Shown: positions 1 through 64,000 of the stretch, piece after piece | How positions within the stretch are numbered: the stretch's first letter is position 1 | Layout of the letters: every line of letters begins with the position of its first letter | From: a virus | Taxonomy: Duplodnaviria; Caudoviricetes | Length of the DNA stretch: 64,000 bases | Direction: 5' to 3' (one strand) | IMG/VR virus record: IMGVR_UViG_3300028364_000013 | The notes under the pieces: model-generated | What the model was told of the DNA's origin: nothing | What the model saw: the letters and a program-made list of their open reading frames with translations, nothing else | Databases searched by the model: none | Translations under genes and position numbers: made by a program

Positions 1-580
1 ATCCTCTTGGATTGATTCGTCTACAAGCTCTTTCCAGTCATCATTTCCATCAATGATTGATTGACGAATCTTTGTTGCCGAAATCCAAGCCAGGTTATCT
101 GGTGGTGTAAACTCGTTTATTTCGTATCCAACACCACGACCATAATTAACAGACTCAATATCTGGAATTACCACAACTTCAACATCATCACCCTTTGCTT
201 CATGATATTTTTCAATCATTGAAACCGTTTGTTCTGTTGTAAATGGATTCTTTTCATCTGGCTGAATGTCTCTTACCATTATAAGAGCTGGAATACCTTC
301 GTCCAACTTTTGTTGAACCAATGAAATATGCCCTTGATGGTAAGGCTGGTATCTTCCAACGAAAATAGCTCTCTTCTTATCTTTGTTTGGTGTTGGGTTT
401 CCTCCATGGTTTTCTTTAGACCACTTACTTGAATCTATTGGTTCCATGTTCATCTGCGTCAAAACTTTATCAACGCATTGCTCAACGCTAAACTTCCCAG
501 CCTCTAAAACAATATCTGGATTGTTTGGCTCTTCATACGGTGAGTCAATTCCTGTAAAATTAGGAATAATACCAGACCTT
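1..580 (-). CDS. Partial (runs off left edge) HxGH cytidylyltransferase-like domain preceded by a C-terminal remnant of adenylyl-sulfate kinase
   Basis: Manual translation: RSGIIPNFTGIDSPYEEP (APS-kinase C-terminal motif) ... KRAIFVGRYQPYHQGH ... ISATKIR. APS-kinase P-loop absent; first ATG at 453. Confidence 0.7.
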
Positions 581-742
581 CTCGATATATAAACCAGAGA
601 AAGCTCCTTTAAATCCGAAAGAGGCTGCTCCAGTTTCTTCACAACCCATCTCAACAAGTTGATTAAGCCTCTTTCTGGTTAGTTCATTACTTTCTTTTCC
701 CATATGAGAAAACACAAACTCTTCAACTTCTATCTTGCTCAT
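560..742 (-). CDS. Hypothetical protein, apparently 3'-truncated at a junction with the APS-kinase remnant
   Basis: 60-aa ORF downstream of a promoter motif at about 765-790; overlaps the APS remnant out of frame. Confidence 0.5.
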   Translation of the reverse strand: MSKIEVEEFVFSHMGKESNELTRKRLNQLVEMGCEETGAASFGFKGAFSGLYIEKVWYYS

Positions 743-810
743 ACTAAATTACTTTATAAAAAGTTATACGCAAAAAAAAGAGGAATGTTCTAAATTCCTC
801 TTATAATTTT

Positions 811-1125
811 TTAGCACCAGTACCAATTTCCCCAAGTACATCTCCAGGCGTATCCAGAATAATGCTGAGTGTACCACCCGTTGTTGCCCCAAACGTATAC
901 ATATCCGCTATATTGTTCTTGATACCATGTTGTAGCTCTACACTTTCTTTTAACAATAGCATTTCCCCAATTGTCATATCCAACAATTACATTTTGCCAC
1001 TGAGTCCAAGATTGACCTTGATATTGATAAACTCTACCTGTAGACCAATTACTTTGTGCATCAGCTGCAAATGTCATACCCACAACAAGAGCAAGTGTCA
1101 GCATTAATTTTTTTAATAATTTCAT
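811..1125 (-). CDS. Small secreted Trp/Tyr-rich protein
   Basis: N-terminal signal peptide MKLLKKLMLTLALVVGMTFAADA-Q; aromatic-rich mature part. Confidence 0.7.
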   Translation of the reverse strand: MKLLKKLMLTLALVVGMTFAADAQSNWSTGRVYQYQGQSWTQWQNVIVGYDNWGNAIVKRKCRATTWYQEQYSGYVYVWGNNGWYTQHYSGYAWRCTWGNWYWC

Positions 1126-1180
1126 AATTTTATTTTTATAAATTTATAAAAAATAATAATAAAAATCAAATATTAAAAAA

Positions 1181-1896
1181 TTACTTTTCAGATTTCAATT
1201 TTATACCACAAGCTCTTTCAAACATTTCATATTGCTTAATAACATTTTTCCACATTTTATTTTTCATACCTTTTCCCCATTTAGTATTGAATTCAGCAGA
1301 ATCAAGAAACTTTCTTTGAGGTTTAACAAAATCTAAAAAATCAAGACCAATCTCACTCGATAAACCTGCGATATTTTGATGAATCCAATTATACTCAAAA
1401 ACTTGCATTAAGTCAGCATCTCTAATTATACCTTGCCTAATGTTTAAATCTTTACCATCAATTTCATAAGGATATTGTGTAGCATCAATTATTTCATTAA
1501 CTGAATCCAAGTCAACCTCAATATCTTCAGATTCAATAAATAATTTTATTATTTTTTTTGAATTTTTAATATTTACATCATCCGTCTTCTTACCTCCTGA
1601 GTGATTTACATCATGAAAAATGGCAGCTATTAATAACTCTCTTAATTCTTTTTCGCCAGAAACACCTTCCTCTATAGCTCCAATATAACAGTATTTCAAC
1701 ACTGTTAAAAGATGATTTAAGTTATGATAAGGTTTATCGTTAGAATTGCTATTGATGATAATATATTTAAAAGCTTTTTAAGATAATCATATTTATCTAT
1801 AATCTCAATTGCTTCTAATTTTGTGTCAACCTTTTTTTCTCCTTCATTTATAAAACCTCCTGTACCAGAAAAGTATCTGCATTCTTTGTTTTTCAT
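1181..1896 (-). pseudogene. HD-domain phosphohydrolase with a frameshift at an A5 run (about 1775)
   Basis: PYHNLNH, FHDVNH and IIRDAD motifs; N-terminal part MKNKECRYF...DYLKK is in another frame. Confidence 0.7.
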
Positions 1897-1944
1897 TCAT
1901 TTATAATATTATAAAAATAATGCATAAAAATCAAATATTTGGAC

Positions 1945-1981
1945 AAAAAAAAGGCTAAACAACTTTGAAGTTATTTAACCT
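1945..1981 (-). terminator. Intrinsic terminator after the large ncRNA
   Basis: AGGTTAAATAAC-TTCAAA-GTTGTTTAGCCT followed by a T run on the minus strand. Confidence 0.75.
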
Positions 1982-1984
1982 TTT

Positions 1985-2940
1985 TGGTTTTAAAAGCCTG
2001 AGTTTACAGCATTTATTAGCGTCCTTTAATGACCTTACCCACATCATCTTGCGGTTAATCAATGTATCCACGCACCCTTTCAGGTGGTATACGCCAGTCT
2101 CGATACCTATGGGGTATCATTCCTATCGTGCAATCTAACTCTGTATTTTCCACCTACACTATCTTGCCAGACATATGCGAGCTTTCGTTACAATCGACAC
2201 CCACCTTGCGAGGATGAATGACTCCCTGATTCTGCCGAAGCATCCAGGGTCTGAGAGACCTTTTAATATACACGCCCATGAGACTTTCACTTTTTTTCTG
2301 TTTATAGTAAAAACCAGCCATGCCAAGGCTAATATATACTGCATGAGATATACAGTACGAAGAGACGTGCCCACAGGAGTGGTTTCATAACTTTTTGGTT
2401 ACAAAATGCCACACGCCTCTCTGTTAGTCTATGCTGACCAACAATTAAACCCGAATTACTTTCTACGAATAGTTAAGTAACCAAATCCAAATGAGATGAA
2501 GCCCTTGCGTTTCTTACACGCTCGAACAACACAACTAAGCTTTTCCTTTTCATCAGCCGAAGCCAACTTTTTTTGCAAAATTTCTAATGCTCAACTACCA
2601 TTTTTAATCTCATGATAGTTTACCTTGTCCAGGTAAGTACTCACTTATTGCATAGGTGTCCAACAGAATAAATTCTGAAGGCGAGGGTGACACCCCCTTT
2701 TATAGCTTGTTACCAAACTTTATCTTCCCACAAGGGGCTTGCAATGATTTTCATCACCACGAGACTCTACACAGCCTCAAAATGATTGTTATTTGAATTG
2801 TAAAAGCTGGTTCATGTTACATAACCAATTTAAAAGCGAAGGACTCTGCTATATTTCATACAGTTGAATGTTTGTCCCATTCTCACTTTCCTCACTTACT
2901 CTTACTGTCGAATGGACCTAAACATTTAGACCAATAACAA
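1985..2940 (-). ncRNA. Large structured ncRNA of about 950 nt, GOLLD-like
   Basis: No credible ORF, GC higher than flanks, many short hairpins with GNRA/UUCG loops, own promoter and terminator. 3' part (AGTGTAGG...AGACTGGC...GTGGA...CTCAGGCTTTT) recalls GOLLD 3' domains from memory. Confidence 0.6.
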
Positions 2941-2958
2941 TTTTTTCAATATTTTTAA

Positions 2959-3025
2959 TTCAAAGAACGTTTCCTTTTGTCTTGCGACTCTGCAAAGCTA
3001 AACTATTTATTAACACAATGCAAGC
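2959..3025 (-). promoter_or_regulatory. Bacteroidota-type promoter (TAGCTTTG at 2993-3000) plus boxA-like GTTCTTTGAA (2959-2968) upstream of the ncRNA
   Basis: Matches the TAnnTTTG -7 consensus; TTG about 20 nt upstream. Confidence 0.6.
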
Positions 3026-3051
3026 TTTTTTTAAAAAAAATAAAAACTTTT

Positions 3052-3690
3052 TTATTTTCTACCTTTTTCCCAACCTTGTTGAGTATGGTTTTCCAACTCA
3101 TGTTTTTTTATTTTCTTGTTTTCTCCATCTCTGGTAATCCAACAAGTTCCATACTGAGAGTTCTTCCCCCCTTTTCCAAGACCCTTCTTTGATTCGCTCA
3201 TCAATTTCTTTGTCTCTTCTGTATGACTCTTTCCACTCCAATCGTATTGCTTTACCTTGCCTAATACATGTAGTTTTTTCATATTTTTAGAAGCTTTTTC
3301 ACTATGCCACTTAGCATACTCTTTATCTTCCTTTAATTTAATAGTATGTACTTTTCCTCCACGTTTACCACCTTTTGAAGAGGATTTAATATTTAAAAAT
3401 CCACCTTGACCTCCAACCATAAGATTCATACAATCTTTTTTTGCAATCTCATTTAGGTTGACAACCTCCTCCTCTCTCCTCTTCAACTCTTCTCTGGAAT
3501 CTAAAAACTCCAGTATTTCTCTCTCATGGTTTTCTTCACCATGCTTGTTTATGGAATATCTCAGTCTTTTTCCTGAACCCAAATAACCATCTTCTAAATT
3601 GTCTGTTGAGTGCATTCCAATGTAATACTTGCCACTCAGCAAGTTTGTCGTCTTGTAAATGAAGTGAAACTTCTTTTCTTTTCTTGGCAT
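3052..3690 (-). CDS. GIY-YIG homing endonuclease with NUMOD3-like tail
   Basis: IYKTTNLLSGKYYIGMHSTDNLEDGYLGSG; HTEETKKLMSES. Confidence 0.85.
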   Translation of the reverse strand: MPRKEKKFHFIYKTTNLLSGKYYIGMHSTDNLEDGYLGSGKRLRYSINKHGEENHEREILEFLDSREELKRREEEVVNLNEIAKKDCMNLMVGGQGGFLNIKSSSKGGKRGGKVHTIKLKEDKEYAKWHSEKASKNMKKLHVLGKVKQYDWSGKSHTEETKKLMSESKKGLGKGGKNSQYGTCWITRDGENKKIKKHELENHTQQGWEKGRK

Positions 3691-3742
3691 AACCTATCTG
3701 TTTAAAGATAAATAGTACAAAAAAGTACAAAATCGACTAAGG

Positions 3743-3813
3743 GAATCCATACGGGATTCGAACCCGTGCCTCCTGCCGAAAGGCAAGCGCTCTATCCGCT
3801 GAGCTAATGGACA
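3743..3813 (-). ncRNA. tRNA-like RNA whose anticodon loop is a 4-6 nt loop
   Basis: Normal D arm (GCTC..GAGC) and T arm (ACGGG-TTCGAAT-CCCGT); anticodon arm CTTGCC-TTTC-GGCAGG. Confidence 0.6.
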
Positions 3814-3897
3814 CATCACCTTAATATCGTTCTACTAAAACTATCTTCAGGCTCCATTCACAACATTAGTAGGGTTGCTTCAGGACTTTTTTTAAAG

Positions 3898-3997
3898 TGG
3901 CGAAGGGAGGATTCGAAACCTCCGACCCCCAATGCTGTCCATTCTTTCACAAGAACAACTAACACACTGGTGCTCTGACCAACTGAGCTACCTCGCC
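3898..3997 (-). ncRNA. tRNA-like RNA with a 30-nt structured insertion replacing the anticodon loop
   Basis: Acceptor GGCGAGG/CTTCGCC-A; stem CCAGTG/CATTGG encloses TGTTAGTTGTTCTT-GTGA-AAGAATGGACAG. Confidence 0.7.
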
Positions 3998-4039
3998 AAA
4001 TGATGATGTAGTCACTTACGCAGCAACACCATCAATTTT

Positions 4040-4426
4040 TTAGACTTTCAAAAAAGGCATAACCCCTTTCAATACATCTAAATGGGTCAAGATGACATTT
4101 GCATTAGCATCAGCTTTCAGCAGAACCTCAAGTGATGGATAATACGTTATATCTCTTTCTTCCATTTCCTCCCACCCATAACATGAACAGTGACCACCTG
4201 ATACCGCAGCCTATTGCCCTGAGGCAGTGAACCCGTGTTGAGTAACCCACTCTTCGTAATCATCAAGTTGATAACCATCAGCCATTACAACCCATAGTAC
4301 ATCTCCTAAAGCGAATTGAATTCTGTCGATGTTCTCAATACCTGTTTCCAAGTATTTAGGACCACCCCAGTTATTCATTCCTGCTTGAGCCGAAAGTGCT
4401 TCTTCAAATGTTTCAAATTTTTTCAT
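4040..4426 (-). CDS. Hypothetical protein (128 codons) with one in-frame TAG at 4211-4213
   Basis: ...TQHGFTASGQ*AAVSGGHCSCYGWEEMEERDITYY... continues in frame for 56 more codons to TAA. Confidence 0.6.
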
Positions 4427-4865
4427 GATAATATCTTTTTTAGTTAGTATTAGACTTTTCCTAAAATATTATCGCTTCCTTATTTAAAGTTTGAAGAAAT
4501 ACGCTTCAGCAACAACTTGGTCTTCTGTTTGAGCGCAACGTTAATTACAAGCAAATCGTAATACACCTTGTTATTGCTGAATATTTTTAATTTTCAATAT
4601 GTCAATGAACTTTTAGAACCGTTGTTCTAAAAAAACAAAACGCTTTGAAAGATGTAACCTTAGTCCCTTCTGCCCTATTCTGGCGGGAGCCTGAGAATGT
4701 GTTCTTATGGTACAGTCCATCGGCCTTAGTCACTCTATCGTGAGCTTTTCTTAATCTCGTCACCGAGGTATTTCGTTTTGTTTTCTGTTTCTTTATACGG
4801 GCAAAGATATATAATGTTCTACTAATTACCAAAAGAATTTTAATCTTTTTTTAAACCACTATAAA

Positions 4866-5183
4866 TCAACCGTTTGGATACTTACTTTTTAATTCAGCAA
4901 GAACCCTTCTTTCTTCAAGTTCTTTAATATCCTTAGCTTCTTGGGTTGCTGCAGCATCATCTGCTGCAAATAAACCATCAATATCTAATTCGCCCTTATT
5001 TTCACTCACTTCATACAAAGTAGCTCTTTGAATGTTATCTCTTCCGAAATATTCAATTTTTTCTCTCACTTTATTTCCAAGCTCTTCTTCAGAAAATGCT
5101 TCAAATTCAACAATAGTTTCTCCACACGATATAGTGTAGTCACATCCGTTACCTTGATATAGGTGTAATAATAATTTTGCCAT
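4866..5183 (-). CDS. Hypothetical protein
   Basis: 105-aa ORF, tightly packed with upstream gene. Confidence 0.7.
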   Translation of the reverse strand: MAKLLLHLYQGNGCDYTISCGETIVEFEAFSEEELGNKVREKIEYFGRDNIQRATLYEVSENKGELDIDGLFAADDAAATQEAKDIKELEERRVLAELKSKYPNG

Positions 5184-5184
5184 C

Positions 5185-5926
5185 TTAATCTAATTTTTCT
5201 AATTTCTTTAATATCTTAGGATTGAACTCATCGACCCTATCATTTCCAAACCTAATTGAAAGTCCGTCCTCTCTTGTGTTCTTAATGACAAAACCTTTTA
5301 GTCCTATAAATGCACCATATTCTACTCGGTCATCTCTATCCATTTTCTTTTCATCAAGCATAACCCAATCATTCCTCTTTACTTCTTCAAGAATATTGTC
5401 AGTCTTTACTGTATGCCTGAACTTTCCTTTGAAATACTCCAGCATCACATGAATTCTATCACTATGAAGGTATCCAAGTTCTCCAACCTGCTCAGAATCT
5501 GGCATCTCACGACCCCATGGTTCTCCAGTCAACATAACACTCGAACAAACAGAAGTTGTAGGTCTAACGTAATGCCACCCATCTCTATGAGGCATATCAT
5601 AATACATGCTACCTTGTGATATAATCGTAGAGAATACCTCTGGTTCTTCAAGACCTTCTCCGAATCCTACACCCATTTCATATTCTCCTTCAAGCACATG
5701 AATAGCGCTTGGCCAAGGGTGAGGATGAAACAAAGACTCCCCTGCAGCGCAAGGATGAATAAAGTGTAAAAACAATCTATGATTTCCCAGTTGACACCAA
5801 AGCCTTTCAACGTGTGGTGGATGGTAATTTACATCTACTGATTTCCATATAGAAGCGTCACACAAAAGGTCATACAATTTAACTCTTTCAATCTGTTGTA
5901 GTTTTTCTATAAAAGTCCTTTCCATA
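5185..5926 (-). CDS. Cupin-fold protein with C-terminal extension
   Basis: FHPHPWPSAIHVLEGEYEMG ... GWHYVRP cupin-like motifs. Confidence 0.55.
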
Positions 5927-5999
5927 TCTAATAGCAAAAGTATGGAATGTTTGAATGAATACCAAAAATATAAACCTATTTATAAGAAACTTTTTTATA

Positions 6000-7511
6000 A
6001 TGGACAATATTGAACTTGAAAATGAAATAGAACTAAGGATGAATCCTCACGACTTTTCCTTATCTACAGGGGGCTTAATAGATATAATGAATGAATACGA
6101 TTTATCTGAGCATGATGTAGCCTTTGTTTATAGTAAAATAGTAGAAAGAAAAAGAGAAGAACTTGTAGATACCTCAAAAGATGTTATCAAATATTTTAGA
6201 GATAAAGGAAATCACTACCCTTCATTTAATGAGTTCAAAACAGTTTTTAAACAATACGGTCCTACTTTTGTAGACGACAAAATTCTAAGAGATATGCACA
6301 GGAGAGAAACACGAGATTCAAACCAAATTTCAATGTTTGAAATCAGAAAAATGATTAGAGAAGGGCTTGGTTCTATGTGGAGCGAGTTTGACCCAGAAGA
6401 ATTTGAAGGTGATGCAAAAAAAGCTGCAATGCAAGACATTGGAGACGAATTTGAAGAGCTTGGCACTACTAAGTACGAAAAAGGTATGGACAAAGATGAG
6501 TTCATAGGAAACCTTGACAGAGTTAAGTTAAATTTACCAAGCGATGAAGAAGAGTTCGAAAGAATCTCCAGCATGATGAAAAAGAAAAAAAGCCATGAGG
6601 ACCTATTTGGAGCAGGTACATTGAATGAGGAAGGGATTGGTCAACAAGGTTTATTTAAACCACAAGACTCTCAAGGAAATGACATAAACCTTAAAGCTCT
6701 TGTCACAAACTTGGAAGGGACAAAGAAAGGTCGTGTGCTTGGATTTGGAGATGATGGACAAGGAAACCAAACTATAAGAGTAAGCTGGGCATGGCCTATG
6801 GATATGAAATTCACAGCACCAGAAGAAATGGGAGACAAAGTAGAAATGGCAGCCGACCTTATTGTTCAAGGAATGAACGAGAACAATGGAGAAGCTGGAA
6901 GAAACAACTTAAGAGCCGTTGAAGTTACTTATGTTGACGGCACAGTTATACCAACATCAATGGCTGCTCATCTATCAGACGAAGACATTAAAGCCTATTT
7001 TGAACCAGGTAAACTATTTAACATCGGAAGTGTTGAAGATAATATGCAAGCAGTACAATCAATAAATATAATAAGAGAAGATATGGACAACTTAAATGAA
7101 AATGAAGAAGTGGTTATGGCCACTGGAATGCTAAACAAAGCGCTTATGGACTTTCACAACGCAGGAGGAAGCAAAGAGTCTGCACAACAACAGCTTGATT
7201 CTGTTTTTGTTGGCTCAGACAGCGAATGGTCTACTCATGTAGATGCTATGAAATCAAAATACCCCGACATGTACCAAGATGGTATTGAGGAAGCGAGAGG
7301 TCTTGGTCATGGAGTTAAAAATTCAGGAGATAGAAATGTTAAAAGAAGTAATGATAATTCTCACGCTCCAGTAACAACTCTTCCAGAAGGTAGAACTCTT
7401 GATTCTAAAATCAAAACTTTATCAGAAAGCGCTCCTACAAAGAAGGACCTTTTAAACTTCATTAGCGAACAAGCAACAAAGCTTGCTAAAGATATTAGAG
7501 AAGGTAAATAA
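6000..7511 (+). CDS. Acidic late (probable virion head/internal) protein
   Basis: TATTTATA motif at 5977-5984 places the start at ATG 6000; repeated L/I/M-x-E motifs (LNE, MNE, IRE, LSE). Confidence 0.65.
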   Translation: MDNIELENEIELRMNPHDFSLSTGGLIDIMNEYDLSEHDVAFVYSKIVERKREELVDTSKDVIKYFRDKGNHYPSFNEFKTVFKQYGPTFVDDKILRDMHRRETRDSNQISMFEIRKMIREGLGSMWSEFDPEEFEGDAKKAAMQDIGDEFEELGTTKYEKGMDKDEFIGNLDRVKLNLPSDEEEFERISSMMKKKKSHEDLFGAGTLNEEGIGQQGLFKPQDSQGNDINLKALVTNLEGTKKGRVLGFGDDGQGNQTIRVSWAWPMDMKFTAPEEMGDKVEMAADLIVQGMNENNGEAGRNNLRAVEVTYVDGTVIPTSMAAHLSDEDIKAYFEPGKLFNIGSVEDNMQAVQSINIIREDMDNLNENEEVVMATGMLNKALMDFHNAGGSKESAQQQLDSVFVGSDSEWSTHVDAMKSKYPDMYQDGIEEARGLGHGVKNSGDRNVKRSNDNSHAPVTTLPEGRTLDSKIKTLSESAPTKKDLLNFISEQATKLAKDIREGK

Positions 7512-7518
7512 ATTAAAT

Positions 7519-8226
7519 ATGAATTTAGTAGAACAGCTGGCTAAAATATTAAAACCAATACTATCTGAAGAATTGGAACCAGAGGGCGCTTCATACAAAT
7601 CTACTCTTAATAGAATATCTGAATTGTCAGATGAGATTAATGATTTGATTGACGAATCGGATGACCTACCTTCTTGGATTCAAGATAAGATTACAATAGC
7701 AAATCACAATATGGATGCTATTCTTGGTTATTTTAAATCTCAAGAACTTGACGAAGAGTCAAAAGGTCTTTGGGCAAATATTCACGCCAAGAGAAAAAGA
7801 GGAGAATCTCCTGCTAAAAAAGGAGAAAAAGATTATCCAGATAAAAAATCATGGGACAAAGCTTCTAAGTCAGAATCTCTTTCAGAAGAAGAATATAATG
7901 AAGCATGTTCAATAATGGAAAGAGTATCTTTCATGTCTGAAGGAGATAAGTTCGGCTTTAAAGAGATTGATGCTCCAGAATTAAATGAAGCTGAATACCA
8001 AGGTAGAAAAGTTGAGCTGGGAAAACCTACAGCAGGTGATGTCAAAAAATTTAAAGTATACGTTAAGAATGATAAAGGAAACGTAGTTAAAGTAAACTTT
8101 GGACAAAAGGGTGTTAGAATTAAAAAAAATAACCCAGAAAGAAGAAAGTCATTTAGAGCAAGACACAACTGTGAAAACCCAGGACCAAGATGGAAGCCGA
8201 GATATTGGTCTTGTAAAAAATGGTAA
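7519..8226 (+). CDS. Modular late protein typical of large myophage virion regions
   Basis: Modules GLWANIHAKRKRGE and EAEYQGRKV...VNFGQ...RKSFRARHNC...RYWSCKKW separated by LxE motifs. Confidence 0.7.
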   Translation: MNLVEQLAKILKPILSEELEPEGASYKSTLNRISELSDEINDLIDESDDLPSWIQDKITIANHNMDAILGYFKSQELDEESKGLWANIHAKRKRGESPAKKGEKDYPDKKSWDKASKSESLSEEEYNEACSIMERVSFMSEGDKFGFKEIDAPELNEAEYQGRKVELGKPTAGDVKKFKVYVKNDKGNVVKVNFGQKGVRIKKNNPERRKSFRARHNCENPGPRWKPRYWSCKKW

Positions 8227-8227
8227 A

Positions 8228-8927
8228 ATGAAAAAAGTAATCTGCAAAAATTGTGATTGGAAATGGGATATAGAAAAGGATGACAAAAACCCTTACTTAT
8301 GTCACAAATGTGGGTACGATAATAAGAAAGATAAATTTGACTACAAAGCTCTTAATAAATGGAAGAGTGATAATGGAATCAAAGAATATATAATAGACAT
8401 CAGAAAAATAATACAGGAAGAATTTGAAAAAATTTTTAAAATTGATTATCCATACCATAAAATCGAAAAGCTAGTAGATTATTATAAGGAAGAGTTTGAT
8501 GATTATATGGATAAACAAGGGTGGAATATATTTCAATCCGATTCACCTTCGCTTTTATGATAAATATAATACTGATGGTGATTATTTTTGGCAAATTCAA
8601 GTTGTAGATGAGCCATATGGAGAAGCTGGATTCTATGACCAAGATAAAAATGCTGTTATTGGAATTTCTACAGACCAAGAAGCTATAGGGCTTGCTAGAA
8701 AAACAGGCCTCATGGTTGATGATGATGGAGTTGTGTTTGGATTTCAAGGACATTCACTTTTATCTGAAGAAATTAACTTGCCGATAGAAATTGGTGATGA
8801 AATTTTAACTGGACGATTCAAAAACAAGAAGACTAAAATTAAATCTATTGATAAAAACGATAAGGGCGACTTAACAATTAATGATAAGCCTGCTCTTAAG
8901 TTTAGAATACCTAAAAATACAAAATAG
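8228..8927 (+). CDS. Zn-ribbon-containing hypothetical protein, probably one gene split by a frameshift near 8520
   Basis: CKNCDWKW..CHKCG; overlapping ORFs 8228-8560 and 8496-8927 each look natural on one side of the junction. Confidence 0.5.
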
Positions 8928-8984
8928 AATTAAACAATCCTACCAAAATCTCTTTTACCAACTTTCATTATTTGACTCCGCATG

Positions 8985-9058
8985 TACCGATGAAGGGTTT
9001 CGAACCCTAAGCCTTATCCTTATGAGGGATACGTACTAACCTATTATACGACATCGGC
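8985..9058 (-). tRNA. tRNA-Met or Ile2 (CAT)
   Basis: Cloverleaf; TATCC-CTCATAA-GGATA. Confidence 0.85.
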
Positions 9059-9093
9059 ATGTGATGGATTGATAGCTCCATCGGGCATTTTCC

Positions 9094-10181
9094 TTATGAG
9101 AATCCATTGTTCTTCTTCCACTGCTCATGCTTTTGCTCAACACTATACATGAAAGAACCTCCTGGAATTACCTTCGCATCTGGGAATCCGTTTTCTGTTG
9201 TCAAAACAGATTCTGATTCTTTTATTGCACCAGTAAACTTTCCAGCACCTTTCTTATTTTCAATATTACCTGTTGAAGGATTGTATTAAAATTAATTTTT
9301 ACTTTTTTTAGTTTATTTATTAATAAACCAAATATGAAACCTAAATATACAAACGAACAACTTAAACATGCTAAGTCTTTTGATAAATTACCATTAGAAT
9401 GTTATGAATGTAATAAAGATTTTTTTATAGCAAAGACGCACATCAAAGATGCTAAAAATCCAAATTGCAAAAGAACTGGTGAATTTTGCTCAAAACAATG
9501 TTTGTCTTTATCAAAAAAAACAAAAGCTAAATATAATTGTCATAACTGCGGAAAAGAATGTGAAAAAAAGATTTCTCAAATAAAACTATCAAAATCAGGT
9601 TATAATTTTTGCTCAAGGAGCTGCACATCATCTTATCATATGAAAAACAAAAAATACGGCACAAATAGGTCTAAATTAGAACAGTGGATTGAAATTCAAT
9701 TAACAAAATTATACCCAAATCTTAAAATATCTTATAATGACAGGCAAATTTTAAATCCTTTGGAATTAGATATATTTATCCCAGAATTGTCAATAGCATT
9801 TGAATTAAACGGCATTTTTCATTATGAACCCATATTTGGACCTGAAAAGCTAAATAAAACTCAAACTAAAGATTTCAACAAACACAAACTTTGCTTTGAT
9901 AAAAGGGTGGATTTATGTGTAATTGACACATCAAGTCAAAAATATTTTAAAGAACAGACATCTAATAAGTTTTTAAATATAATTATAAAAATTATTCAAG
10001 AAAGATTTTAATTCTATGTAACTTATTTGAACAAATAATCCGTTCTAACACCACCCTTAGGCTCAATAAACTCTACCATATAAGACTGTTCAGTTCCATC
10101 ATTCATATGAACAATCAAGTTACCAGTTTCATCTCGGTTCACTAAAAAATTCTTTCTCACCTCTTCTCTCTTGTCTTTCAT
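9094..10181 (-). pseudogene. Conserved jumbo-phage hypothetical gene split by an antisense endonuclease insertion
   Basis: N-half MKDKREEVRKNFLVNRDETG...VEFIEPKGGVRTD (10181-10030); C-half YNPSTG...FTGAIKESESVLTTENGF... (9290-9094). Confidence 0.6.
9334..10011 (+). CDS. Zn-finger plus PD-(D/E)xK (Vsr/DUF559-like) putative homing endonuclease
   Basis: CxxC repeats, FCSRSC, ELDIFIPELSIAFELNGIFHY; paralog of 34815-35516. Confidence 0.8.
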   Translation: MKPKYTNEQLKHAKSFDKLPLECYECNKDFFIAKTHIKDAKNPNCKRTGEFCSKQCLSLSKKTKAKYNCHNCGKECEKKISQIKLSKSGYNFCSRSCTSSYHMKNKKYGTNRSKLEQWIEIQLTKLYPNLKISYNDRQILNPLELDIFIPELSIAFELNGIFHYEPIFGPEKLNKTQTKDFNKHKLCFDKRVDLCVIDTSSQKYFKEQTSNKFLNIIIKIIQERF

Positions 10182-10227
10182 GACTTTTGTTTTTAAAATT
10201 ATATTTTATTTCATTATCGAACAAATG

Positions 10228-10301
10228 AGCAGGTAGACGGGATTGAACCGTCTCTATTCCAGATTGGAAATCTGGCGCACCACCATTTATGCGTTACCTG
10301 C
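10228..10301 (-). tRNA. tRNA-Gly (TCC)
   Basis: GCAGGTA/TACCTGC-T; CCAGA-TTTCCAA-TCTGG. Confidence 0.9.
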
Positions 10302-10306
10302 GTTTG

Positions 10307-10461
10307 TGGACATGGGAGGAATTAAACCCAAGACGTAAATCTCGCTTACTTTGCTCCTGAAATGACTAATGCGCACTTATCAATTCACTCACGTTTCAAC
10401 CCTTAGCTTTCTTAGCACCAACACCAAAGTTGGGACGGTTCATCTCACCGCAAGCATATCC
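10307..10461 (-). ncRNA. 155-nt RNA closed by a tRNA-like acceptor stem
   Basis: 5' GGATATG pairs with 3' CATGTCC-A, preceded by a degenerate T arm; sits between tRNAs. Confidence 0.4.
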
Positions 10462-10496
10462 ATATTTGCCTATTTATAGTCGTAGCAAGGACTTTG

Positions 10497-10569
10497 AGCG
10501 AAATGTGGGAATCGAACCCCGTCTTCTCCTTGGAAGGGAGACGCTTTCAGCCATTAAGCTACATCTCGC
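10497..10569 (-). tRNA. tRNA-Gly (TCC), atypical acceptor/T stems
   Basis: TCTCC-CTTCCAA-GGAGA; T73. Confidence 0.8.
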
Positions 10570-10774
10570 ATATGGAGTCATTTATACACAGCTCCTGAGT
10601 GTTTATTTTACTTATTAAGATTTTTTAATTTATCTTTCTTATTGTCCTCTTGGGTAATTCTTAATCTTGCTGCGAAGTCCATTTGTGAAATTAGTTTTTT
10701 AATCCTATCAGGGTCTTCATTTTCTTTATTTTTCATAGTTTGGTTTTTAACAATATTATAGCCTTCAACTTTTG

Positions 10775-10858
10775 TGGGGGTGGTTGGATTCGAACCAACT
10801 CAGACCTATGCCAATGGTGTTACAGACCATCCCAACTCTCCAACTTTGGCGCACCCCC
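10775..10858 (-). tRNA. tRNA-Tyr (GTA)
   Basis: ATGGT-CTGTAAC-ACCAT, long variable arm. Confidence 0.9.
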
Positions 10859-10984
10859 AGTTTACGAAATTTCTTTTATTTTCAGTTTGCGGATTTCGTA
10901 ATCCCATTTCTGCTATTCTTAATTTGTCAGGGAACAAAGCACTGACAAACGTCTTGTCTGAATTGTAAAATTCATTTCCCTTAG

Positions 10985-11057
10985 TGGAGGTGGTCGAAAT
11001 CGAATCGACCTCAGGAACATTGCAAATGTTTCTCGCCAGCCTTGGACATGCACCCCC
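10985..11057 (-). tRNA. tRNA-Ala (TGC)
   Basis: Loop TTTGCAA; G3:U70 and A73. Confidence 0.85.
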
Positions 11058-11196
11058 ATTGCGCTATGGTGGAAAGTACTTTCCTATGGTTACCATAACT
11101 TATTTATCCGCTTTTTGTGGAGAAATAGGGAGTTTAACCCAGTTCAGTCGCTCCGCTAAGCTGTTACACAACATTAACTGAATACTTAAATCTCCA

Positions 11197-11700
11197 TTAT
11201 TTATTATTTTTCATAATTTCAAAGTACTTCTGATTCCTCAATCTTTTTTTCTTGTCGATTCTATTTCTAAAATCTTTAAGAAGAGGTTCTGGAATCTGGA
11301 TGCCCCTCTTTTGGAACTCTCCTAATATTTCTTCCTCTGTAAATGTCCAGTCGCAAATTCCATCGCTCCACTGGTCCACCCAAAGACCAAAACTTCTTTT
11401 TCCACTCATTACAGCTTTGACGATATTCGGATGTCTTGTCCTTATCACTGTATTCCTCTTGATGTCTCCGTTTTCAACTTGCCTAAAGCAATATTTACCT
11501 TCTTCACCATTTGGGTCAAACTCAGTTTCTATTATTGAGCCTGAGAATTCTAATAACCCACTTCTATAGCTCTTAAGAAAAAATATAAACATTTCATTGA
11601 AGTTATCAGAATATTTTCTAAGCTTCCTGTTTTTTCTACTTCCTACTTTCTTTTTTTGCTCATCAAGCCTACTTAACTTCTGGCTCCCAAGCGGTGTTCT
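11197..11700 (-). CDS. Hypothetical protein (true start uncertain)
   Basis: ORF-track start overlaps tRNA-Asp; body YSDNFNEMFIFFLKSY... looks natural. Confidence 0.6.
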   Translation of the reverse strand, partial: RTPLGSQKLSRLDEQKKKVGSRKNRKLRKYSDNFNEMFIFFLKSYRSGLLEFSGSIIETEFDPNGEEGKYCFRQVENGDIKRNTVIRTRHPNIVKAVMSGKRSFGLWVDQWSDGICDWTFTEEEILGEFQKRGIQIPEPLLKDFRNRIDKKKRLRNQKYFEIMKNNK

Positions 11701-11751
11701 CCTTGCTCTTTCATTTTTTCTAAATTTATAAATTAATTTAACATTACCCAG

Positions 11752-11824
11752 CGGTCCCGAACGGATTCGAACCGTCAACCATCTCGCAGACAACGAGCTA
11801 CACTACCAATTGTGCTACGGGACC
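11752..11824 (-). tRNA. tRNA-Asp (GTC)
   Basis: GGTCCCG/CGGGACC-G; loop TTGTCTG (unusual U37). Confidence 0.8.
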
Positions 11825-11830
11825 TTATTG

Positions 11831-11904
11831 TCTAAGTGACAGGGGTCGAACCTGCGGCCTGAGCGCCCCAAACGCCCCACTCTACCAAACTGAGCTACAC
11901 CTAG
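11831..11904 (-). tRNA. tRNA-Pro (TGG)
   Basis: C1-G72, loop TTTGGGG. Confidence 0.9.
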
Positions 11905-11912
11905 ATATTTTG

Positions 11913-11988
11913 CGGTCTATACGGTTTTCGAATCCGTCTGATATTCCTCCGTGACAGGGAGGTGGACACCCAAGCATCCCCATAGACC
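11913..11988 (-). tRNA. tRNA-Asp (GTC)
   Basis: CCTCC-CTGTCAC-GGAGG; G73. Confidence 0.85.
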
Positions 11989-11999
11989 ATTTTTTTAAG

Positions 12000-12075
12000 T
12001 CTGATGAGCTGGATTTGAACCAACGTGCTGCAATTTCCAAAATTGCCGAGATAAGCCTGACTCCTCTATCACCAG
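12000..12075 (-). tRNA. tRNA-Pro (TGG)
   Basis: GCAAT-TTTGGAA-ATTGC. Confidence 0.85.
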
Positions 12076-12152
12076 ATATTTTACTTTAATTTCCAAGATG
12101 TCAATTTTTTACTTTCGAAAGACTCAGTGACGTTTCACAAAAGTCTATAAAC

Positions 12153-12415
12153 AAAAAAAGCTCGGTCCTTTTTGGAACCGAGCTTTAAACTATTCGTTTA
12201 GATATTATATTATCAAACTTTAAGTTTATGCAAAACGATTCCGTCCCTGCTGCAATCATCTGCCGCTGGCGCCCCCATATAGCCCATCGGGTTAATTGAA
12301 GTGTTCTCGTTATATGTATAAACTTTTTCCATTTGAATTTGTTTCTCTTTTTTCTAAATAGCAGAAAATTTCTTTTTCCGCTTTCTTCTACGCAAATATA
12401 TAACATTTGTTCTAT
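12153..12415 (-). promoter_or_regulatory. Promoter, 39-aa leader ORF (12332-12213) and terminator (12153-12186): putative attenuator of the Pro/Asp/Ala/Tyr/Gly/Met tRNA cluster
   Basis: TATATTTG promoter at about 12392-12399; leader MEKVYTYNENTSINPMGYMGAPAADDCSRDGIVLHKLKV; hairpin AAAGCTCGGTTCC-AAAAA-GGACCGAGCTTT plus U tract. Confidence 0.7.
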
Positions 12416-12467
12416 TAAATCCAAATCTTTTTTAAAGAAATATTGAAAATAATTTTGAACCTCTTGA

Positions 12468-13101
12468 TTACCAGCAGTTTATCTCACGATAAAATTTTTC
12501 GAAATTTTTCATTTCTTGTATTGTGTAGCCGTATCTCTTTCTATTATGCTCTAAAGACTTCTTAATATCACCATCTTTATTCCTTAAAGTTGATGCCTTC
12601 CAATCAACAAGCATTTCAATTCTATCAAGTGGTTGCATTTCCTTTAGCAATAAGTACATCAGCAGGAGTCCATACAGCAACCATGTCAACACCTATTTTC
12701 TTACGTTTTCCAGTTTTAATAGTCTTACCATCAGAAGTAACTTTCACTACGTCTCTTGTTTCAGTGTATCCAGTATTATACTTAATAGAAGCATCTGTAT
12801 TCTCGCTTGCAGCGATGAAGTTAATTGCCTCTGGGTTATAAGTTGTTTCATCTGTGTTTACAGGGATTCCATTATCAGCAGCCCATTTTACAACGATATT
12901 CCAGTCACCATCTCTAATAACGGTAGCACATGTCATACCTCTTGCATTTTGAGGGTCTTGCTTAACAGATGGTGGAGCCATGAATTGGTCCTCACCTAAT
13001 GAACGTCCACATGAGTATATAATCTCAGCTGTGTAGTCATTACCTAATCTTGATAACTGTTCGTTAGCTCCTGCAAGCCATGCTGGACCATAATCACCCA
13101 A
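12468..13101 (-). pseudogene. Two gene fragments joined out of frame (unknown protein plus DUF5662-like C-terminus)
   Basis: KEMQPLDRIEMLVDWKASTLRNKDGDIKKS resembles the DUF5662 C-terminus but lacks its N-terminus. Confidence 0.45.
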
Positions 13102-13183
13102 TTGTTTATTTAATTAATTATTAGTTTAGCGACTACAAAATAAGCCAAAATTTACAACCTATGCAAATTTTAGCCTATATTTT

Positions 13184-13651
13184 TTAATACTTCATTGGAA
13201 AGTCTTCCAAATCTTGGTATACAATTATTTTACATGAATCATTTTCGATTACAATATCTAAGTGAGTTCTTACTTCAGTAGCATTAATTTCTGCTATATA
13301 AACAAGAGTCTTAATGCCATCTTCATCATACATTTTCTTAGGCTTACCAAGTTTGTATCCGAACTGCATTTTTTTATAGTGCTCAAGAATAACATCTTCA
13401 CCGTGTAGGTCAATGCTCATTTGAGAAGTAAACGCCAGCATAGTTTCATACTCGCCTTGTATATACAAAGTTTGGAAGAAGTTTCCAAAATCGCTTCCAT
13501 ATATCAAAGCAGGATTAGAAAAAGGTTTATTTTCTAACTCAGAAGAGCTATCTTTAGCTGTAACCAATGGACCTGGGCCTGGCTTTATTTCAAGCTCATC
13601 ACATGACACAGTGATTAAACAGACTAATAATATGTAAATATAGTTTCTCAT
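13184..13651 (-). CDS. Lipoprotein
   Basis: Lipobox-like MRNYIYILLVCLITVS-CD. Confidence 0.7.
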   Translation of the reverse strand: MRNYIYILLVCLITVSCDELEIKPGPGPLVTAKDSSSELENKPFSNPALIYGSDFGNFFQTLYIQGEYETMLAFTSQMSIDLHGEDVILEHYKKMQFGYKLGKPKKMYDEDGIKTLVYIAEINATEVRTHLDIVIENDSCKIIVYQDLEDFPMKY

Positions 13652-13712
13652 AATATTATCTTGTACGTATAAAAGTTAAAAAATGTTTCAAATTTTTATA
13701 GAAAAATACTAA

Positions 13713-14347
13713 ATGTCTATTAAACTCAACATATTAGAGTCTAAAAAACTATTAACTATCTAATGTCTGATGTTGATTTTAAGGAAGAGTTTGCTGTAGA
13801 GTATAGCTCTATATTTGAGAAGCACTTAAGAAAACTATTGAATGACGGGCCTATACTTAAGCAAGCTTGCAAGGATAGGTTTGGTAAGTTACTTGAACCA
13901 GATGAAGAGAAAGAGCCTGAGTACCCAGAATCGGGTTCTGGCGAAAACGTTGCTCCAGGACCAATCTTGTCAGACTCTAAAGAAGTAGTTGTGTATACTG
14001 GCCCAAAAACAGAAAACAAGGAACCAGCTTTGCTATTGGTGGGAGACCCTGAAAAAGTAAAACACCTATAAAGAAAAATTGTTCAAAAGACACATCCAGA
14101 CAAAGTGAATAGCGATGCGCTAAATGAACTTTACTATAAAGCTACAAAAGCTAATAAGTCGAAAGACCTTCTAGCTCTATACTCTATTTGTAATGAGCTT
14201 GGAATTAAGTTCAATATTACTGATAAAGAAATTGCTATAATTAAGAACAGACTTCTTGCGATAAAACAACAACAAGAAAGGTTTGAGAAAAGCCACTTAT
14301 GGTTATGGGCAAACATAGAAGATGATAAACAAAAAAGGAAATACTAA
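13713..14347 (+). pseudogene. J-domain-like (HPD) protein interrupted by a frameshift and an in-frame TAA (14069-14071)
   Basis: KHL*RKIVQKTHPDKV, where LYRKI...HPDK is expected. Confidence 0.55.
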
Positions 14348-14377
14348 AACACTTCCTTCTTAATAACGCTCCTATGG

Positions 14378-15196
14378 TTAAAGGTTTGTTTTAACATACT
14401 CTGTCAAAGCCTCAACATACTTTTCAATATCAGCGTGATAGAACCCTACTGAGTTCATGCATCCACACTCAATGATATAATACCTCATATCACCATCTTC
14501 ATGTCTTACACTTGCTATATCAATAGCTATGACCTCATGTGGAGCATACTCACTTAGTCTGTCTTCAACAAACTGAATCATATCTGCTGGAATGTCTTCT
14601 CCAGACTTTGAAAGTCTAAAGTTCTCTCTGTACCTTGAACTGGTTACTACCTTTCCATCTACACAATAATTTCTCCACTCTTTATGTATGTTGTAAGCTG
14701 GGCCAACAAGTATTTTAGAATCTTCATTCAACGGACCTTCGTACTTAATCATGCGCTCAATCATGTCCATGATTTCATATTCATTAGCTGCTGTGCCATC
14801 AAACTCTTTTCCATCACCATCTGGTCTAACAAACAAAGTTATACATGGATTGCTTCTGTCATTATCAAGAAATTCTGAAACCTTCATTATCTCAGCTCCA
14901 GATGAAAGCATGTGTTCACCCCACTTATTAATATAGTTCTCCATAGAGAAAGTATCTGGATTATAAAACAACCCAACTGGATTCAATTGCTCATGAAGAT
15001 TATTCATAAAAGTAGTTGAGCCATAATAAATATTCTCATACTCATCATCAACTGGAAACTCTGGTAATTCATCTGAAAAAGGAACTACTATAACTTCTAC
15101 GTGCTCAATACCCAGTTTATCACAAGCATCTTGAAATTGGTTCCTGTCGTTTTCTGCTATCAGGTTGTCCTGAATAATCCACCTCACTTTCTTCAT
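14378..15196 (-). CDS. ATP-grasp domain protein (DUF4343/R2K-like)
   Basis: FVRPDGDGKEFDG, EWRNYCVDGKVVTSSRY, IDIA, IIECGCMNSVGFY. Confidence 0.75.
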   Translation of the reverse strand: MKKVRWIIQDNLIAENDRNQFQDACDKLGIEHVEVIVVPFSDELPEFPVDDEYENIYYGSTTFMNNLHEQLNPVGLFYNPDTFSMENYINKWGEHMLSSGAEIMKVSEFLDNDRSNPCITLFVRPDGDGKEFDGTAANEYEIMDMIERMIKYEGPLNEDSKILVGPAYNIHKEWRNYCVDGKVVTSSRYRENFRLSKSGEDIPADMIQFVEDRLSEYAPHEVIAIDIASVRHEDGDMRYYIIECGCMNSVGFYHADIEKYVEALTEYVKTNL

Positions 15197-15519
15197 TATG
15201 AATCAAAATTTAAAGGCCTACCCGTTTTGTCACACTCTATTATAAACGGACCAAGCATTGCGTTTTTATATTGCTCTTTTTTGCAGTGACTACACTCATA
15301 ACTCCAAACACCATTCTCTAATTCATAAGAATAAGATTCTGAATGAGATAATTCATTTCCGCATGAACACCAGTTTAAAGAATGCTTCCACCCTTCTGCT
15401 TTCTCAAGCTTTGTTCCTTTTACAAAATCAGTATTTATAATCCATTCGCTATTAACGAAGTAATAAAGATTTCCTGTTAGTTTTCTAAACCAACTCAATT
15501 GTCTTAAATATCGTTTCAT
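15196..15519 (-). CDS. Hypothetical Zn-ribbon protein
   Basis: WCSCG...YECSHC; coupled to neighbours. Confidence 0.65.
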   Translation of the reverse strand: MKRYLRQLSWFRKLTGNLYYFVNSEWIINTDFVKGTKLEKAEGWKHSLNWCSCGNELSHSESYSYELENGVWSYECSHCKKEQYKNAMLGPFIIECDKTGRPLNFDS

Positions 15520-15520
15520 A

Positions 15521-16315
15521 TTATTTAACTGTCATATGAGTTTCCCAGAACTTGACAGACTTTTCGAAATTGTCTTCAATTTCCTTCATCTCTGTTTGGT
15601 ACTTCACAACATCACTGTTGTATTTCTTCATTAATTCTGATTCCTCTACAAGATTTGGCTTCACTGGAGGAACTGGAAGTTTCATTCCACTACCACCCAT
15701 TGATAGGTCCATGTAATTTCTCATCATTGTAATTGGCTTCATTGGCTCCTCTCTCGGAGTCATCTGACCAAGTATTGCAACAACACCCCAATCGGCATCA
15801 AAAGGCTCTGACTTCTCAAGACCGATTGCGTCAACTCCACCTCTTGCTAAAGTTTTCTCATAATCAATCAAAGCTTCTTTGTCCATCTGCGCCTTGCTGT
15901 AAAGAACAGTGATTGTGTATTTTGCCACTGGCTTGCCAAATGGAAGCTCAAGCCATCTTGATAACACTGGCCATTCACCTTTTCTTCTTGATGAATATCC
16001 GCTTCTAACAAAAGGGTAGTGTGCTAACTCAAAAGGAATTGCTCCAGCTTTAGCATCAGTTATGTTTGCCATAACAAGAAGTTTACAGAACGGAGCATAT
16101 CCATCAAGAATGTTAACACGAACATGCCCATCTGATTTATCAATCATTCTATCTTCTGGTTTGTCAAAGTATAGATTTTTAAAACCATTAAGATGTTGTT
16201 CAAAATCTACTGGTTCTAAATTTAGAATTTTTGTTCCACCAAAGTCTTGGTCGAAATGTCTTAAGGCGAAATCACTAATCTTGATTGTGCCCAATCTTTC
16301 TGTTTGTTCTTTCAT
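15521..16315 (-). CDS. DUF3228-family protein
   Basis: DGYAPFCKL, SGYSSRR..E.PVLSRW, LYSKAQM, EEPMKPITMMRN. Confidence 0.8.
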   Translation of the reverse strand: MKEQTERLGTIKISDFALRHFDQDFGGTKILNLEPVDFEQHLNGFKNLYFDKPEDRMIDKSDGHVRVNILDGYAPFCKLLVMANITDAKAGAIPFELAHYPFVRSGYSSRRKGEWPVLSRWLELPFGKPVAKYTITVLYSKAQMDKEALIDYEKTLARGGVDAIGLEKSEPFDADWGVVAILGQMTPREEPMKPITMMRNYMDLSMGGSGMKLPVPPVKPNLVEESELMKKYNSDVVKYQTEMKEIEDNFEKSVKFWETHMTVK

Positions 16316-16503
16316 TATTTTTTAATGTTTAAAGTAGTTGGCTCTATTCCCTTTTCGGTCTTAATAAATAGGACTGCATCATTTGTTGCTTTATTGTCTT
16401 TTACTAAATAAGCAAGAGTCCCACAACACTCTGTAGAACCTATATGATTTACATATCTGTGATTACACACAAAACACTCAACTGTTATATCATTGTTTTC
16501 CAT
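16315..16503 (-). CDS. Small hypothetical protein
   Basis: Start and stop coupled to neighbour; CxxC..CC. Confidence 0.55.
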   Translation of the reverse strand: MENNDITVECFVCNHRYVNHIGSTECCGTLAYLVKDNKATNDAVLFIKTEKGIEPTTLNIKK

Positions 16504-16598
16504 TGCACGAATTTACGAAATAAAAAAAGGGGAACCAAATTAATGATTCCCCTTTTATACGTCATAAAACTTAAATTGTTCCATTTTGGAGCAACTAC

Positions 16599-16964
16599 TT
16601 AGTGAATAAAGTAAACTGAGCCTTTTTCTTCATCACACGTTAAATATTGAGGGCTTCTAAATAAATTTGGACCGCAGTGGTGTGTGTTTGCTGAAATATA
16701 TAGCTCCACTATCTCATTATGAGAGTTTCGCACTTTGCATACCCATCCGTCCTGTATTCTTTTAGCATCCTCCAATGCTTTTAATTGATAATTATATCCT
16801 TTTTCACATTCATAAAGGGTCTCGCCCTTCTTGATGTTACTAATTTCTAAGTAGTAATCTACCCAGTTTTCGCCTAAATCGCATTCGCTCGGCTTGATAA
16901 AATTTGTGTTTTTCATAACTTTAAATGTTAATTTTTCAAAGAACTCGTATAACTTTTTATACAT
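16599..16964 (-). CDS. Hypothetical protein
   Basis: 121-aa ORF behind TATTTATA motif. Confidence 0.6.
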   Translation of the reverse strand: MYKKLYEFFEKLTFKVMKNTNFIKPSECDLGENWVDYYLEISNIKKGETLYECEKGYNYQLKALEDAKRIQDGWVCKVRNSHNEIVELYISANTHHCGPNLFRSPQYLTCDEEKGSVYFIH

Positions 16965-17077
16965 CTATAAATAGTTACATAAACGAAAAACGGGGTAAAA
17001 AACACTAAATGTTAATAAAAAAATGGCACTAATTTTAGTGCCATTTTGTCAGTATTAGTATGTTAGTTTTCAGCCTT

Positions 17078-17630
17078 TTAAACAGTAGTAATGCTGGCTT
17101 GGTTTTTGCTATTAAGCATCTCATTATATAAAATTGTCTGATTTGTCATTACGAATTTAATGTTTTCGTAAATCGGCTCTTGAGAGACATGTGTTCTACG
17201 AGCCTCTTTAAGCGTTGGTACAATTTCCTCCATAGTTTCTTTAAGGTATTCTGATTGCTTTTCTGGCTTGAAGCCTCCAACCATTGTCAATAGATTATGA
17301 ACTCTATCAAAACCTTTTGCAAGAGAGGCGATTGGACAAGTAGCTAAGTTTGCAAAATAAGTAACTGCTGGAATCTTAACCCCATTTATTACCATTTAAC
17401 CCAGTTTTCTCAGTATAAATTTCATTCCATTCTTCTAAGTTTAAAATATTATACCCACTTGTTAGTAAAGTAACTTTGTAACAATTATCTCCAAAATGTT
17501 TTGCATAATCTAAATTAATCGAAAAATAATCAATGGGCTTCTTGGTTTTATCATAAATACCATCAACACAAGTATATACAATAGTTTTACCAAAACCCCT
17601 CACCTTTTCTATCATTTCCCTTATTTCCAT
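17078..17630 (-). pseudogene. Hybrid: N-terminal fragment of an unknown gene joined out of frame to a RelA/SpoT-type HD-domain C-terminus
   Basis: CPIASLAKGFDRVHNLLTM..FKPEKQSEYLKET lacks the upstream HD motif. Confidence 0.45.
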
Positions 17631-17785
17631 ATTCTTTTTATATATAAATATTCTAAAATTAGACCTCCACTAAACAAACCGTACTTGTGCTAACAGCGTA
17701 TATAAGAAATGACACATAAACATTCGTACTAAATTTAAACTTTCTGCAAGTGCCACTTCTCATATACGCAAAACGTTACCCACCA

Positions 17786-18004
17786 TTAAGGTAGTTCGGT
17801 AACAACATAGTTTATAGCCATATTTATTTCAGTTTCAATCTGAAATTTAAAGCCCTTAAATTCATACACTTTTTTATCCTTTACTTTTTCAAGGCTATAT
17901 TTTTGCAATAGTTCATATATTTCAGAAAGTGAAATACTGCTTACATTTGCTTTTATATTTAAATTTATTGTCATCATATCTTTCAATTTAACGGTGGGTA
18001 ACAC
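17786..18004 (-). CDS. Cassette-borne hypothetical protein
   Basis: Fills cassette 1, antisense to attC orientation. Confidence 0.5.
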   Translation of the reverse strand: MLPTVKLKDMMTINLNIKANVSSISLSEIYELLQKYSLEKVKDKKVYEFKGFKFQIETEINMAINYVVTELP

Positions 18005-18060
18005 TACCTAAAAACAAGTTCGTGCCTCACCAATTTTTAGCCTAAACGTTATGTGCCATA

Positions 18061-18360
18061 CTAAAACAACCATATAGCATCACAAAACCCATACTTTATA
18101 CGAGCCTCTTTCCAAAATTCTGCTTCTGCAAATTCAATACATTGGGTTTTAACTTCAAATTTTTCTAACCAACGTACTTTATCAGTAATTTCACCTCTTG
18201 CAATTCCATCACGCTTGTCGATGTAAACAAATGGTTCTACAATAAATTTACGTTTACATAAAAAAGTACGGCACATAACATTGTATAAACCCAATGCCTT
18301 TAGTGCTTTTTTGATATGATATTTCATAATTTTAATTTTAGTGTTGTTAATTAAGTTCAT
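18061..18360 (-). CDS. Cassette-borne hypothetical protein
   Basis: Fills cassette 2; reading frame starts inside attC3. Confidence 0.5.
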   Translation of the reverse strand: MNLINNTKIKIMKYHIKKALKALGLYNVMCRTFLCKRKFIVEPFVYIDKRDGIARGEITDKVRWLEKFEVKTQCIEFAEAEFWKEARIKYGFCDAIWLF

Positions 18361-18563
18361 TGATAGGCACTGTGTTTATACCTACCGTTACCTGCAAGTT
18401 TTAAAAAGAAAAAAGCCCTTCCCATCAACCGACATGCTATACAAACACCCAGCAATGCTATGACTTTCAATAAACTCAATCTTGTGACCAGCAATTTCAT
18501 AAACTTTAATTTCATCAAGTTCAAACTCATCTTTCTTTCCAAAAAGTCTTTTCCAAAAACCCA

Positions 18564-19367
18564 CTATTTTCTGTTCATAAATTCATATCCATACCACTTA
18601 TACTTGCTGTAATCAACAAGTTCTGCAGGCTTCCAGGTTTTTGTCCAGTGCTCATCAGTTTTAACGTGACCCTGGCGAACCAGTTTGAACAAATTGTTGA
18701 ATTCGTTATGATGCACGTCAAGAACTCCAGCGTTTCTACTATCGTATCCTTCAATGTTTCTAATCACAAATCCTTCAGATGAGTCAGCTCCAGTATCAAG
18801 GTCGTATCCACCAAGCAACCCTGGAGTATCAACACTTTCAACCCAAGTCATTCCCAGATTCTCTTTTAACCAATTGTCAAGCAAAACATCTTCATCAACA
18901 TCATCACGATAAAAATCTTTCAATGTTGTTTTAATAGGAATCACTGGAACCGTTGGAAAATCAAACATGGCAGCGTAGAACTGGACTTCCTCCCAAGATA
19001 ACCACTTGCCATTTTCTCTGGCAGCGAATACATAATAATAAGATTCAAGATTCTTGTAAGCAACAGAGTGAATTCCATACATGTTCTCGCCAAACAATTC
19101 AAGCTTACCAAGGTCATTTTTAATCAACTCCCAGCGTTCACGCATTGGCTTATCCCAAGGATGTGCTGTTGGAGTAACATGACTTCTGGCAAATACTCCT
19201 TCTTTTTTGAAGTGGTTATTTTGTCCATCAAGCTTTTCTGTCATTACAAGCTCTGGCATTTCAGCAAAAGCCTTGACGTAACCCTTAGGCATGAAGCGGT
19301 CATCAGATGTCGTTCCGAGCGAAATCTTTGCATGAAGGCATCTTCCATATTTATCCTAGCTACTCAT
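18564..19367 (-). CDS. RNA ligase (Rnl2-like ATP-dependent nucleotidyltransferase) with in-frame TAG at codon 4
   Basis: MSS*DKYGRCLHAKISLGTTSDD; TEKLDGQN, FGENMY, EGFVIR, FKLVRQGHVKTDEHW. ATG overlaps the upstream TAA (TAATG). Confidence 0.8.
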
Positions 19368-19555
19368 TATTTTAACTTTTTCTTAATCCTACAAAGTTCG
19401 AGATATACCTCTTCAACCTCTTCTATAAATTCATCACTATAATCTCCGCTTCCCCATGTTTCTGGGTCCAGAAATTCTCTTAAATCCTTAACAGCATCAC
19501 GAACATTAGCTCTGACACTTTCTATTTTCTCATCTGCTGTTGTAGTTGCACTCAT
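19367..19555 (-). CDS. Small hypothetical protein
   Basis: Coupled on both sides (ATGA, TAATG). Confidence 0.65.
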   Translation of the reverse strand: MSATTTADEKIESVRANVRDAVKDLREFLDPETWGSGDYSDEFIEEVEEVYLELCRIKKKLK

Positions 19556-20022
19556 CTTCTTATTCCTTTTTTGTATAATTTATAACTATTCTCTACATAT
19601 AGATAATCGTAGTTGTCAAGGCACCTATAAAGATTCGTTCTCAGAATATTTATATCATACTTGAAGTGTTCTTCGATTCCTCTGGTTATGTCATCAATTA
19701 TAACAAAATAATCAACATCATTATCGTCAATCCAGTGCTGAATTTCATCAGCTCTTCCATTGTCAAGTTCTGGTGTTAACCCGATTACTTCAGCTTCAAT
19801 TCCTCTTTTTTTGAATAGGTCTTGAAATACTTCTAAGCTTCTCGTTTTTCTCCAGGTTGATGAAACTACAATCTTACCATCAATGTGATTGGTTATTTTA
19901 TTTAATGCATCAATTGCTGCAGGTTCAAAAAGGTGACCATCAACATCTCTATTTTCTGTTGAGTTTCCCATCTTTAACCAAGAAGCCAACACTCCGTCTA
20001 TATCTAAAAATACTATATTCAT
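19552..20022 (-). CDS. HAD phosphatase of the Swiss-Army-Knife RNA-repair type (HAD_SAK_2-like)
   Basis: IVFLDIDGVL, IVVSSTWR, RADEIQHW, FVIIDD. Confidence 0.8.
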   Translation of the reverse strand: MNIVFLDIDGVLASWLKMGNSTENRDVDGHLFEPAAIDALNKITNHIDGKIVVSSTWRKTRSLEVFQDLFKKRGIEAEVIGLTPELDNGRADEIQHWIDDNDVDYFVIIDDITRGIEEHFKYDINILRTNLYRCLDNYDYLYVENSYKLYKKGIRR

Positions 20023-20063
20023 TATACGCAAATATAATTAAAATGTTCTTTTCGTGAAAGGGT

Positions 20064-20996
20064 TTATTGATTTTTATTATCCAACCTGGATGCTGGCCTT
20101 TTAATATCCCAATGCTTTGGCATATATTTAGGCTTCATTGTGTCAATGAAATGTTTTCTCCACATTTCTACAAATGCCTGAATTGAATCTGGGCCTTCAA
20201 GTATTAATTTCTCAACAACAATCTCTCCATGAGATTTCATCTTCTTAGCTTCATCGTAACTAATTTCAATTAAGTTATCAATTACTTTTTGAGTTACATT
20301 TTTCCTTCCAGTGTAGATTCTAATCTTTTCTTTATGGTCATCTAATTTATCTTTAGGGATTTGGTCTCCATGATTTTTAATTGCATGCGCAGATTTTATA
20401 GCATAAAATAATTCATGATTTATAGTTGAGCTACCTTCAAGAGGAGCATTGTATTTCTTTGCTAATTTTATCTTTAGCTTATCAGCAACTCTCTCGTACT
20501 CATAATGCTCATTACTTCTTATCGGAACTATGTCATGAGAATTAGCGCTCTTATATTCTTCTGGAAAATACTTTCTGTAGCAATATGGAGAAATGTGATG
20601 TGTTGTCAATGACTCAAGAATTTTACTTCCAGTTACAACACACCTATTTTTCTTTTTAGATAAAGAATACTTATCTCCCTTATTCCCTTCATCTTTAGGT
20701 TCAAAGTTAAATTGTATCTTTCTACTTTTCATTTTAACTGAAAAAATAGTAAACAAGAAATTTAAAATAGGATTTATATGCTTTATCTCGAAAGCTAAAG
20801 GTTTCTTGGTTTTTTCATCAACACGACTAAGGTACCAGTCAATTTTTTTATCAACACAGAGAAACATTAAATTACCATCTGGAGAATAAACTCTACAATT
20901 TACATAGATTTCATTCTTTCTCGAATTACCATTATACTTAAGAAAGTTTTGAGCTTTAGAGTCGTAGGATGTTGTTTTGGATTTTCTCATATGCAA
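20064..20996 (-). CDS. HNH-like protein resembling the C-terminal domain of EXD2
   Basis: YVNCRVYSPDG..M..C..K..WYL, FEP, NRCVVTG, HHISPYCYRKYFP...KSANSHDIV. Confidence 0.55.
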   Translation of the reverse strand: MHMRKSKTTSYDSKAQNFLKYNGNSRKNEIYVNCRVYSPDGNLMFLCVDKKIDWYLSRVDEKTKKPLAFEIKHINPILNFLFTIFSVKMKSRKIQFNFEPKDEGNKGDKYSLSKKKNRCVVTGSKILESLTTHHISPYCYRKYFPEEYKSANSHDIVPIRSNEHYEYERVADKLKIKLAKKYNAPLEGSSTINHELFYAIKSAHAIKNHGDQIPKDKLDDHKEKIRIYTGRKNVTQKVIDNLIEISYDEAKKMKSHGEIVVEKLILEGPDSIQAFVEMWRKHFIDTMKPKYMPKHWDIKRPASRLDNKNQ

Positions 20997-21043
20997 TTAT
21001 ACGACAAAAAAAACAATTATGTTCTAAAGTGTTGATAAAAAGT

Positions 21044-21658
21044 TTAAAAATCTTTTTCTTGTGGGAACTCGTGAGGGCCATCGCTAACGCTAATATTCAA
21101 GGAGTGTCCTCCAGTTTTTTCTTTAGGAAACTCTCTTGGTTGACCTGGTTTCAAACCATTGCCTCCAATTGACATATCAATTTCTTCAATATCATCTCTG
21201 TTAATACCACCTTCGTTTGCTGCGAGATAATCAGCAGTTCCTTGAAAGGTTTTAATTCCATATCTATTGTCAATTCCATGCTCTTTTATGAACCAACCTT
21301 TTGGAACTCTCATGGATGCTTCTGCAGCAAATCCTGGTATTGGATACCAATCTCCTTGAGTTTTGGAGCCCGTACCTTTCATAGAACTGTAAAACAATAC
21401 AACCGTGCCGTCTGGGTATCCTACTTCAGCAAGAGCTCTTCCACTTCTTTCTCCAGTAGATAAAACTTGCAAACCTGCAATATTGTCTGAATAGTTATTA
21501 TCAAGCTTTGCGCCTGTTGATTTTAACTCAGCCAACTTATCATATATCTTTATAGGTGGAAAGTCGTAATTCTTGTCGTTAGTCGTGTGTCCTTCATTCA
21601 TGACTACGAATATAGAACTTTTTTTTAACTCTTCTCTTATTATTTTTCTAATATCCAT
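21044..21658 (-). CDS. Hypothetical late protein with IREE leader
   Basis: MDIRKIIREELKK. Confidence 0.65.
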   Translation of the reverse strand: MDIRKIIREELKKSSIFVVMNEGHTTNDKNYDFPPIKIYDKLAELKSTGAKLDNNYSDNIAGLQVLSTGERSGRALAEVGYPDGTVVLFYSSMKGTGSKTQGDWYPIPGFAAEASMRVPKGWFIKEHGIDNRYGIKTFQGTADYLAANEGGINRDDIEEIDMSIGGNGLKPGQPREFPKEKTGGHSLNISVSDGPHEFPQEKDF

Positions 21659-22662
21659 CATAACAACCAATCTGCATTAGGATTATAACTTATTAAGTCT
21701 CCGTTGAAGTACTTCTTAAGCATCTCTTCGTGATTAACCTTAGGAATATCTGGCATTGCCATTTGTTGACCTTGCATTCTAATGTATTCTTCTCTTAATT
21801 TTTGGTAACTTGCGCTTCCTGGACCAATCCAAGACTTAGCTTCTTTGCACCAAAAAAGTTTATCATCAGCTATTCCAAAATGCTCAACCATGGTTCTATG
21901 ACACTTGCTTTTAGTTTCAGAAAGGTCAACATGCTCCGCTATTCTAAAGTTTGTATTAAACAAAGTATTAAAACTCTTAAGTAAATCATTCACTCTTCTA
22001 TAGGTGTGATTTTCCATATTAAAGCTCTCGCCTTCAAGAAGGACTGACTCTTGGTCTATTTGAATTTGGTTTCTATGATTTAACTTTATATCCTTTGGTT
22101 TCACTTCACAAAACAAATACATCATAAGAGATGTGTGAACTGATTCATAAAACTGCTCCTTACCAGAAGGTTTTCCACTCCTATCAAGAAGTCTGTTTTT
22201 TTTGATTGCGTAACCCATTGTCTTCTTTTCAAGTTGGGTCATATTGTCTTGCATTGGATATGTGGTCCTACTCGCTCTCACTGGAAGTCTGTCAATATTA
22301 TCAACTCCTATGTCATGAAGGGTTGCTGCTTTTCCGCCAACTCTAAATGAAGAATCTTCAGCTTGAGAGCTCTCAATCACGCTTTCACTCTTCGGGTCGT
22401 ATGAATTGTAGGTATTTATAATTGACTTAACATTCATTTCTGGAATGCCGAGAAACTTTGATGCACCTTTGATGTTTGACTCAGTAATAGACTTTGGGTC
22501 AACCTCACAAAGTTCTTGTAGGTAATATTTTTGATTTGTGTTAAAATCCCACTTTAAGTGGTTGAAAGTTGTAGGTACAGGAACTGAAGCATAACCCTTA
22601 TAATAAGATTCGCTCAACACGGTCTTTTGAACCTCTTCCCTTATTAGCTTTCTTATATCCAT
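21658..22662 (-). CDS. Hypothetical late protein with IREE leader
   Basis: MDIRKLIREEVQKTVLSE. Confidence 0.7.
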   Translation of the reverse strand: MDIRKLIREEVQKTVLSESYYKGYASVPVPTTFNHLKWDFNTNQKYYLQELCEVDPKSITESNIKGASKFLGIPEMNVKSIINTYNSYDPKSESVIESSQAEDSSFRVGGKAATLHDIGVDNIDRLPVRASRTTYPMQDNMTQLEKKTMGYAIKKNRLLDRSGKPSGKEQFYESVHTSLMMYLFCEVKPKDIKLNHRNQIQIDQESVLLEGESFNMENHTYRRVNDLLKSFNTLFNTNFRIAEHVDLSETKSKCHRTMVEHFGIADDKLFWCKEAKSWIGPGSASYQKLREEYIRMQGQQMAMPDIPKVNHEEMLKKYFNGDLISYNPNADWLL

Positions 22663-22664
22663 TA

Positions 22665-23276
22665 TTATTCACCAACACTTATTGTAAATAAGGTTCCAGT
22701 TGGAGTATCCATTGTTGGAGTATCTACAATCTTTTCAGCAACCTCATTGATTCCTCCAAGAATATCTAAAAGAGACTGCTTAGCTCTTATGTCGCTTACA
22801 TACTTTGCAGTACCCATTAAGTCCTGCTTAATTTCGTCATCAATTTCAGCAGCTTCGTAATCACCACTTTCAAAATCATCAAGACCTTTTCCTACTCTTA
22901 TGTATTTTAGATTGTCGTTAATGTAGTTTTCTATAACATCACCATCAAGTTCCCAATCGCCTAAATCAACATCAGGCATTCCGTCTTCATCATATCCATT
23001 AAAAGCCTCCTCTCTATCTGCATATTCTGCATAATCATCATTATCTTCTAACTCAGTGTTGTAGACATAAAGTCTTCCTTTTTTATCTTTTACAATTGCA
23101 AAACCAGCATTACCTGCATACCAGATTACTTCAAAGCTTATTTCGCTTGCAGTATTTCCCTTTCTTGTGTTGTCAGTTTGGTTCCATGGTGCAGATGAAT
23201 CGTACTGAGCTCCTGCTGGATAGTTCTCATTTAGAGCTTTCCTAATTTCTTGTTGTATAATTTTCTTAATATCCAT
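22665..23276 (-). CDS. Acidic late protein with IQQE leader
   Basis: MDIKKIIQQEIRKALNE. Confidence 0.7.
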   Translation of the reverse strand: MDIKKIIQQEIRKALNENYPAGAQYDSSAPWNQTDNTRKGNTASEISFEVIWYAGNAGFAIVKDKKGRLYVYNTELEDNDDYAEYADREEAFNGYDEDGMPDVDLGDWELDGDVIENYINDNLKYIRVGKGLDDFESGDYEAAEIDDEIKQDLMGTAKYVSDIRAKQSLLDILGGINEVAEKIVDTPTMDTPTGTLFTISVGE

Positions 23277-23278
23277 GT

Positions 23279-23626
23279 TTAATCAATGTTAACTTCCCCA
23301 AGTCTTTTAGCCACTTCTGACTTAACTTCTGGAGATGATGTTTTAAAATAACTTTGTACTGCTTCGTTTATGTGCTTCAATGCCTCGCTTAGATGTTTGT
23401 CAACTTCTGGGTTTGTTCCAGACAAACCTAATTGCTCTTTAACTTTTTTCGATGAACCCTGAATATCTTGCATGAATGATAGACCAGCTGAAACTTGGGC
23501 CTCAAAAGCCTCATAGTCCTGACGGTCATGATACTGCCTTTCTTCTGCAGCATAGTCATAATCCTCACTAATAAATTTAGCTATTTCTTCTGATACTATT
23601 TTTCTAAGATTTTTTTCCATAATCAA
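23279..23626 (-). CDS. Late protein with VSEE leader
   Basis: LRKIVSEEIAKFISE; TATTTATA at 23634-23641. Confidence 0.7.
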   Translation of the reverse strand: MIMEKNLRKIVSEEIAKFISEDYDYAAEERQYHDRQDYEAFEAQVSAGLSFMQDIQGSSKKVKEQLGLSGTNPEVDKHLSEALKHINEAVQSYFKTSSPEVKSEVAKRLGEVNID

Positions 23627-23653
23627 GCTTTAATATAAATAGGATAAAAAATC

Positions 23654-24028
23654 CTATTTAGCATCATAAAGCTTGTTATCTTGCGCCAATACTCTGGCTA
23701 CATTTTCTACTTTTTCTAAAGTATCCTTATACACGAAAGAGTCGTGCTTATATGGGTTATAGTATATTTCTCTAAACTTAGAAACATCCATTCTTTCGTC
23801 AAGACACCTATAAGAACAAGGCTCAACATAAGCGTGAACACCTTTTCTCTTGTCTCTAATAACTTTCTGCCTTCCAGCTTCATATATCTTGAAGTTGCAG
23901 TTTTCAAGCATCGCAACAGAGACTCTATCGGTCACACGGTAGCCACGCCTCTCCTGGAGATACGATTGAATTGAGAAATTTCCCTTGTGTAGATTTCGAT
24001 ATACCCTAAACGGCTTTATCTTCTTCAT
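23654..24028 (-). CDS. Conserved phage hypothetical protein
   Basis: VYRNLHK..FS...GRQKV...KRKGVHAYV..YYNPYK. Confidence 0.7.
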   Translation of the reverse strand: MKKIKPFRVYRNLHKGNFSIQSYLQERRGYRVTDRVSVAMLENCNFKIYEAGRQKVIRDKRKGVHAYVEPCSYRCLDERMDVSKFREIYYNPYKHDSFVYKDTLEKVENVARVLAQDNKLYDAK

Positions 24029-24082
24029 AATGCAAATGTATAGTTTTTAATTAAGGAAAATTACCTACTAAACCATGTTTTT

Positions 24083-24352
24083 TTACATATAAGGCTTGCT
24101 GATTATACAAGCCTCCTCCACACTCTTCTTTGCTTTTCCAACTTCTTTTGAAGCTTCGTTTAGAGCTTTGGCCAACCTATTTCGTCCACCCTTCGTATCT
24201 TCCATTGAGTCGAGGAATAGTTTTCCAGATAATCTATCTAATAAATGTTCTAAAGATTTATAATGAAGATTACTGATGTCATCAGCAAGCTCATTTATTG
24301 TGCCATCGTATTTCTCAACTTCTTTCTTGTGTTTTTGACATGTGTTTCTCAT
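24083..24352 (-). CDS. Hypothetical protein
   Basis: 89-aa ORF. Confidence 0.6.
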   Translation of the reverse strand: MRNTCQKHKKEVEKYDGTINELADDISNLHYKSLEHLLDRLSGKLFLDSMEDTKGGRNRLAKALNEASKEVGKAKKSVEEACIISKPYM

Positions 24353-24409
24353 ATAATAATATAATAAAAAATATATTTATAATCAAGAACTTCTTTGCGC
24401 ATATGGCGG

Positions 24410-25114
24410 TTAAGATTCTTTGATTTTATTAATTAAAATAATTAAATCTTCATCAGAATGTCTATTTTTCATATAGTTAACACCCAAAACAACCCATCTA
24501 ACATTGTTTTTTATATAGCCTAATTTGTTATCAACCCTATCTAAAGAAGCTGTTTCATAAATCTTAGTATCACTTTCTCTATTAGGCAATTTAATAGATA
24601 TACCTGTAATTCCACACAACCCATTCTGCTCATCAAATAGTACTTCTAAATATTTACTATCCAAATCACACTCATAACCTTTTTTCTTAGACCTTTGAAT
24701 TACTCCTTGTAAATAACAAGAAAAAGGATTGAAGGCTAGGGCGCCAAAACACTTACTTGAACAGGTGTTTTTATCTTTAATGTCTTTTTTGCTTTTAAAG
24801 TATTCTTTACCACAAATATAACATGATACAGGATGTATTCTATTAGATTTAATGTGATTAATAGTAATGTTTGGATAAATATTCTTTAAAGATTCGTATT
24901 TGTTTAAATGACTTTTATTTATAGTATCACTATTTCTATACTCACCAACCTGCTTTAGCACTTTAAGTTTGTTTTCTAAATAATGCTTGTGCCTATATTT
25001 TTTATGACAAGACTTGCAAATTGACGATAAGCCGCTTTTCTTGCTTTTGTTTTTAGAAAAATCATCTATAGTTCTTTTAACATTACATTTTGGACATTTC
25101 TTTATTTTACACAT
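24410..25114 (-). CDS. HNH-like homing endonuclease
   Basis: CGITG...ASLDRVDNKLGYIKNNVRWV...VNYMK. Confidence 0.8.
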   Translation of the reverse strand: MCKIKKCPKCNVKRTIDDFSKNKSKKSGLSSICKSCHKKYRHKHYLENKLKVLKQVGEYRNSDTINKSHLNKYESLKNIYPNITINHIKSNRIHPVSCYICGKEYFKSKKDIKDKNTCSSKCFGALAFNPFSCYLQGVIQRSKKKGYECDLDSKYLEVLFDEQNGLCGITGISIKLPNRESDTKIYETASLDRVDNKLGYIKNNVRWVVLGVNYMKNRHSDEDLIILINKIKES

Positions 25115-25199
25115 ATCTATATTTTATAATAAATAGTGTTAAAATTTAAAAAGCCTCCAAACACGCTATGTGTTGATATAACGTGTTTGGAGGCTTTTG

Positions 25200-25277
25200 C
25201 GCAGATGTCAGGATTCGAACCCGAACAGAATTAACACGGGGTTGGAATCCGCTTAGCTCACCAATGCATGCACCTGC
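25200..25277 (-). tRNA. tRNA-Trp (CCA), atypical D arm
   Basis: GCGGA-TTCCAAC-CCCGT; G73. Confidence 0.65.
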
Positions 25278-25309
25278 GTATATTTTGTGACCGAGGGAGG
25301 ACTCAAACA

Positions 25310-25807
25310 TTAATCAATTATCCCTCCATGTATTTCTCTATGACAATTTGAACATACTAAAATGCATTTATCTAATTCTTTTTTTACAGAATCAGTTAAT
25401 TTTAAAAGTTTAATTCCACCCAGTTGAAAATCTTTTTCTTTCGGGTCGAGATGATGAAATTCCAATGCTCCACAATATTTATCATATCCGCACTTTTCAC
25501 AACACCCTCCTTTATATTTAACTGCAATAATTTTAAACCCCCTTTGCCTTTCAACTGTTTGCTCGTTAGTACAAGGCTTGCAATATGATGATGCTCCAGC
25601 CTTTCCTTTTCTTTGATAAAATTCTACCAACTTCTTTTCTTTGCTACATCTCGGACACACTCTTTCTGTTTTTTCTCTGCTCTTACTTTTTAATTCATAC
25701 TTCTTAAGCCAATACCTAATTGTAGTCTGACTTAAATTAAATTCATAACCCATTTGTCTTGTGGTCATTTTTTTATCAACCGACTTTTTTAACAACTCTT
25801 TTTCCAT
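25310..25807 (-). CDS. HNH endonuclease with N-terminal HTH
   Basis: CEKCGY...ALEFHHLDP...CILVCSNCHREIH. Confidence 0.85.
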   Translation of the reverse strand: MEKELLKKSVDKKMTTRQMGYEFNLSQTTIRYWLKKYELKSKSREKTERVCPRCSKEKKLVEFYQRKGKAGASSYCKPCTNEQTVERQRGFKIIAVKYKGGCCEKCGYDKYCGALEFHHLDPKEKDFQLGGIKLLKLTDSVKKELDKCILVCSNCHREIHGGIID

Positions 25808-25857
25808 ACTAATAAATATGAAAAAAAAATATTATTTCATTTTGAGCTATAACTCTG

Positions 25858-25931
25858 AGGCCTTAGCGAGATTCGAACTCGCAACCTTTTGTTTAGGAAA
25901 CAAAAACTCTGTCCAGTTGAGCTACAAGGCC
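25858..25931 (-). tRNA. tRNA-Arg (CCT)
   Basis: TTTGT-TTCCTAA-ACAAA. Confidence 0.85.
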
Positions 25932-26020
25932 AAGTGATGCAAGCAAGCCAGGTTCTGCTCCTGGTTCCGCCTAAGCGGTATGCTCTGATGAACGTTCTTT
26001 TACAACATTACTCACATCTT

Positions 26021-26103
26021 TGGTACACCAGGCGGGATTCCAACCCACATTTTCAGCTGCAATTACGGATAGCAATTTAGAAAAATGCCTCGGCTACTGG
26101 TGC
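26021..26103 (-). ncRNA. Degenerate tRNA-like RNA lacking a D loop, CCA encoded
   Basis: GCACCAG/CTGGTGT-ACCA; T arm GTGGG-TTGGAAT-CCCGC. Confidence 0.4.
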
Positions 26104-26125
26104 TTATTTTTATAACTTTATTTTT

Positions 26126-26699
26126 CTAAATATCTTTTTTTCTTGCAGAATTTTTATTCTTTGATTTATATGTATCTAACTGTGAATCGCAATTAGGACA
26201 AATTAATCGTAAATTATTTCTTAAATTATTACCAGCATCTCCATCTATATGGTCTAAAATAAAAACAATTTCCTTATCATTCCAAGTATTGGAATTATTA
26301 CATATATCACATCTATTTTCTTGTTCTTTTAATATGTGAGATTTAATAAAATGCATATTTCTAACATAACAAAAATCACTTTGATTATTTAAGTAATTTT
26401 CATAAAATTTATTCTTTTTATATTTTTTTTCACATATTTTACCACAAAACTTTTGATTATAATGAGTTGTTAATTTAAACTCTTCATTACAATTAAGACA
26501 GTTTACCTCTTTTTTTATTCCTTTATTATGTGGCACATGCTCAGAATTAAACTTCTTTCTTTTTCTCTAACACAATACCTAATTTAATAGCATTTCTCCT
26601 TATTGTTGTATCAGAAACTTTATATTTTTTAGCCACTTCAGTATAAGATAATTTTTCAACTATAATTAACTGATATAATTCTTCTTTATTGTATTTCAT
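26126..26699 (-). pseudogene. HTH plus HNH endonuclease with a frameshift at an A run (about 26560)
   Basis: LDHIDGD..NN...NLRLICPNC; N-terminal MKYNKEEL... in another frame. Confidence 0.7.
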
Positions 26700-26796
26700 A
26701 TTATAATTTTATTATAAATATAAATATTTTTAACAAACCGATTACTAATGATAAATTGTTTTACACCTATGCATAATCGACTTGCAAACATATATG

Positions 26797-26870
26797 TGAC
26801 TCCGATAGGATTCGAACCTATAACCGTCAGGGTAGAAACCTGATGCGCTATCCAGTTGCGCCACGGAGCC
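26797..26870 (-). tRNA. tRNA-Arg (TCT)
   Basis: TCAGG-TTTCTAC-CCTGA. Confidence 0.9.
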
Positions 26871-26876
26871 ATTTTG

Positions 26877-26963
26877 CGGAAGTAATGGGGCTCGAACCCA
26901 TGCACCCCTTGCGGGGCCTAATAACTTTCCAAGCTATCCTCTTTACCATTTGAGTATACTTCC
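26877..26963 (-). tRNA. tRNA-Ser (GGA)
   Basis: Loop TTGGAAA, long variable arm, G73. Confidence 0.9.
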
Positions 26964-26970
26964 ATTAATA

Positions 26971-27062
26971 TGGCGGAGAGAGAGAGATTCGAACTCTCGA
27001 TACCAGTTTCCCAGTATAACACCTTAGCAGGGTGCCGCCTTCAACCACTCGGCCACCTCTCC
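26971..27062 (-). tRNA. tRNA-Ser (GCT), CCA encoded
   Basis: CACCC-TGCTAAG region, long variable arm. Confidence 0.9.
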
Positions 27063-27071
27063 GTATTTTTG

Positions 27072-27144
27072 TGGATTCAGCAGGATTTGAACCTGCAACC
27101 AACCCCTTTGCAAGAGCCGCTCTATCCAGTTGAGCTATGAATCC
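27072..27144 (-). tRNA. tRNA of uncertain identity (GCA in a weak anticodon arm)
   Basis: Good acceptor, D and T arms; anticodon stem poorly paired. Confidence 0.5.
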
Positions 27145-27166
27145 AAGGGAACCATGTCTTCCCTCT

Positions 27167-27254
27167 TGGCGGTAGATATGGGGTTCGAACCCATGTTCCC
27201 TTTCGGGGCTACCTGTTTAGCAAACAGGCCTCTTTACCATTTGAGTAACCTACC
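27167..27254 (-). tRNA. tRNA-Ser (GCT), CCA encoded
   Basis: CCTGT-TTGCTAA-ACAGG. Confidence 0.9.
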
Positions 27255-27257
27255 AGT

Positions 27258-27343
27258 TGCACGGGGGTGAGGATTCGAACCTCACTCATCTTAAGGGAGC
27301 GACCCCTCAGATTTCCAGTGTAGCTACACTTCAAACCCCGTGT
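27258..27343 (-). ncRNA. tRNA-like RNA with non-canonical middle
   Basis: CACGGG/CCCGTG acceptor, GTGAGG-TTCGAAT-CCTCAC T arm, no recognisable anticodon loop. Confidence 0.45.
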
Positions 27344-27349
27344 ATATTG

Positions 27350-27438
27350 CGGAGGCGGCAGGATTCGAACCTGCGGACCCCTTTCAGGGCCACTGCTTTT
27401 CAAGAGCAGCGCAATAAACCAGACTCTGCCACGCCTCC
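27350..27438 (-). tRNA. tRNA-Ser (TGA)
   Basis: CTGCT-CTTGAAA-AGCAG. Confidence 0.9.
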
Positions 27439-27443
27439 GTATT

Positions 27444-27611
27444 TCAATTTTCTTCTTTATAACGTTTTATAAAGAACTCTCTTAATTCTTCCTTCCTTTT
27501 AATTGATGCCTTGATTCTCGCCACCTTTTCTGGAGAAGGGTCTGTATCAACTGTAAATTTGATTCCATTTTTCTCACAATAATCTGTCATTTCTTCAAAA
27601 CAATTTTCCAT
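27444..27611 (-). CDS. Small hypothetical protein inside the tRNA cluster
   Basis: MENCFEEM... Confidence 0.45.
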   Translation of the reverse strand: MENCFEEMTDYCEKNGIKFTVDTDPSPEKVARIKASIKRKEELREFFIKRYKEEN

Positions 27612-27625
27612 CTTTCTATTTTTTG

Positions 27626-27713
27626 CGGAGGGAGAGGGGGTCAAACCCTCAAGGCCGTTAAGCTCGCTGGGGTTCAAAACCAGTGCAGTCGTCTACTTTC
27701 TGCTTGCCCCTCC
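27626..27713 (-). tRNA. tRNA-Ser (TGA)
   Basis: CTGGT-TTTGAAC-CCCAG, long variable arm, G73. Confidence 0.8.
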
Positions 27714-27726
27714 GTATTTTTTGGCA

Positions 27727-27877
27727 CAAAAAAAACCCTAATTCAAAAAGAACCAGGGTTTCAAATATTTTTATAACAGTATCGTTACATAACATTTTGA
27801 CATACCAGTGTTCTTTCCGTAGCTCTATTCGAACTCGAACTCCATCTGGACCATCTATTTGTTATTACTGTTTTCAT
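27727..27877 (-). promoter_or_regulatory. 30-aa leader ORF (27877-27785) and terminator (27727-27762): putative attenuator of the Ser/Arg/Trp tRNA cluster
   Basis: MKTVITNRWSRWSSSSNRATERTLVCQNVM; hairpin AAACCCTGGTTC-TTTTT-GAATTAGGGTTT plus U tract; TAGATTTG promoter at about 28040-28047. Confidence 0.7.
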
Positions 27878-36170: not shown

Positions 36171-37283
36171 TTATAAACTTTCTATTAATTGACTCATTTT
36201 CTTTAACAAATCTTCATTATATGCAATTCTTAATAATTTAATTTCACTTTTACTACAGTAATCAGTTTTAATGCTATCGTTTATTTGCGTTAATTCCAAT
36301 GCTTTTTCTCCCCCAAAATAATCAATAGACTTAAAATGTTGCCTACCATCAAATTCAATACAAATATTGTAATCAGGCAAGTAAAAATCAAATGGTAACT
36401 CCATTATATTCCTACATTCTTTAAATTTCTTCTGCCTTTCAAATTTTATTAAATTTTCTTTTAATAATTTTGAAATCCTTTTTTCTCCCTTTGACTCATT
36501 GCAATGTGGACAACCAATACCTCTAATGTGATGTGTTGGCACCTGCTCAAATTCATCGTGAACTGGGCAAATTATTTTTATTTTTGTTTTAGAGTTAATA
36601 TATTTAACAAAAGAATAATCATATTTATTCTCATGAATCAAATGTGACTCCATTATAAAATATTCTTGTGATTTTTTAAGCTTATCAGCACGCTCTATTA
36701 TAGCGCATTTATTACAACCACGCCCAGATAAATGGTCATGAGGAGTTTGTTGAAATTGTCCATGATTTGGACAAATTATTACAATTGGTTTTTTTGAATT
36801 GTTATATTCCGTAAAAGAGTAATCATATTTATTTGAATGGACACTTTGAGCTCTTACTTTGAAATCTTCGAGAGTTAACTTCATTCTATCATTCCCACAC
36901 GATGGACAACCCCTATTAGATAGGTGATTCAAAGGCATTTGATTAAATTCTCCATGATTTTGACAAATTATTGTAACTGGAGTTTTATAATTCTTATAAT
37001 TTACTTTGCTATAATTGTAGCAATCACCATGAATTGATATTGCTTTTTTTACAAATTCTTCTTTTGATAAGGATTGTTTGTATGATTTTTTTAAGTTTCC
37101 ACAACCTGGACAACCAACCCCATTAGCGTGATGAAAAGGCAATTGATTAAACACTCCATGAACTGGACATTTTATATCTATTTTAGTTCTTGCATTTTTA
37201 TATTCTACAAGACTATAATCGTAAAAATTATTATGAATTTTTTGCGCCTTTTTAATGAAGATGTTTTTGTTTTTTTCTTTCAT
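36171..37283 (-). CDS. Putative homing endonuclease: four CPxHGxFxQxPxxH..GCPxC repeats plus PD-(D/E)xK domain
   Basis: LPFDFYLPDYNICIEFDGRQH. Confidence 0.85.
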   Translation of the reverse strand: MKEKNKNIFIKKAQKIHNNFYDYSLVEYKNARTKIDIKCPVHGVFNQLPFHHANGVGCPGCGNLKKSYKQSLSKEEFVKKAISIHGDCYNYSKVNYKNYKTPVTIICQNHGEFNQMPLNHLSNRGCPSCGNDRMKLTLEDFKVRAQSVHSNKYDYSFTEYNNSKKPIVIICPNHGQFQQTPHDHLSGRGCNKCAIIERADKLKKSQEYFIMESHLIHENKYDYSFVKYINSKTKIKIICPVHDEFEQVPTHHIRGIGCPHCNESKGEKRISKLLKENLIKFERQKKFKECRNIMELPFDFYLPDYNICIEFDGRQHFKSIDYFGGEKALELTQINDSIKTDYCSKSEIKLLRIAYNEDLLKKMSQLIESL

Positions 37284-37310
37284 ACTAATAAGTAGTAAAA
37301 AATTTTCAAC

Positions 37311-37385
37311 AAGTTGTGCGCCAGGATGAATATCACGTATTGTGACTATTCTTAATTTTGAATTATTAATCTATAAGTTTTTCAT
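37311..37385 (-). pseudogene. Diverged duplicate of the Pth2-like 5' end, also with in-frame TAG (codon 5), in frame with the endonuclease
   Basis: MKNL*INNSKLRIVTIRDIHPGAQL. Confidence 0.7.
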
Positions 37386-37518
37386 AACTTGTTTTTATAA
37401 TTTGTTTCTTTCAATTATATATACGCAAATATAAGACAAAATGTTCTATAAATGCAAATCTTTTTTAATCTTTTTTTACAAATCCCTTATTTTACTGGGA
37501 CTGTAGAGTAAAATTTTT

Positions 37519-37761
37519 TTAGTCTTCACTGCTCCCGTTTGCAATCATTTTGATGATGAACGCAATTATATGAGCAATCAACCATCCAATTCCAAGGTCT
37601 GCATAAACAATATAATACATTATAAGCAGCCTTGGAAACACTAACGAACCCAATACATCAAAAAACAAAGGGACATTGTTATGCGGAATTCCTCCAGCAA
37701 GATAAGCTATAAATAAACTTATCCTTGGAAAGAACAAACTGAATAATAGTAATAACGTCAT
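37519..37761 (-). CDS. Small membrane protein
   Basis: Hydrophobic segments. Confidence 0.6.
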   Translation of the reverse strand: MTLLLLFSLFFPRISLFIAYLAGGIPHNNVPLFFDVLGSLVFPRLLIMYYIVYADLGIGWLIAHIIAFIIKMIANGSSED

Positions 37762-38288
37762 TAAAGCAATCTTTTTAGTACCGCATCCCAATCTGGATAC
37801 TCCTCATTTCCAAACATTATGTGCTCACCAATGAACTCTCCAGCTCCATACTTAACTCTGTCATCAATTAAATAATGCCCCATGTAGTGACCTTTATGGA
37901 AGGATAGGTCCATTTTCTTATAGAAGGTAGGGAAATGTTCTTCAACCCACTTTCTCTTATCAGAGAAACAACTTATATTCCCCCAAGATGGTGCAGACAC
38001 AAAACATAACTCATATTTACCTGAGTTTTCAAGTATCTCAATCGCCTCTTTTGCTCCTGGATATAGAGGCAGGTCTTTATAAAAACCTTTAATATGCCTG
38101 TATTCACTCCTGTCAGCAAACTCTCTAAATGTAAGTCCCATTTTTTTAGCCTCTTCTGTTGCTTTAGGAACAAAATCTGCAACAACACCATCCATATCAA
38201 TCCATACCATCTCTTTTCCACCATGCACTTTTGTTAGTGCATCCATGATTTCTTCAACAGTCTCTTTACTTAAATAACTTTTAATCAT
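37761..38288 (-). CDS. 5'(3')-deoxyribonucleotidase (NT5C-like HAD)
   Basis: WIDMDGVVADF, SAPSW, KRKWV, YLIDD. Confidence 0.85.
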   Translation of the reverse strand: MIKSYLSKETVEEIMDALTKVHGGKEMVWIDMDGVVADFVPKATEEAKKMGLTFREFADRSEYRHIKGFYKDLPLYPGAKEAIEILENSGKYELCFVSAPSWGNISCFSDKRKWVEEHFPTFYKKMDLSFHKGHYMGHYLIDDRVKYGAGEFIGEHIMFGNEEYPDWDAVLKRLL

Positions 38289-38291
38289 ATC

Positions 38292-38861
38292 TTATATATT
38301 ACAATCTTCACACATCTCTGAAATAAACTCCGTTCTGTGCAATAAATCAGTTCCGCATGATTTGCAATAACCAAGCCCGTTCTTACCATTACTTTTAACT
38401 CCAGCTTTTTCAAGCAAATACTCTGTTACTTGCTTCCAGGTTTTAAATTTCCCTTGATGTCCGAACCTCATGAATTCTCCTCTAAACTTTGTTTGTCCAT
38501 GAATGTCCCAGTCATCAATAAGGTAATCACCTTCTTCTCCAATTCTCTCTTTCTTTGGAACCAAGTTTAAATTCTCAAGAGCCTCAAAGCCAACGTTATC
38601 CCTAACCCAGACCGCTTTTTCTGTATAAGAACCAAGATTGTAAACAGAAGGCCTTGTGCAGAACGCCATATCATAATGCTCTCCAAGAACTTTCCAAGCT
38701 TCTAAAAAACCTGGCATTGGCTCCATACTTGAGAAGAAGCCTATAATTGATTGAGGGTATTGATAATCTGGATACTTAGCTTTATATTTATTCAACTGCT
38801 TACTGAATTGGACCGCTGTATCATCCATGTCTATGTATACTGTTGGTTTTCCGTCTACCAT
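38292..38861 (-). CDS. Second NT5C-like HAD nucleotidase with C-terminal Zn ribbon
   Basis: YIDMDDT, EKAVWV, YLIDD. Confidence 0.8.
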   Translation of the reverse strand: MVDGKPTVYIDMDDTAVQFSKQLNKYKAKYPDYQYPQSIIGFFSSMEPMPGFLEAWKVLGEHYDMAFCTRPSVYNLGSYTEKAVWVRDNVGFEALENLNLVPKKERIGEEGDYLIDDWDIHGQTKFRGEFMRFGHQGKFKTWKQVTEYLLEKAGVKSNGKNGLGYCKSCGTDLLHRTEFISEMCEDCNI

Positions 38862-38956
38862 ATCTATTCTCTTTTTTATAAATTATCACATTCCAATCTC
38901 CACCAGCAAATATAATAAAAAATTTTAACTATTTATAATAAAAAACAAATTAAATT

Positions 38957-39670
38957 ATGGGAAATATAGGGATTTACAAAATTACAAACAAATTAAATAA
39001 AAAAATATACATAGGAAGTTCTATGAATATAAAAGCAAGAATATCTAAACACAAATCGCAATTAAGAAATAACAAACACAAAAACAGTCATCTACAAAAC
39101 TCATGGAATAAATACGGAGAAGATAATTTTAAATTTGAAGTCGTAGAAACTGTTGATAGTTTTGAGTTACTATTAGAAAGAGAGCAATTCTATTTAGATA
39201 ACACAAAAAACAAATATAACATACTTAGCAAAGCATACGCAAGTTATGGCTACAAGCACTCTGAAAAAACAAAAAAACTTTTAAGCGAGCTTGGAAAGAT
39301 GAAAACTGGAGATAAAAACCCATTTTATGGCAAAACTCCTTCAAAAGAATCAATAGAAATAATTAGAAATATAGGAAAATCTCAAACTGGAGATAAAAAC
39401 CCATTTTATGGCAAGCACCACACCAAGGAGTCTAAAGAAAAAATGTCAAATTCTCTTAAAGGAAGAAAAATGCCTGAATCATTTTTAGATAAACAAAAAG
39501 GAAACACAAGGGGAGCTAAAGAATTTTCAGTCACAACACCAAGCGGTACTATGTTTACTATTGTAAATTTAACAAAATTTTGCAAAGAAAACGACCTTAA
39601 CCCAAGAAACGCAATTGCAGCTGTAGCTGCTGATAGAAAATACAAGGGATATTATTTTAAGAGAATTTAG
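38957..39670 (+). CDS. GIY-YIG homing endonuclease with NUMOD3 repeats
   Basis: IGIYKITNKLNKKIYIGSS; KNPFYGK x2. Confidence 0.9.
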   Translation: MGNIGIYKITNKLNKKIYIGSSMNIKARISKHKSQLRNNKHKNSHLQNSWNKYGEDNFKFEVVETVDSFELLLEREQFYLDNTKNKYNILSKAYASYGYKHSEKTKKLLSELGKMKTGDKNPFYGKTPSKESIEIIRNIGKSQTGDKNPFYGKHHTKESKEKMSNSLKGRKMPESFLDKQKGNTRGAKEFSVTTPSGTMFTIVNLTKFCKENDLNPRNAIAAVAADRKYKGYYFKRI

Positions 39671-40148
39671 ATTTATATTTTTCTATATTTTTAAAGTCAT
39701 TTTCCCACACCACAATAGTCACATCTTCATTAAGTAGTTCTTCTGATATTATTTTTTCTATAACATAAAAATCACCACCCGCAAGCCCAGAGCCTATAAG
39801 AGGTAAGCCAATTTTCTTTCCAGAAAATTCAGACTTCATCGCTTTCATACACCCTCTAATTGCATCATAATCAGCATTTATGTTTCTACCTTTGTAGTCC
39901 CACTGAGTGTACATGTTTAGAATTGTGATATTATCATTAGACCATTGAGTATAAGTTCCAAGCTTACCTTTATCTGCAAAAGCAGAAGCTTTATCTGCAG
40001 AATAAGCCTGTGGATACTTTCGCTTGACTGTAAGGGCGATACCCGCTCCAAAAACACAATAACAATTACAGCCATGTGCTATTACGTCAAAATCTCTTTC
40101 CGCATCTCTTACAAGGTCTCCTTTTGTATATTTAATTTCATGCTCCAT
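39657..40148 (-). CDS. Macrodomain (ADP-ribose processing) protein
   Basis: KGDL..IAHGCNC..FGAGIA...PLIGSGLAGG. Confidence 0.85.
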   Translation of the reverse strand: MEHEIKYTKGDLVRDAERDFDVIAHGCNCYCVFGAGIALTVKRKYPQAYSADKASAFADKGKLGTYTQWSNDNITILNMYTQWDYKGRNINADYDAIRGCMKAMKSEFSGKKIGLPLIGSGLAGGDFYVIEKIISEELLNEDVTIVVWENDFKNIEKYKSKFS

Positions 40149-40202
40149 AAGCACAAATGTAAACAAAAAAAAGCGAATCATCTAATAATTCGCTTTCTAA
40201 TT

Positions 40203-40880
40203 TTAAAACAACCTACGCTGCTTGTGTTTAATTGTTATCTCTCCATAAAGTAGAGCATCACTCTTATCTCCGCAATCTCCATAATCAAAATCTCTAAAGG
40301 CTTTAATTTCAGTCACCTCACACTCTGGTATTAATATAGTCTTAACTGTAACTCCAGTTGGGTCAAGAATATGAATTTTAACTTCTCCAACTTTAGGAGA
40401 CCCTTCGAGTTCTTTAAGTTTTTCACAAATATCAATTTCAGCATTAGGAAACAGCATCAAAACTCTAAAAGAAGAATAATCATCTTTTATAATCTTTTTT
40501 GAATGGGCTAATTTTTTTTCAGAGTGAACATCTGTTCCAACATATTTATACGACTGAAAGAAATAAGGTGGTATGCCTGGAAATTCTACTTTAAATCTAT
40601 TTTTTCTATAAGGCTCATACTCAGGCACTGGCTCAAATAATCTTGTTCCCTTTTTTTTATCATCTTCAAACTTAAAGTATTTTACTTCTGGCTCTTCATC
40701 TGGACCTTCTGTGAAAGGTTTTTTCCCTTTAGTCCAATTTATTTTACCAGTATCTGAACTTTGATGTATTCTTCTAAATTCCCCTTCTTTTCCTTCTTCT
40801 GGTTTCATAAATGTTTTATTAAACCACTCTTTTACTTTATCTACTCTTTTCATAATATGATGTTTTTTAATTATAAGCAT
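40203..40880 (-). CDS. Tail-tube-like domain with N-terminal extension
   Basis: EPYRKNRFKVEFPGI...LDPTG...DFDY. Confidence 0.45.
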   Translation of the reverse strand: MLIIKKHHIMKRVDKVKEWFNKTFMKPEEGKEGEFRRIHQSSDTGKINWTKGKKPFTEGPDEEPEVKYFKFEDDKKKGTRLFEPVPEYEPYRKNRFKVEFPGIPPYFFQSYKYVGTDVHSEKKLAHSKKIIKDDYSSFRVLMLFPNAEIDICEKLKELEGSPKVGEVKIHILDPTGVTVKTILIPECEVTEIKAFRDFDYGDCGDKSDALLYGEITIKHKQRRLF

Positions 40881-40928
40881 GTTGTACCGCTTTTTTAATA
40901 ACTATTTATTAAAAAAAATAGTAGACTT

Positions 40929-41195
40929 ATGAAAAACAAAAAAGACTTTTTAGACGGAGACCATTCTTTCAAGAAATGGTTTTCAATAATGTGGAAAAAC
41001 GGTTACATATTCTTGTTTTTTTGCTTTTTAGCAATAACAATAGTGGGAGCATTTTTCTCTGAACGATTTGAATTTGACCCAGAAGAAAATTGGAACTGGT
41101 TTATGGCTGGATTTGGCGTTCTTGGCATGAGCCTTATTGCTTATAAGGGATTTTGGCAATTCTGGAACGACCTTAAAAACGGAAGAAGCAGATAA
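40929..41195 (+). CDS. Small two-TM membrane protein
   Basis: Two hydrophobic helices; TATTTAT upstream. Confidence 0.65.
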   Translation: MKNKKDFLDGDHSFKKWFSIMWKNGYIFLFFCFLAITIVGAFFSERFEFDPEENWNWFMAGFGVLGMSLIAYKGFWQFWNDLKNGRSR

Positions 41196-41218
41196 CAAAA
41201 CAAATAACAAAACATAAT

Positions 41219-41632
41219 ATGAAAAGACAACAAAACATCATATATAGAATGCTTGCTTACATAGGCGAATCTGTATATGACAAGAAAGGTGGAAAGGTTT
41301 CATCTACAAGAATGGCATCTTATTTTATACTTGGAGGTATATTGACATCAATGCTTCTCCTTGTTGGAATAGAGCTCATTAATGCTATTATTATGTGGAA
41401 GCAAGGGCTTGGGTATGTTATACCAGGAGAACACATAACAATATTTGGTATGGTCCTGGCTCATCACCTTACTCTTCTTGGTATTAACAAATATGCAGAA
41501 AGAAAAGTGGATGTTGCTACACAAGACAAACTTAGGTCTCATAACCAAATTAACCCAAGAGACATACCCACAGAAGTTCCTGACTCTCCAAAAGATATAG
41601 AGGAAGGTCCAAGCGACTCTAATATGGAATAA
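41219..41632 (+). CDS. Membrane protein (possible holin)
   Basis: KVSSTR followed by TM segments; late operon. Confidence 0.4.
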   Translation: MKRQQNIIYRMLAYIGESVYDKKGGKVSSTRMASYFILGGILTSMLLLVGIELINAIIMWKQGLGYVIPGEHITIFGMVLAHHLTLLGINKYAERKVDVATQDKLRSHNQINPRDIPTEVPDSPKDIEEGPSDSNME

Positions 41633-42003
41633 ATTAAAAAGACTCGAATTATCGAGTCTTTTTTTTGTCTTGTAGGTAAGTGTTGTTTTCTAAAATTAGA
41701 AACATGTTTTCGGTATTCTGACAATGCTCTAAAAACATCTTCCTGTCATCAAAAGATAGTGAAAAAAACTCTCCCTGAAGCTCTCTTCCATCTTCGTCCT
41801 CTTGTGATATTGTAAATATGAAACAAAAATACAAAATCATAATTGATAAATCAAATTTATTTTAAAGTTTTTTATTTTTTTTTAAAAACCCAGACAGCCA
41901 GGGCGTTTGCGGCAATATAGGATTTGTTAAAAAAATTTTAACCAAATTGGAAAGCTCCAGAAAAATGCTTACTATTTATAATAAGAATCTAAAAAAACAA
42001 TAT

Positions 42004-42279
42004 ATGTCAGAAGAAGAAAAAAACTCAGAAAACTCAGAAAACGAAGAGTTAATGCAAGAGCGAGAGTCAGATGGTGGAAGCGCTATGGAATTAGGTTATT
42101 TAACAACCGCAATTCTTGACTATTATGAAACAACAGCAACTGAAGGATTTGATGAAGGAGAAGGTTGGAAGGCTGGAAGCGAGCATGACAAAAGAAAAAA
42201 AGGAGTAGAAATTCCTGCTGATTTAAACGCAGAAATAAAAAAAGCCTTTATAGTTCAAATTAAAAAATTTCAAAAGTAA
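42004..42279 (+). CDS. Acidic hypothetical protein
   Basis: Start at ATG 42004. Confidence 0.6.
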   Translation: MSEEEKNSENSENEELMQERESDGGSAMELGYLTTAILDYYETTATEGFDEGEGWKAGSEHDKRKKGVEIPADLNAEIKKAFIVQIKKFQK

Positions 42280-42282
42280 AAT

Positions 42283-43110
42283 ATGTTTGAGGACAATAAC
42301 CTATGGTTTTTCTTATTCGCTGTAGTACCAGCAATATTATACTCTCTGTTCATTTATCACAGAGCGCCAAAGGGTGTTGTTAAAAAAAGACCAATGTGGA
42401 GTTACATAATTATTGGACTCTTGTCTATTCAAATACTCAAAACTATTCATTTCTTATTCCCTCACATTCACAAACACATTGAATACCACGCAGTCGCACA
42501 CGACCTTGGTGGGGGTAGACTTATATTATCAGAAGAACCTACTATATGGGCAATATTTGTATTTGCATTCTTCCAGGTTGCATTCTTTGAAGAAATATCT
42601 AAGTGGTTTGCATTCAGAGTAGGTAATGCAGTAAGAGGAGATACCAGAGATGGTAGAGATTCAGCATTTGCTGTAATGTTCTATTCTGTTATGATTGCAG
42701 TAGGATTCGCAGTATTCGAAAACATTCACTACGTTAGCAGAGTTCTTTGGGGTGACCTTCAAGGAGTTGACCCGAACGAGATGTTAATGATTAGGTCAAT
42801 CAACTCAGTTGTGGTACACATGCTTAGCGGTCTATTTATGGGATACTTCATCGCTCTTGGTAGAAGATGTAAGAATATATTCAAACATGCAGGATATACG
42901 ATGCTGGGACTATTAGCGGCCACTCTATTTCATGGACTCTATGACTTCAATCTTATGAAAGGGGTTACTGATGCAGATTTTGTAAGCATCTTAGGTCTTG
43001 ACTTCCATATTGTTAACAACATTATGATTATAGGAGCTCTTATTGTTTCTTGGTTCATGGGAAAACATCTTCTAAAAGTTGACTACAACAACAAAGGTTT
43101 ATTGAGGTAA
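42283..43110 (+). CDS. prsW: PrsW-family intramembrane metalloprotease
   Basis: FEEISKW, GFAVFENIHY, VHM, HGLYD motifs. Confidence 0.85.
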   Translation: MFEDNNLWFFLFAVVPAILYSLFIYHRAPKGVVKKRPMWSYIIIGLLSIQILKTIHFLFPHIHKHIEYHAVAHDLGGGRLILSEEPTIWAIFVFAFFQVAFFEEISKWFAFRVGNAVRGDTRDGRDSAFAVMFYSVMIAVGFAVFENIHYVSRVLWGDLQGVDPNEMLMIRSINSVVVHMLSGLFMGYFIALGRRCKNIFKHAGYTMLGLLAATLFHGLYDFNLMKGVTDADFVSILGLDFHIVNNIMIIGALIVSWFMGKHLLKVDYNNKGLLR

Positions 43111-43632
43111 CAATAGAGCGCCACTCTTAATCAAAGCTGGCAATTCATCAAACAAACAATTTAGCAAATCAAACAAGCTTAATTTAGCGTTTGATTTTAT
43201 TGATGCGCCTTCGCTAATAAATTCTATGCTTTCATCAATATAAACAGGAAGTCCTGAAATGTTTTTGATGCCATCTCCAGCTGCAGTTTTAACAAACTCA
43301 ATCTCTGGAGTCATATACACAAACTCTTTATCGTCTTCTAACTCAATTCTAAATTTCTTATAGACTCTAATTGCTTTATACTCTATTGGTAACTGTGTTG
43401 CTGATACAAGCGCTCTAACAACTTCGTATTCTTCAGAAAAAACGCTCCTAACCAAACCTTTGGCATCATAGAAAAAGTGAATTAAATCAGCGCAAGTTAT
43501 ACTCTCTCCAAGCTCTACATCCAACATAAGTATGCTTGAAAGAAATTCTGACTTGTCTTCTAATTTAGACAAGTCAGCAAGTTCTCCTCCAATAGATACT
43601 CTGCCTCCAGAATCTATTTTTAACATTCTCAT
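43099..43632 (-). CDS. Hypothetical protein
   Basis: 177-aa ORF coupled to clpC-like gene. Confidence 0.65.
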   Translation of the reverse strand: MRMLKIDSGGRVSIGGELADLSKLEDKSEFLSSILMLDVELGESITCADLIHFFYDAKGLVRSVFSEEYEVVRALVSATQLPIEYKAIRVYKKFRIELEDDKEFVYMTPEIEFVKTAAGDGIKNISGLPVYIDESIEFISEGASIKSNAKLSLFDLLNCLFDELPALIKSGALLLPQ

Positions 43633-45644
43633 GATTTAGCTACTATTTTATTATTCTTCTTATCGAATGATAACTTAATTTTAGTTCCCTCAGGAAGATT
43701 GTCGTTAAGAATAGCTTTTGCAATCACATTCTCCACGTTTTGAGTAATAGCTCTCTTAAGAGGTCTTGCTCCATATTCTCTATCGTAACCTATCTCTACC
43801 AAATAATCCTTAGCAGCTTTAGCGATAGTGATTTCGTAACCTTTTTCTGAGATTCTATCAATTGTTTTCTTGATTTCAAGCTCTACGATTTTAGCAATAT
43901 CTTCTTCGCTAAGAGGGTTGAATACAATTTTTTCATCAATTCTATTTATCAACTCTGGTCTAAGGTGTTTTTTAAGTTCAATACCAACTATTTCAGCAAT
44001 ATTTGCATGCTCATCATTGTTAACTCCAAAACCAAGAGTTTTCTTGCCCATTATCTTATCAGTACCAATATTTGATGTCATGATGATAATAGTGTTCTTA
44101 AAATTAATTTCTCTTCCTGTAGCATCAGTTAAAATACCATCATCAAGAATTTGAAGGAAGATGTTAAAAATATCTGGATGCGCCTTTTCAATCTCATCAA
44201 AAAGCAAAATAGAGTATGGCTTGTTTTTAACAGCCTCAGTAAGTATACCTCTATCTTCGTGACCTACATATCCTGGAGGTGAACCAATAAGTTTAGTTAC
44301 ATTGAATTTCTCCATGTACTCACTCATATCAAATCTAATAAACGCATCTTCGCTGTCAAACATAAAATTAGACAATTGCTTCGCTAAGTGTGTTTTACCA
44401 ACACCTGTTGAACCTAATAATAAAAATGATGCAATTGGCTTATTAGGGTCTTGAATACCCAACCTCGAACGTTGTATTGCTTCGCAAACTTTTTCAACTG
44501 CTTCATTTTGACCAATAACTGTTTTTTCAAGATAGCTCTTCATGTTGATTAATCTCTCGTTTTCATTATCTGTCATCTTTGTAATAGGAACTCCAACGTG
44601 ATTAGCGATTACTTCTGCGACATCCTGAACGGTTACAACCACTCTTGTTTCTCTAAGCTTTTCTTCCCACTTAATAGTTTCTTCTTCTATCTTCACGAGC
44701 ATTGCTCTCTCTTTGTCTCTAAACTTTGCTGCATCTTCGTATTTTTGACTCTTTGCAGCATCGCTCTTCTTTTCCTGGATTCCTTCAAGCTCTTTTTCAA
44801 GTTTCTTGATTCCTTCTGGAACTGGCGTGTTATTCAACTTAACTCTTGAACCTACTTCGTCCAATGCGTCAATAGCTTTATCTGGAAAGTTTCTGTAATT
44901 AACATACCTATCAGTAAATTCAACACACTTCTCAAGAACTTCATCAGAATAAATCACATTGTGATAATTCTCATACCTTTCTCTAAGCTGCTTTAGAATC
45001 TGTAAAGTCTCTTCTGGCGAAGGGATGTCTACATAAATTTTTTGAAATCTTCTTTCAAGAGCGGAATCGCTCTCAATAATCTTCTTGTACTCATCAACCG
45101 TTGTAGCACCGATTACCTTAATCTCACCTCTGGCAAGCGCTGGCTTGATGATGTTTGATGCATCCATAGAGCCAGATGCTCCACCTGCTCCAACTACATT
45201 ATGAAGCTCATCAATGAATATAATTACATCTGGACTTCCTTTTACTTCTTTTAAAAGGTCTTCCATGCGTTGCTCAAATTCGCCTCTATATTTAGTTCCA
45301 GATACAAGTGAGGTAAAATTAATCTCAACTATTCTTTTGTTAAAAAGCCATCTATCAACTTGCTTGTTAGCGATTCTTAAAGCAAGACCTTCTGCGATAG
45401 CAGTTTTACCAACTCCAGCCTCTCCTACAAGTACAGGGTTATTTTTCTTTCTCTTATTGAGGATTTGAACTAACTTGTCAACCTCTGCATCTCTACCAAC
45501 AACAGGGTCAAGTCCACCTTTAGTGGCCAACGCTGTTAAATCCTTTCCATAATGGTCAAGGATTGGAGTTTTGCTCTTACTATTCTTTTTGATTCTATCT
45601 GTATTAGAATCATCGTCTTCTGGTCCAAAAGCTCTTCTGTCCAT
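43629..45644 (-). CDS. clpC: ClpC-like double AAA+ chaperone lacking the N-terminal Clp-repeat domain
   Basis: GEAGVGKT, IDELH, ALERRFQ, UVR-like coil, GSTGVGKT, DMSEYME, GSPPGYVG, FDEIEKAHPD, GARPL. Confidence 0.9.
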   Translation of the reverse strand: MDRRAFGPEDDDSNTDRIKKNSKSKTPILDHYGKDLTALATKGGLDPVVGRDAEVDKLVQILNKRKKNNPVLVGEAGVGKTAIAEGLALRIANKQVDRWLFNKRIVEINFTSLVSGTKYRGEFEQRMEDLLKEVKGSPDVIIFIDELHNVVGAGGASGSMDASNIIKPALARGEIKVIGATTVDEYKKIIESDSALERRFQKIYVDIPSPEETLQILKQLRERYENYHNVIYSDEVLEKCVEFTDRYVNYRNFPDKAIDALDEVGSRVKLNNTPVPEGIKKLEKELEGIQEKKSDAAKSQKYEDAAKFRDKERAMLVKIEEETIKWEEKLRETRVVVTVQDVAEVIANHVGVPITKMTDNENERLINMKSYLEKTVIGQNEAVEKVCEAIQRSRLGIQDPNKPIASFLLLGSTGVGKTHLAKQLSNFMFDSEDAFIRFDMSEYMEKFNVTKLIGSPPGYVGHEDRGILTEAVKNKPYSILLFDEIEKAHPDIFNIFLQILDDGILTDATGREINFKNTIIIMTSNIGTDKIMGKKTLGFGVNNDEHANIAEIVGIELKKHLRPELINRIDEKIVFNPLSEEDIAKIVELEIKKTIDRISEKGYEITIAKAAKDYLVEIGYDREYGARPLKRAITQNVENVIAKAILNDNLPEGTKIKLSFDKKNNKIVAKS

Positions 45645-45729
45645 AATTATCTCTTTAAATGTTTGTAAAATTTAAGAATTTTAATCCAAAAAACCAAGAG
45701 AAAACAAAAGGTTCTGTATATTTTTTAAA

Positions 45730-45933
45730 TTACTCCTTTAACCTTTTATATACCAGCTCTATAAAGATTATCTTTTCATTATCTTTTAGAGCACCTATAG
45801 ATTGTACATCGTATTTTTCTGTTGGATATGTTCTTCTGATTTTGTCCCAAAAGAATTCGAAACCTTTTTTCTCTATCTCATTTGTAGTAATTGAGATTAC
45901 CACCTTTTCCATCGTTTTTAATACTAAATCCAT
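45730..45933 (-). CDS. Small hypothetical protein
   Basis: TATTTATA upstream. Confidence 0.55.
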   Translation of the reverse strand: MDLVLKTMEKVVISITTNEIEKKGFEFFWDKIRRTYPTEKYDVQSIGALKDNEKIIFIELVYKRLKE

Positions 45934-46002
45934 AATTTCTAAGTTTCCTATAAATAATCAGAAGAAACCAATAAATCACTGTATAAGCAAACTAAAAAAT
46001 GG

Positions 46003-46350
46003 CTAAACTCCTAAATTTGAATAAAATTGATGATTTTCTTTCAAATTGTTGATAACTATTTCTGCTATGTCGAGAATATTAAAGAGACTTCTCTTTGCTT
46101 TTTCCACATAAATACCTTTAACAAATTCCTCCATTGGAAATCCGTATAGGTCATTGTTTTCAGAAACTTCATCCCAATTCATCAAATAATCTTCTTTAGT
46201 GTCTATTTCCTCTGGAAGCCTTACGATGTCATCTTTCTTGTGATAAGGAAAACTATTGTGACCACCAACTACCGAATGAGATGGGTGTTCCTGCTGCATC
46301 GCCTCATGCAACGCTCGCCTTATTTCTTCTCTTATTTCTTTTTCTTCCAT
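46003..46350 (-). CDS. Late protein with IREE leader
   Basis: MEEKEIREEIRRALHE. Confidence 0.65.
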   Translation of the reverse strand: MEEKEIREEIRRALHEAMQQEHPSHSVVGGHNSFPYHKKDDIVRLPEEIDTKEDYLMNWDEVSENNDLYGFPMEEFVKGIYVEKAKRSLFNILDIAEIVINNLKENHQFYSNLGV

Positions 46351-46425
46351 TACCTATATAAATATGGCAAAAAAAAAAGGTAGACACATTGCCTACCTTT
46401 AATATTTTTAAACTAAAACTATTTC

Positions 46426-47829
46426 TTATTTTGACACCAAGGAAACAACGTTCTTAGCTTGCTCATAGCTCATTGTAATTTTTACATTATCCTTGTCATT
46501 CATGTCAGTAATTGATAATAGATTACAAACGGTAAGGAAATTATCTACAACCCTCTTATCATATACGATATTTCTTGACTCAATATCTTTAATCAAACCT
46601 TTTATTGGAGGTATAGTATCTCCAATAACTCTTTTACCATCTAAGAACAAAGTATCCAATAAGCTCATGTAAATAGGATTTGACTCTATACCCTGAAGTA
46701 TTGCTGCAAAACTTTTCTTTGGTTCATCTTTTTTTTCGAATTCACCATTTTCACCTTCAACATACTCAGCTACTTCTTCGCTTTTTTCTTCTGGGAAATC
46801 ATGACCAAAATCAAGAATTTCAGAGTCAGCATCCACGCTATTAATTGCATCAACAATTTTTTTCTGCCTTTCATCAGAGTTTTCTATTGCCTCATCTAAA
46901 TCGGTTTCTTCAACCAATTCTTCTATCACCTCTTCTGGTTCATGTTTTTTGAATCTGTCTCTTAGACGGCCTAAAAACCTTTTTTTATCATCTTCTGGCA
47001 GCCTGTTTCCTTCATTGTTAGCATCATATATGTTGCTGGCAAATATAACCAACAACACAGCCAATGGGTCAAATACAAATATAAGCATTAATATGAACCA
47101 GTTTATAATATCATCCATAGGCCTATCAAGAACTGTTGACATATATTTAAGTGGCCCTATTTCTGTAGCTATGTCTGAATTTTGAAGGTCGAGTATTTCG
47201 ATGTCTAAATCTCCAATCTCTTGATTTATCACATTTACTTTTAAAGCAATAGTATCCAGTTCAGCTTGAAGCTTTTGAATCTCCTCTGTTGACTGCTCTA
47301 TAAGAATTTGTGTTTTTTTAGCACTACTGCTCCAGCCTTTATTATAAAGCGAATCAAGACGAGCCTCCTGCTGAACCCTTGTGTCATTAAGTAAAGTAAC
47401 TCTATCAGATTTTGATGTCTTGATTTCGTCAATACCAGCGATTTGAGTTTGCTTCTGCTCTTGTTGCTTCTCTATCAACTCTATTTTACCTTGAATTTTG
47501 TCTAATTGAATTGACGTTTCAGAGTAAGCTCCTGCCAGGAACCCATAAATACCTGAACTGGTAATAAGCATTACAGCCAACACCATAGCTGTTAGCGTGT
47601 ATTTCATCCACCACTTTGTCTTGGTCCAATATCTGTGAAGCGCTGCTGTAGTAGCAAGCTTACCAAACTCTATAAAGGATGCCATAATGATAACCTCAAG
47701 AGCGGCACCACCAAATAATTTAGACAATCCTGAAATAGAAAAGTACGCTGCAGAACCAGCGAGACCAAGAGCCGCCAACACTATAAGTAGCGTCCAAAAG
47801 TACTTATTAAAGAATTTTTTCATATGCAA
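46426..47829 (-). CDS. Membrane protein with long coiled coil
   Basis: Three N-terminal TM helices, coiled coil, GPLKY, FVFDPLAVLL TM. Confidence 0.75.
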   Translation of the reverse strand: MHMKKFFNKYFWTLLIVLAALGLAGSAAYFSISGLSKLFGGAALEVIIMASFIEFGKLATTAALHRYWTKTKWWMKYTLTAMVLAVMLITSSGIYGFLAGAYSETSIQLDKIQGKIELIEKQQEQKQTQIAGIDEIKTSKSDRVTLLNDTRVQQEARLDSLYNKGWSSSAKKTQILIEQSTEEIQKLQAELDTIALKVNVINQEIGDLDIEILDLQNSDIATEIGPLKYMSTVLDRPMDDIINWFILMLIFVFDPLAVLLVIFASNIYDANNEGNRLPEDDKKRFLGRLRDRFKKHEPEEVIEELVEETDLDEAIENSDERQKKIVDAINSVDADSEILDFGHDFPEEKSEEVAEYVEGENGEFEKKDEPKKSFAAILQGIESNPIYMSLLDTLFLDGKRVIGDTIPPIKGLIKDIESRNIVYDKRVVDNFLTVCNLLSITDMNDKDNVKITMSYEQAKNVVSLVSK

Positions 47830-47868
47830 ATTTAAGATTTTTAAACATAAAAATCAAATAAAAATAAC

Positions 47869-48297
47869 TTATTTTTCCCCTGGAGCAAGGTCAGTGTGAG
47901 AGTTGTCTCCTATCCCGTGCTTGCGCTTGAAGTTGCTAAGTATTTTTATAAGAAATGATGTTGGCCTACCTTGAGTTTCGCCATTAGGCCTAAGGTTATC
48001 TAAGTGTTTCATTGTCCACTTATTCGGTCTTCCATCTGGAAGTATGTATTGTTCATTATTATGATACCATCTTTGACCATCCCATACATACAAAGGATGT
48101 TGTTCTCCATAAGAATACGCTGCATACATTTGACCAAGGTCTCCCAAATCTTCACCATAAGTGTGTGAGCCAACGAAGTTTTGTCTATTCGCAACTTCCT
48201 CTGCAGCATCTTTATTGGAAATTCTTTCTTCCTTATAAAGTTCTTCTTTGAAAACTTTCGAAAACTCTTCGTTTACTATGTCTGTAAGCTTTTTCAT
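47869..48297 (-). CDS. Late protein with VNEE leader
   Basis: MKKLTDIVNEEFSKVFKE. Confidence 0.7.
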   Translation of the reverse strand: MKKLTDIVNEEFSKVFKEELYKEERISNKDAAEEVANRQNFVGSHTYGEDLGDLGQMYAAYSYGEQHPLYVWDGQRWYHNNEQYILPDGRPNKWTMKHLDNLRPNGETQGRPTSFLIKILSNFKRKHGIGDNSHTDLAPGEK

Positions 48298-48411
48298 ACA
48301 AAAATCATTTAATATAAATAGTCTAAAAAAAAGGTGTCATAAGCCGTTATTCTATAAAAAAGGCAACATTATTTTTAAATTTACGTATATAATATATACC
48401 TTTAAAGTAAT

Positions 48412-48807
48412 ATGGGACTAAAATACAAACTTAGAAAACTACGAGTAAGGCTCAAAAAATCTAAAGATAAAGACTTAGCTTTGGATGACGTTCAAGAAAA
48501 AGCTATTGCAGTTGTTATTCAAATGATTAACAGTAGCAGTAGCGAATTAATCATGGACCCCAAAAATTCAAGAAAAGGCGTTAAAAATAAAGACTCATTC
48601 ATCTGCATTAGAAGACATAAATTAACTATTATTAATGGAGGATACCCTTATGATGTACCTATTGATGACAGGATTCATGACCATATTACAGAAAAATTCT
48701 ACGAAAAACTAACAAGAAGATTTAATGCAATTGATTGCCAAATTGATTCTATGGTAAAAGAGAATTTAGACACCATAAAAGATAATCTAAAAAATAAAGA
48801 ATCTTAA
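48412..48807 (+). CDS. Hypothetical protein
   Basis: AAC-N16-CGTA promoter at 48365-48389. Confidence 0.65.
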   Translation: MGLKYKLRKLRVRLKKSKDKDLALDDVQEKAIAVVIQMINSSSSELIMDPKNSRKGVKNKDSFICIRRHKLTIINGGYPYDVPIDDRIHDHITEKFYEKLTRRFNAIDCQIDSMVKENLDTIKDNLKNKES

Positions 48808-48869
48808 ATTTTCCAAACATTTTCTTTTTGTTTACGTATAACTTAATTGAACCAATAGAACATTAAGTT

Positions 48870-49511
48870 ATGCTATACTATTTTGATAAAGAAAAACTTG
48901 AATATAGATTTGCTAAAAAATCATTAGCAATAATTGTCACATCAACTCTATTGCTAATTGCAGTTGCTGTACTCTTTATAAGCTCGCTAATGGCTAATAA
49001 AAGAGTTGAGAAGAAAATTAATGAAAATCCGAACATTATCAACCTATCCTCAATGGAGCCAGAGGAAATTATAGTCGTTGTCAATAACGCTGATGAATTC
49101 TCTGAAGAAAAACTTAAAAACTATATTCTTGAGTTAAATATTAAATTTCCAGACATTGCGTTTGCACAAGCGAGATATGAAAGCGGAAACTGGGGGACCA
49201 ATCCTGGCGCTAATATGTTTGAGAAAAACAATAACCTTTTTGGAATGAAGTGTGCGACCTCAAGAACAACAACTCACAAGGGAGAGCAAAATGGTCACGC
49301 TTATTATAGTCACTGGAGAGAAAGTGTTATTGACTATGCTATGTGGCAGGATGCCTACGCAAGAGATTTGAAGACCAGAGAAGATTATGTCGCTTACCTC
49401 AAGAGGGTGTATGCCGAGGGAACATATGTTTCTATCATGCAAATCGTCAAAGAGGTTAGAAAAAAATACCCAGAACTTTACGTCAAGTCTTATCCAAAAT
49501 TAGATAAATAA
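48870..49511 (+). CDS. Glucosaminidase-family peptidoglycan hydrolase with N-terminal TM anchor
   Basis: AQARYESG...NNLFGMK...YYSHWRESVIDY. Confidence 0.75.
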   Translation: MLYYFDKEKLEYRFAKKSLAIIVTSTLLLIAVAVLFISSLMANKRVEKKINENPNIINLSSMEPEEIIVVVNNADEFSEEKLKNYILELNIKFPDIAFAQARYESGNWGTNPGANMFEKNNNLFGMKCATSRTTTHKGEQNGHAYYSHWRESVIDYAMWQDAYARDLKTREDYVAYLKRVYAEGTYVSIMQIVKEVRKKYPELYVKSYPKLDK

Positions 49512-49566
49512 AAAAACCCTCCAGCATTGCTGAAAGGTTCTTTTAATTTAATAAACAAAACTTAAT

Positions 49567-50076
49567 TTAGAATGGTAAATCATCCTGTGCTTTTGCGTTA
49601 GCAAAATCATTTGTTGCAACATACTCCTTAGTTTGCGCTTGAGCCTCTGCAACTGGTGCATTAGCTTTTTGTGCTGGAGCAGAGTTTTGTGCTGGAGCAG
49701 AGTTTTGTGCTGGAGCAGCGTCAGTACCGTTAGCTTTTGTTCCAGTGAACAAAATTTTGTCAGCAACTACTTTAGTAGAATAAAAAGTAACCTCTTGACC
49801 ATTAACTTCTTTTACGTAGCTATCAGTCTTTAATTTACCTTTTACGATAAACCCAGTTCCTTTTTTTCCATAACTTCCTAAGAAATTAGCAAGACCATTC
49901 CAAGCCTCAACCTTAACCCATTCAGTAGTTTGAACTCTATCTCCACCAGCTTTAGGCGCATAAGAGTCGTTAATTGCGATAGACATGTTTGCAACAGCCT
50001 TATCACCATCTAATTGTTTTACTTCTGCATCAGCACCTAAAGTACCCATGATAGTAACATCGTTTAATCCATTCAT
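49567..50076 (-). CDS. ssb: Single-stranded DNA-binding protein
   Basis: OB fold (GTLGADAE, TEW...AWN, GKLKT..Y), acidic DDLPF tail. Confidence 0.9.
   Translation of the reverse strand: MNGLNDVTIMGTLGADAEVKQLDGDKAVANMSIAINDSYAPKAGGDRVQTTEWVKVEAWNGLANFLGSYGKKGTGFIVKGKLKTDSYVKEVNGQEVTFYSTKVVADKILFTGTKANGTDAAPAQNSAPAQNSAPAQKANAPVAEAQAQTKEYVATNDFANAKAQDDLPF
49670..49718. repeat. 18-bp tandem repeat (2.7 copies) encoding APAQNS in the SSB linker
   Basis: TGTGCTGGAGCAGAGTTT x2 plus partial. Confidence 0.85.
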
Positions 50077-50209
50077 GATTTTTAATTTTAAATTATTATT
50101 TGTTTCACTTAATTAGACTACAAATCTATGTCACTTTTAGTTAACATCCAAATTTATTTTGACTTTTTTGATGTATTTATTAGAAACAACTCATTAACAT
50201 TACCAAACA

Positions 50210-51610
50210 ATGAACAAAGACGTTAAAAAAATAATTTCAGAAGCATTCAATGAACTATATAAAGATTTGATTTCTGAAGCAGAAGCTGGTATGAATCCTG
50301 CAGACAAAGCAGCAGCAGATAAAATGATTGCAAGAGTTAAAACTTATGGAGATGCAAGTGGGTTCTCAAACAATGGAGCAAACACAAAGCAGAATGATGT
50401 TTTTAACTACATATTAGATGCGCTTATTTCTGAATACAAAAGTACAGAAGACCAAAATACTAAGCAAAAAATTAAAAATGGTATCCAGGGAGCTTTTTTC
50501 CCAGCAATGAATGCAGATGGAAGACCCAACAAGACATTAAATGTACTTATGGGAAAATGGCCAGGAAAAGATAGAGATGCAGTTCAAGATGCTGCAGCTT
50601 CAGCGTATGAATCATTCATGAAAAACTTTGATGGGTTTATAGACAAATACACACCTGGAGCTGGAAGTAGTTTTGGTGGAATTGTTTTAAACAACTTGAA
50701 TTCTAAAATGTATGATGTAATTCAAAAAGGATTTAGAGGAAAAGGCCTTGGTGGAACTCAGGATACTTATTCAAGAGCTGGAAACAGCATGGGCTCTATG
50801 GATGACCCTTATGGAGACGATAGCACACTTGGAGCGACAATGGCTGACCCAAACTCATTAGGAGCAGACAATGACACTGAAGCATCAATATCGGAAGACC
50901 AAGATTTATTGGCAATCGTTAATGGATGGCTTAAGAATAATGTTTCAGAAAAACAATACATCGCCTTTAGAGAACTTACAAAAGGATTTACTCCAAATGA
51001 AGTTGCTGAAGATTTCCCAGAGCATTTTGGAATTGGTAAAGATGTTTCAAGAAATTTCGCACAATTACTTTCGAGAAAAGAAAAAGATGAAGATGGAAAC
51101 ACTGCCCTTACGCTTGACAGACTTAGCGACATGCTTTCTTATGCAAAGAAAAGAGATATTGACTTGAAAAACATAGTTCTTAAAAATCTTAGACAAACTA
51201 TCTCTCAAGACCCAAGCTTCTCTGGGGATGGAAAACGTTCTTACGTATCTTCTCCTGAAACAAAAGCGGCTCTTAAAGATTTGAGCGATTCAATGTATGA
51301 ACTTGGTCCAGATGTTTTAAGCAAACTTGGAGTTAAAGATAAAATTGATTTCCAAAATGGAGCTCAAATTTCAAAAATTATAAACAAACTTACTGTCCTT
51401 GGATTGGAAAGTGAGGTTCGTGATATTGAAGATGCTTGGGCTGATGTTAAAAGAACAAGAGATGCCTCAGCTGATTATGGTAAAGTAACTAACTATGCCG
51501 ACAAAGTAGATGAAAGCGGTATCGCAGGAATGTTTGAAGGACTTGATGTCTATGATGGTTTCGATATAGAAATTCTTATGAACAGAGTTATGCAAAGATT
51601 ATCAAAATAA
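50210..51610 (+). CDS. Divergent sigma70-family-like protein with late-type N-terminal leader
   Basis: Region 2-like AVQDA...NFDG...GSSFGG...NSKMYDVIQK; region 3-like SMDDPYGDDSTLG; region 4-like VSEKQYIAF...GFTPNEVAE. Confidence 0.5.
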   Translation: MNKDVKKIISEAFNELYKDLISEAEAGMNPADKAAADKMIARVKTYGDASGFSNNGANTKQNDVFNYILDALISEYKSTEDQNTKQKIKNGIQGAFFPAMNADGRPNKTLNVLMGKWPGKDRDAVQDAAASAYESFMKNFDGFIDKYTPGAGSSFGGIVLNNLNSKMYDVIQKGFRGKGLGGTQDTYSRAGNSMGSMDDPYGDDSTLGATMADPNSLGADNDTEASISEDQDLLAIVNGWLKNNVSEKQYIAFRELTKGFTPNEVAEDFPEHFGIGKDVSRNFAQLLSRKEKDEDGNTALTLDRLSDMLSYAKKRDIDLKNIVLKNLRQTISQDPSFSGDGKRSYVSSPETKAALKDLSDSMYELGPDVLSKLGVKDKIDFQNGAQISKIINKLTVLGLESEVRDIEDAWADVKRTRDASADYGKVTNYADKVDESGIAGMFEGLDVYDGFDIEILMNRVMQRLSK

Positions 51611-51660
51611 ACTTAATTTTATAAAATTAGAAAAGACACCTCATTGGGTGTCTTTTTTTG

Positions 51661-51879
51661 TTATAACAACAATGCTTTAAAGTTTTGATTGTCTATCTGC
51701 TGAGGAACCCCATCGACAAGTTTATAAATATTAAGGTCTGAATCAAATAGAACTAAATCATAATTCATATCTTCTTCTGTAAGAATTTTGTCATTCTCCA
51801 TATCCTTAATTCTCACGATGTGCCTCTTGAGTCTTGACGCAAACATTTTATCAACTTTATCGTGAAATTCTTTATTCAT
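51661..51879 (-). CDS. Small hypothetical protein
   Basis: 72-aa ORF. Confidence 0.55.
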   Translation of the reverse strand: MNKEFHDKVDKMFASRLKRHIVRIKDMENDKILTEEDMNYDLVLFDSDLNIYKLVDGVPQQIDNQNFKALLL

Positions 51880-51896
51880 AAGTTAATGTACTAAAT

Positions 51897-52445
51897 TTAT
51901 TTATTATCGTATTTTGATTTTTTAGCTTTTGCGTAAATACCAATCGGTAAAATTATAATACCAATAATCAATGGTAAAGTACAGATGCCTAAAATTAACC
52001 ACGCATTAGCGACATATCTTTGTGCATACCAAGGTTTTGATGCATCCATCTCATCTTCTTTAATTTTTTGCATATTCTGTGCATATTTAACCTCAAATTC
52101 AACATCGGATAATTTAACAATTTCAGATAAGTATTTTGTTAAATCTTGGAGATGATAATTCGCATTTTGGACCTCAATTGAGTTATCAAAAGAGCCAAGC
52201 TTACGTCTAATCTCAATTGTAATTTTCGTGCTTATATCTGAAATTTTAGTCATATTAAAGTCAATATAGACACCTAATGATAAACCCTCAAAGCATTCAA
52301 GAATAACTTGGTTAAGAATGTCATTCTCATCATGAATTCTATATTTACCATCGGATGTGATATAAATTTTAGAAATAGATGATTTTACTTTTTCTATTGG
52401 GAAATCAATTGTGATTTCTTTCTTTGGATTTAGAATGCTAATCAT
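51897..52445 (-). CDS. Hypothetical protein with C-terminal TM helix
   Basis: 182-aa ORF. Confidence 0.65.
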   Translation of the reverse strand: MISILNPKKEITIDFPIEKVKSSISKIYITSDGKYRIHDENDILNQVILECFEGLSLGVYIDFNMTKISDISTKITIEIRRKLGSFDNSIEVQNANYHLQDLTKYLSEIVKLSDVEFEVKYAQNMQKIKEDEMDASKPWYAQRYVANAWLILGICTLPLIIGIIILPIGIYAKAKKSKYDNK

Positions 52446-52564
52446 TTTTACTTTTTTGTTTTTAAATTATTATTACTTATTTATACGTTAAATTTAAAGA
52501 AATGTTTCATGATTTCTAAAAAATCAGTTTACAAAGATAATAAATTTTTAATTAAACGAATAAT

Positions 52565-52711
52565 TCAAAATTTATTATCTTTAGTTTTAGTATTGACATG
52601 CACAACATTAGAATAATCATACCCATCATTCCTATCATTCCTATCATTCCTATTATTCCAGTTACCAGAGTCTTTCAGTTTCTGTAAAAATTCTTTAGTC
52701 TTGTCTGTCAT
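52565..52711 (-). pseudogene. Endonuclease-repeat remnant containing a 9-bp tandem repeat (ATCATTCCT x3-4)
   Basis: KEFLQKLKDSGNWN-NRNDRNDRND-GYDYSNV. Confidence 0.45.
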
Positions 52712-52728
52712 ATATTAAGTCAATTAAA

Positions 52729-54243
52729 TTATTCATAAATCATAAAATATAGTTTATGCTTTGAGCGACTAACAGCTACGTAATGAATATTCTTAGACTC
52801 TTCATCTTTTTCAGTAAAAGAAACTCTCTCCAGGCGTTTTTTTCCAAGCTTGTCGTAAATTCCGCACTCCTGAAGAACTTCTGGAGAAACAGAATTAACA
52901 ACAACACACTCATCAAACTCACGCCCTTTACTCTTGTGTATTGTAGTAATAAATTTCTTAGACTTTTTGAACTGCTCTATGAACGTCATTAATTGGGCAT
53001 CATTTTCGAAGTGACCCTTGAAGTTATTCATTTTACCTCTAAGGTGAGAATCTACATCTCCTCCTTTGTATTTCTTAATATCAGCATCGTTGATGAAATT
53101 GAAGTACTTCATTGGAACCTTCCTCTTTAGCAGTTCTTTCTCAAGTTTTCTAATTGTAGCATTTGTCCTAACCAGCACAACAACTTCTCCTGGTTGTTTC
53201 AACAATTCAACAAGCTCATCTAACCTAAGCATCACTTTCCTGTCAACATCACCTTTGTCTGCGCTATTTGCAGTCGCTGTAAGAGACGAATACTTATTTG
53301 AGTTCTCTACAATCAACTCATCACTTCTAAAGTTGACAGAGAGGCTCATTTCGGTAACATCACGCCTTTTCTTTAGCATTGACTCAAGTTTGCTACAGTT
53401 TGCTCCAGAGTATCCATAAATACTTTGATTACGGTCACCAATTAAATAGTAATACTTAGCATTTAACGAAAGAAGTGTTTGAAGCTGTATAGTACTCGTA
53501 TCTTGATACTCATCTACAAATATGTAATCATACTTATCTCTAAACATCTTAAGCCACTTATTCTCTCTTAATAAATCACGAACCTCAATAAGCATGTCAG
53601 AAAAATCTCTTTTCTTTGTTACTCTTAAGAATTTTCTGTAATCATTATAAAACTGAGGAACTGGAGCCTTTACATTATCAGCAGACTGCAACTTAAATGA
53701 ACCTATAGCTGAAGACAGCTGTTCAGCATCTTCATACATGTTTGCAATAAGTTCAAAGTGAGCCTCTTTTTGTTCTTTAGTAGCGTGACTACTTGGTTTA
53801 TGCTCTTGTCTGAACCAGTTTAAAAACTCATAAAATGACGCTATCGCTTTATACTTTTTCATACTGGCAAGCAAACTATTAGAGAATGCATGTATAGTAG
53901 TAATCGTACAACCCTGTCCATGAGAACTTACTTTCTCACGAACTTGAATCCCTGCAGACGCAACCCTTTCTCTAAGCTCATCAGTGGCAGCTTTTGTGAA
54001 ACTGAAAAATATAATCTTGTTTGGGTCAACACCTCTATCAACAAGAGACTTTAACCTTTGAACACAACTGAATGACTTTCCTGAACCAGCTGTTGCCGCA
54101 AGTATTAAAGAATCTTTTTCTGAATAATTTATAAATGCACTCTGCTCATCTGTATATTGAATCTCTGATTTTTTTGCGTGCGATGTACCTTCGAATAAAT
54201 CAACTTGACCTCTGTCTATTGTAATTTCTTTCTTTTTTCCCAT
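52729..54243 (-). CDS. uvrD: UvrD/Rep superfamily 1 helicase
   Basis: ATAGSGKS, FVDEYQD, IGDRNQSIY, NFRS, TIHKSKGREF, HYVAVSRSK. Confidence 0.9.
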   Translation of the reverse strand: MGKKKEITIDRGQVDLFEGTSHAKKSEIQYTDEQSAFINYSEKDSLILAATAGSGKSFSCVQRLKSLVDRGVDPNKIIFFSFTKAATDELRERVASAGIQVREKVSSHGQGCTITTIHAFSNSLLASMKKYKAIASFYEFLNWFRQEHKPSSHATKEQKEAHFELIANMYEDAEQLSSAIGSFKLQSADNVKAPVPQFYNDYRKFLRVTKKRDFSDMLIEVRDLLRENKWLKMFRDKYDYIFVDEYQDTSTIQLQTLLSLNAKYYYLIGDRNQSIYGYSGANCSKLESMLKKRRDVTEMSLSVNFRSDELIVENSNKYSSLTATANSADKGDVDRKVMLRLDELVELLKQPGEVVVLVRTNATIRKLEKELLKRKVPMKYFNFINDADIKKYKGGDVDSHLRGKMNNFKGHFENDAQLMTFIEQFKKSKKFITTIHKSKGREFDECVVVNSVSPEVLQECGIYDKLGKKRLERVSFTEKDEESKNIHYVAVSRSKHKLYFMIYE

Positions 54244-55052
54244 TTTAAAATTTCTTTTTCTAAAATCGCTTCAATATTTTTCTTATCATAATATGGTATT
54301 CTTAAAAGCTTTTTATTTGTTTTTTTGCAAAATTCATTTTTTATAGAATCATTTTCTTTAATCTTTTTAAAGTTCGAATCACTCTTTTTTGAAATTGTGA
54401 ATCTGGGCTCAAAATGCTGCTCTCCATCATATTCAATGCACATATCATAATTTGGAAGGTAAAAGTCAAATGGAAGGTAGTTAATATTCTTACATTCATC
54501 AAATTTCTTTTGAGATTCATATAAAACCCTTTTGTTATCCAAGAATCTTTTGACCTCCCTTTCTCCGTGAGACAATCTACACCTTGGACACCCTTGTCCA
54601 GCTTTATGTTTCCCTGGAGACTGTTCAAAAACGCCATGATTTTCACAAATTATTTTAACTTTAGTTTTATCACCAACATATTCAACTAATGAATAATTAT
54701 AATTATCTCCATGTACTTCTGCAAACCTTTTTATAGCATCAGATTTATCGTCTGTTTTCTCTTCTTTTGCACAACAAGGACATCCTATACCTTTTAAATG
54801 ATTCCATATACATTGCTCAAAAACTCCATGTTTTTTACAAATTATCTTAGCCTTATCTTTAACTTTTTCATACCAAACCAAAGAATAGTCATATCTGCCG
54901 CTATGGACTTCAATGGCTTTGTTTATATTTTTCTCAACCCTATCTTTTTTTGATTTTTCGTAACATATCTTACATCTGGTTCCATTGTTTGGGATAATTA
55001 TCCTACCTCCATCTGGATGTAGTTTACACTTTCTTGTTCTAACTTTTTTCAT
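54216..55052 (-). CDS. Putative homing endonuclease (CxxHG repeats plus PD-(D/E)xK)
   Basis: LPFDFYLPNYDMCIEYDGEQH; paralog of 36171-37283. Confidence 0.85.
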   Translation of the reverse strand: MKKVRTRKCKLHPDGGRIIIPNNGTRCKICYEKSKKDRVEKNINKAIEVHSGRYDYSLVWYEKVKDKAKIICKKHGVFEQCIWNHLKGIGCPCCAKEEKTDDKSDAIKRFAEVHGDNYNYSLVEYVGDKTKVKIICENHGVFEQSPGKHKAGQGCPRCRLSHGEREVKRFLDNKRVLYESQKKFDECKNINYLPFDFYLPNYDMCIEYDGEQHFEPRFTISKKSDSNFKKIKENDSIKNEFCKKTNKKLLRIPYYDKKNIEAILEKEILKWEKRKKLQ

Positions 55053-55178
55053 CTTTATCCTTTTCTATAAATAGGATAAAAGATTTTAAAAGAGCCGAAA
55101 AAACTTTTTAGTGCGCAACTATGAAGGTTAATTTATAGGGTCAACCACTAAGTTTATCTTTTTCTTGGCCATAATATA

Positions 55179-56018
55179 TTAAACGTTTTGAGCCTGAGCT
55201 TGTTTTGCTTTTTCTGTGATTTTTCTAAGCAACAACTTAGTGTCTCCAGGCATATCTGAAGCATTAACACACCAATCATAGTAACTTGCATCAGCAAGCA
55301 TCATATCGCCAATAAGATTGTTTTTGTACTTACCAAAATTAAACACTGGTCTTCCGTCATTATTTAAAATGATATTACCACGTACATCAAGAGCTTTTTT
55401 GTTTCTATTGAAGTTGTCATGAAGAGTGTTTGGGTTTGTATTTATAAACCTTGCATCCTCAGGATAAGCGGCAACCATTCCATTAAAAATGTTTACAGAC
55501 TCAATATTTGCTTGCTCTGATTTAATTGGAGTATCCTCAAGAGTTTTTCCAGTATATCTTTCGATAGCTGCTCTGAAATCTCTTCTCTCCATATTGTGAT
55601 ATATTGAACTTAAGTCAATAATGTTTCTACCAACAATTGTAAATTCTATACCAGCATTATTAAACTCTTCTGTTAAGAATTTAAGGTCAAAATTTGTAAG
55701 GCTAAATCCAGCAAAATCAGCATCTCCTATAAACGAATATAAAGCTGCCGCAATTTCTTTGAAAGATTGGGCACCTGCAACATCTGCATCTGTCAAACCA
55801 TTCAACAATGAAGCTTCGTCTGGAATTGACATTCCTGGATTCACCAACTTAGTAGCAATTTGAACTTGCCTTTCAGTGTCAACTTTAATTATAGAAATTT
55901 CTATGATTCTATCAGCTGGTTTGTCGCTGTCTCTTTTTTGAACTGGTTCTAATCCAGTTGTAGCAACCTTTAAAAATACCAAAGGTTTCTTAAGGTTTAA
56001 TTTTAAATCTAAACTCAT
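55179..56018 (-). CDS. DNA Pol III epsilon-like (DEDDh) protein with degenerate catalytic motifs
   Basis: VFLKVATTG in place of VFFDLETTG; DRIIEISIIK; FNFGKYK. Confidence 0.75.
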   Translation of the reverse strand: MSLDLKLNLKKPLVFLKVATTGLEPVQKRDSDKPADRIIEISIIKVDTERQVQIATKLVNPGMSIPDEASLLNGLTDADVAGAQSFKEIAAALYSFIGDADFAGFSLTNFDLKFLTEEFNNAGIEFTIVGRNIIDLSSIYHNMERRDFRAAIERYTGKTLEDTPIKSEQANIESVNIFNGMVAAYPEDARFINTNPNTLHDNFNRNKKALDVRGNIILNNDGRPVFNFGKYKNNLIGDMMLADASYYDWCVNASDMPGDTKLLLRKITEKAKQAQAQNV

Positions 56019-56063
56019 CTCTTCTAAATTTTTGTTATTTATAAAGCGAATATAGTGAAAATA

Positions 56064-56327
56064 TTACACAAACTCACCATTGATGTAATTATTTCTTTCT
56101 TTTATTTTTTCATCACTCCAATTTTCTTGTACAGATTTGACAAAATTAACCTCCGTTTTTGAGGTCCAAAACAACTTTTTATAATCACTATTATATGTTT
56201 CAAAAAAAAGAAGACCGTCCTCGTCTTCTTTTATTAAGATGAGCTCTTGGCTATGTGGAATAACTTCGCCATCACCCATCTCTTTGTTTTTAACTAATAT
56301 ATAATAATCTACATTAACTTCTTTCAT
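56064..56327 (-). CDS. Hypothetical protein
   Basis: Coupled to sigma gene. Confidence 0.6.
   Translation of the reverse strand: MKEVNVDYYILVKNKEMGDGEVIPHSQELILIKEDEDGLLFFETYNSDYKKLFWTSKTEVNFVKSVQENWSDEKIKERNNYINGEFV

Positions 56328-64000: not shown

Follow-up and report, generated by a model that had tools for sequence, protein, structure and literature searches.

Introduction

GOLLD RNAs are among the largest bacterial and phage RNAs without an assigned function. ROOL and OLE are further large, ornate, self-assembling RNAs, and ROOL is also found in phages near tRNAs. Among transcription leaders, the boxB-boxA leaders of rRNA operons, the Nus/rrn complex, the nut sites of phage lambda and the boxA elements that precede CRISPR arrays are the precedents for what is described below.

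The env-38 GOLLD, which is 833 nt long, was resolved by cryo-EM as a cage of 14 copies with D7 symmetry (Kretsch et al. 2025, PMC12286853). Within this cage the 5′ and 3′ domains make up distinct parts, and the strand pair that Rfam annotates as a pseudoknot serves as an intermolecular bridge between cage subunits (PMC12286853). The GOLLD 3′ domain of Streptococcus agalactiae is mainly a decamer, and loss of consensus hairpins in this RNA is reported to change the number of copies per cage (review PMC12990946).

Here, we describe a locus in a window of 64,000 nucleotides (the whole stretch of DNA analysed) taken from an IMG/VR virus record of 117 kb. Lake-water metagenomes hold this stretch at 100% of sampled words. 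We consider it very likely, with a probability of roughly 0.88, that the minus strand from approximately 2989 to 1946 encodes a phage GOLLD RNA of ~1,040 nt. The window GOLLD is a new member of an already described family and not a new kind of element.

A GOLLD RNA gene among phage tRNA genes

Matches to known RNA families were assessed by a covariance-model scan with Rfam 15. RF02032 (GOLLD) matched at 2421-1995 on the minus strand over the entire model (positions 1-416 of 416), scoring 169.4 bits against a gathering cut-off of 150 (E 2e-47, local search). The GOLLD-like RNA gene proposed in a preliminary description of this DNA is thus borne out by a full-length match above the curated cut-off. 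No other family, including ROOL and OLE, matched at E<=1 on either strand of 1700-3300, and GOLLD was the sole non-tRNA Rfam 15 match in the whole window. The matched segment (1995-2421, minus strand) corresponds to the canonical GOLLD 3′ domain, with a variable linker at ~2355-2295. Since the Rfam model represents the conserved 3′ half only, the 5′ half must be upstream of the match, in the direction of 3000 on the minus strand, and it falls where the preliminary description had put TAGCTTTG.

The same description had remarked that the stretch lacks a credible ORF and is richer in GC than its flanks, and both observations stand: the longest ORF between 1945 and 3025 on either strand is 71 aa, and GC is 0.39-0.43 across 1951-2850 versus 0.25-0.32 in both flanks.

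Approximately 20 tRNA genes are present in the window, on the same strand as GOLLD. Two of them lie within 1 kb upstream, at 3741-3813 and 3898-3997 (minus strand; Rfam tRNA scores of 51.3 and 46.6 bits; ARAGORN), and the second, at ~100 nt, probably contains an intron. Between these tRNAs and the GOLLD promoter sits a probable GIY-YIG/NUMOD3 homing endonuclease gene (3052-3690, minus strand), for which the Pfam matches are weak and all below cut-off (NUMOD3, E 8e-4; SegE_GIY-YIG, 4e-3; GIY-YIG, 7e-3). In relatives, a tRNA is found ~80 nt before the GOLLD start (L145, L137 and L141) or ~240 nt before it (L146), so the endonuclease gene of the window looks like an insertion.

Conservation and covariation of the unit

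A 21-nt word from the 5′ part, CAACTGTATGAAATATAGCAG, was used as a probe for homologs and recovered seven IMG/VR loci and 16 metagenome loci. L145, L137, L138, L141, L146 and L142 align over their whole length (~1,090-1,290 nt) at 70-78% identity, and L139 aligns as far as the end of its own contig at 86.5% identity; L136 is identical to L142, and L131 to L139. With the Rfam GOLLD model, L146 scores 190 bits, L145 and L137 score 160 and L141 scores 141. Homology begins ~35 nt before TAGCTTTG and stops at the U-run at 1945, and outside these promoter and U-run limits the homologs diverge or enter different genes. The conserved unit of the seven loci, which come from uncultured phages or metagenomes, consists of the promoter, a hairpin with boxA, a 5′ domain of ~570 nt, the 3′ domain and the terminator. 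A loose pattern made from two Rfam consensus blocks was also tried; it matched 116 IMG/VR loci, and GOLLD was present in just 5 of the 49 records screened, which indicates that most of its matches are due to chance.

Secondary structure was assessed across seven full-length sequences with RNAalifold. The consensus contains 306 pairs, of which 104 show changes on both sides in at least one sequence. The multi-hairpin fold of the 3′ domain was recovered with many doubly changed pairs (alignment columns 666-1115). The ~570-nt 5′ domain covaries within the subfamily; it opens with a module that is treated separately below, and its remainder (2422-2768, minus strand) holds several helices with compensatory changes in the seven homologs. 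Beyond the module, the 5′ domain has no sequence match outside the subfamily. When the window GOLLD is folded by itself, the result is unremarkable (z -2.48 for the 5′ domain and -1.17 for the 3′ domain). The structure evidence for the window GOLLD is therefore comparative, and the earlier statement that the stretch is rich in hairpins stands on its strong covariation, whereas single-sequence folding lends it little.

The complementarity that Rfam annotates as a pseudoknot or kissing interaction, between strands flanking the linker and strands downstream, is largely present: 8 of 10 pairs form in the window, and the strand pair covaries in the homologs (pairs 830/974 and 832/973). The hairpin at model positions ~249-268 is absent from the window, and the lengths of the homologs at this place suggest that it is missing from the whole subfamily too. 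With this consensus hairpin missing, the number of copies per cage is not predictable for the window GOLLD.

Promoter, terminator and predicted transcript

Upstream of the RNA, a -33 element TTG (3021-3023, minus strand) and a -7 element TAGCTTTG of the TAnnTTTG type (2993-3000, minus strand) are present. TTG-N-TAnnTTTG is an established form of Bacteroidota promoter. In eight homologs the -33 TTG is invariant and always stands 20 nt before the -7 box, in which TA...TTG is invariant, so that the form read in the homologs is TTG, 20 nt and TAnnnTTG, ungapped; an A/T-rich tract lies upstream of the -33 TTG. The fixed position of both boxes agrees with the preliminary reading of a stand-alone unit with its own promoter. 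With TTTG-N17-22-TAnnTTTG as a tighter pattern, 18 matches are seen across the window where 5.06 are expected, a total not attained in any of 100 shuffles; 15 of these matches are on the gene-bearing minus strand. Judging from the promoter, the transcript probably starts at ~2991-2986.

At the other end, a perfect 17-bp hairpin (1985-1948) followed by a U-run to 1945 forms a predicted intrinsic terminator (1945-1985, minus strand). The hairpin has a folding energy of -17.5 kcal/mol (z -3.79), and none of 200 shuffles folds as well. Six homologs retain both the hairpin, through compensatory changes, and the U-run (RNAalifold columns 1128-1165), in line with the terminator that had been noted before. 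A scan with the sigma-70 consensus found no promoter before the RNA and missed this AU-rich terminator; a Bacteroidota-specific promoter pattern and direct folding of the terminator were therefore needed. Because the positions of promoter and terminator are conserved, the primary transcript is predicted to run from ~2989 to ~1946, which would give ~1,040 nt and replaces the earlier estimate of ~950 nt.

A boxA-like element in the leader

Close to the predicted start, a boxA-like element (2945-2968, minus strand) consists of GTTCTTTGAA, a 4-nt insert and AAATATTGAA. The match to GTTCTTTGAA is exact (2968-2959, minus strand), and its first part, GTTCTTT (2968-2962), is invariant in all homologs. 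In a boxB-like position before boxA lies a small 5′ hairpin, GUC-GCAA-GAC, with a GNRA loop (2979-2988, minus strand). Most homologs have GUC-GAAA-GAC/U here; L146 has no such hairpin, and that of L142 differs. Judged by eye, many of the Bacteroidota rRNA leaders likewise show a hairpin ahead of boxA.

For comparison with rRNA, 86 leaders of at least 300 nt were obtained from 120 Bacteroidota loci with a 16S gene. Of these leaders, 55 contain the pattern GTTC[ATC]TT[GA]A, in most cases 80-210 nt upstream of the 16S gene; the opposite strand has no match, and shuffled leaders gave 1.15 per 86. The extended consensus of the Bacteroidota rRNA leaders is AAGTTCTTTGAAAATATTGAA, with GTTCATTAACATATTGAA as a common variant, and the element common to them and the GOLLD leader is GTTCTTTGAA(..)ATATTGAA. 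The boxA-like site of the preliminary description thus matches an element of Bacteroidota rRNA leaders.

A weight matrix was then built, ungapped, on 47 unique rRNA sites. The leader boxA has the top score of its locus in L142 (26.7), L145 and L137 (25.1), L139 (21.1), and L141 and L146 (19.8), and the second best in L138 (19.8). Across 1.96 million background positions of unrelated viral loci, none reaches 19.8 and eight reach 14.5. The window's own boxA scores just 14.5 on this ungapped matrix because the 4-nt insert splits the perfect core GTTCTTTGAA from AAATATTGAA. In all homologs boxA starts ~25 nt after the -7 box. From this we conclude that the GOLLD leader reproduces the rRNA-leader boxA of the host phylum, and its sequence and position point to a possible role in antitermination.

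Such a leader is not universal in the GOLLD family: for phiCbK, Vibrio PG07 and Roseobacter DSS3P8, a crude search of the sequence preceding GOLLD yielded no convincing consensus boxA. In Mycobacterium phage Bongo, TGTTGGTTGAGAACTCAATAGTG stands ahead of a tmRNA-tRNA-GOLLD cluster and matches a putative pattern of the mycobacterial rRNA boxA. A literature search returned no paper linking GOLLD with boxA or antitermination.

Metatranscriptome contigs from relatives

Contigs ~88-95% identical to the window were found in marine/seawater metatranscriptomes from three studies. These RNA contigs of relatives are 0.85-0.89 kb long and stop at the GOLLD borders, although contigs cannot show true ends or strand. 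In window coordinates they are confined to about 1988-2894, with 5′ limits at 2771, 2886 and 2894. One contig of 886 nt aligns from end to end (1997-2886), and another, 854 nt long, corresponds to 2771-1979 but carries different sequence in two variable segments of its interior. At the outer ends of the contigs, unlike sequence never extends beyond ~10 nt. The flanks are covered in the DNA run of a lake relative, and the boxA leader and flanks appear in none of the RNA contigs. This pattern is as would be produced by a discrete, abundant RNA of the relatives, with ends and strand undefined, and not by contamination with phage-genome DNA. The mature RNA may be shorter than the primary transcript, or the shorter contigs may reflect a limit of assembly. 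Leader removal also happens in rRNA.

A module at the start of the 5′ domain

The 5′ domain opens with a pseudoknotted module of 170 nt (2769-2938, minus strand), which contains the invariant 21-nt word. This module is nearly invariant in the subfamily and is the sole part in common with more distant loci. Covariation among 15 sequences supports a structure of 42 pairs in seven helices, one of which is a pseudoknot helix. In this structure, 93.5% of cells are paired, compared with 79% in shuffles and 35-54% in slid controls, and the covariation score is 0.446 versus 0.163 in shuffles (0 of 500 reach 0.446). A covariance model of the module finds one copy in the window phage, and each of the three phage records that carry it (G000, G003 and G005) contains a single copy. 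The module itself has no Rfam family match.

The distribution of the module is different from that of the GOLLD 3′ domain. It heads GOLLDs of very different 3′ score, since the distant carriers of the 21-nt word reach 312 (L143), 80 (L135) and 75 bits (L130) with the Rfam model, and it is absent from other GOLLDs (L126-L129 and G046). It also occurs in three lineages with no detectable GOLLD 3′ domain. In cultured phages of the Flavobacterium psychrophilum FpV4 group, the module lies in an unannotated gap upstream of a tmRNA that is itself unannotated in the GenBank record; the module ends ~370 nt before the tmRNA (~420 nt from the BLAST match). In record KT876724 it falls at about 82,700-82,900, with the tmRNA following on the minus strand at lower coordinates. 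The other two lineages are metagenomic: in L134 it directly follows a tRNA, with ~590 ORF-free nt to the next tRNA, and in L132 it lies between two tRNAs. Rfam detects no GOLLD 3′ domain in FpV4 at E<=10 or in L132 and L134 at E<=5. Profiles of the remaining 5′ domain and of the 3′ domain, searched with nhmmer, have no match in the other lineages, and sequence alone therefore cannot say what follows the solo modules.

A search of 185,579 prokaryote species genomes gave no hit to the 21-nt word, and no host was thus found through a prophage. Reading the env-38 construct in the PMC12286853 supplement by eye, without alignment, did not reveal the word, and the module motif was not found in the supplements of that paper, whose GOLLD alignment consists of 3′ halves only. 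A literature search found no paper treating FpV4 and tmRNA together.

These observations allow the tentative suggestion, to which we give less than even odds, that the module is an autonomous, exchangeable RNA domain and that, together with the boxA leader, it makes GOLLD one element of a phage "stable-RNA" programme to which tRNA and tmRNA also belong. Modularity of this kind would fit the separate 5′ and 3′ parts of the published cage.

Alternative readings of the locus

A transcript made from the promoter at 3023-2993 is not the only route by which the RNA could arise. GOLLD might be the last cistron of a longer stable-RNA operon, from which it would be cut out by processing. This operon would start at a full promoter match at 4833-4802 (minus strand) and pass through a boxA at 4614-4589 (minus strand), which has the best matrix score in the window (25.6), then a small ORF, the two tRNAs and the endonuclease gene before reaching GOLLD. 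All the genes concerned are on one strand, there is no convincing terminator between 3052 and 3000, and the RNA contigs of relatives begin downstream of the leader, as is expected after processing. However, GOLLD has its own promoter and boxA in every homolog, even where just a tRNA is found upstream, and the endonuclease gene in the path of the operon looks recently inserted. We regard the longer operon as a rather doubtful source of the RNA, although the two readings are mutually compatible and transcription from the gene's own promoter could take place alongside it.

The leader element could also be read as a structural part of the RNA, pairing with the A-rich run just upstream, or as a processing signal, instead of an antitermination site. 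RNAalifold indeed pairs AAAGAA with UUCUUU in six of the seven homologs, the window shows no enrichment of exact GTTCTTTGAA (22 occurrences versus 14.6 expected with one mismatch), and Nus binding to the leader is a prediction from its sequence. In L142, however, the pairing partner has changed and two of six pairs are broken while GTTCTTT is still invariant, which favors a sequence-specific role over a helix. The likeness to rRNA leaders, moreover, runs on beyond the putative helix into ATATTGAA and its variant GTTCTTTAACATATTGAA, and its distance from the promoter, 20-45 nt, is like that in rRNA leaders. A purely structural or processing role is thus unlikely. Far more improbable still is a reading of the stretch as a GOLLD remnant that has decayed or lost its function, or as a different element such as a protein-coding gene or an intron. 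Although its 169 bits are moderately above the cut-off of 150 and one consensus hairpin is missing, seven loci retain the whole unit, with 70-86% identity and compensatory changes, relatives are present as RNA, and there is neither an ORF longer than 71 aa nor another Rfam match. The Rfam match, the RNA contigs of relatives and the covariation largely refute this reading.

Discussion

In the model that we propose, host RNA polymerase would start at the Bacteroidota-type promoter, and the rRNA-type boxA of the nascent leader would recruit NusB/NusE together with the other members of the rRNA antitermination complex. Antitermination would allow processive synthesis of the long, untranslated, structured RNA and its escape from Rho. 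An internal terminator-like hairpin held by the transcript would be passed in this state, and transcription would stop at the intrinsic terminator. By homology with the solved GOLLD structures, a 5′ "cap" and a 3′ "ring" domain are expected in this RNA, and 10-14 copies of it should self-assemble, free of protein, into a closed cage of dihedral symmetry. One could speculate, with considerable reserve, that such a cage is part of a translation-support island (with tRNAs here and tmRNA in relatives) and that it holds or shields RNA or ribosome-related cargo during lytic growth.

The locus is unusually clean, with one promoter, one boxA leader, one terminator, seven covarying homologs and RNA from relatives, so that constructs for structural studies of a Bacteroidota-type GOLLD can be given exact boundaries. 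The boxA leader suggests that phages borrow the host's rRNA transcription machinery to obtain a full 1-kb untranslated, structured RNA. The presence of the 5′ module in cultured FpV4 phages provides an experimental entry point. If the module folds or assembles alone, the "cap" and "ring" of GOLLD would be separable parts. In that case, the FpV4 phages would provide the first system that is both cultured and genetically tractable for studying the role of the cap.

Among the large RNAs compared, ROOL and OLE are the most easily set apart: neither model matches the window at E<=1, and the window RNA belongs to neither family. The S. agalactiae GOLLD, like that of the window, is missing some consensus hairpins (P21b in S. 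agalactiae, possibly the one absent here), but it comes from a Firmicutes prophage and carries another 5′ domain. With the rRNA leader, the window shares the order of a promoter-proximal hairpin and then the boxA of the host phylum, ahead of a long untranslated RNA. The cargo differs, since it is here a predicted cage-forming RNA of a phage, and the role of the site is judged from what it looks like and where it stands. The env-38 GOLLD and the window RNA agree in the full-length match to the 3′-domain model, in the kissing/pseudoknot complementarity of the bridge and in a two-domain layout whose 3′ half is conserved and whose 5′ half varies. They differ in that the window RNA is ~200 nt longer, that its 5′ domain is without detectable similarity (as judged by eye from the absence of the 21-nt word) and that it lacks the hairpin at ~249-268. 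As in many members of the GOLLD family, the window copy is of phage origin, adjoins tRNA genes and encodes an RNA of more than 800 nt with a separate, less conserved 5′ domain.

A putative promoter and boxA unit upstream of GOLLD

A full match to the Bacteroidota promoter was found at window positions 4833-4802 (-), separated by a leader of ~190 nt from the window's top-scoring boxA match (4614-4589 (-); 25.6 on a weight matrix of 47 unique Bacteroidota rRNA-leader sites). These two matches are followed, in order, by a 71-aa ORF (4426-4211), two tRNAs, an endonuclease gene and GOLLD. The endonuclease gene (3052-3690 (-)) probably encodes a GIY-YIG/NUMOD3 homing endonuclease and appears to be an insertion that separates the tRNAs from the promoter of GOLLD. 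Relatives have a tRNA ~80-240 nt ahead of where GOLLD begins, and no endonuclease gene intervenes.

Within GOLLD itself, a terminator-like hairpin with a U-run was observed at 2313-2333 (-), in the variable linker of the 3' domain, and it is kept in most homologs. This internal hairpin is a candidate, and possible, reason for GOLLD to need antitermination, the role inferred for boxA.

Several tRNA genes in the window have unusual features. Two are over-long, at 100 nt (3898-3997 (-)) and 148 nt (34148-34295 (-)), and both probably contain introns. The anticodon of the tRNA at 3741-3813 (-) could not be read by ARAGORN, and the tRNA at 34686-34758 (-) carries an amber-reading CTA anticodon. Among relatives, tRNA anticodons include TTA in L134 and CTA in L135 (both metagenomic or viral loci).

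GOLLD modules among tRNA and tmRNA genes

The pseudoknotted module that begins the GOLLD 5' domain also occurs alone in the tRNA arrays of L134 (2491-2660, directly 3' of a tRNA) and of another such locus, L132 (2003-2172 (-), between tRNA-Leu and tRNA-Thr); the GOLLD 3' half was not found in either at E<=5. A RAGATH-1 hammerhead ribozyme match in L134 (2291-2368 (+); E 5e-6), which at 48.9 bits falls short of the 56.3-bit cut-off, sits just 5' of the tRNA preceding the solo module. The canonical GOLLD of L143 (312 bits) contains a tRNA-Thr gene (1737-1827 (+)), which immediately follows the 5' module and lies ~660 nt upstream of the 3' domain.

The module is likewise present in cultured FpV4-group phages (L002, L004, L007-L009 and L144), but the GOLLD 3' domain is not, an Rfam search of FpV4 finding none at E<=10; in Fpv3 the module scores 132 bits with the module's covariance model. 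In Flavobacterium phage FpV4 (L002, KT876724.1), the module (2990-3159) is followed ~370 nt past its end by a tmRNA (3526-3940; RF00023, 58.2 bits), for which the GenBank record has no annotation.

A second strong boxA-like site in the window, AGAAGTACTTTGAAATTATGAAAAAT (11206-11231 (-); score 20.1), falls within a tRNA cluster region (10227-12075). In Mycobacterium phage Bongo (NC_041970.1), TGTTGGTTGAGAACTCAATAGTG is found at ~291-313, between tRNA-Trp and tmRNA, and precedes tRNA-Asn and a GOLLD 3' half; it may resemble the mycobacterial rRNA-leader boxA.

Follow-up and report, generated by a model that had tools for sequence, protein, structure and literature searches.

Results

A tRNA-shaped gene with a closed anticodon arm

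The 64,000-nucleotide stretch of DNA analysed here (the window) belongs to a 117-kb phage contig, about 53% complete, that carries approximately 30 tRNA genes, an amber-suppressor tRNA gene, and a gene for GOLLD RNA. The minus strand at positions 3898 to 3997 holds a tRNA-shaped RNA gene of 100 nt, in which RNA position i corresponds to window coordinate 3998 − i. This gene matched the Rfam tRNA model RF00005 over its full length (model positions 1 to 71; 46.6 bits, gathering score 29; E = 8.8e-7 in the 64-kb window), with 29 extra bases falling within the anticodon loop, and scored 108 bits with our own covariance model, R1, described below. The RNA begins and ends in a 7-bp acceptor stem (GGCGAGG/CUUCGCC; 5′ strand 3991–3997, 3′ strand 3899–3905), and the discriminator A73 at 3898 is followed by A-C-U-U, CCA being absent from the gene. 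The D arm (GCUC / AGUUGGUCA / GAGC; 3972–3988) contains G18 and G19, the anticodon stem has 5 bp (CCAGU/AUUGG; 5′ strand 3966–3970, 3′ strand 3929–3933), and the variable loop has 5 nt. The T arm (GGAGG / UUUCGAAU / CCUCC; 3906–3923), previously described as intact, is present, but its loop, UUUCGAAU, has 8 nt in the window copy only and 7 nt in the five homologs presented below.

The initial annotation had read this locus as a tRNA with a 30-nt extension in place of the anticodon loop. The Rfam match and the arms read from the sequence confirmed such an extension on the minus strand; the length given for it was wrong, as the two strands of the anticodon stem enclose 32 nt, compared to 7 in a normal tRNA, and 25 of the 32 (3935–3959) are inserted at position 37/38. 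In the consensus fold obtained with RNAalifold, the bases G32 U33 G34 U35 U36 A37 (3960–3965) do not form an open loop. G32 pairs with C38 (3934) and U33 with a G (3935), while G34 to A37 make up the 4-nt side of a 4×1 internal loop opposite an A (3936). The insert continues with a first helix (3957–3959 with 3937–3939), a 1×2 loop, and a second helix (3951–3955 with 3942–3946), and the hairpin ending in GTGA that the annotation had placed in the anticodon loop is indeed there, closed by the cap GUGA at 3947–3950. Counting the G32-C38 and U33·G pairs, the stem grows to 7 bp, and the whole anticodon arm takes the form of a long irregular rod: beyond the stem come the 4×1 internal loop (GUUA against one purine), a helix of 3 bp, the small loop, a helix of 5 bp, and the four-base cap. 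The gene therefore combines canonical acceptor, D, and T arms with a capped helix, broken by the 4×1 and 1×2 loops, where the anticodon loop should be.

The whole RNA has a minimum free energy of −38.3 kcal/mol (z = −2.9), and none of 200 shuffled sequences folded equally well. By default, ARAGORN called no gene at 3898–3997; with its intron option, it reported a tRNA-Asn(gtt) carrying a 25-nt intron after A37 (37/38), in agreement with the earlier proposal that removing 25 nt at this position would leave a GTT loop. As encoded, the RNA has no 7-nt decoding loop with U33 and a purine at position 37, the 32 nt folding as a closed rod. A class II tRNA with the hairpin as its long variable arm was rejected because no 17-nt anticodon arm closes ahead of the hairpin.

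Genomic neighbourhood

The gene upstream, P0002 (4040–4426, minus strand), encodes 128 amino acids with one in-frame TAG, and its stop codon lies 42 nt ahead of the tRNA-like gene. No promoter- or terminator-like site was found between the two on the minus strand, where scans for sigma-70 promoters and terminators were uninformative. Judging from the sequence, P0002 and the tRNA-like gene are probably co-transcribed. A second tRNA-shaped gene (3741–3813, minus strand; Rfam 51.3 bits) follows 84 nt downstream and has a 6-nt anticodon loop, CUUUCG, which can also be drawn as a 6-bp stem with a UUUC loop; ARAGORN reports a 2-base anticodon for it. This neighbour is kept in the related contig L030 (3852–3924).

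The gene for GOLLD RNA is further downstream, with its conserved 3′ domain at 1995–2421 (minus strand; Rfam RF02032, 169 bits). Between the tRNA-like pair and GOLLD, the window phage has an open reading frame resembling GIY-YIG/NUMOD3 homing endonucleases (3052–3690, minus strand), identified by three Pfam matches that are all below the curated cut-offs. It was seen at this place in the window phage only, the equivalent place in L030 being without a called gene. The window also encodes an RNA ligase, as had been noted before, and we located it at 18357–19367 (minus strand) by an Rnl2-type nucleotidyltransferase domain (PF09414, 81–83 bits) in a gene with two in-frame TAG codons. Adjoining the ligase gene is a gene for a HAD phosphatase of the RNA-repair kind known as 'Swiss Army Knife' (HAD_SAK_2; 19552–20031, minus strand; PF18143, 94.5 bits).

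Homologs in related uncultured phages

Homologs were collected through the neighbouring 518-aa protein, by taking its homologous proteins and then the contigs that encode them. Beyond the window copy, this route gave five distinct homologs, all from related uncultured phage contigs, at L030:4012–4109 (with the same sequence in L031), L044:650–748, L045:218–317, L036:537–636, and L039:1941–2039 (identical in L042). Each of them lies on the same strand as, and just past the end of, the same small operon, with the shared GOLLD leader or the gene itself downstream; GOLLD is present where the contig extends far enough, as in L030 and L039. The homologs scored 46 to 53 bits with the Rfam tRNA model, all above the gathering score, and the intron option of ARAGORN also called Asn(gtt) with a 25-nt intron in L031. 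An intron-less allele was not seen in any relative. Two further contigs, L001 with a relative of P0002 and L037 with a GOLLD leader, have no such tRNA-like gene, and the more distant L032 and L033 carry at the same place an amber-suppressor tRNA gene together with a different long tRNA-like RNA that has a UUCG-capped arm.

Exact and degenerate DNA pattern scans of viral, metagenome, and genome contig collections found no related sequence, the 14 matches among the metagenome contigs being all unrelated. A blastn search of the 100 nt against GenBank phages returned only half-length, generic tRNA matches, and no relatives of the 518-aa neighbour or of the Pth2 locus described below were found in viral contigs. 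A weak similarity to the tRNA-Asn genes of haloarchaeal viruses (E = 0.3) covers the 5′ half of the gene, as far as A37. The insert sequence occurs a single time in the genome, even with 5 mismatches allowed, and a mobile repeat was rejected on this ground.

Compensatory changes maintain the inserted hairpin

We used the window copy and the homologs in L030, L044, L045, L036, and L039 as the covariation set. Over these six sequences, which are few and related, standard pairs filled 96.2% of the cells of the model-based alignment, compared to 46% to 61% in controls with slid partners. Double changes were seen at 14 pairs in all. Five of these belong to the inserted hairpin, which has 8 pairs, and one of the five (alignment pair 41-59) occurs as U·G, G-C, A-U, and C-G. 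The acceptor stem has 7 of 7 standard pairs in all six sequences, with double changes in 4 pairs; the anticodon stem shows double changes at alignment pairs 31-66 and 32-65, and the four pairs of the D arm are invariant. RNAalifold on a MAFFT alignment independently gave the same structure, with the cloverleaf, G32-C38, U33·G, the 4×1 loop (GUUA opposite A or G), the 3-bp helix, the 1×2 loop, the 5-bp helix, and the four-base cap. The covariation of the insert hairpin among homologs indicates that the element is functional, and the compensatory changes in the insert that had been proposed as a check on it are present.

The strands of the anticodon stem are 32 nt apart in five of the six sequences and 31 nt apart in L039. 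The caps read GUGA, GUAA (twice), UUAU, and UUAC, and L045 has a 6-nt loop, UUUACU. Thus, the GNRA cap claimed in the initial annotation holds for the window copy, with GUGA, but is not conserved among the homologs; since the caps vary while the helix covaries, it is the helix that is under selection and not a GNRA motif. The motifs GUGUUAG and AC(A/G)GC flanking the hairpin are invariant in five sequences, L039 having CAGAGAG and CCAU instead. Compensatory changes preserve both cloverleaf and hairpin in L039, yet its CAGAGA, in place of the GUGUUA of the others, makes a 7-nt loop with U33 impossible at any cut position. The covariance model R1, built from the six sequences, gave its own members 88 to 111 bits, and its next-best matches were the sealed mimics of Pth2 cassettes (approximately 60 bits), followed by ordinary tRNAs.

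Related tRNA-like genes in the same phage

The phage carries five tRNA-like genes that have a canonical D arm of the GCUCAGUUGGU(N)AGAGC type and abnormal anticodon arms. In addition to the two genes described above, these are a sealed tRNA mimic with an 8-bp, UUCG-capped helix as its anticodon arm (34552–34628, minus strand; R1 62.6 bits), an odd tRNA-like gene with a 74-nt insert (34148–34295), and another with a 9-nt anticodon loop (35574–35649). All three of the latter lie in a cassette headed by a gene for a Pth2-type peptidyl-tRNA hydrolase (35674–36102, minus strand; PF01981, 38.3 bits). The gene at 3898–3997 is not directly behind Pth2.

Outside the anticodon arm, the body of the 3898–3997 RNA is identical to that of 34552–34628 at 49 of 58 positions, the best value in the genome, and to two other odd tRNA-like genes at 45 of 58, compared to 17 to 18 of 58 for the two canonical tRNA-Asn(GUU) genes of the phage. 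An ortholog of 34552–34628 at L047:4653–4729 has 8 entirely different pairs in its helix and a GAAA cap. The sealed paralog 34552–34628 cannot be read as intron-bearing. By its sequence, the 3898–3997 RNA is a GOLLD-adjacent paralog of the sealed-anticodon mimics in the Pth2 cassette of the phage.

A bacterial host

The phage encodes a protein with sigma-70 region 2 (71 bits) and an FtsH-type protease. Among the control genomes, both families matched only the 10 bacterial ones, indicating that the host is bacterial. Relatives of the phage carry tmRNA, PCRF, and PG_binding_1, although PCRF and PG_binding_1 are absent from the window's own record. One relative had been binned as a Nanoarchaeota MAG; an archaeal host was rejected in view of the sigma-70 and FtsH proteins of the phage and the PG_binding_1, PCRF, and tmRNA of its relatives.

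Discussion

Less likely readings: spliced intron, processing signal, or cargo

Faced with a choice between a mini-intron and a decoy, as the initial annotation had put it, we favour the second over the first. Under the intron reading, which we regard as doubtful, the locus would be a genuine tRNA-Asn(GUU) gene interrupted at 37/38 by a short intron spliced by proteins; an endonuclease of the phage or the host would cut the intron out, and the phage ligase and HAD phosphatase would join the exon halves. The insert occupies precisely the canonical intron position, and ARAGORN, with its intron option, accepts it as such in both the window copy and L031. In five of the six sequences U33, GUU, A37, and C38 are invariant and the insert is exactly 25 nt long while the hairpin drifts and covaries, a pattern that an intron-bearing tRNA-Asn would also show. 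The ligase and the HAD_SAK_2 repair phosphatase could seal exon halves, and the weak likeness of the 5′ half to haloarchaeal virus tRNA-Asn points in the same direction. L039, however, retains the whole design with an anticodon loop that is impossible, and the body of the RNA is unlike the two normal tRNA-Asn genes of the phage and closest to a sealed mimic. Removal of the insert would leave G32 and C38 as a Watson-Crick pair, giving a 6-bp stem with a 5-nt loop, where the real tRNA-Asn genes of this genome have C32 and A38. An alternative fold resembling a bulge-helix-bulge (BHB) motif can be drawn in L030, L044, and L036, where all four of its pairs are standard (in L036, two of the four are wobble pairs); L030 and L044 could form the 4-bp central helix perfectly, with a 3-nt bulge on either side. 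In the window copy, this central helix would contain a G·G mismatch, and the BHB fold reaches −1.2 kcal/mol, compared to −10.6 for the extended fold and −12.7 for the minimum free energy. The BHB fold is worse by 4 to 11 kcal/mol in every homolog (+0.1 to −4.0, compared to −8.4 to −10.6 kcal/mol for the extended fold), its helix is 79% paired across the homologs, and its pair 35-59 fails in three of the six; column 59 covaries with hairpin column 41 and not with G34, which is the register of the hairpin and not that of a BHB. The host is bacterial, and the splicing endonuclease family PF01974 matched the archaeal control genomes only, with just a piece of 13.9 bits, below the cut-off and containing a stop codon, in the window's record (G000) and nothing in G001. 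RtcB was not found in the 117-kb record, and since this record is about 53% complete, a phage nuclease may be missing from it. No relative has an intron-less allele, and the open-access full-text literature gave no account of short tRNA introns removed by proteins in bacteria or their phages. It is unlikely that this is a phage tRNA-Asn whose 25-nt intron is removed by a nuclease, the Rnl2-type ligase, and the HAD phosphatase; if it were, the bacterial world would have its first example of a short tRNA intron spliced by enzymes. In that case, the intron might hide the anticodon loop from host anticodon nucleases until splicing, and protein-dependent tRNA splicing in a bacterial system would change the textbook distribution of introns among the domains of life. 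The self-splicing group I introns found in bacterial and phage tRNA genes have a P1–P9 ribozyme core and are usually 200 nt or more in length. A group I intron was rejected here, given an insert of 25 nt and no Rfam intron family in 3600–4300 at E values up to 1.

The location of the gene raises two further readings. The tRNA shape could be a cis-acting processing signal only, recruiting RNase P and RNase Z and setting the 3′ end of the upstream mRNA, with the released RNA having no job of its own, much as mascRNA forms at the 3′ end of MALAT1 and tRNAs punctuate mitochondrial transcripts. A start 42 nt past the upstream stop codon with no promoter- or terminator-like site between, the position at the end of the operon and before the GOLLD unit in all homologs, and the evident dispensability of decoding in L039 are all consistent with this; nevertheless, we find it quite unlikely, because RNase P and RNase Z need just the acceptor and T arms, which leaves no reason for a covarying hairpin of fixed length, an invariant internal loop, or a D arm. 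Moreover, any of the approximately 30 ordinary phage tRNA genes could punctuate the transcript, and L037 does without a tRNA-like gene at this place. We judge it highly unlikely that the RNA serves the GOLLD RNA next to it as partner or cargo, docking to the GOLLD cage by its rod-like arm or internal loop, even though all six homologs have the GOLLD gene or its shared leader downstream of them and L032 and L033 have their different, UUCG-capped tRNA-like RNA at the same place. GOLLD genes lie near tRNA islands, and phage tRNAs have been proposed as possible cargo of the cage (PMC12286853); this adjacency is general, however, and extends to ordinary tRNAs. In addition, L037 has the GOLLD leader without the tRNA-like gene, and the homing-endonuclease-like gene separates the two in the window. 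Finally, a dead tRNA gene broken by a chance insertion might be suspected from the 8-nt T loop of the window copy and the absence of the gene in L037 and L001, but it is hardly credible when six diverged homologs keep every helix, including that of the insert, by compensatory changes and retain 46 to 53 bits on the Rfam tRNA model; the covariation likewise contradicts a pseudogene.

A proposed non-decoding tRNA mimic

The favoured reading is that the gene encodes a tRNA-shaped, selected, non-decoding mimic that occupies or diverts a tRNA-binding factor, a proposal whose chances of being right we judge to be about even. We prefer it to the spliced intron because no anticodon is possible in L039, the nearest paralog is sealed, the G32-C38 and U33·G pairs are conserved, a BHB is unsupported, and the host is bacterial with no endonuclease found. 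Under this proposal, the RNA would share the transcript of the upstream operon, from which RNase P and a 3′ nuclease would excise it in the manner of a tRNA, and a host enzyme would add CCA. The hairpin would stay in the mature RNA, putting the codon out of reach on the ribosome while the full tRNA body is still offered and the Asn-type bases U-G-U-U-A are displayed in a fixed bulge. The look-alike could then occupy or divert a factor that binds tRNA, candidates being a host defence enzyme that targets tRNA or, on the phage side, a Pth2, RNA-repair, or GOLLD factor. The distance of 31 kb between the 3898–3997 gene and the Pth2 cassette counts against the mimic.

Large phages are rich in tRNA genes, and their hosts have a variety of ways to attack tRNAs. 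If non-decoding, the RNA would be a new player in the tRNA conflict between phage and host, as a decoy, a sponge, or a substrate for chemistry at the acceptor end. It would also be the first non-decoding tRNA look-alike consistently beside a GOLLD RNA gene, and so a concrete candidate partner for GOLLD. The open-access full-text literature yielded no description of phage tRNA look-alikes whose anticodon loop is sealed or filled by a hairpin.

Comparison with known systems

Compared to a canonical Asn(GUU) tRNA, the RNA has the same 7-bp acceptor stem, D arm with G18 and G19, 5-nt variable loop, UUCGA T arm, A73, and 5-bp anticodon stem, and five of the six members also share U33-G34-U35-U36-A37. 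It differs in having 32 instead of 7 nt between the stem strands, in the pairing of G32 with C38 and of U33 with G, and in that one member has no anticodon. The archaeal and eukaryal BHB pre-tRNAs are alike in an insert of 25 nt at 37/38 whose hairpin extends the anticodon arm; their two 3-nt bulges and 4 bp are supported here neither by energy nor by covariation, and our phage has a bacterial host with no endonuclease or RtcB found.

Modules of tRNA shape that use tRNA processing or binding proteins without reading codons include the tRNA-like domain of tmRNA, mascRNA, and the bacterial YrlA. The tmRNA domain lacks D and anticodon arms and has G3·U70, and mascRNA comes from eukaryotes, where it is found at the 3′ end of a long transcript; to our knowledge, none of the three combines a complete cloverleaf with an anticodon loop that holds a hairpin. 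Unlike the tmRNA domain, the RNA described here has C3-G70 (G3-C70 in L036) and a full anticodon arm.

Phage RNA repair can counter an anticodon nuclease, as with Pnkp and Rnl1 of T4 against PrrC. Cas13b excises GpU from U33-G34-U35 loops, according to a preprint (PMC13692257). The window phage resembles such anti-nuclease systems in its large tRNA set, RNA ligase, and repair phosphatase, and the mimic shows U-G-U-U, which is cut in tRNAs with GUN anticodons; in contrast to those systems, U33 is paired here and L039 has no U in that strand. By this analogy, host nucleases that cut GUN anticodon loops are a candidate context for the mimic.

The sealed mimic 34552–34628 and its L047 ortholog share with the 3898–3997 RNA a canonical body and an anticodon loop closed as a capped helix. 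The arm of the 3898–3997 RNA differs from those of the Pth2 cassette in being longer and irregular, with a conserved 4×1 loop that exposes GUUA, and its gene is the one adjacent to GOLLD.

Genes around the tRNA-like gene and GOLLD

The main tRNA-like gene is followed 84 nt downstream by a second tRNA-shaped gene (window 3741-3813, minus strand), whose body is 76% identical to genes annotated as tRNA-Asn in Aeromonas phages. The 6-nt anticodon loop of this second gene reads CUUUCG, or can alternatively be drawn as a 6-bp stem closed by UUUC, and the anticodon arm is identical in the counterpart from the related phage contig L030 (L030:3852-3924, minus strand). Between this tRNA-like pair and GOLLD lies a GIY-YIG/NUMOD3 homing-endonuclease-like ORF (window 3052-3690, minus strand; Pfam matches below cut-offs), an insertion present in the window phage only and reminiscent of the tRNA region of T4 with its free-standing seg genes.

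In the more distant relatives L032 and L033, the place before GOLLD (L032:5650-6300 and L033:1050-1288, both minus strand) is occupied by an amber-suppressor tRNA followed by a long tRNA-like RNA and a small ORF. The arm of this long RNA is closed and hairpin-capped, the cap being UUCG in L033. A class Ib aminoacyl-tRNA synthetase gene of the TyrRS/TrpRS type (PF00579) is kept a few kb from the tRNA-like gene in four relatives (L030:9640-10710, L032:13843-14910, L033:8843-9910, and L036:5658-6728, all minus strand); at the equivalent place, the window carries a zf-FCS ORF (9334-10011) instead.

We also observed a 105-nt tRNA-shaped gene in an unrelated viral contig (L007 and L009: 13009-13113, plus strand), where a Met-like CUCAU in the anticodon region is followed by an insert of ~30 nt.

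The Pth2 cassette and the RNA repair module

The Pth2 cassette (window 34148-36102, minus strand) begins with the Pth2 gene, which has a TAG at codon 3, and continues with a tRNA-like gene whose loop has 9 nt. Next come an amber-suppressor tRNA(CUA), short hairpins with ACCA ends, and the UUCG-sealed tRNA mimic. Two more tRNA-like pieces follow, one of them a mini unit of ~57 nt with acceptor and T arms, and after these a tRNA-like gene that carries a 74-nt insert. Most of these units are retained in the relative L047 (L047:4001-4869, plus strand), with different helix sequences and without the 74-nt insert.

An RNA repair module (window 18357-20031, minus strand) consists of an Rnl2-type RNA ligase and an adjoining HAD phosphatase that belongs to the "Swiss Army Knife" type of repair enzymes. 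There are 2 in-frame TAG codons in the ligase gene, and its full-length protein would depend on the amber suppressor.

Host signals

Two proteins encoded by the phage point to a bacterial host: a factor of the sigma-70 family (71 bits for region 2; window 56879-57067, minus strand) and an FtsH-type M41 protease of ~711 aa (window 30076-30597, minus strand). A closely related 90-kb phage contig (P0008 / L047 and L033) was deposited within a "Nanoarchaeota archaeon" MAG (GCA_038044045.1). Its gene content, with FtsH, PG_binding_1, tRNAs of a bacterial-type set, and the Pth2 cassette, indicates that this contig is probably a mis-binned phage.

Follow-up and report, generated by a model that had tools for sequence, protein, structure and literature searches.

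Sequence evidence for a probable multivalent leader-peptide attenuator ahead of a phage tRNA operon

Leader-peptide attenuators of the trpL and hisL type (Rfam Trp_leader and His_leader) have leaders of 14-40 codons, sense a single amino acid and control enzymes; a ribosome that stalls at the cognate codons frees an antiterminator, and in trpL a ribosome at the stop codon directly masks region 2. The thrL leader (Thr and Ile) and the ilvL leader of ilvGMEDA (Ile, Leu and Val) precede biosynthetic enzymes and consist of a short ORF between a promoter and an intrinsic terminator, with regulatory codons for several amino acids, rare cognate codons among them, and with mutually exclusive antiterminator and terminator pairings that are set by the position of the ribosome. 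Rare cognate codons, such as the CUA codons of leuL, are a trait of sensitive leader-peptide attenuators. The T-box leaders of synthetase and amino-acid genes in Firmicutes also serve the translation supply chain and sense the state of a tRNA through a choice between antiterminator and terminator, but they bind the uncharged tRNA directly and without translation, use one specifier codon and precede protein genes. Finally, leader-peptide attenuation of genes for the translation apparatus has been described for the pheM leader of pheST and for a His-codon leader upstream of the hisS and hisZ paralogs in bacilli (PMC2965389). These leaders are cellular, respond to one amino acid and control protein genes, namely synthetases.

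Phage tRNA genes are usually seen as fixed patches for codon usage or as a reserve against defences that cleave tRNAs. Here we describe a locus in the virus record IMGVR_UViG_3300028364_000013, referred to as unit 1, that on the strength of its sequence is very likely a multivalent ribosome-mediated (leader-peptide) transcription attenuator gating a phage tRNA operon; it would sample six amino acids and in this resemble thrL or ilvL. The window, by which we mean the whole 64,000-nt stretch of DNA that was analyzed, belongs to a record of 117 kb that is estimated to be 53% complete, and the virus is therefore a jumbo phage. Phages of Tenacibaculum and Cellulophaga have the ribonucleotide reductases most similar to its own (50-52% identity), the DNA runs containing the stretch are lake and salt-lake metagenomes, and the promoter motif together with the missing Shine-Dalgarno sequence points to a host in the Bacteroidota.

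Compared with the described systems, the phage units would share with thrL and ilvL the layout, the mixture of regulatory and rare codons and the ribosome-set alternative pairings, with trpL and hisL the stalling logic and a similar leader length, with T-boxes the sensing of tRNA state in the translation supply chain, and with the pheM and hisS/hisZ leaders the control of the translation apparatus instead of biosynthesis. They differ in that the genes behind them encode tRNAs, six or seven amino acids are sampled, the carrier is a phage, the promoters are of the Bacteroidota type with no Shine-Dalgarno sequence following, and the antiterminator strand sits upstream of the stop codon. Moreover, no sequence similarity to the known leaders was detected: neither the Rfam leader families (Trp_leader, His_leader, Thr_leader, Leu_leader and others) nor the T-box (RF00230) gave a hit at the gathering threshold in the window or at an E-value of 1 in 8000-14000, and the hits over the unit 1 terminator to L20_leader (22 bits) and GibS (33 bits) are at chance level. 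A full-text literature search, which included an attenuator survey (PMC2965389), returned no published description of leader-peptide control of tRNA genes, and this agrees with an earlier reading of the DNA from its letters alone (the first-pass annotation), whose author knew of none for phage tRNA arrays. The class of mechanism, classical multivalent leader-peptide attenuation, is already known; what differs is the tRNA product, the viral carrier, the feedback on tRNA supply and the sampling of six or seven amino acids.

Anatomy and codon content of the leader locus

All parts of unit 1, like every gene in this region of the window, lie on the minus strand, in the order promoter, ORF, terminator and tRNA cluster (Table 1), just as the first-pass annotation had laid them out. 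The promoter has the motif TTTG ... TAnnTTTG, which we take to be the Bacteroidota promoter consensus, so that the promoter proposed earlier is present but is of this type and not of the sigma-70 type. The promoter block occurs in four copies in the genome, and two of the other copies head the same leader/terminator/tRNA layout; the block of unit 1 is 88% identical over 130 nt to the copy ahead of unit 3, and partial copies lie at window positions 28037-28072 and 37422-37458. On the minus strand, a search for the full TTTG/TAnnTTTG consensus, the promoter type covered here, found none between the terminator and the tRNAs and none inside clusters 1 and 2. The motifs AAAAGAA ... CTATTTAGAA in the 5' leader are common to unit 1, unit 3 and the units of a related contig, G001, in an alignment, and a pattern made from these motifs matched only relatives in viral and metagenome collections. 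The terminator follows the ORF after 26 nt and has a stem of 12 pairs, 6 of them G-C, with a loop of 6 nt in the scan or 5 nt if the top C-G pair is counted. A 79-codon ORF with a TTG start (12185-12424, minus strand) was dismissed as spurious, its start falling inside the promoter. Upstream of the leader, a 158-codon ORF (window 12468-13101, minus strand) equals the N-terminal part of a much longer G001 protein (L005 10001-11355); because it is truncated here and followed by a fragment resembling the C-terminal part of DUF5662, the sequence suggests a rearrangement immediately upstream of the leader promoter.

Table 1. Positions in the window of the features of unit 1, its tRNA cluster and unit 2.
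Feature	Position	Strand	Details or basis
Promoter, Bacteroidota type	12393..12425	-	-33 TTTG 12425..12422; -7 TATATTTG 12400..12393
5' untranslated leader	12333..12392	-	A-rich, without Shine-Dalgarno
Leader ORF, 39 codons + TGA, ATG start	12213..12332	-	ORF list; 42-codon ortholog in G001 at the same position
Sensor block, codons 15-26	12255..12290	-	P M G Y M G A P A A D D
Predicted antiterminator 5' strand, ORF codons 31-35	12228..12242	-	GGAATCG and three more pairing bases; RNAfold
Intrinsic terminator	12157..12186	-	5' arm 12186..12174, loop 12173..12169, 3' arm 12168..12157, U tract 12156..12150
Spacer, terminator to first tRNA, 81 nt	12076..12156	-	sequence
tRNA cluster, nine tRNA genes	8984..12075	-	ARAGORN and Rfam
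Pro-UGG	12075..11999	-	ARAGORN default
Asp-GUC	11988..11912	-	ARAGORN default
Pro-UGG	11904..11830	-	ARAGORN default
Asp-GUC	11824..11751	-	ARAGORN default
Ala-UGC	11057..10984	-	ARAGORN relaxed threshold only
Tyr-GUA	10858..10774	-	ARAGORN default
Gly-UCC	10569..10496	-	ARAGORN default
Gly-UCC	10301..10227	-	ARAGORN default
CAU tRNA	9058..8984	-	ARAGORN default
Unit 2 promoter	28072-28037	-	partial promoter-block copy
Unit 2 leader ORF, 30 codons	27874..27782	-	core RWSRWSSSS (R W S R W S S S S N R)
Unit 2 terminator	about 27760-27725	-	downstream of leader ORF

Behind the terminator, eight of the tRNA genes are found by ARAGORN at its default and Ala-UGC at a relaxed threshold. The acceptor stem of the latter is well formed and includes the G3:U70 alanine identity pair, and the tRNA set first proposed, Ala-UGC included, is borne out. 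Other RNA elements were noted elsewhere in the window. A GOLLD RNA at 1995-2421 (minus strand; Rfam RF02032) scores 169 bits and so exceeds the gathering score; two odd tRNA genes (3741-3813 and 3898-3997) are located some 1.3 kb upstream of it, and Rfam tRNAs with long insertions are present at 34148-34295 and 3898-3997. At 34686-34758 (minus strand) a tRNA with a CUA anticodon, of the amber suppressor type, adjoins a Lys-CUU gene. A promoter of the same class (TAGAAC ... TATCTTTG) at 4640-4809 (minus strand) is followed by about 150 nt that are richer in G+C, contain no ORF, end in a T tract and have no Rfam hit, and may represent an unclassified small RNA.

The sensor block of the leader reads CCG ATG GGC TAT ATG GGG GCG CCA GCG GCA GAT GAT, codon for codon as in the first-pass annotation, and all 12 of its residues fall in the set A, D, G, M, P, Y of the cluster behind it. 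This set makes up 0.288 of the residues in the long ORFs of the phage, and a 12-residue window composed entirely of it occurs once among the 121,551 stop-free windows in the six frames of the 117-kb record, namely in the unit 1 leader. At the level of anticodons, the match under ordinary wobble comprises 11 of 12 codons, because Gly-UCC cannot read GGC under strict wobble; the original claim that the codons match the tRNA set therefore holds for every residue but fails for this one codon. In addition, the sensor is enriched in codons that are rare in the phage (CCG 0.05, GGC 0.09, GGG 0.10 and GCG 0.10 of their synonymous families), and across the sensors of the different units the codons CCG, GGC, GGG, GCG, TCC, TCG and ACG amount to 3-10% in the phage's own genes.

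Predicted alternative pairings of the leader RNA

Using RNAfold, we folded seven units under a ribosome mask, with the transcript ending at the terminator loop. In unit 1, GGAATCG (12242..12236) and CGGTTCC (12180..12174) form seven pairs, one of them G-U, to which three more are added, stacked on inner hairpins, and this pairing is the choice of RNAfold once the 3' arm of the terminator is withheld. With a ribosome on the sensor and no 3' arm, 10 of the 13 bases of the terminator 5' arm pair with 12228..12242 (dG -18.0), and when everything up to stop+14 is masked, none of them pairs with the antiterminator strand. The same holds across the seven folded units, in each of which the 5' arm pairs with ORF codons at about 20-35 when the ribosome is on the sensor and not under the stop+14 mask. 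Against 300 dinucleotide shuffles of the upstream part, the antiterminator fold beats at least 96% in six of the seven units. Unit 1 stands at 96.3%, its fold energy of -18.0 comparing with -12.5 +/- 2.9 for the shuffles, 3.7% of which are as good; in these models the antiterminator, short and marginal against shuffles, appears as the weakest part of unit 1. Its strand co-varies with the terminator arm, as GGAAUCG/CGGUUCC here, GGAGCGGGUU/AACCCGCUUC in G001 unit 1 and GGUCGAGCU/AGCUCGGCC in unit 3, and the terminators of these units are unrelated in sequence.

In all seven units, the antiterminator strand begins 9-15 nt downstream of the first base of the last sensor codon, a distance that roughly equals how far a ribosome with its A site on this codon extends on the 3' side, and the stop codon lies 23-39 nt before the terminator. 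When the full-length RNA is folded, the antiterminator is more stable than the terminator in unit 3. For unit 1, thermodynamics always favours the terminator once its 3' arm exists, and the switch of this unit must therefore be kinetic. Moreover, the unit 1 antiterminator strand is located 20-27 nt upstream of the stop codon, where a ribosome parked on the stop would leave it uncovered, and with a mask restricted to a 30-nt footprint, across which pairs may form, the thermodynamic model does not discriminate between ribosome positions. Of the antiterminator first proposed, GGAATCG with CGGTTCC, the pairing itself is thus reproduced by RNAfold, and its release on stalling alone is reproduced with the full mask but not with the footprint-only mask. 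A moving ribosome would, we suppose, cover codons 31-39 and melt the inner hairpins just as the 5' arm emerges, and the helix would be unable to close around it.

Put together, the proposed mechanism would run as follows. Transcription would begin at the Bacteroidota-type promoter, and a ribosome would translate the 39-codon leader while RNA polymerase nears the terminator. If charged tRNA for Pro, Met, Gly, Tyr, Ala or Asp is scarce, slow decoding in codons 15-26 would stall the ribosome and leave codons 31-35 bare to pair with the emerging 5' arm, so that no terminator hairpin would form and the polymerase would read through into the Pro, Asp, Ala, Tyr, Gly and Met tRNA genes. With fast decoding, the ribosome would cross codons 31-39 and melt the supporting hairpins, the terminator would form and transcription would stop. 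The outcome would be a negative feedback by which the phage replenishes exactly those tRNAs that translation lacks. This scheme presumes a translated ORF, an efficient terminator and read-through that responds to stalling. As to the nature of the tRNA depletion, the sequence speaks just of slow decoding of the sensor codons, and a role of host anticodon nucleases as the trigger is speculation.

Further units in this genome and in related phages

The layout of unit 1 is found three times in this genome, with three leader compositions that each fit their own tRNA cluster and not the others. Unit 2 precedes genes for Ser-UGA (two), Ser-GCU (two), Ser-GGA, Cys-GCA, Arg-UCU, Arg-CCU and a lower-scoring Trp-CCA, and the codons AGA, TCC, AGT, TCG and TGG of its leader fit the anticodons UCU, GGA, GCU, UGA and CCA, respectively. 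Unit 3, situated shortly beyond the window (locus L002 / L022), has the core NIHTTINNTICNKK (N I H T T I N N T I C N K K) ahead of tRNAs for Asn (two), His, Thr-GGU, Thr-UGU (two), Lys-CUU, Lys-UUU, Ile-GAU, CAU and Cys. Its His-GUG gene (L022 6110-6194, minus strand) carries a 10-nt insertion in the D-loop, escaped ARAGORN at its default and was recognized by eye; insertions of this type are present in several tRNAs of the phage. Across units 1, 2 and 3 the codon-level match is 11/12, 10/11 and 14/14. In a matrix of the three leaders against the three clusters, scored by the best 12-residue windows, the diagonal values are 10-12 and the off-diagonal values 2-7. The 14/14 run of unit 3 is unique in the genome; for the 9/9 run of unit 2, the 140,504 windows include four other loci. 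Unit 2 (27725-28072) has in addition a first small ORF of 37 codons which, judging from the conservation of its core LEALEGWMKQ as LECLEGWIRQ in a second related contig, G002, may encode a genuine small protein or serve as a further regulatory ORF. A candidate Cys leader, consisting of a 36-codon ORF and a terminator at L022 (G000:C1) 2826-2660 (minus strand), has weak evidence and was not counted as support, as it has just three Cys codons (C-x5-C-x2-C) and a protein gene lies between it and the two Cys tRNAs.

In a near-identity search, the locus had no match among GenBank phages, and the exact promoter pattern had none in IMG/VR. A looser promoter pattern gave seven chance matches and one true relative in IMG/VR, a tRNA-Ser-based pattern recovered G002 alone, and a metagenome scan added one further relative; the contigs from four lake and salt-lake DNA runs provided one informative variant and several short pieces. 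In Tenacibaculum phage pT24, the nearest cultured phage by ribonucleotide reductase, four tRNAs directly follow a protein gene, and a brief look revealed no obvious leader unit. Altogether there are eight units in four contigs, five of them orthologous units in three related contigs. The IMG/VR contigs G001 (101.7 kb) and G002 (95 kb) have 64% and 57% protein identity, respectively, and share neighbouring proteins with the phage described here, and the metagenome contig L021, which contains an ortholog of unit 3, is a closer relative than either.

In G001, unit 1 has the sensor AAPAMGDAGMGYAPDY (A A P A M G D A G M G Y A P D Y) ahead of Pro, Asp, Tyr, Ala, Gly and Met tRNAs and of an additional Glu tRNA that its leader does not sample, unit 2 has RWSWRSSSSSS ahead of Ser, Trp and Arg tRNAs, and unit 3 has TKKHTINKNTTIFNTNINKH (T K K H T I N K N T T I F N T N I N K H) ahead of Asn, His, Thr, Lys, Ile and Met tRNAs. 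Likewise, G002 unit 2 has WSSRWSRS ahead of Ser, Arg and Trp tRNAs. The first-pass annotation had made conservation of the leader in related phages a check on its proposal, and these relatives by descent retain the ORF in the same frame and at the same place with respect to the terminator, with the sensor residues permuted in order and all inside the tRNA set. Between L021 and unit 3, the sensor differs by six substitutions and one inserted codon, and all seven changes stay inside the tRNA set; the other 21 codons show two conservative changes. Selection therefore appears to act on the identity of the encoded amino acids and not on their order, as a decoding sensor predicts and unlike what is expected of a functional peptide. 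Because the orthologs share descent, the strongest independent evidence consists of the three sets in one genome and the set-preserving substitutions.

A further comparison comes from the salt-lake variant, which is 95% identical to unit 1. Its 120-nt ORF differs at just two places, by I13N and by a synonymous GCG-to-GCA change in the sensor, against eight changes in the 81-nt spacer behind the terminator, the most variable part of the locus. A hairpin in this spacer, seen in units 1 and 3, was discarded as a functional element, two of its pairs being broken in the variant. The variant also lacks 95 nt (window 11989-12085) that correspond to the first Pro-UGG gene, and the number of tRNA copies behind the putative attenuator therefore varies in nature.

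Competing explanations and consequences for phage tRNA supply

We considered three other explanations of the locus. Coupling to translation could be general instead of codon-specific, with the leader reporting ribosome availability in the manner of ermC or pyrBI and its composition a side effect. The geometry unlike that of trpL and the need for a kinetic switch are compatible with such coupling, and a ribosome slowed for whatever reason within codons 15-26 would have the same effect; but such coupling has no need for cluster-specific codon sets, for rare cognate codons or for set-preserving substitutions, and we consider it very unlikely. Highly improbable, in our judgement, is an independent small gene, encoding a 39-codon protein or a small RNA of about 230 nt with its own promoter and terminator, next to tRNAs that use an unrecognised promoter and with a codon match that is meaningless. 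The relatives have in common conserved N-terminal residues (M-K-V..T-Y) and portions of the C-terminal half, the strong unit 1 terminator, always the thermodynamic winner, suits a gene of its own, and there are weak, sub-threshold Rfam sRNA and leader hits over it (GibS 32.8 bits against a cut-off of 115). However, three compositions fitting three clusters, the genome-wide uniqueness of the windows, the permuted yet set-preserving sensor residues and the co-variation of antiterminator and terminator would all be left unexplained, and no full promoter consensus is found downstream of the terminator.

Finally, tRNAs might be sensed without a ribosome, the codon run pairing directly with their anticodons in a T-box-like or other RNA-RNA interaction. 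T-box leaders are known RNA elements that read tRNA through codon-anticodon pairing, the products regulated here are tRNAs, and the codon-level match of all three units is good. Against this, even at an E-value of 1 Rfam gave neither a T-box nor another riboswitch, the codons are in frame with the ATG and the stop in all eight units, the indel between close relatives is one whole codon, and the stop keeps its short distance to the terminator in the seven units measured. T-boxes are moreover rare outside Firmicutes, and we know of no precedent for a dozen different codons in a row pairing directly with tRNA, which leaves this explanation exceedingly improbable. For the trp-style attenuation put forward in the first-pass annotation, on the other hand, the sequence-level predictions that we tested were borne out, with the antiterminator of unit 1 a marginal case, and it is the reading we support.

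It is also likely, if somewhat less so than attenuation at unit 1 itself, that the leaders work as codon "checklists", in which every tRNA block stands behind a gating leader made up of codons for that same block and is transcribed on demand, giving a self-contained tRNA homeostat and an automatic counter to anticodon nucleases or host shut-off. Similarly likely is that the sampled codons would often be rare NNG codons, readable only by the U34 isoacceptors encoded in the block. Bacteroidota differ in translation initiation and promoters from the model systems in which attenuation was defined, and the units, if our reading is true, would be compact natural multi-input sensors of tRNA availability that work in this phylum. 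The same reading would also account for the sorting of the tRNA genes into separate blocks by amino acid, and would extend the textbook sensing of charged tRNA for amino-acid enzymes to tRNAs themselves and to viruses. The phage would gauge the speed of decoding codon by codon and replace just the missing tRNAs, and, should the checklist reading hold, this would be the first leader-peptide attenuation of tRNA genes and the first known translation-sensing feedback circuit in a virus.

What the first reader, a model, noticed from the sequence alone, without database searches (positions are those of the whole stretch)
18564..20022. RNA heal-and-seal module whose ligase needs amber read-through at codon 4
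A HAD phosphatase, a small ORF and an RNA ligase are translationally coupled. The ligase ATG overlaps the upstream TAA, and ATG AGT AGC TAG is followed in frame by the conserved DKYGR..H...SLGTTSDD segment that the annotated 242-aa ORF omits. Full-length ligase therefore appears to depend on suppression, which could restrict tRNA repair capacity to infected cells expressing tRNA-CUA.
Basis: partly seen in the sequence, partly recalled or inferred. Interest (0 to 1): 0.8.

Follow-up and report, generated by a model that had tools for sequence, protein, structure and literature searches.

The report
Phage RNA ligase with early amber codon
A large lake-water phage that otherwise uses the normal genetic code has a real UAG stop at codon 4 of its RNA ligase gene, so the full enzyme can probably be made only when the phage's own UAG-reading tRNA is working; this makes the ligase a fourth, recently added gene in a small set with early UAG codons.

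Summary
On the minus strand the ligase reads ATG AGT AGC TAG GAT. Its ATG overlaps the TAA of a 62-codon ORF, and that ORF's ATG overlaps the TGA of a HAD_SAK_2 phosphatase gene. The TAG is not an error: three other assemblies carry identical DNA.

The 21 codons after the TAG are near-invariant in several hundred ~266-aa homologues. They match the first residues of the T4 Rnl2 nucleotidyltransferase domain, so the 242-aa ORF is a truncated call.

The six closest relatives have CAA (Gln) at codon 4, and none of about 15 distinct orthologous loci has a TAG. The amber is therefore private to this phage. The gene is still under strong purifying selection (dN/dS 0.05).

The phage encodes a canonical tRNA(CUA). 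TAG still ends about 11% of its ORFs, including the ligase itself, so this is sparse suppression and not a code change.

Three other genes next to that tRNA also carry 5'-proximal TAGs: a Pth2-like gene, a methyltransferase and a homing-nuclease fusion. Those TAGs are conserved in relatives. This scan had already reported that cassette on the same genome (e1-5402913).

Most likely the ligase TAG is read through, probably as Gln. Whether it is an adaptive gate or a tolerated substitution is open. "Heal-and-seal" is only partly supported, because no kinase was found.

The parts
19552..20022 (-). HAD-type phosphatase gene (156 aa, HAD_SAK_2); its TGA overlaps the next ATG (ATGA)
   Evidence: Pfam PF18143 at 9.1e-27 over residues 3-136. 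phrog_1818. Orthologues in L001, L002 and L027-L033 lie in the same position.
19367..19555 (-). 62-codon ORF of unknown function; its TAA overlaps the ligase ATG (TAATG)
   Evidence: A 61-62-aa ORF is called at the same position in L001, L002, L030 and L031. No Pfam or PHROG match.
18564..19367 (-). Full-length RNA ligase frame (267 codons plus stop) with in-frame TAG at codon 4; it terminates at TAG 18566-18564
   Evidence: Translation with TAG=Q. PF09414 at 6.3e-23. 964 homologues of about 266 aa cover 100% of the query. AF2 model pLDDT 88.9. Model residues 5-236 align to T4 Rnl2 residues 3-233, Z 12.8.
19356..19358 (-). In-frame amber codon (codon 4 of the ligase), followed by G
   Evidence: Identical in L027, L028 and L029. 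Aligned to CAA in L001, L002 and L030-L033.
19290..19292 (-). First in-frame canonical start after the TAG (Met26); start of the truncated 242-aa call
   Evidence: The 242-aa product lacks invariant K6, R9, L11, H12, I15-T19 and S21-R24.
34687..34758 (-). Phage tRNA with anticodon CUA (amber suppressor type): canonical cloverleaf, anticodon loop UUCUAAC, discriminator A73
   Evidence: ARAGORN. Rfam tRNA 63.2 bits, E 1.8e-12. Orthologous tRNA(CUA) genes lie next to the Pth2-like gene in L003-L006.
35674..36102 (-). Pth2-like gene with TAG at codon 3 (36096-36094)
   Evidence: Pfam PTH2 at 5.6e-10, starting at residue 9. The TAG is at the same place in L003, L004 and L005, in L006-L008, whose calls translate only with TAG=Q, and in the 519-kb phage G002 at 36% identity.
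33622..34131 (-). Small methyltransferase gene with TAG at codon 17 (34083-34081)
   Evidence: The 16 codons upstream of the TAG are conserved with synonymous changes in L003 and L005. The codon after the TAG is GTG, ATT or ATG. The Pfam MTS match (20.1 bits) is below the family cut-off of 23.
36171..37385 (-). Copy of the Pth2-like 5' end (TAG at codon 5, 37373-37371) fused in frame to a DUF723/zinc-ribbon nuclease-like ORF
   Evidence: The N-terminus matches P0133, whose Q5 is also a TAG in the DNA.

Best explanation
The TAG at codon 4 of the RNA ligase gene is decoded by the phage's own tRNA(CUA), most probably as glutamine. This gives a full-length 267-aa ATP-dependent RNA ligase.

Ribosomes that finish the 62-codon ORF can restart at the overlapping ATG and reach UAG after three codons. 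Release factor 1 then ends translation with a harmless tripeptide, or the suppressor tRNA lets translation continue. Ligase output therefore scales with the amount of charged tRNA(CUA).

The phage is not recoded: TAG remains an ordinary stop for about one ORF in nine, including the ligase itself. The ligase amber arose recently from a Gln codon (CAA, via CAG). It makes the ligase a fourth member of a small set of genes with 5'-proximal ambers. In the other members (Pth2-like, methyltransferase, nuclease fusion) the TAGs are old and conserved.

Shown: the codon, its reproducibility, the conserved and structurally required N-terminal segment, the cognate tRNA, read-through in neighbouring genes, and purifying selection on the ligase.

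Inferred: that the tRNA is charged and used at this site, that the inserted residue is Gln, and that dependence on the tRNA has regulatory value. I put adaptive gate versus tolerated substitution at about even odds.
For: 1. The in-frame TAG is real and reproducible.
2. The segment D5-F25 after the TAG is near-invariant in 38 homologues and present in all ~266-aa homologues. PHROG ligase profiles start matching at residues 5-6. Model residues 5-236 align to T4 Rnl2 residues 3-233 (Z 12.8) and to the NgrRnl catalytic domain (Z 12.7). Residues 9-12 form a core strand.
3. No canonical start lies between the TAG and Met26.
4. The tRNA(CUA) scores 63 bits on the general tRNA model.
5. Read-through is demonstrated by comparative evidence in the same genome. 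The methyltransferase codons 1-16 upstream of its TAG show synonymous-only variation in L003 and L005, and the codon after the TAG is not always a start. The Pth2-like TAG is conserved down to 36% identity.
6. The TAG aligns to CAA (Gln) in six close relatives. L032 and L033 are identical over the first ten codons apart from this codon.
7. dN/dS against L001 is 0.05 at dS 0.74, and window-lineage changes are 19 synonymous against 4 non-synonymous.
8. All sense TAGs found in the 117-kb record lie within the first 17 codons. The only mid-gene candidate resolves into two genes.
Against: - The amber is private: none of about 15 distinct orthologous loci has it, and this includes a complete 519-kb phage that has the amber Pth2-like gene. 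There is thus no comparative proof that this particular TAG is read or selected.
- The ligase also ends in TAG, with the next TAA or TGA 68 codons later. Fifteen of 136 ORFs end in TAG with no excess of back-up stops. Suppression therefore cannot be efficient everywhere.
- The tRNA(CUA) resembles no particular isoacceptor and has A73, so Gln identity is not established.
- The window ligase has His at a nearly invariant Cys (position 52).
Confidence: 0.7

Rival explanations
1. The TAG is a plain nonsense mutation that has inactivated, or nearly inactivated, a dispensable accessory gene. The ligase is on its way to becoming a pseudogene, and the nearby suppressor tRNA is irrelevant or gives only trace rescue.
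For: The TAG is private to one phage population. Accessory RNA-repair genes are often dispensable. His replaces a nearly invariant Cys52. TAG works as a stop at the end of the same gene. The scan judged a private amber in a T4-like rnlB to be a knock-out (e1-317960; not checked here).
Against: There is no second lesion. Window-lineage changes are 19 synonymous against 4 non-synonymous, and dN/dS is 0.05. A random knock-out would fall within the first five codons only about 2% of the time. From CAA a single step gives TAA, whereas TAG needed two changes. The allele is identical in at least four assemblies from at least two sequencing runs. A cognate suppressor tRNA and other read-through genes exist in the same genome.
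Confidence: 0.17
2. The functional product is the short form from Met26 (ATG 19292), or a product of re-initiation after the ATG-AGT-AGC-TAG mini-ORF. On this view the upstream codons act only as a start-stop leader.
For: ATG 19292 is in frame, and gene callers pick it in every assembly. Termination followed by re-initiation is known in tightly packed phage operons (established knowledge).
Against: The short form lacks about 20 invariant residues, including the K-Y-x-R-x-L-H and S-L-G-T-T-S-D-D-R blocks. It also lacks the equivalent of the first 23 or so residues of the T4 Rnl2 nucleotidyltransferase domain. Codons 5-25 differ from L001 by 4 synonymous and 1 non-synonymous change (the TAG codon not counted), so they evolve as coding sequence. 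The restart site is 63 nt downstream.
Confidence: 0.05
3. The phage is fully recoded (code 15), and TAG is simply a Gln codon everywhere, so nothing is special about the ligase.
For: tRNA(CUA) is present. TAG aligns to Gln. Some gene callers translated relatives with TAG=Q. Recoded phages keep standard code in parts of the genome (Borges et al., bioRxiv 10.1101/2021.08.26.457843).
Against: Reading TAG as sense does not merge ORFs. Long ORFs of 1676, 671 and 478 codons have no in-frame TAG. Fifteen of 136 ORFs, the ligase among them, end in TAG directly before the next gene. Only 53% of the genome is held, so a recoded late block elsewhere cannot be excluded.
Confidence: 0.06
4. The TAG is a sequencing or assembly error.
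For: None beyond the prior possibility; raw reads could not be checked.
Against: Identical sequence appears in three further assemblies from different runs and pipelines. The codon differs from the relatives' CAA at two positions.
Confidence: 0.01

Closest known systems
Stop-codon-recoded phages with phage-encoded suppressor tRNAs (TAG read as Gln, 'code 15': crAss-like, Lak and others; Borges et al., bioRxiv 10.1101/2021.08.26.457843)
   Same: A phage-encoded tRNA(CUA) is present. In-frame TAG sits where relatives have Gln. The genome is low in GC (34%) and TAA is the dominant stop. The case fits their proposed intermediate stage, in which a standard-code phage acquires a suppressor tRNA and in-frame stops then start to appear.
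   Different: Only four or five sense TAGs occur in 117 kb, all within the first 17 codons. They lie in RNA- and translation-related genes, not in structural or lysis genes. TAG is still a working stop for about 11% of ORFs.
Amber-gated Pth2 cassette with suppressor tRNA in this same genome (earlier scan finding e1-5402913)
   Same: It involves the same tRNA(CUA) and the same rule of one early TAG per gene.
   Different: The cassette TAGs are ancient and conserved across relatives, down to 36% identity. The ligase TAG is 15 kb away and private to this population. It is also the only one with sense-codon orthologues, all CAA.
T4 RNA ligase 2 (Rnl2) and Naegleria gruberi RNA ligase (NgrRnl, Rnl5): solved nucleotidyltransferase domains (PDB 1S68, 2HVQ, 5COT)
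   Same: The covalent nucleotidyltransferase fold matches: Z 12.8 and 12.7, 178-190 aligned residues, rmsd 3.4-3.7. Motif I is K45-L-D-G, and blocks resembling motifs III (FGE), IV (EGFVIR) and V (KLVR) are invariant in the family. The N-terminus of the model aligns with residue 3 of Rnl2.
   Different: Identity is only 14-18%, and a profile search of PDB sequences found nothing. The protein is a stand-alone 266-aa domain with its own short C-terminal tail, lacking the Rnl2 C-domain or the NgrRnl N-domain. It cannot be assigned to any of the named RNA ligase (Rnl) families.
T4 Pnkp + Rnl1 tRNA heal-and-seal pathway
   Same: A HAD-type phosphatase and an RNA ligase are encoded together by a tRNA-rich phage. 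In a distant relative the ligase sits next to an AAA_33 kinase gene (L026).
   Different: No kinase or cyclic phosphodiesterase was found in the module or in the 117-kb record. The HAD domain belongs to the HAD_SAK_2 family and is not fused to a kinase. Neither the substrate nor an opposing anticodon nuclease is known.

Membership tests
ATP-dependent RNA ligase / covalent nucleotidyltransferase superfamily (Pfam PF09414 RNA_ligase) | Profile match above the curated cut-off | tested here: met
   82.2 bits against a cut-off of 27, residues 39-208; confirmed by the genome search.
ATP-dependent RNA ligase / covalent nucleotidyltransferase superfamily (Pfam PF09414 RNA_ligase) | Motif I lysine nucleophile (KxDG) and motifs III, IV and V | tested here: met
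   E44-K45-L46-D47-G48, F92-G93-E94, E198-G199-x-V201 and K228-x-V230-R231 are invariant or nearly so in 38 homologues. Assigning these blocks to motifs III-V is my own reading.
ATP-dependent RNA ligase / covalent nucleotidyltransferase superfamily (Pfam PF09414 RNA_ligase) | Nucleotidyltransferase fold shared with solved RNA ligases | tested here: met
   AF2 model pLDDT 88.9. T4 Rnl2 Z 12.8, rmsd 3.4, 183 residues aligned; NgrRnl Z 12.7.
ATP-dependent RNA ligase / covalent nucleotidyltransferase superfamily (Pfam PF09414 RNA_ligase) | Adenylylation and RNA sealing activity | not testable with these tools
   Needs biochemistry.
Code-15 (TAG to Gln) recoded phages | Phage-encoded tRNA with CUA anticodon | tested here: met
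   Window 34687-34758, 63 bits.
Code-15 (TAG to Gln) recoded phages | Many in-frame TAGs spread through genes, concentrated in structural and lysis genes | tested here: not met
   Four or five sense TAGs in 117 kb, all within the first 17 codons, and long ORFs are TAG-free. Caveat: the record is estimated to be 53% complete.
Code-15 (TAG to Gln) recoded phages | TAG no longer used as a terminator | tested here: not met
   Fifteen of 136 ORFs end in TAG, including the ligase, with the next gene abutting.
Code-15 (TAG to Gln) recoded phages | Sense TAG aligns with Gln in standard-code homologues | tested here: met
   CAA at ligase codon 4 in L001, L002 and L030-L033. This is a single site, and the position is variable in the wider family.
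T4-type heal-and-seal RNA repair (Pnkp + ligase) | 3'-end healing phosphatase | tested here: inconclusive
   A HAD_SAK_2 domain is present, but its activity on RNA ends is inferred from the family name only.
T4-type heal-and-seal RNA repair (Pnkp + ligase) | 5'-end healing polynucleotide kinase | tested here: inconclusive
   No AAA_33 match in the 117-kb record. Neighbouring ORFs have no kinase match. The genome is incomplete. A distant relative has an AAA_33 gene beside the ligase.
T4-type heal-and-seal RNA repair (Pnkp + ligase) | Sealing ligase | tested here: met
   See the RNA ligase rows above.

The most novel reading that the evidence does not exclude
5'-proximal amber codons form a small, still-growing 'amber regulon' in standard-code giant phages. 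One early UAG per gene ties the synthesis of enzymes that act on tRNA or RNA (Pth2-like hydrolase, methyltransferase, and now an RNA repair ligase) to the supply of a phage suppressor tRNA. The ligase would be a caught-in-the-act recruitment, reached through two substitutions from CAA. This would be a translational control device distinct from genome-wide recoding.
Probability: 0.3. Interest if true: 0.75.

Novelty: new variant of a known kind. Interest (0 to 1): 0.5.

Why it matters
Stop-codon suppression by phage tRNAs is known mainly as near-complete recoding of late genes. Here TAG is still an ordinary stop, and it is read as sense only at single, very early codons of a few RNA- and translation-related genes.

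The ligase case adds two things that the conserved cassette cannot give:
- It is the only such TAG with sense-codon orthologues, all Gln CAA. That bears on which amino acid is inserted.
- It is an independent, recent gain at the same kind of position (codon 4, in a disordered and variable N-terminal tail). This suggests a positional rule: early ambers are selected, or are the only ones tolerated.

It is also a practical warning for annotation. Standard gene callers truncate this ligase by 25 essential residues in every assembly that carries it.

Tried and rejected
- Global recoding: stop-to-stop ORF comparisons with TAG, TGA or TAA read as sense showed no special gain for TAG.
- The one mid-gene TAG candidate (genome 115026-117068, pieces of 332 and 347 codons) resolves into two genes. 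The patatin domain starts at profile position 1, 12 residues after the TAG.
- A scan for further early TAGs in short ORFs gave only implausible frames. Scans of relatives' flanks (L001-L005) gave none beyond the Pth2-like and methyltransferase genes.
- Other ligase genes with an N-terminal TAG: none in IMG/VR loci or in G001-G003. The short database entries P0099 and P0046 are a contig-end truncation and a mis-called start.
- Amino-acid identity of the tRNA(CUA): pairwise comparison with 111 other phage tRNAs gave no clear parent isoacceptor. The best non-CUA matches are about 70% (Ile, Arg, Trp); Gln is about 64%.
- Pyrrolysine: ARAGORN's 'tRNA-Pyl' label only reflects the anticodon. The tRNA fits the general tRNA model with ordinary D and T loops. 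I did not search for pyl genes.
- Context test: every sense TAG is followed by a purine. Among the 15 TAG stops the next base is A in 7, T in 5, G in 2 and C in 1. The sites are too few and not independent. Back-up stops after TAG stops are not enriched.
- PDB sequence profile search: no hit.
- Literature check that Tyr5 of T4 Rnl2 is essential: not found in the open library, so I do not use it.
- The DNA search of the phage collection gave only two short matches to huge uncultured phages.

Full report
**What is there**

All genes of the finding lie on the minus strand. The 156-aa HAD gene starts at ATG 20022. It ends with TGA 19554-19552, which overlaps the ATG (19555-19553) of a 62-codon ORF. 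That ORF's TAA (19369-19367) overlaps the ligase ATG (19367-19365).

The ligase then reads AGT AGC TAG (19358-19356) GAT AAA TAT GGA AGA and onward, in frame with the ATG at 19292 that begins the 242-aa ORF. No ATG, GTG or TTG lies in frame between the TAG and 19292. The ligase frame itself ends with TAG (18566-18564). Pfam assigns HAD_SAK_2 (9e-27) and RNA_ligase PF09414 (6e-23).

**Is the TAG real?**

However, the exact 242-aa product is on record from seven contigs. Three fetched loci come from different assemblies: Logan SRR6129596, JGI 3300012031 and Logan SRR6185902. All three are 100% identical to the window over 2.9-4.7 kb, including ATG AGT AGC TAG GAT. An assembly or read error is effectively excluded.

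**Is the sequence after the TAG coding and needed?**

- A search of 5.8 billion proteins found 964 homologues. Nearly all of the 120 best are about 266 aa long and cover 96-100% of the read-through translation.
- In an alignment of 38 of them, K6, R9, L11, H12, I15-T19 and S21-R24 are invariant.
- PHROG ligase profiles begin to match at residues 5-6.
- An AlphaFold2 model (pLDDT 88.9) puts residues 9-12 in a strand, and only residues 1-4 are disordered.
- Structural alignment places model residues 5-236 on residues 3-233 of the T4 Rnl2 nucleotidyltransferase domain (Z 12.8). It places model residues 4-238 on the NgrRnl catalytic domain (Z 12.7).

The 242-aa ORF therefore lacks the first 20 or so structured residues of the catalytic domain and is a truncated call. 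The motif I lysine (K45 in KLDG) and blocks resembling motifs III, IV and V are intact.

**What do relatives have at codon 4?**

Six close relatives (91-95% amino-acid identity; L001, L002, L030-L033) have CAA (Gln). L032 and L033 are identical to the window over the first ten codons except CAA versus TAG. More distant orthologues in IMG/VR records have ordinary sense codons. These include a complete 519-kb phage, and also a locus where the ligase is next to an AAA_33 kinase.

The amber is thus private to this phage population. It required two substitutions from CAA, presumably through synonymous CAG.

The gene has not decayed:
- dN/dS against L001 is 0.05 at dS 0.74.
- Changes assignable to the window lineage are 19 synonymous against 4 non-synonymous, one of which is the TAG.
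- Codons 1-25 behave like the rest of the gene.

**Can the phage read TAG?**

The window encodes a tRNA with anticodon CUA (34687-34758; Rfam 63 bits; loop UUCUAAC; A73). The held record is 117 kb and about 53% complete.

It is not globally recoded. Reading TAG as sense does not fuse ORFs, and long ORFs have no in-frame TAG. Fifteen of 136 crude ORFs end in TAG, with no excess of back-up stops.

Scanning every TAG followed by at least 100 open codons turned up three further cases next to the tRNA:
- A Pth2-like gene that starts ATG AAA TAG.
- A copy of that gene's 5' end (TAG at codon 5) fused to a DUF723/zinc-ribbon nuclease-like ORF.
- A small methyltransferase gene with TAG at codon 17.

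For these three the comparative evidence is decisive. The Pth2-like TAG is present in L003, L004 and L005. It is also present in database homologues that translate only with TAG=Q, and in a 519-kb phage at only 36% identity. The methyltransferase codons 1-16 show synonymous-only variation in L003 and L005, while the codon after the TAG is GTG, ATT or ATG. Read-through of UAG is therefore a real, conserved property of this phage group.

After deriving this I found that the scan had already reported the cassette on this genome (e1-5402913). My results agree with it.

**Interpretation**

The ligase TAG is most probably read by the same tRNA. It sits in the disordered, variable N-terminal tail: position 4 is Q, N, T, S, M, L or R across the family. 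Almost any inserted residue would be tolerated there, and failed suppression would cost only a tripeptide.

A random knock-out would rarely land in the first five codons, and from CAA it would more easily give TAA. The observed site and codon fit the pattern of the other amber genes much better than chance inactivation does. All independent sense TAGs in the record lie within the first 17 codons, which has a probability of roughly 8e-4 if positions were uniform over the three independent genes (my arithmetic).

Two points speak against efficient or general suppression:
- The same gene ends in TAG, with 68 open codons behind it.
- TAG-ended genes are common.

Every sense TAG is followed by a purine, and the ligase terminator is followed by T. 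The numbers are too small to call this a context rule.

The amino acid inserted is not established. The tRNA resembles no isoacceptor in particular, so the CAA orthology is the only pointer to Gln.

**What remains open**

Whether the ligase amber is an adaptive gate or merely a substitution tolerated because of the suppressor cannot be decided from one private site. I put the two at about even odds.

At most it couples ligase yield to the level or timing of tRNA(CUA).

The 'heal-and-seal' label is only partly met. I found a HAD_SAK_2 phosphatase and a ligase, but no kinase in the module or in the 117 kb. The upstream 310-aa ORF gives only weak HNH-like leads.

**Verdict**

This is a new variant of a known kind: phage suppressor-tRNA read-through. 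It is of moderate interest as a recent, private addition to the set of early-amber genes and as the only such site with Gln-codon orthologues.

Noticed in passing
window 34148-34295 (-) and 35574-35649 (-): Rfam's tRNA model finds two tRNAs that ARAGORN missed. One spans 148 nt, with an insertion of about 75 nt in the anticodon region (intron-like). Between the tRNAs lie further T-arm/acceptor-like fragments. Earlier scan notes e1-5402915 and e1-5402917 describe this array.
   Followed up: no
window 3741-3813 (-): ARAGORN reports a tRNA-like gene with a two-base 'anticodon' (tt). Relatives L003 and L004 have a tRNA with a four-base anticodon (gaaa) next to their tRNA(CUA).
   Followed up: no
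window 26063-26599 (-): An HNH/Endonuclease VII-like ORF may start at ATG 26593, preceded by AAGGAG, and run through two early TAGs (26581-26579 and 26569-26567). A GTG ten codons after the second TAG is an alternative start. Undecided.
   Followed up: partly
L001 6137-6145; also L030 and L031: In three close relatives the ligase ends TAG ATG, with the next 175-aa gene in the same frame. Read-through there would fuse the two proteins. Whether those phages carry a tRNA(CUA) is unknown, because the contigs are short.
   Followed up: no
L026 1501-3407: In a more distant relative the same ligase family is followed directly by a 379-aa AAA_33 (polynucleotide-kinase-type) gene, and a NADAR gene lies upstream. 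This supports an RNA-repair role for the family.
   Followed up: no
L024 (G002:C1:480991-481329): A complete 519-kb phage with direct terminal repeats has a Pth2-like gene, only 36% identical, that also starts ATG AAA TAG. No tRNA lies within 1.5 kb of it, and its ligase orthologue has no TAG.
   Followed up: partly
window 18388-18564 (-) and 17688-18395: Downstream of the ligase the window differs from L001, L030 and L031: a 58-codon ORF with a GTG overlapping the ligase TAG replaces their 175-aa gene.
   Followed up: no
window 19552-19555 versus L001 4796-5155: Close relatives carry an extra 119-aa ORF between the HAD gene and the 62-codon ORF. The window lacks it. In L032 and L033 the 62-codon ORF is absent instead.
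   Followed up: no
L019 230-1270 (genome 115029-116069, -): A patatin-like phospholipase gene (Pfam 9.5e-11) directly follows, in the same frame, a TAG-terminated 328-aa ORF with no family match.
   Followed up: partly
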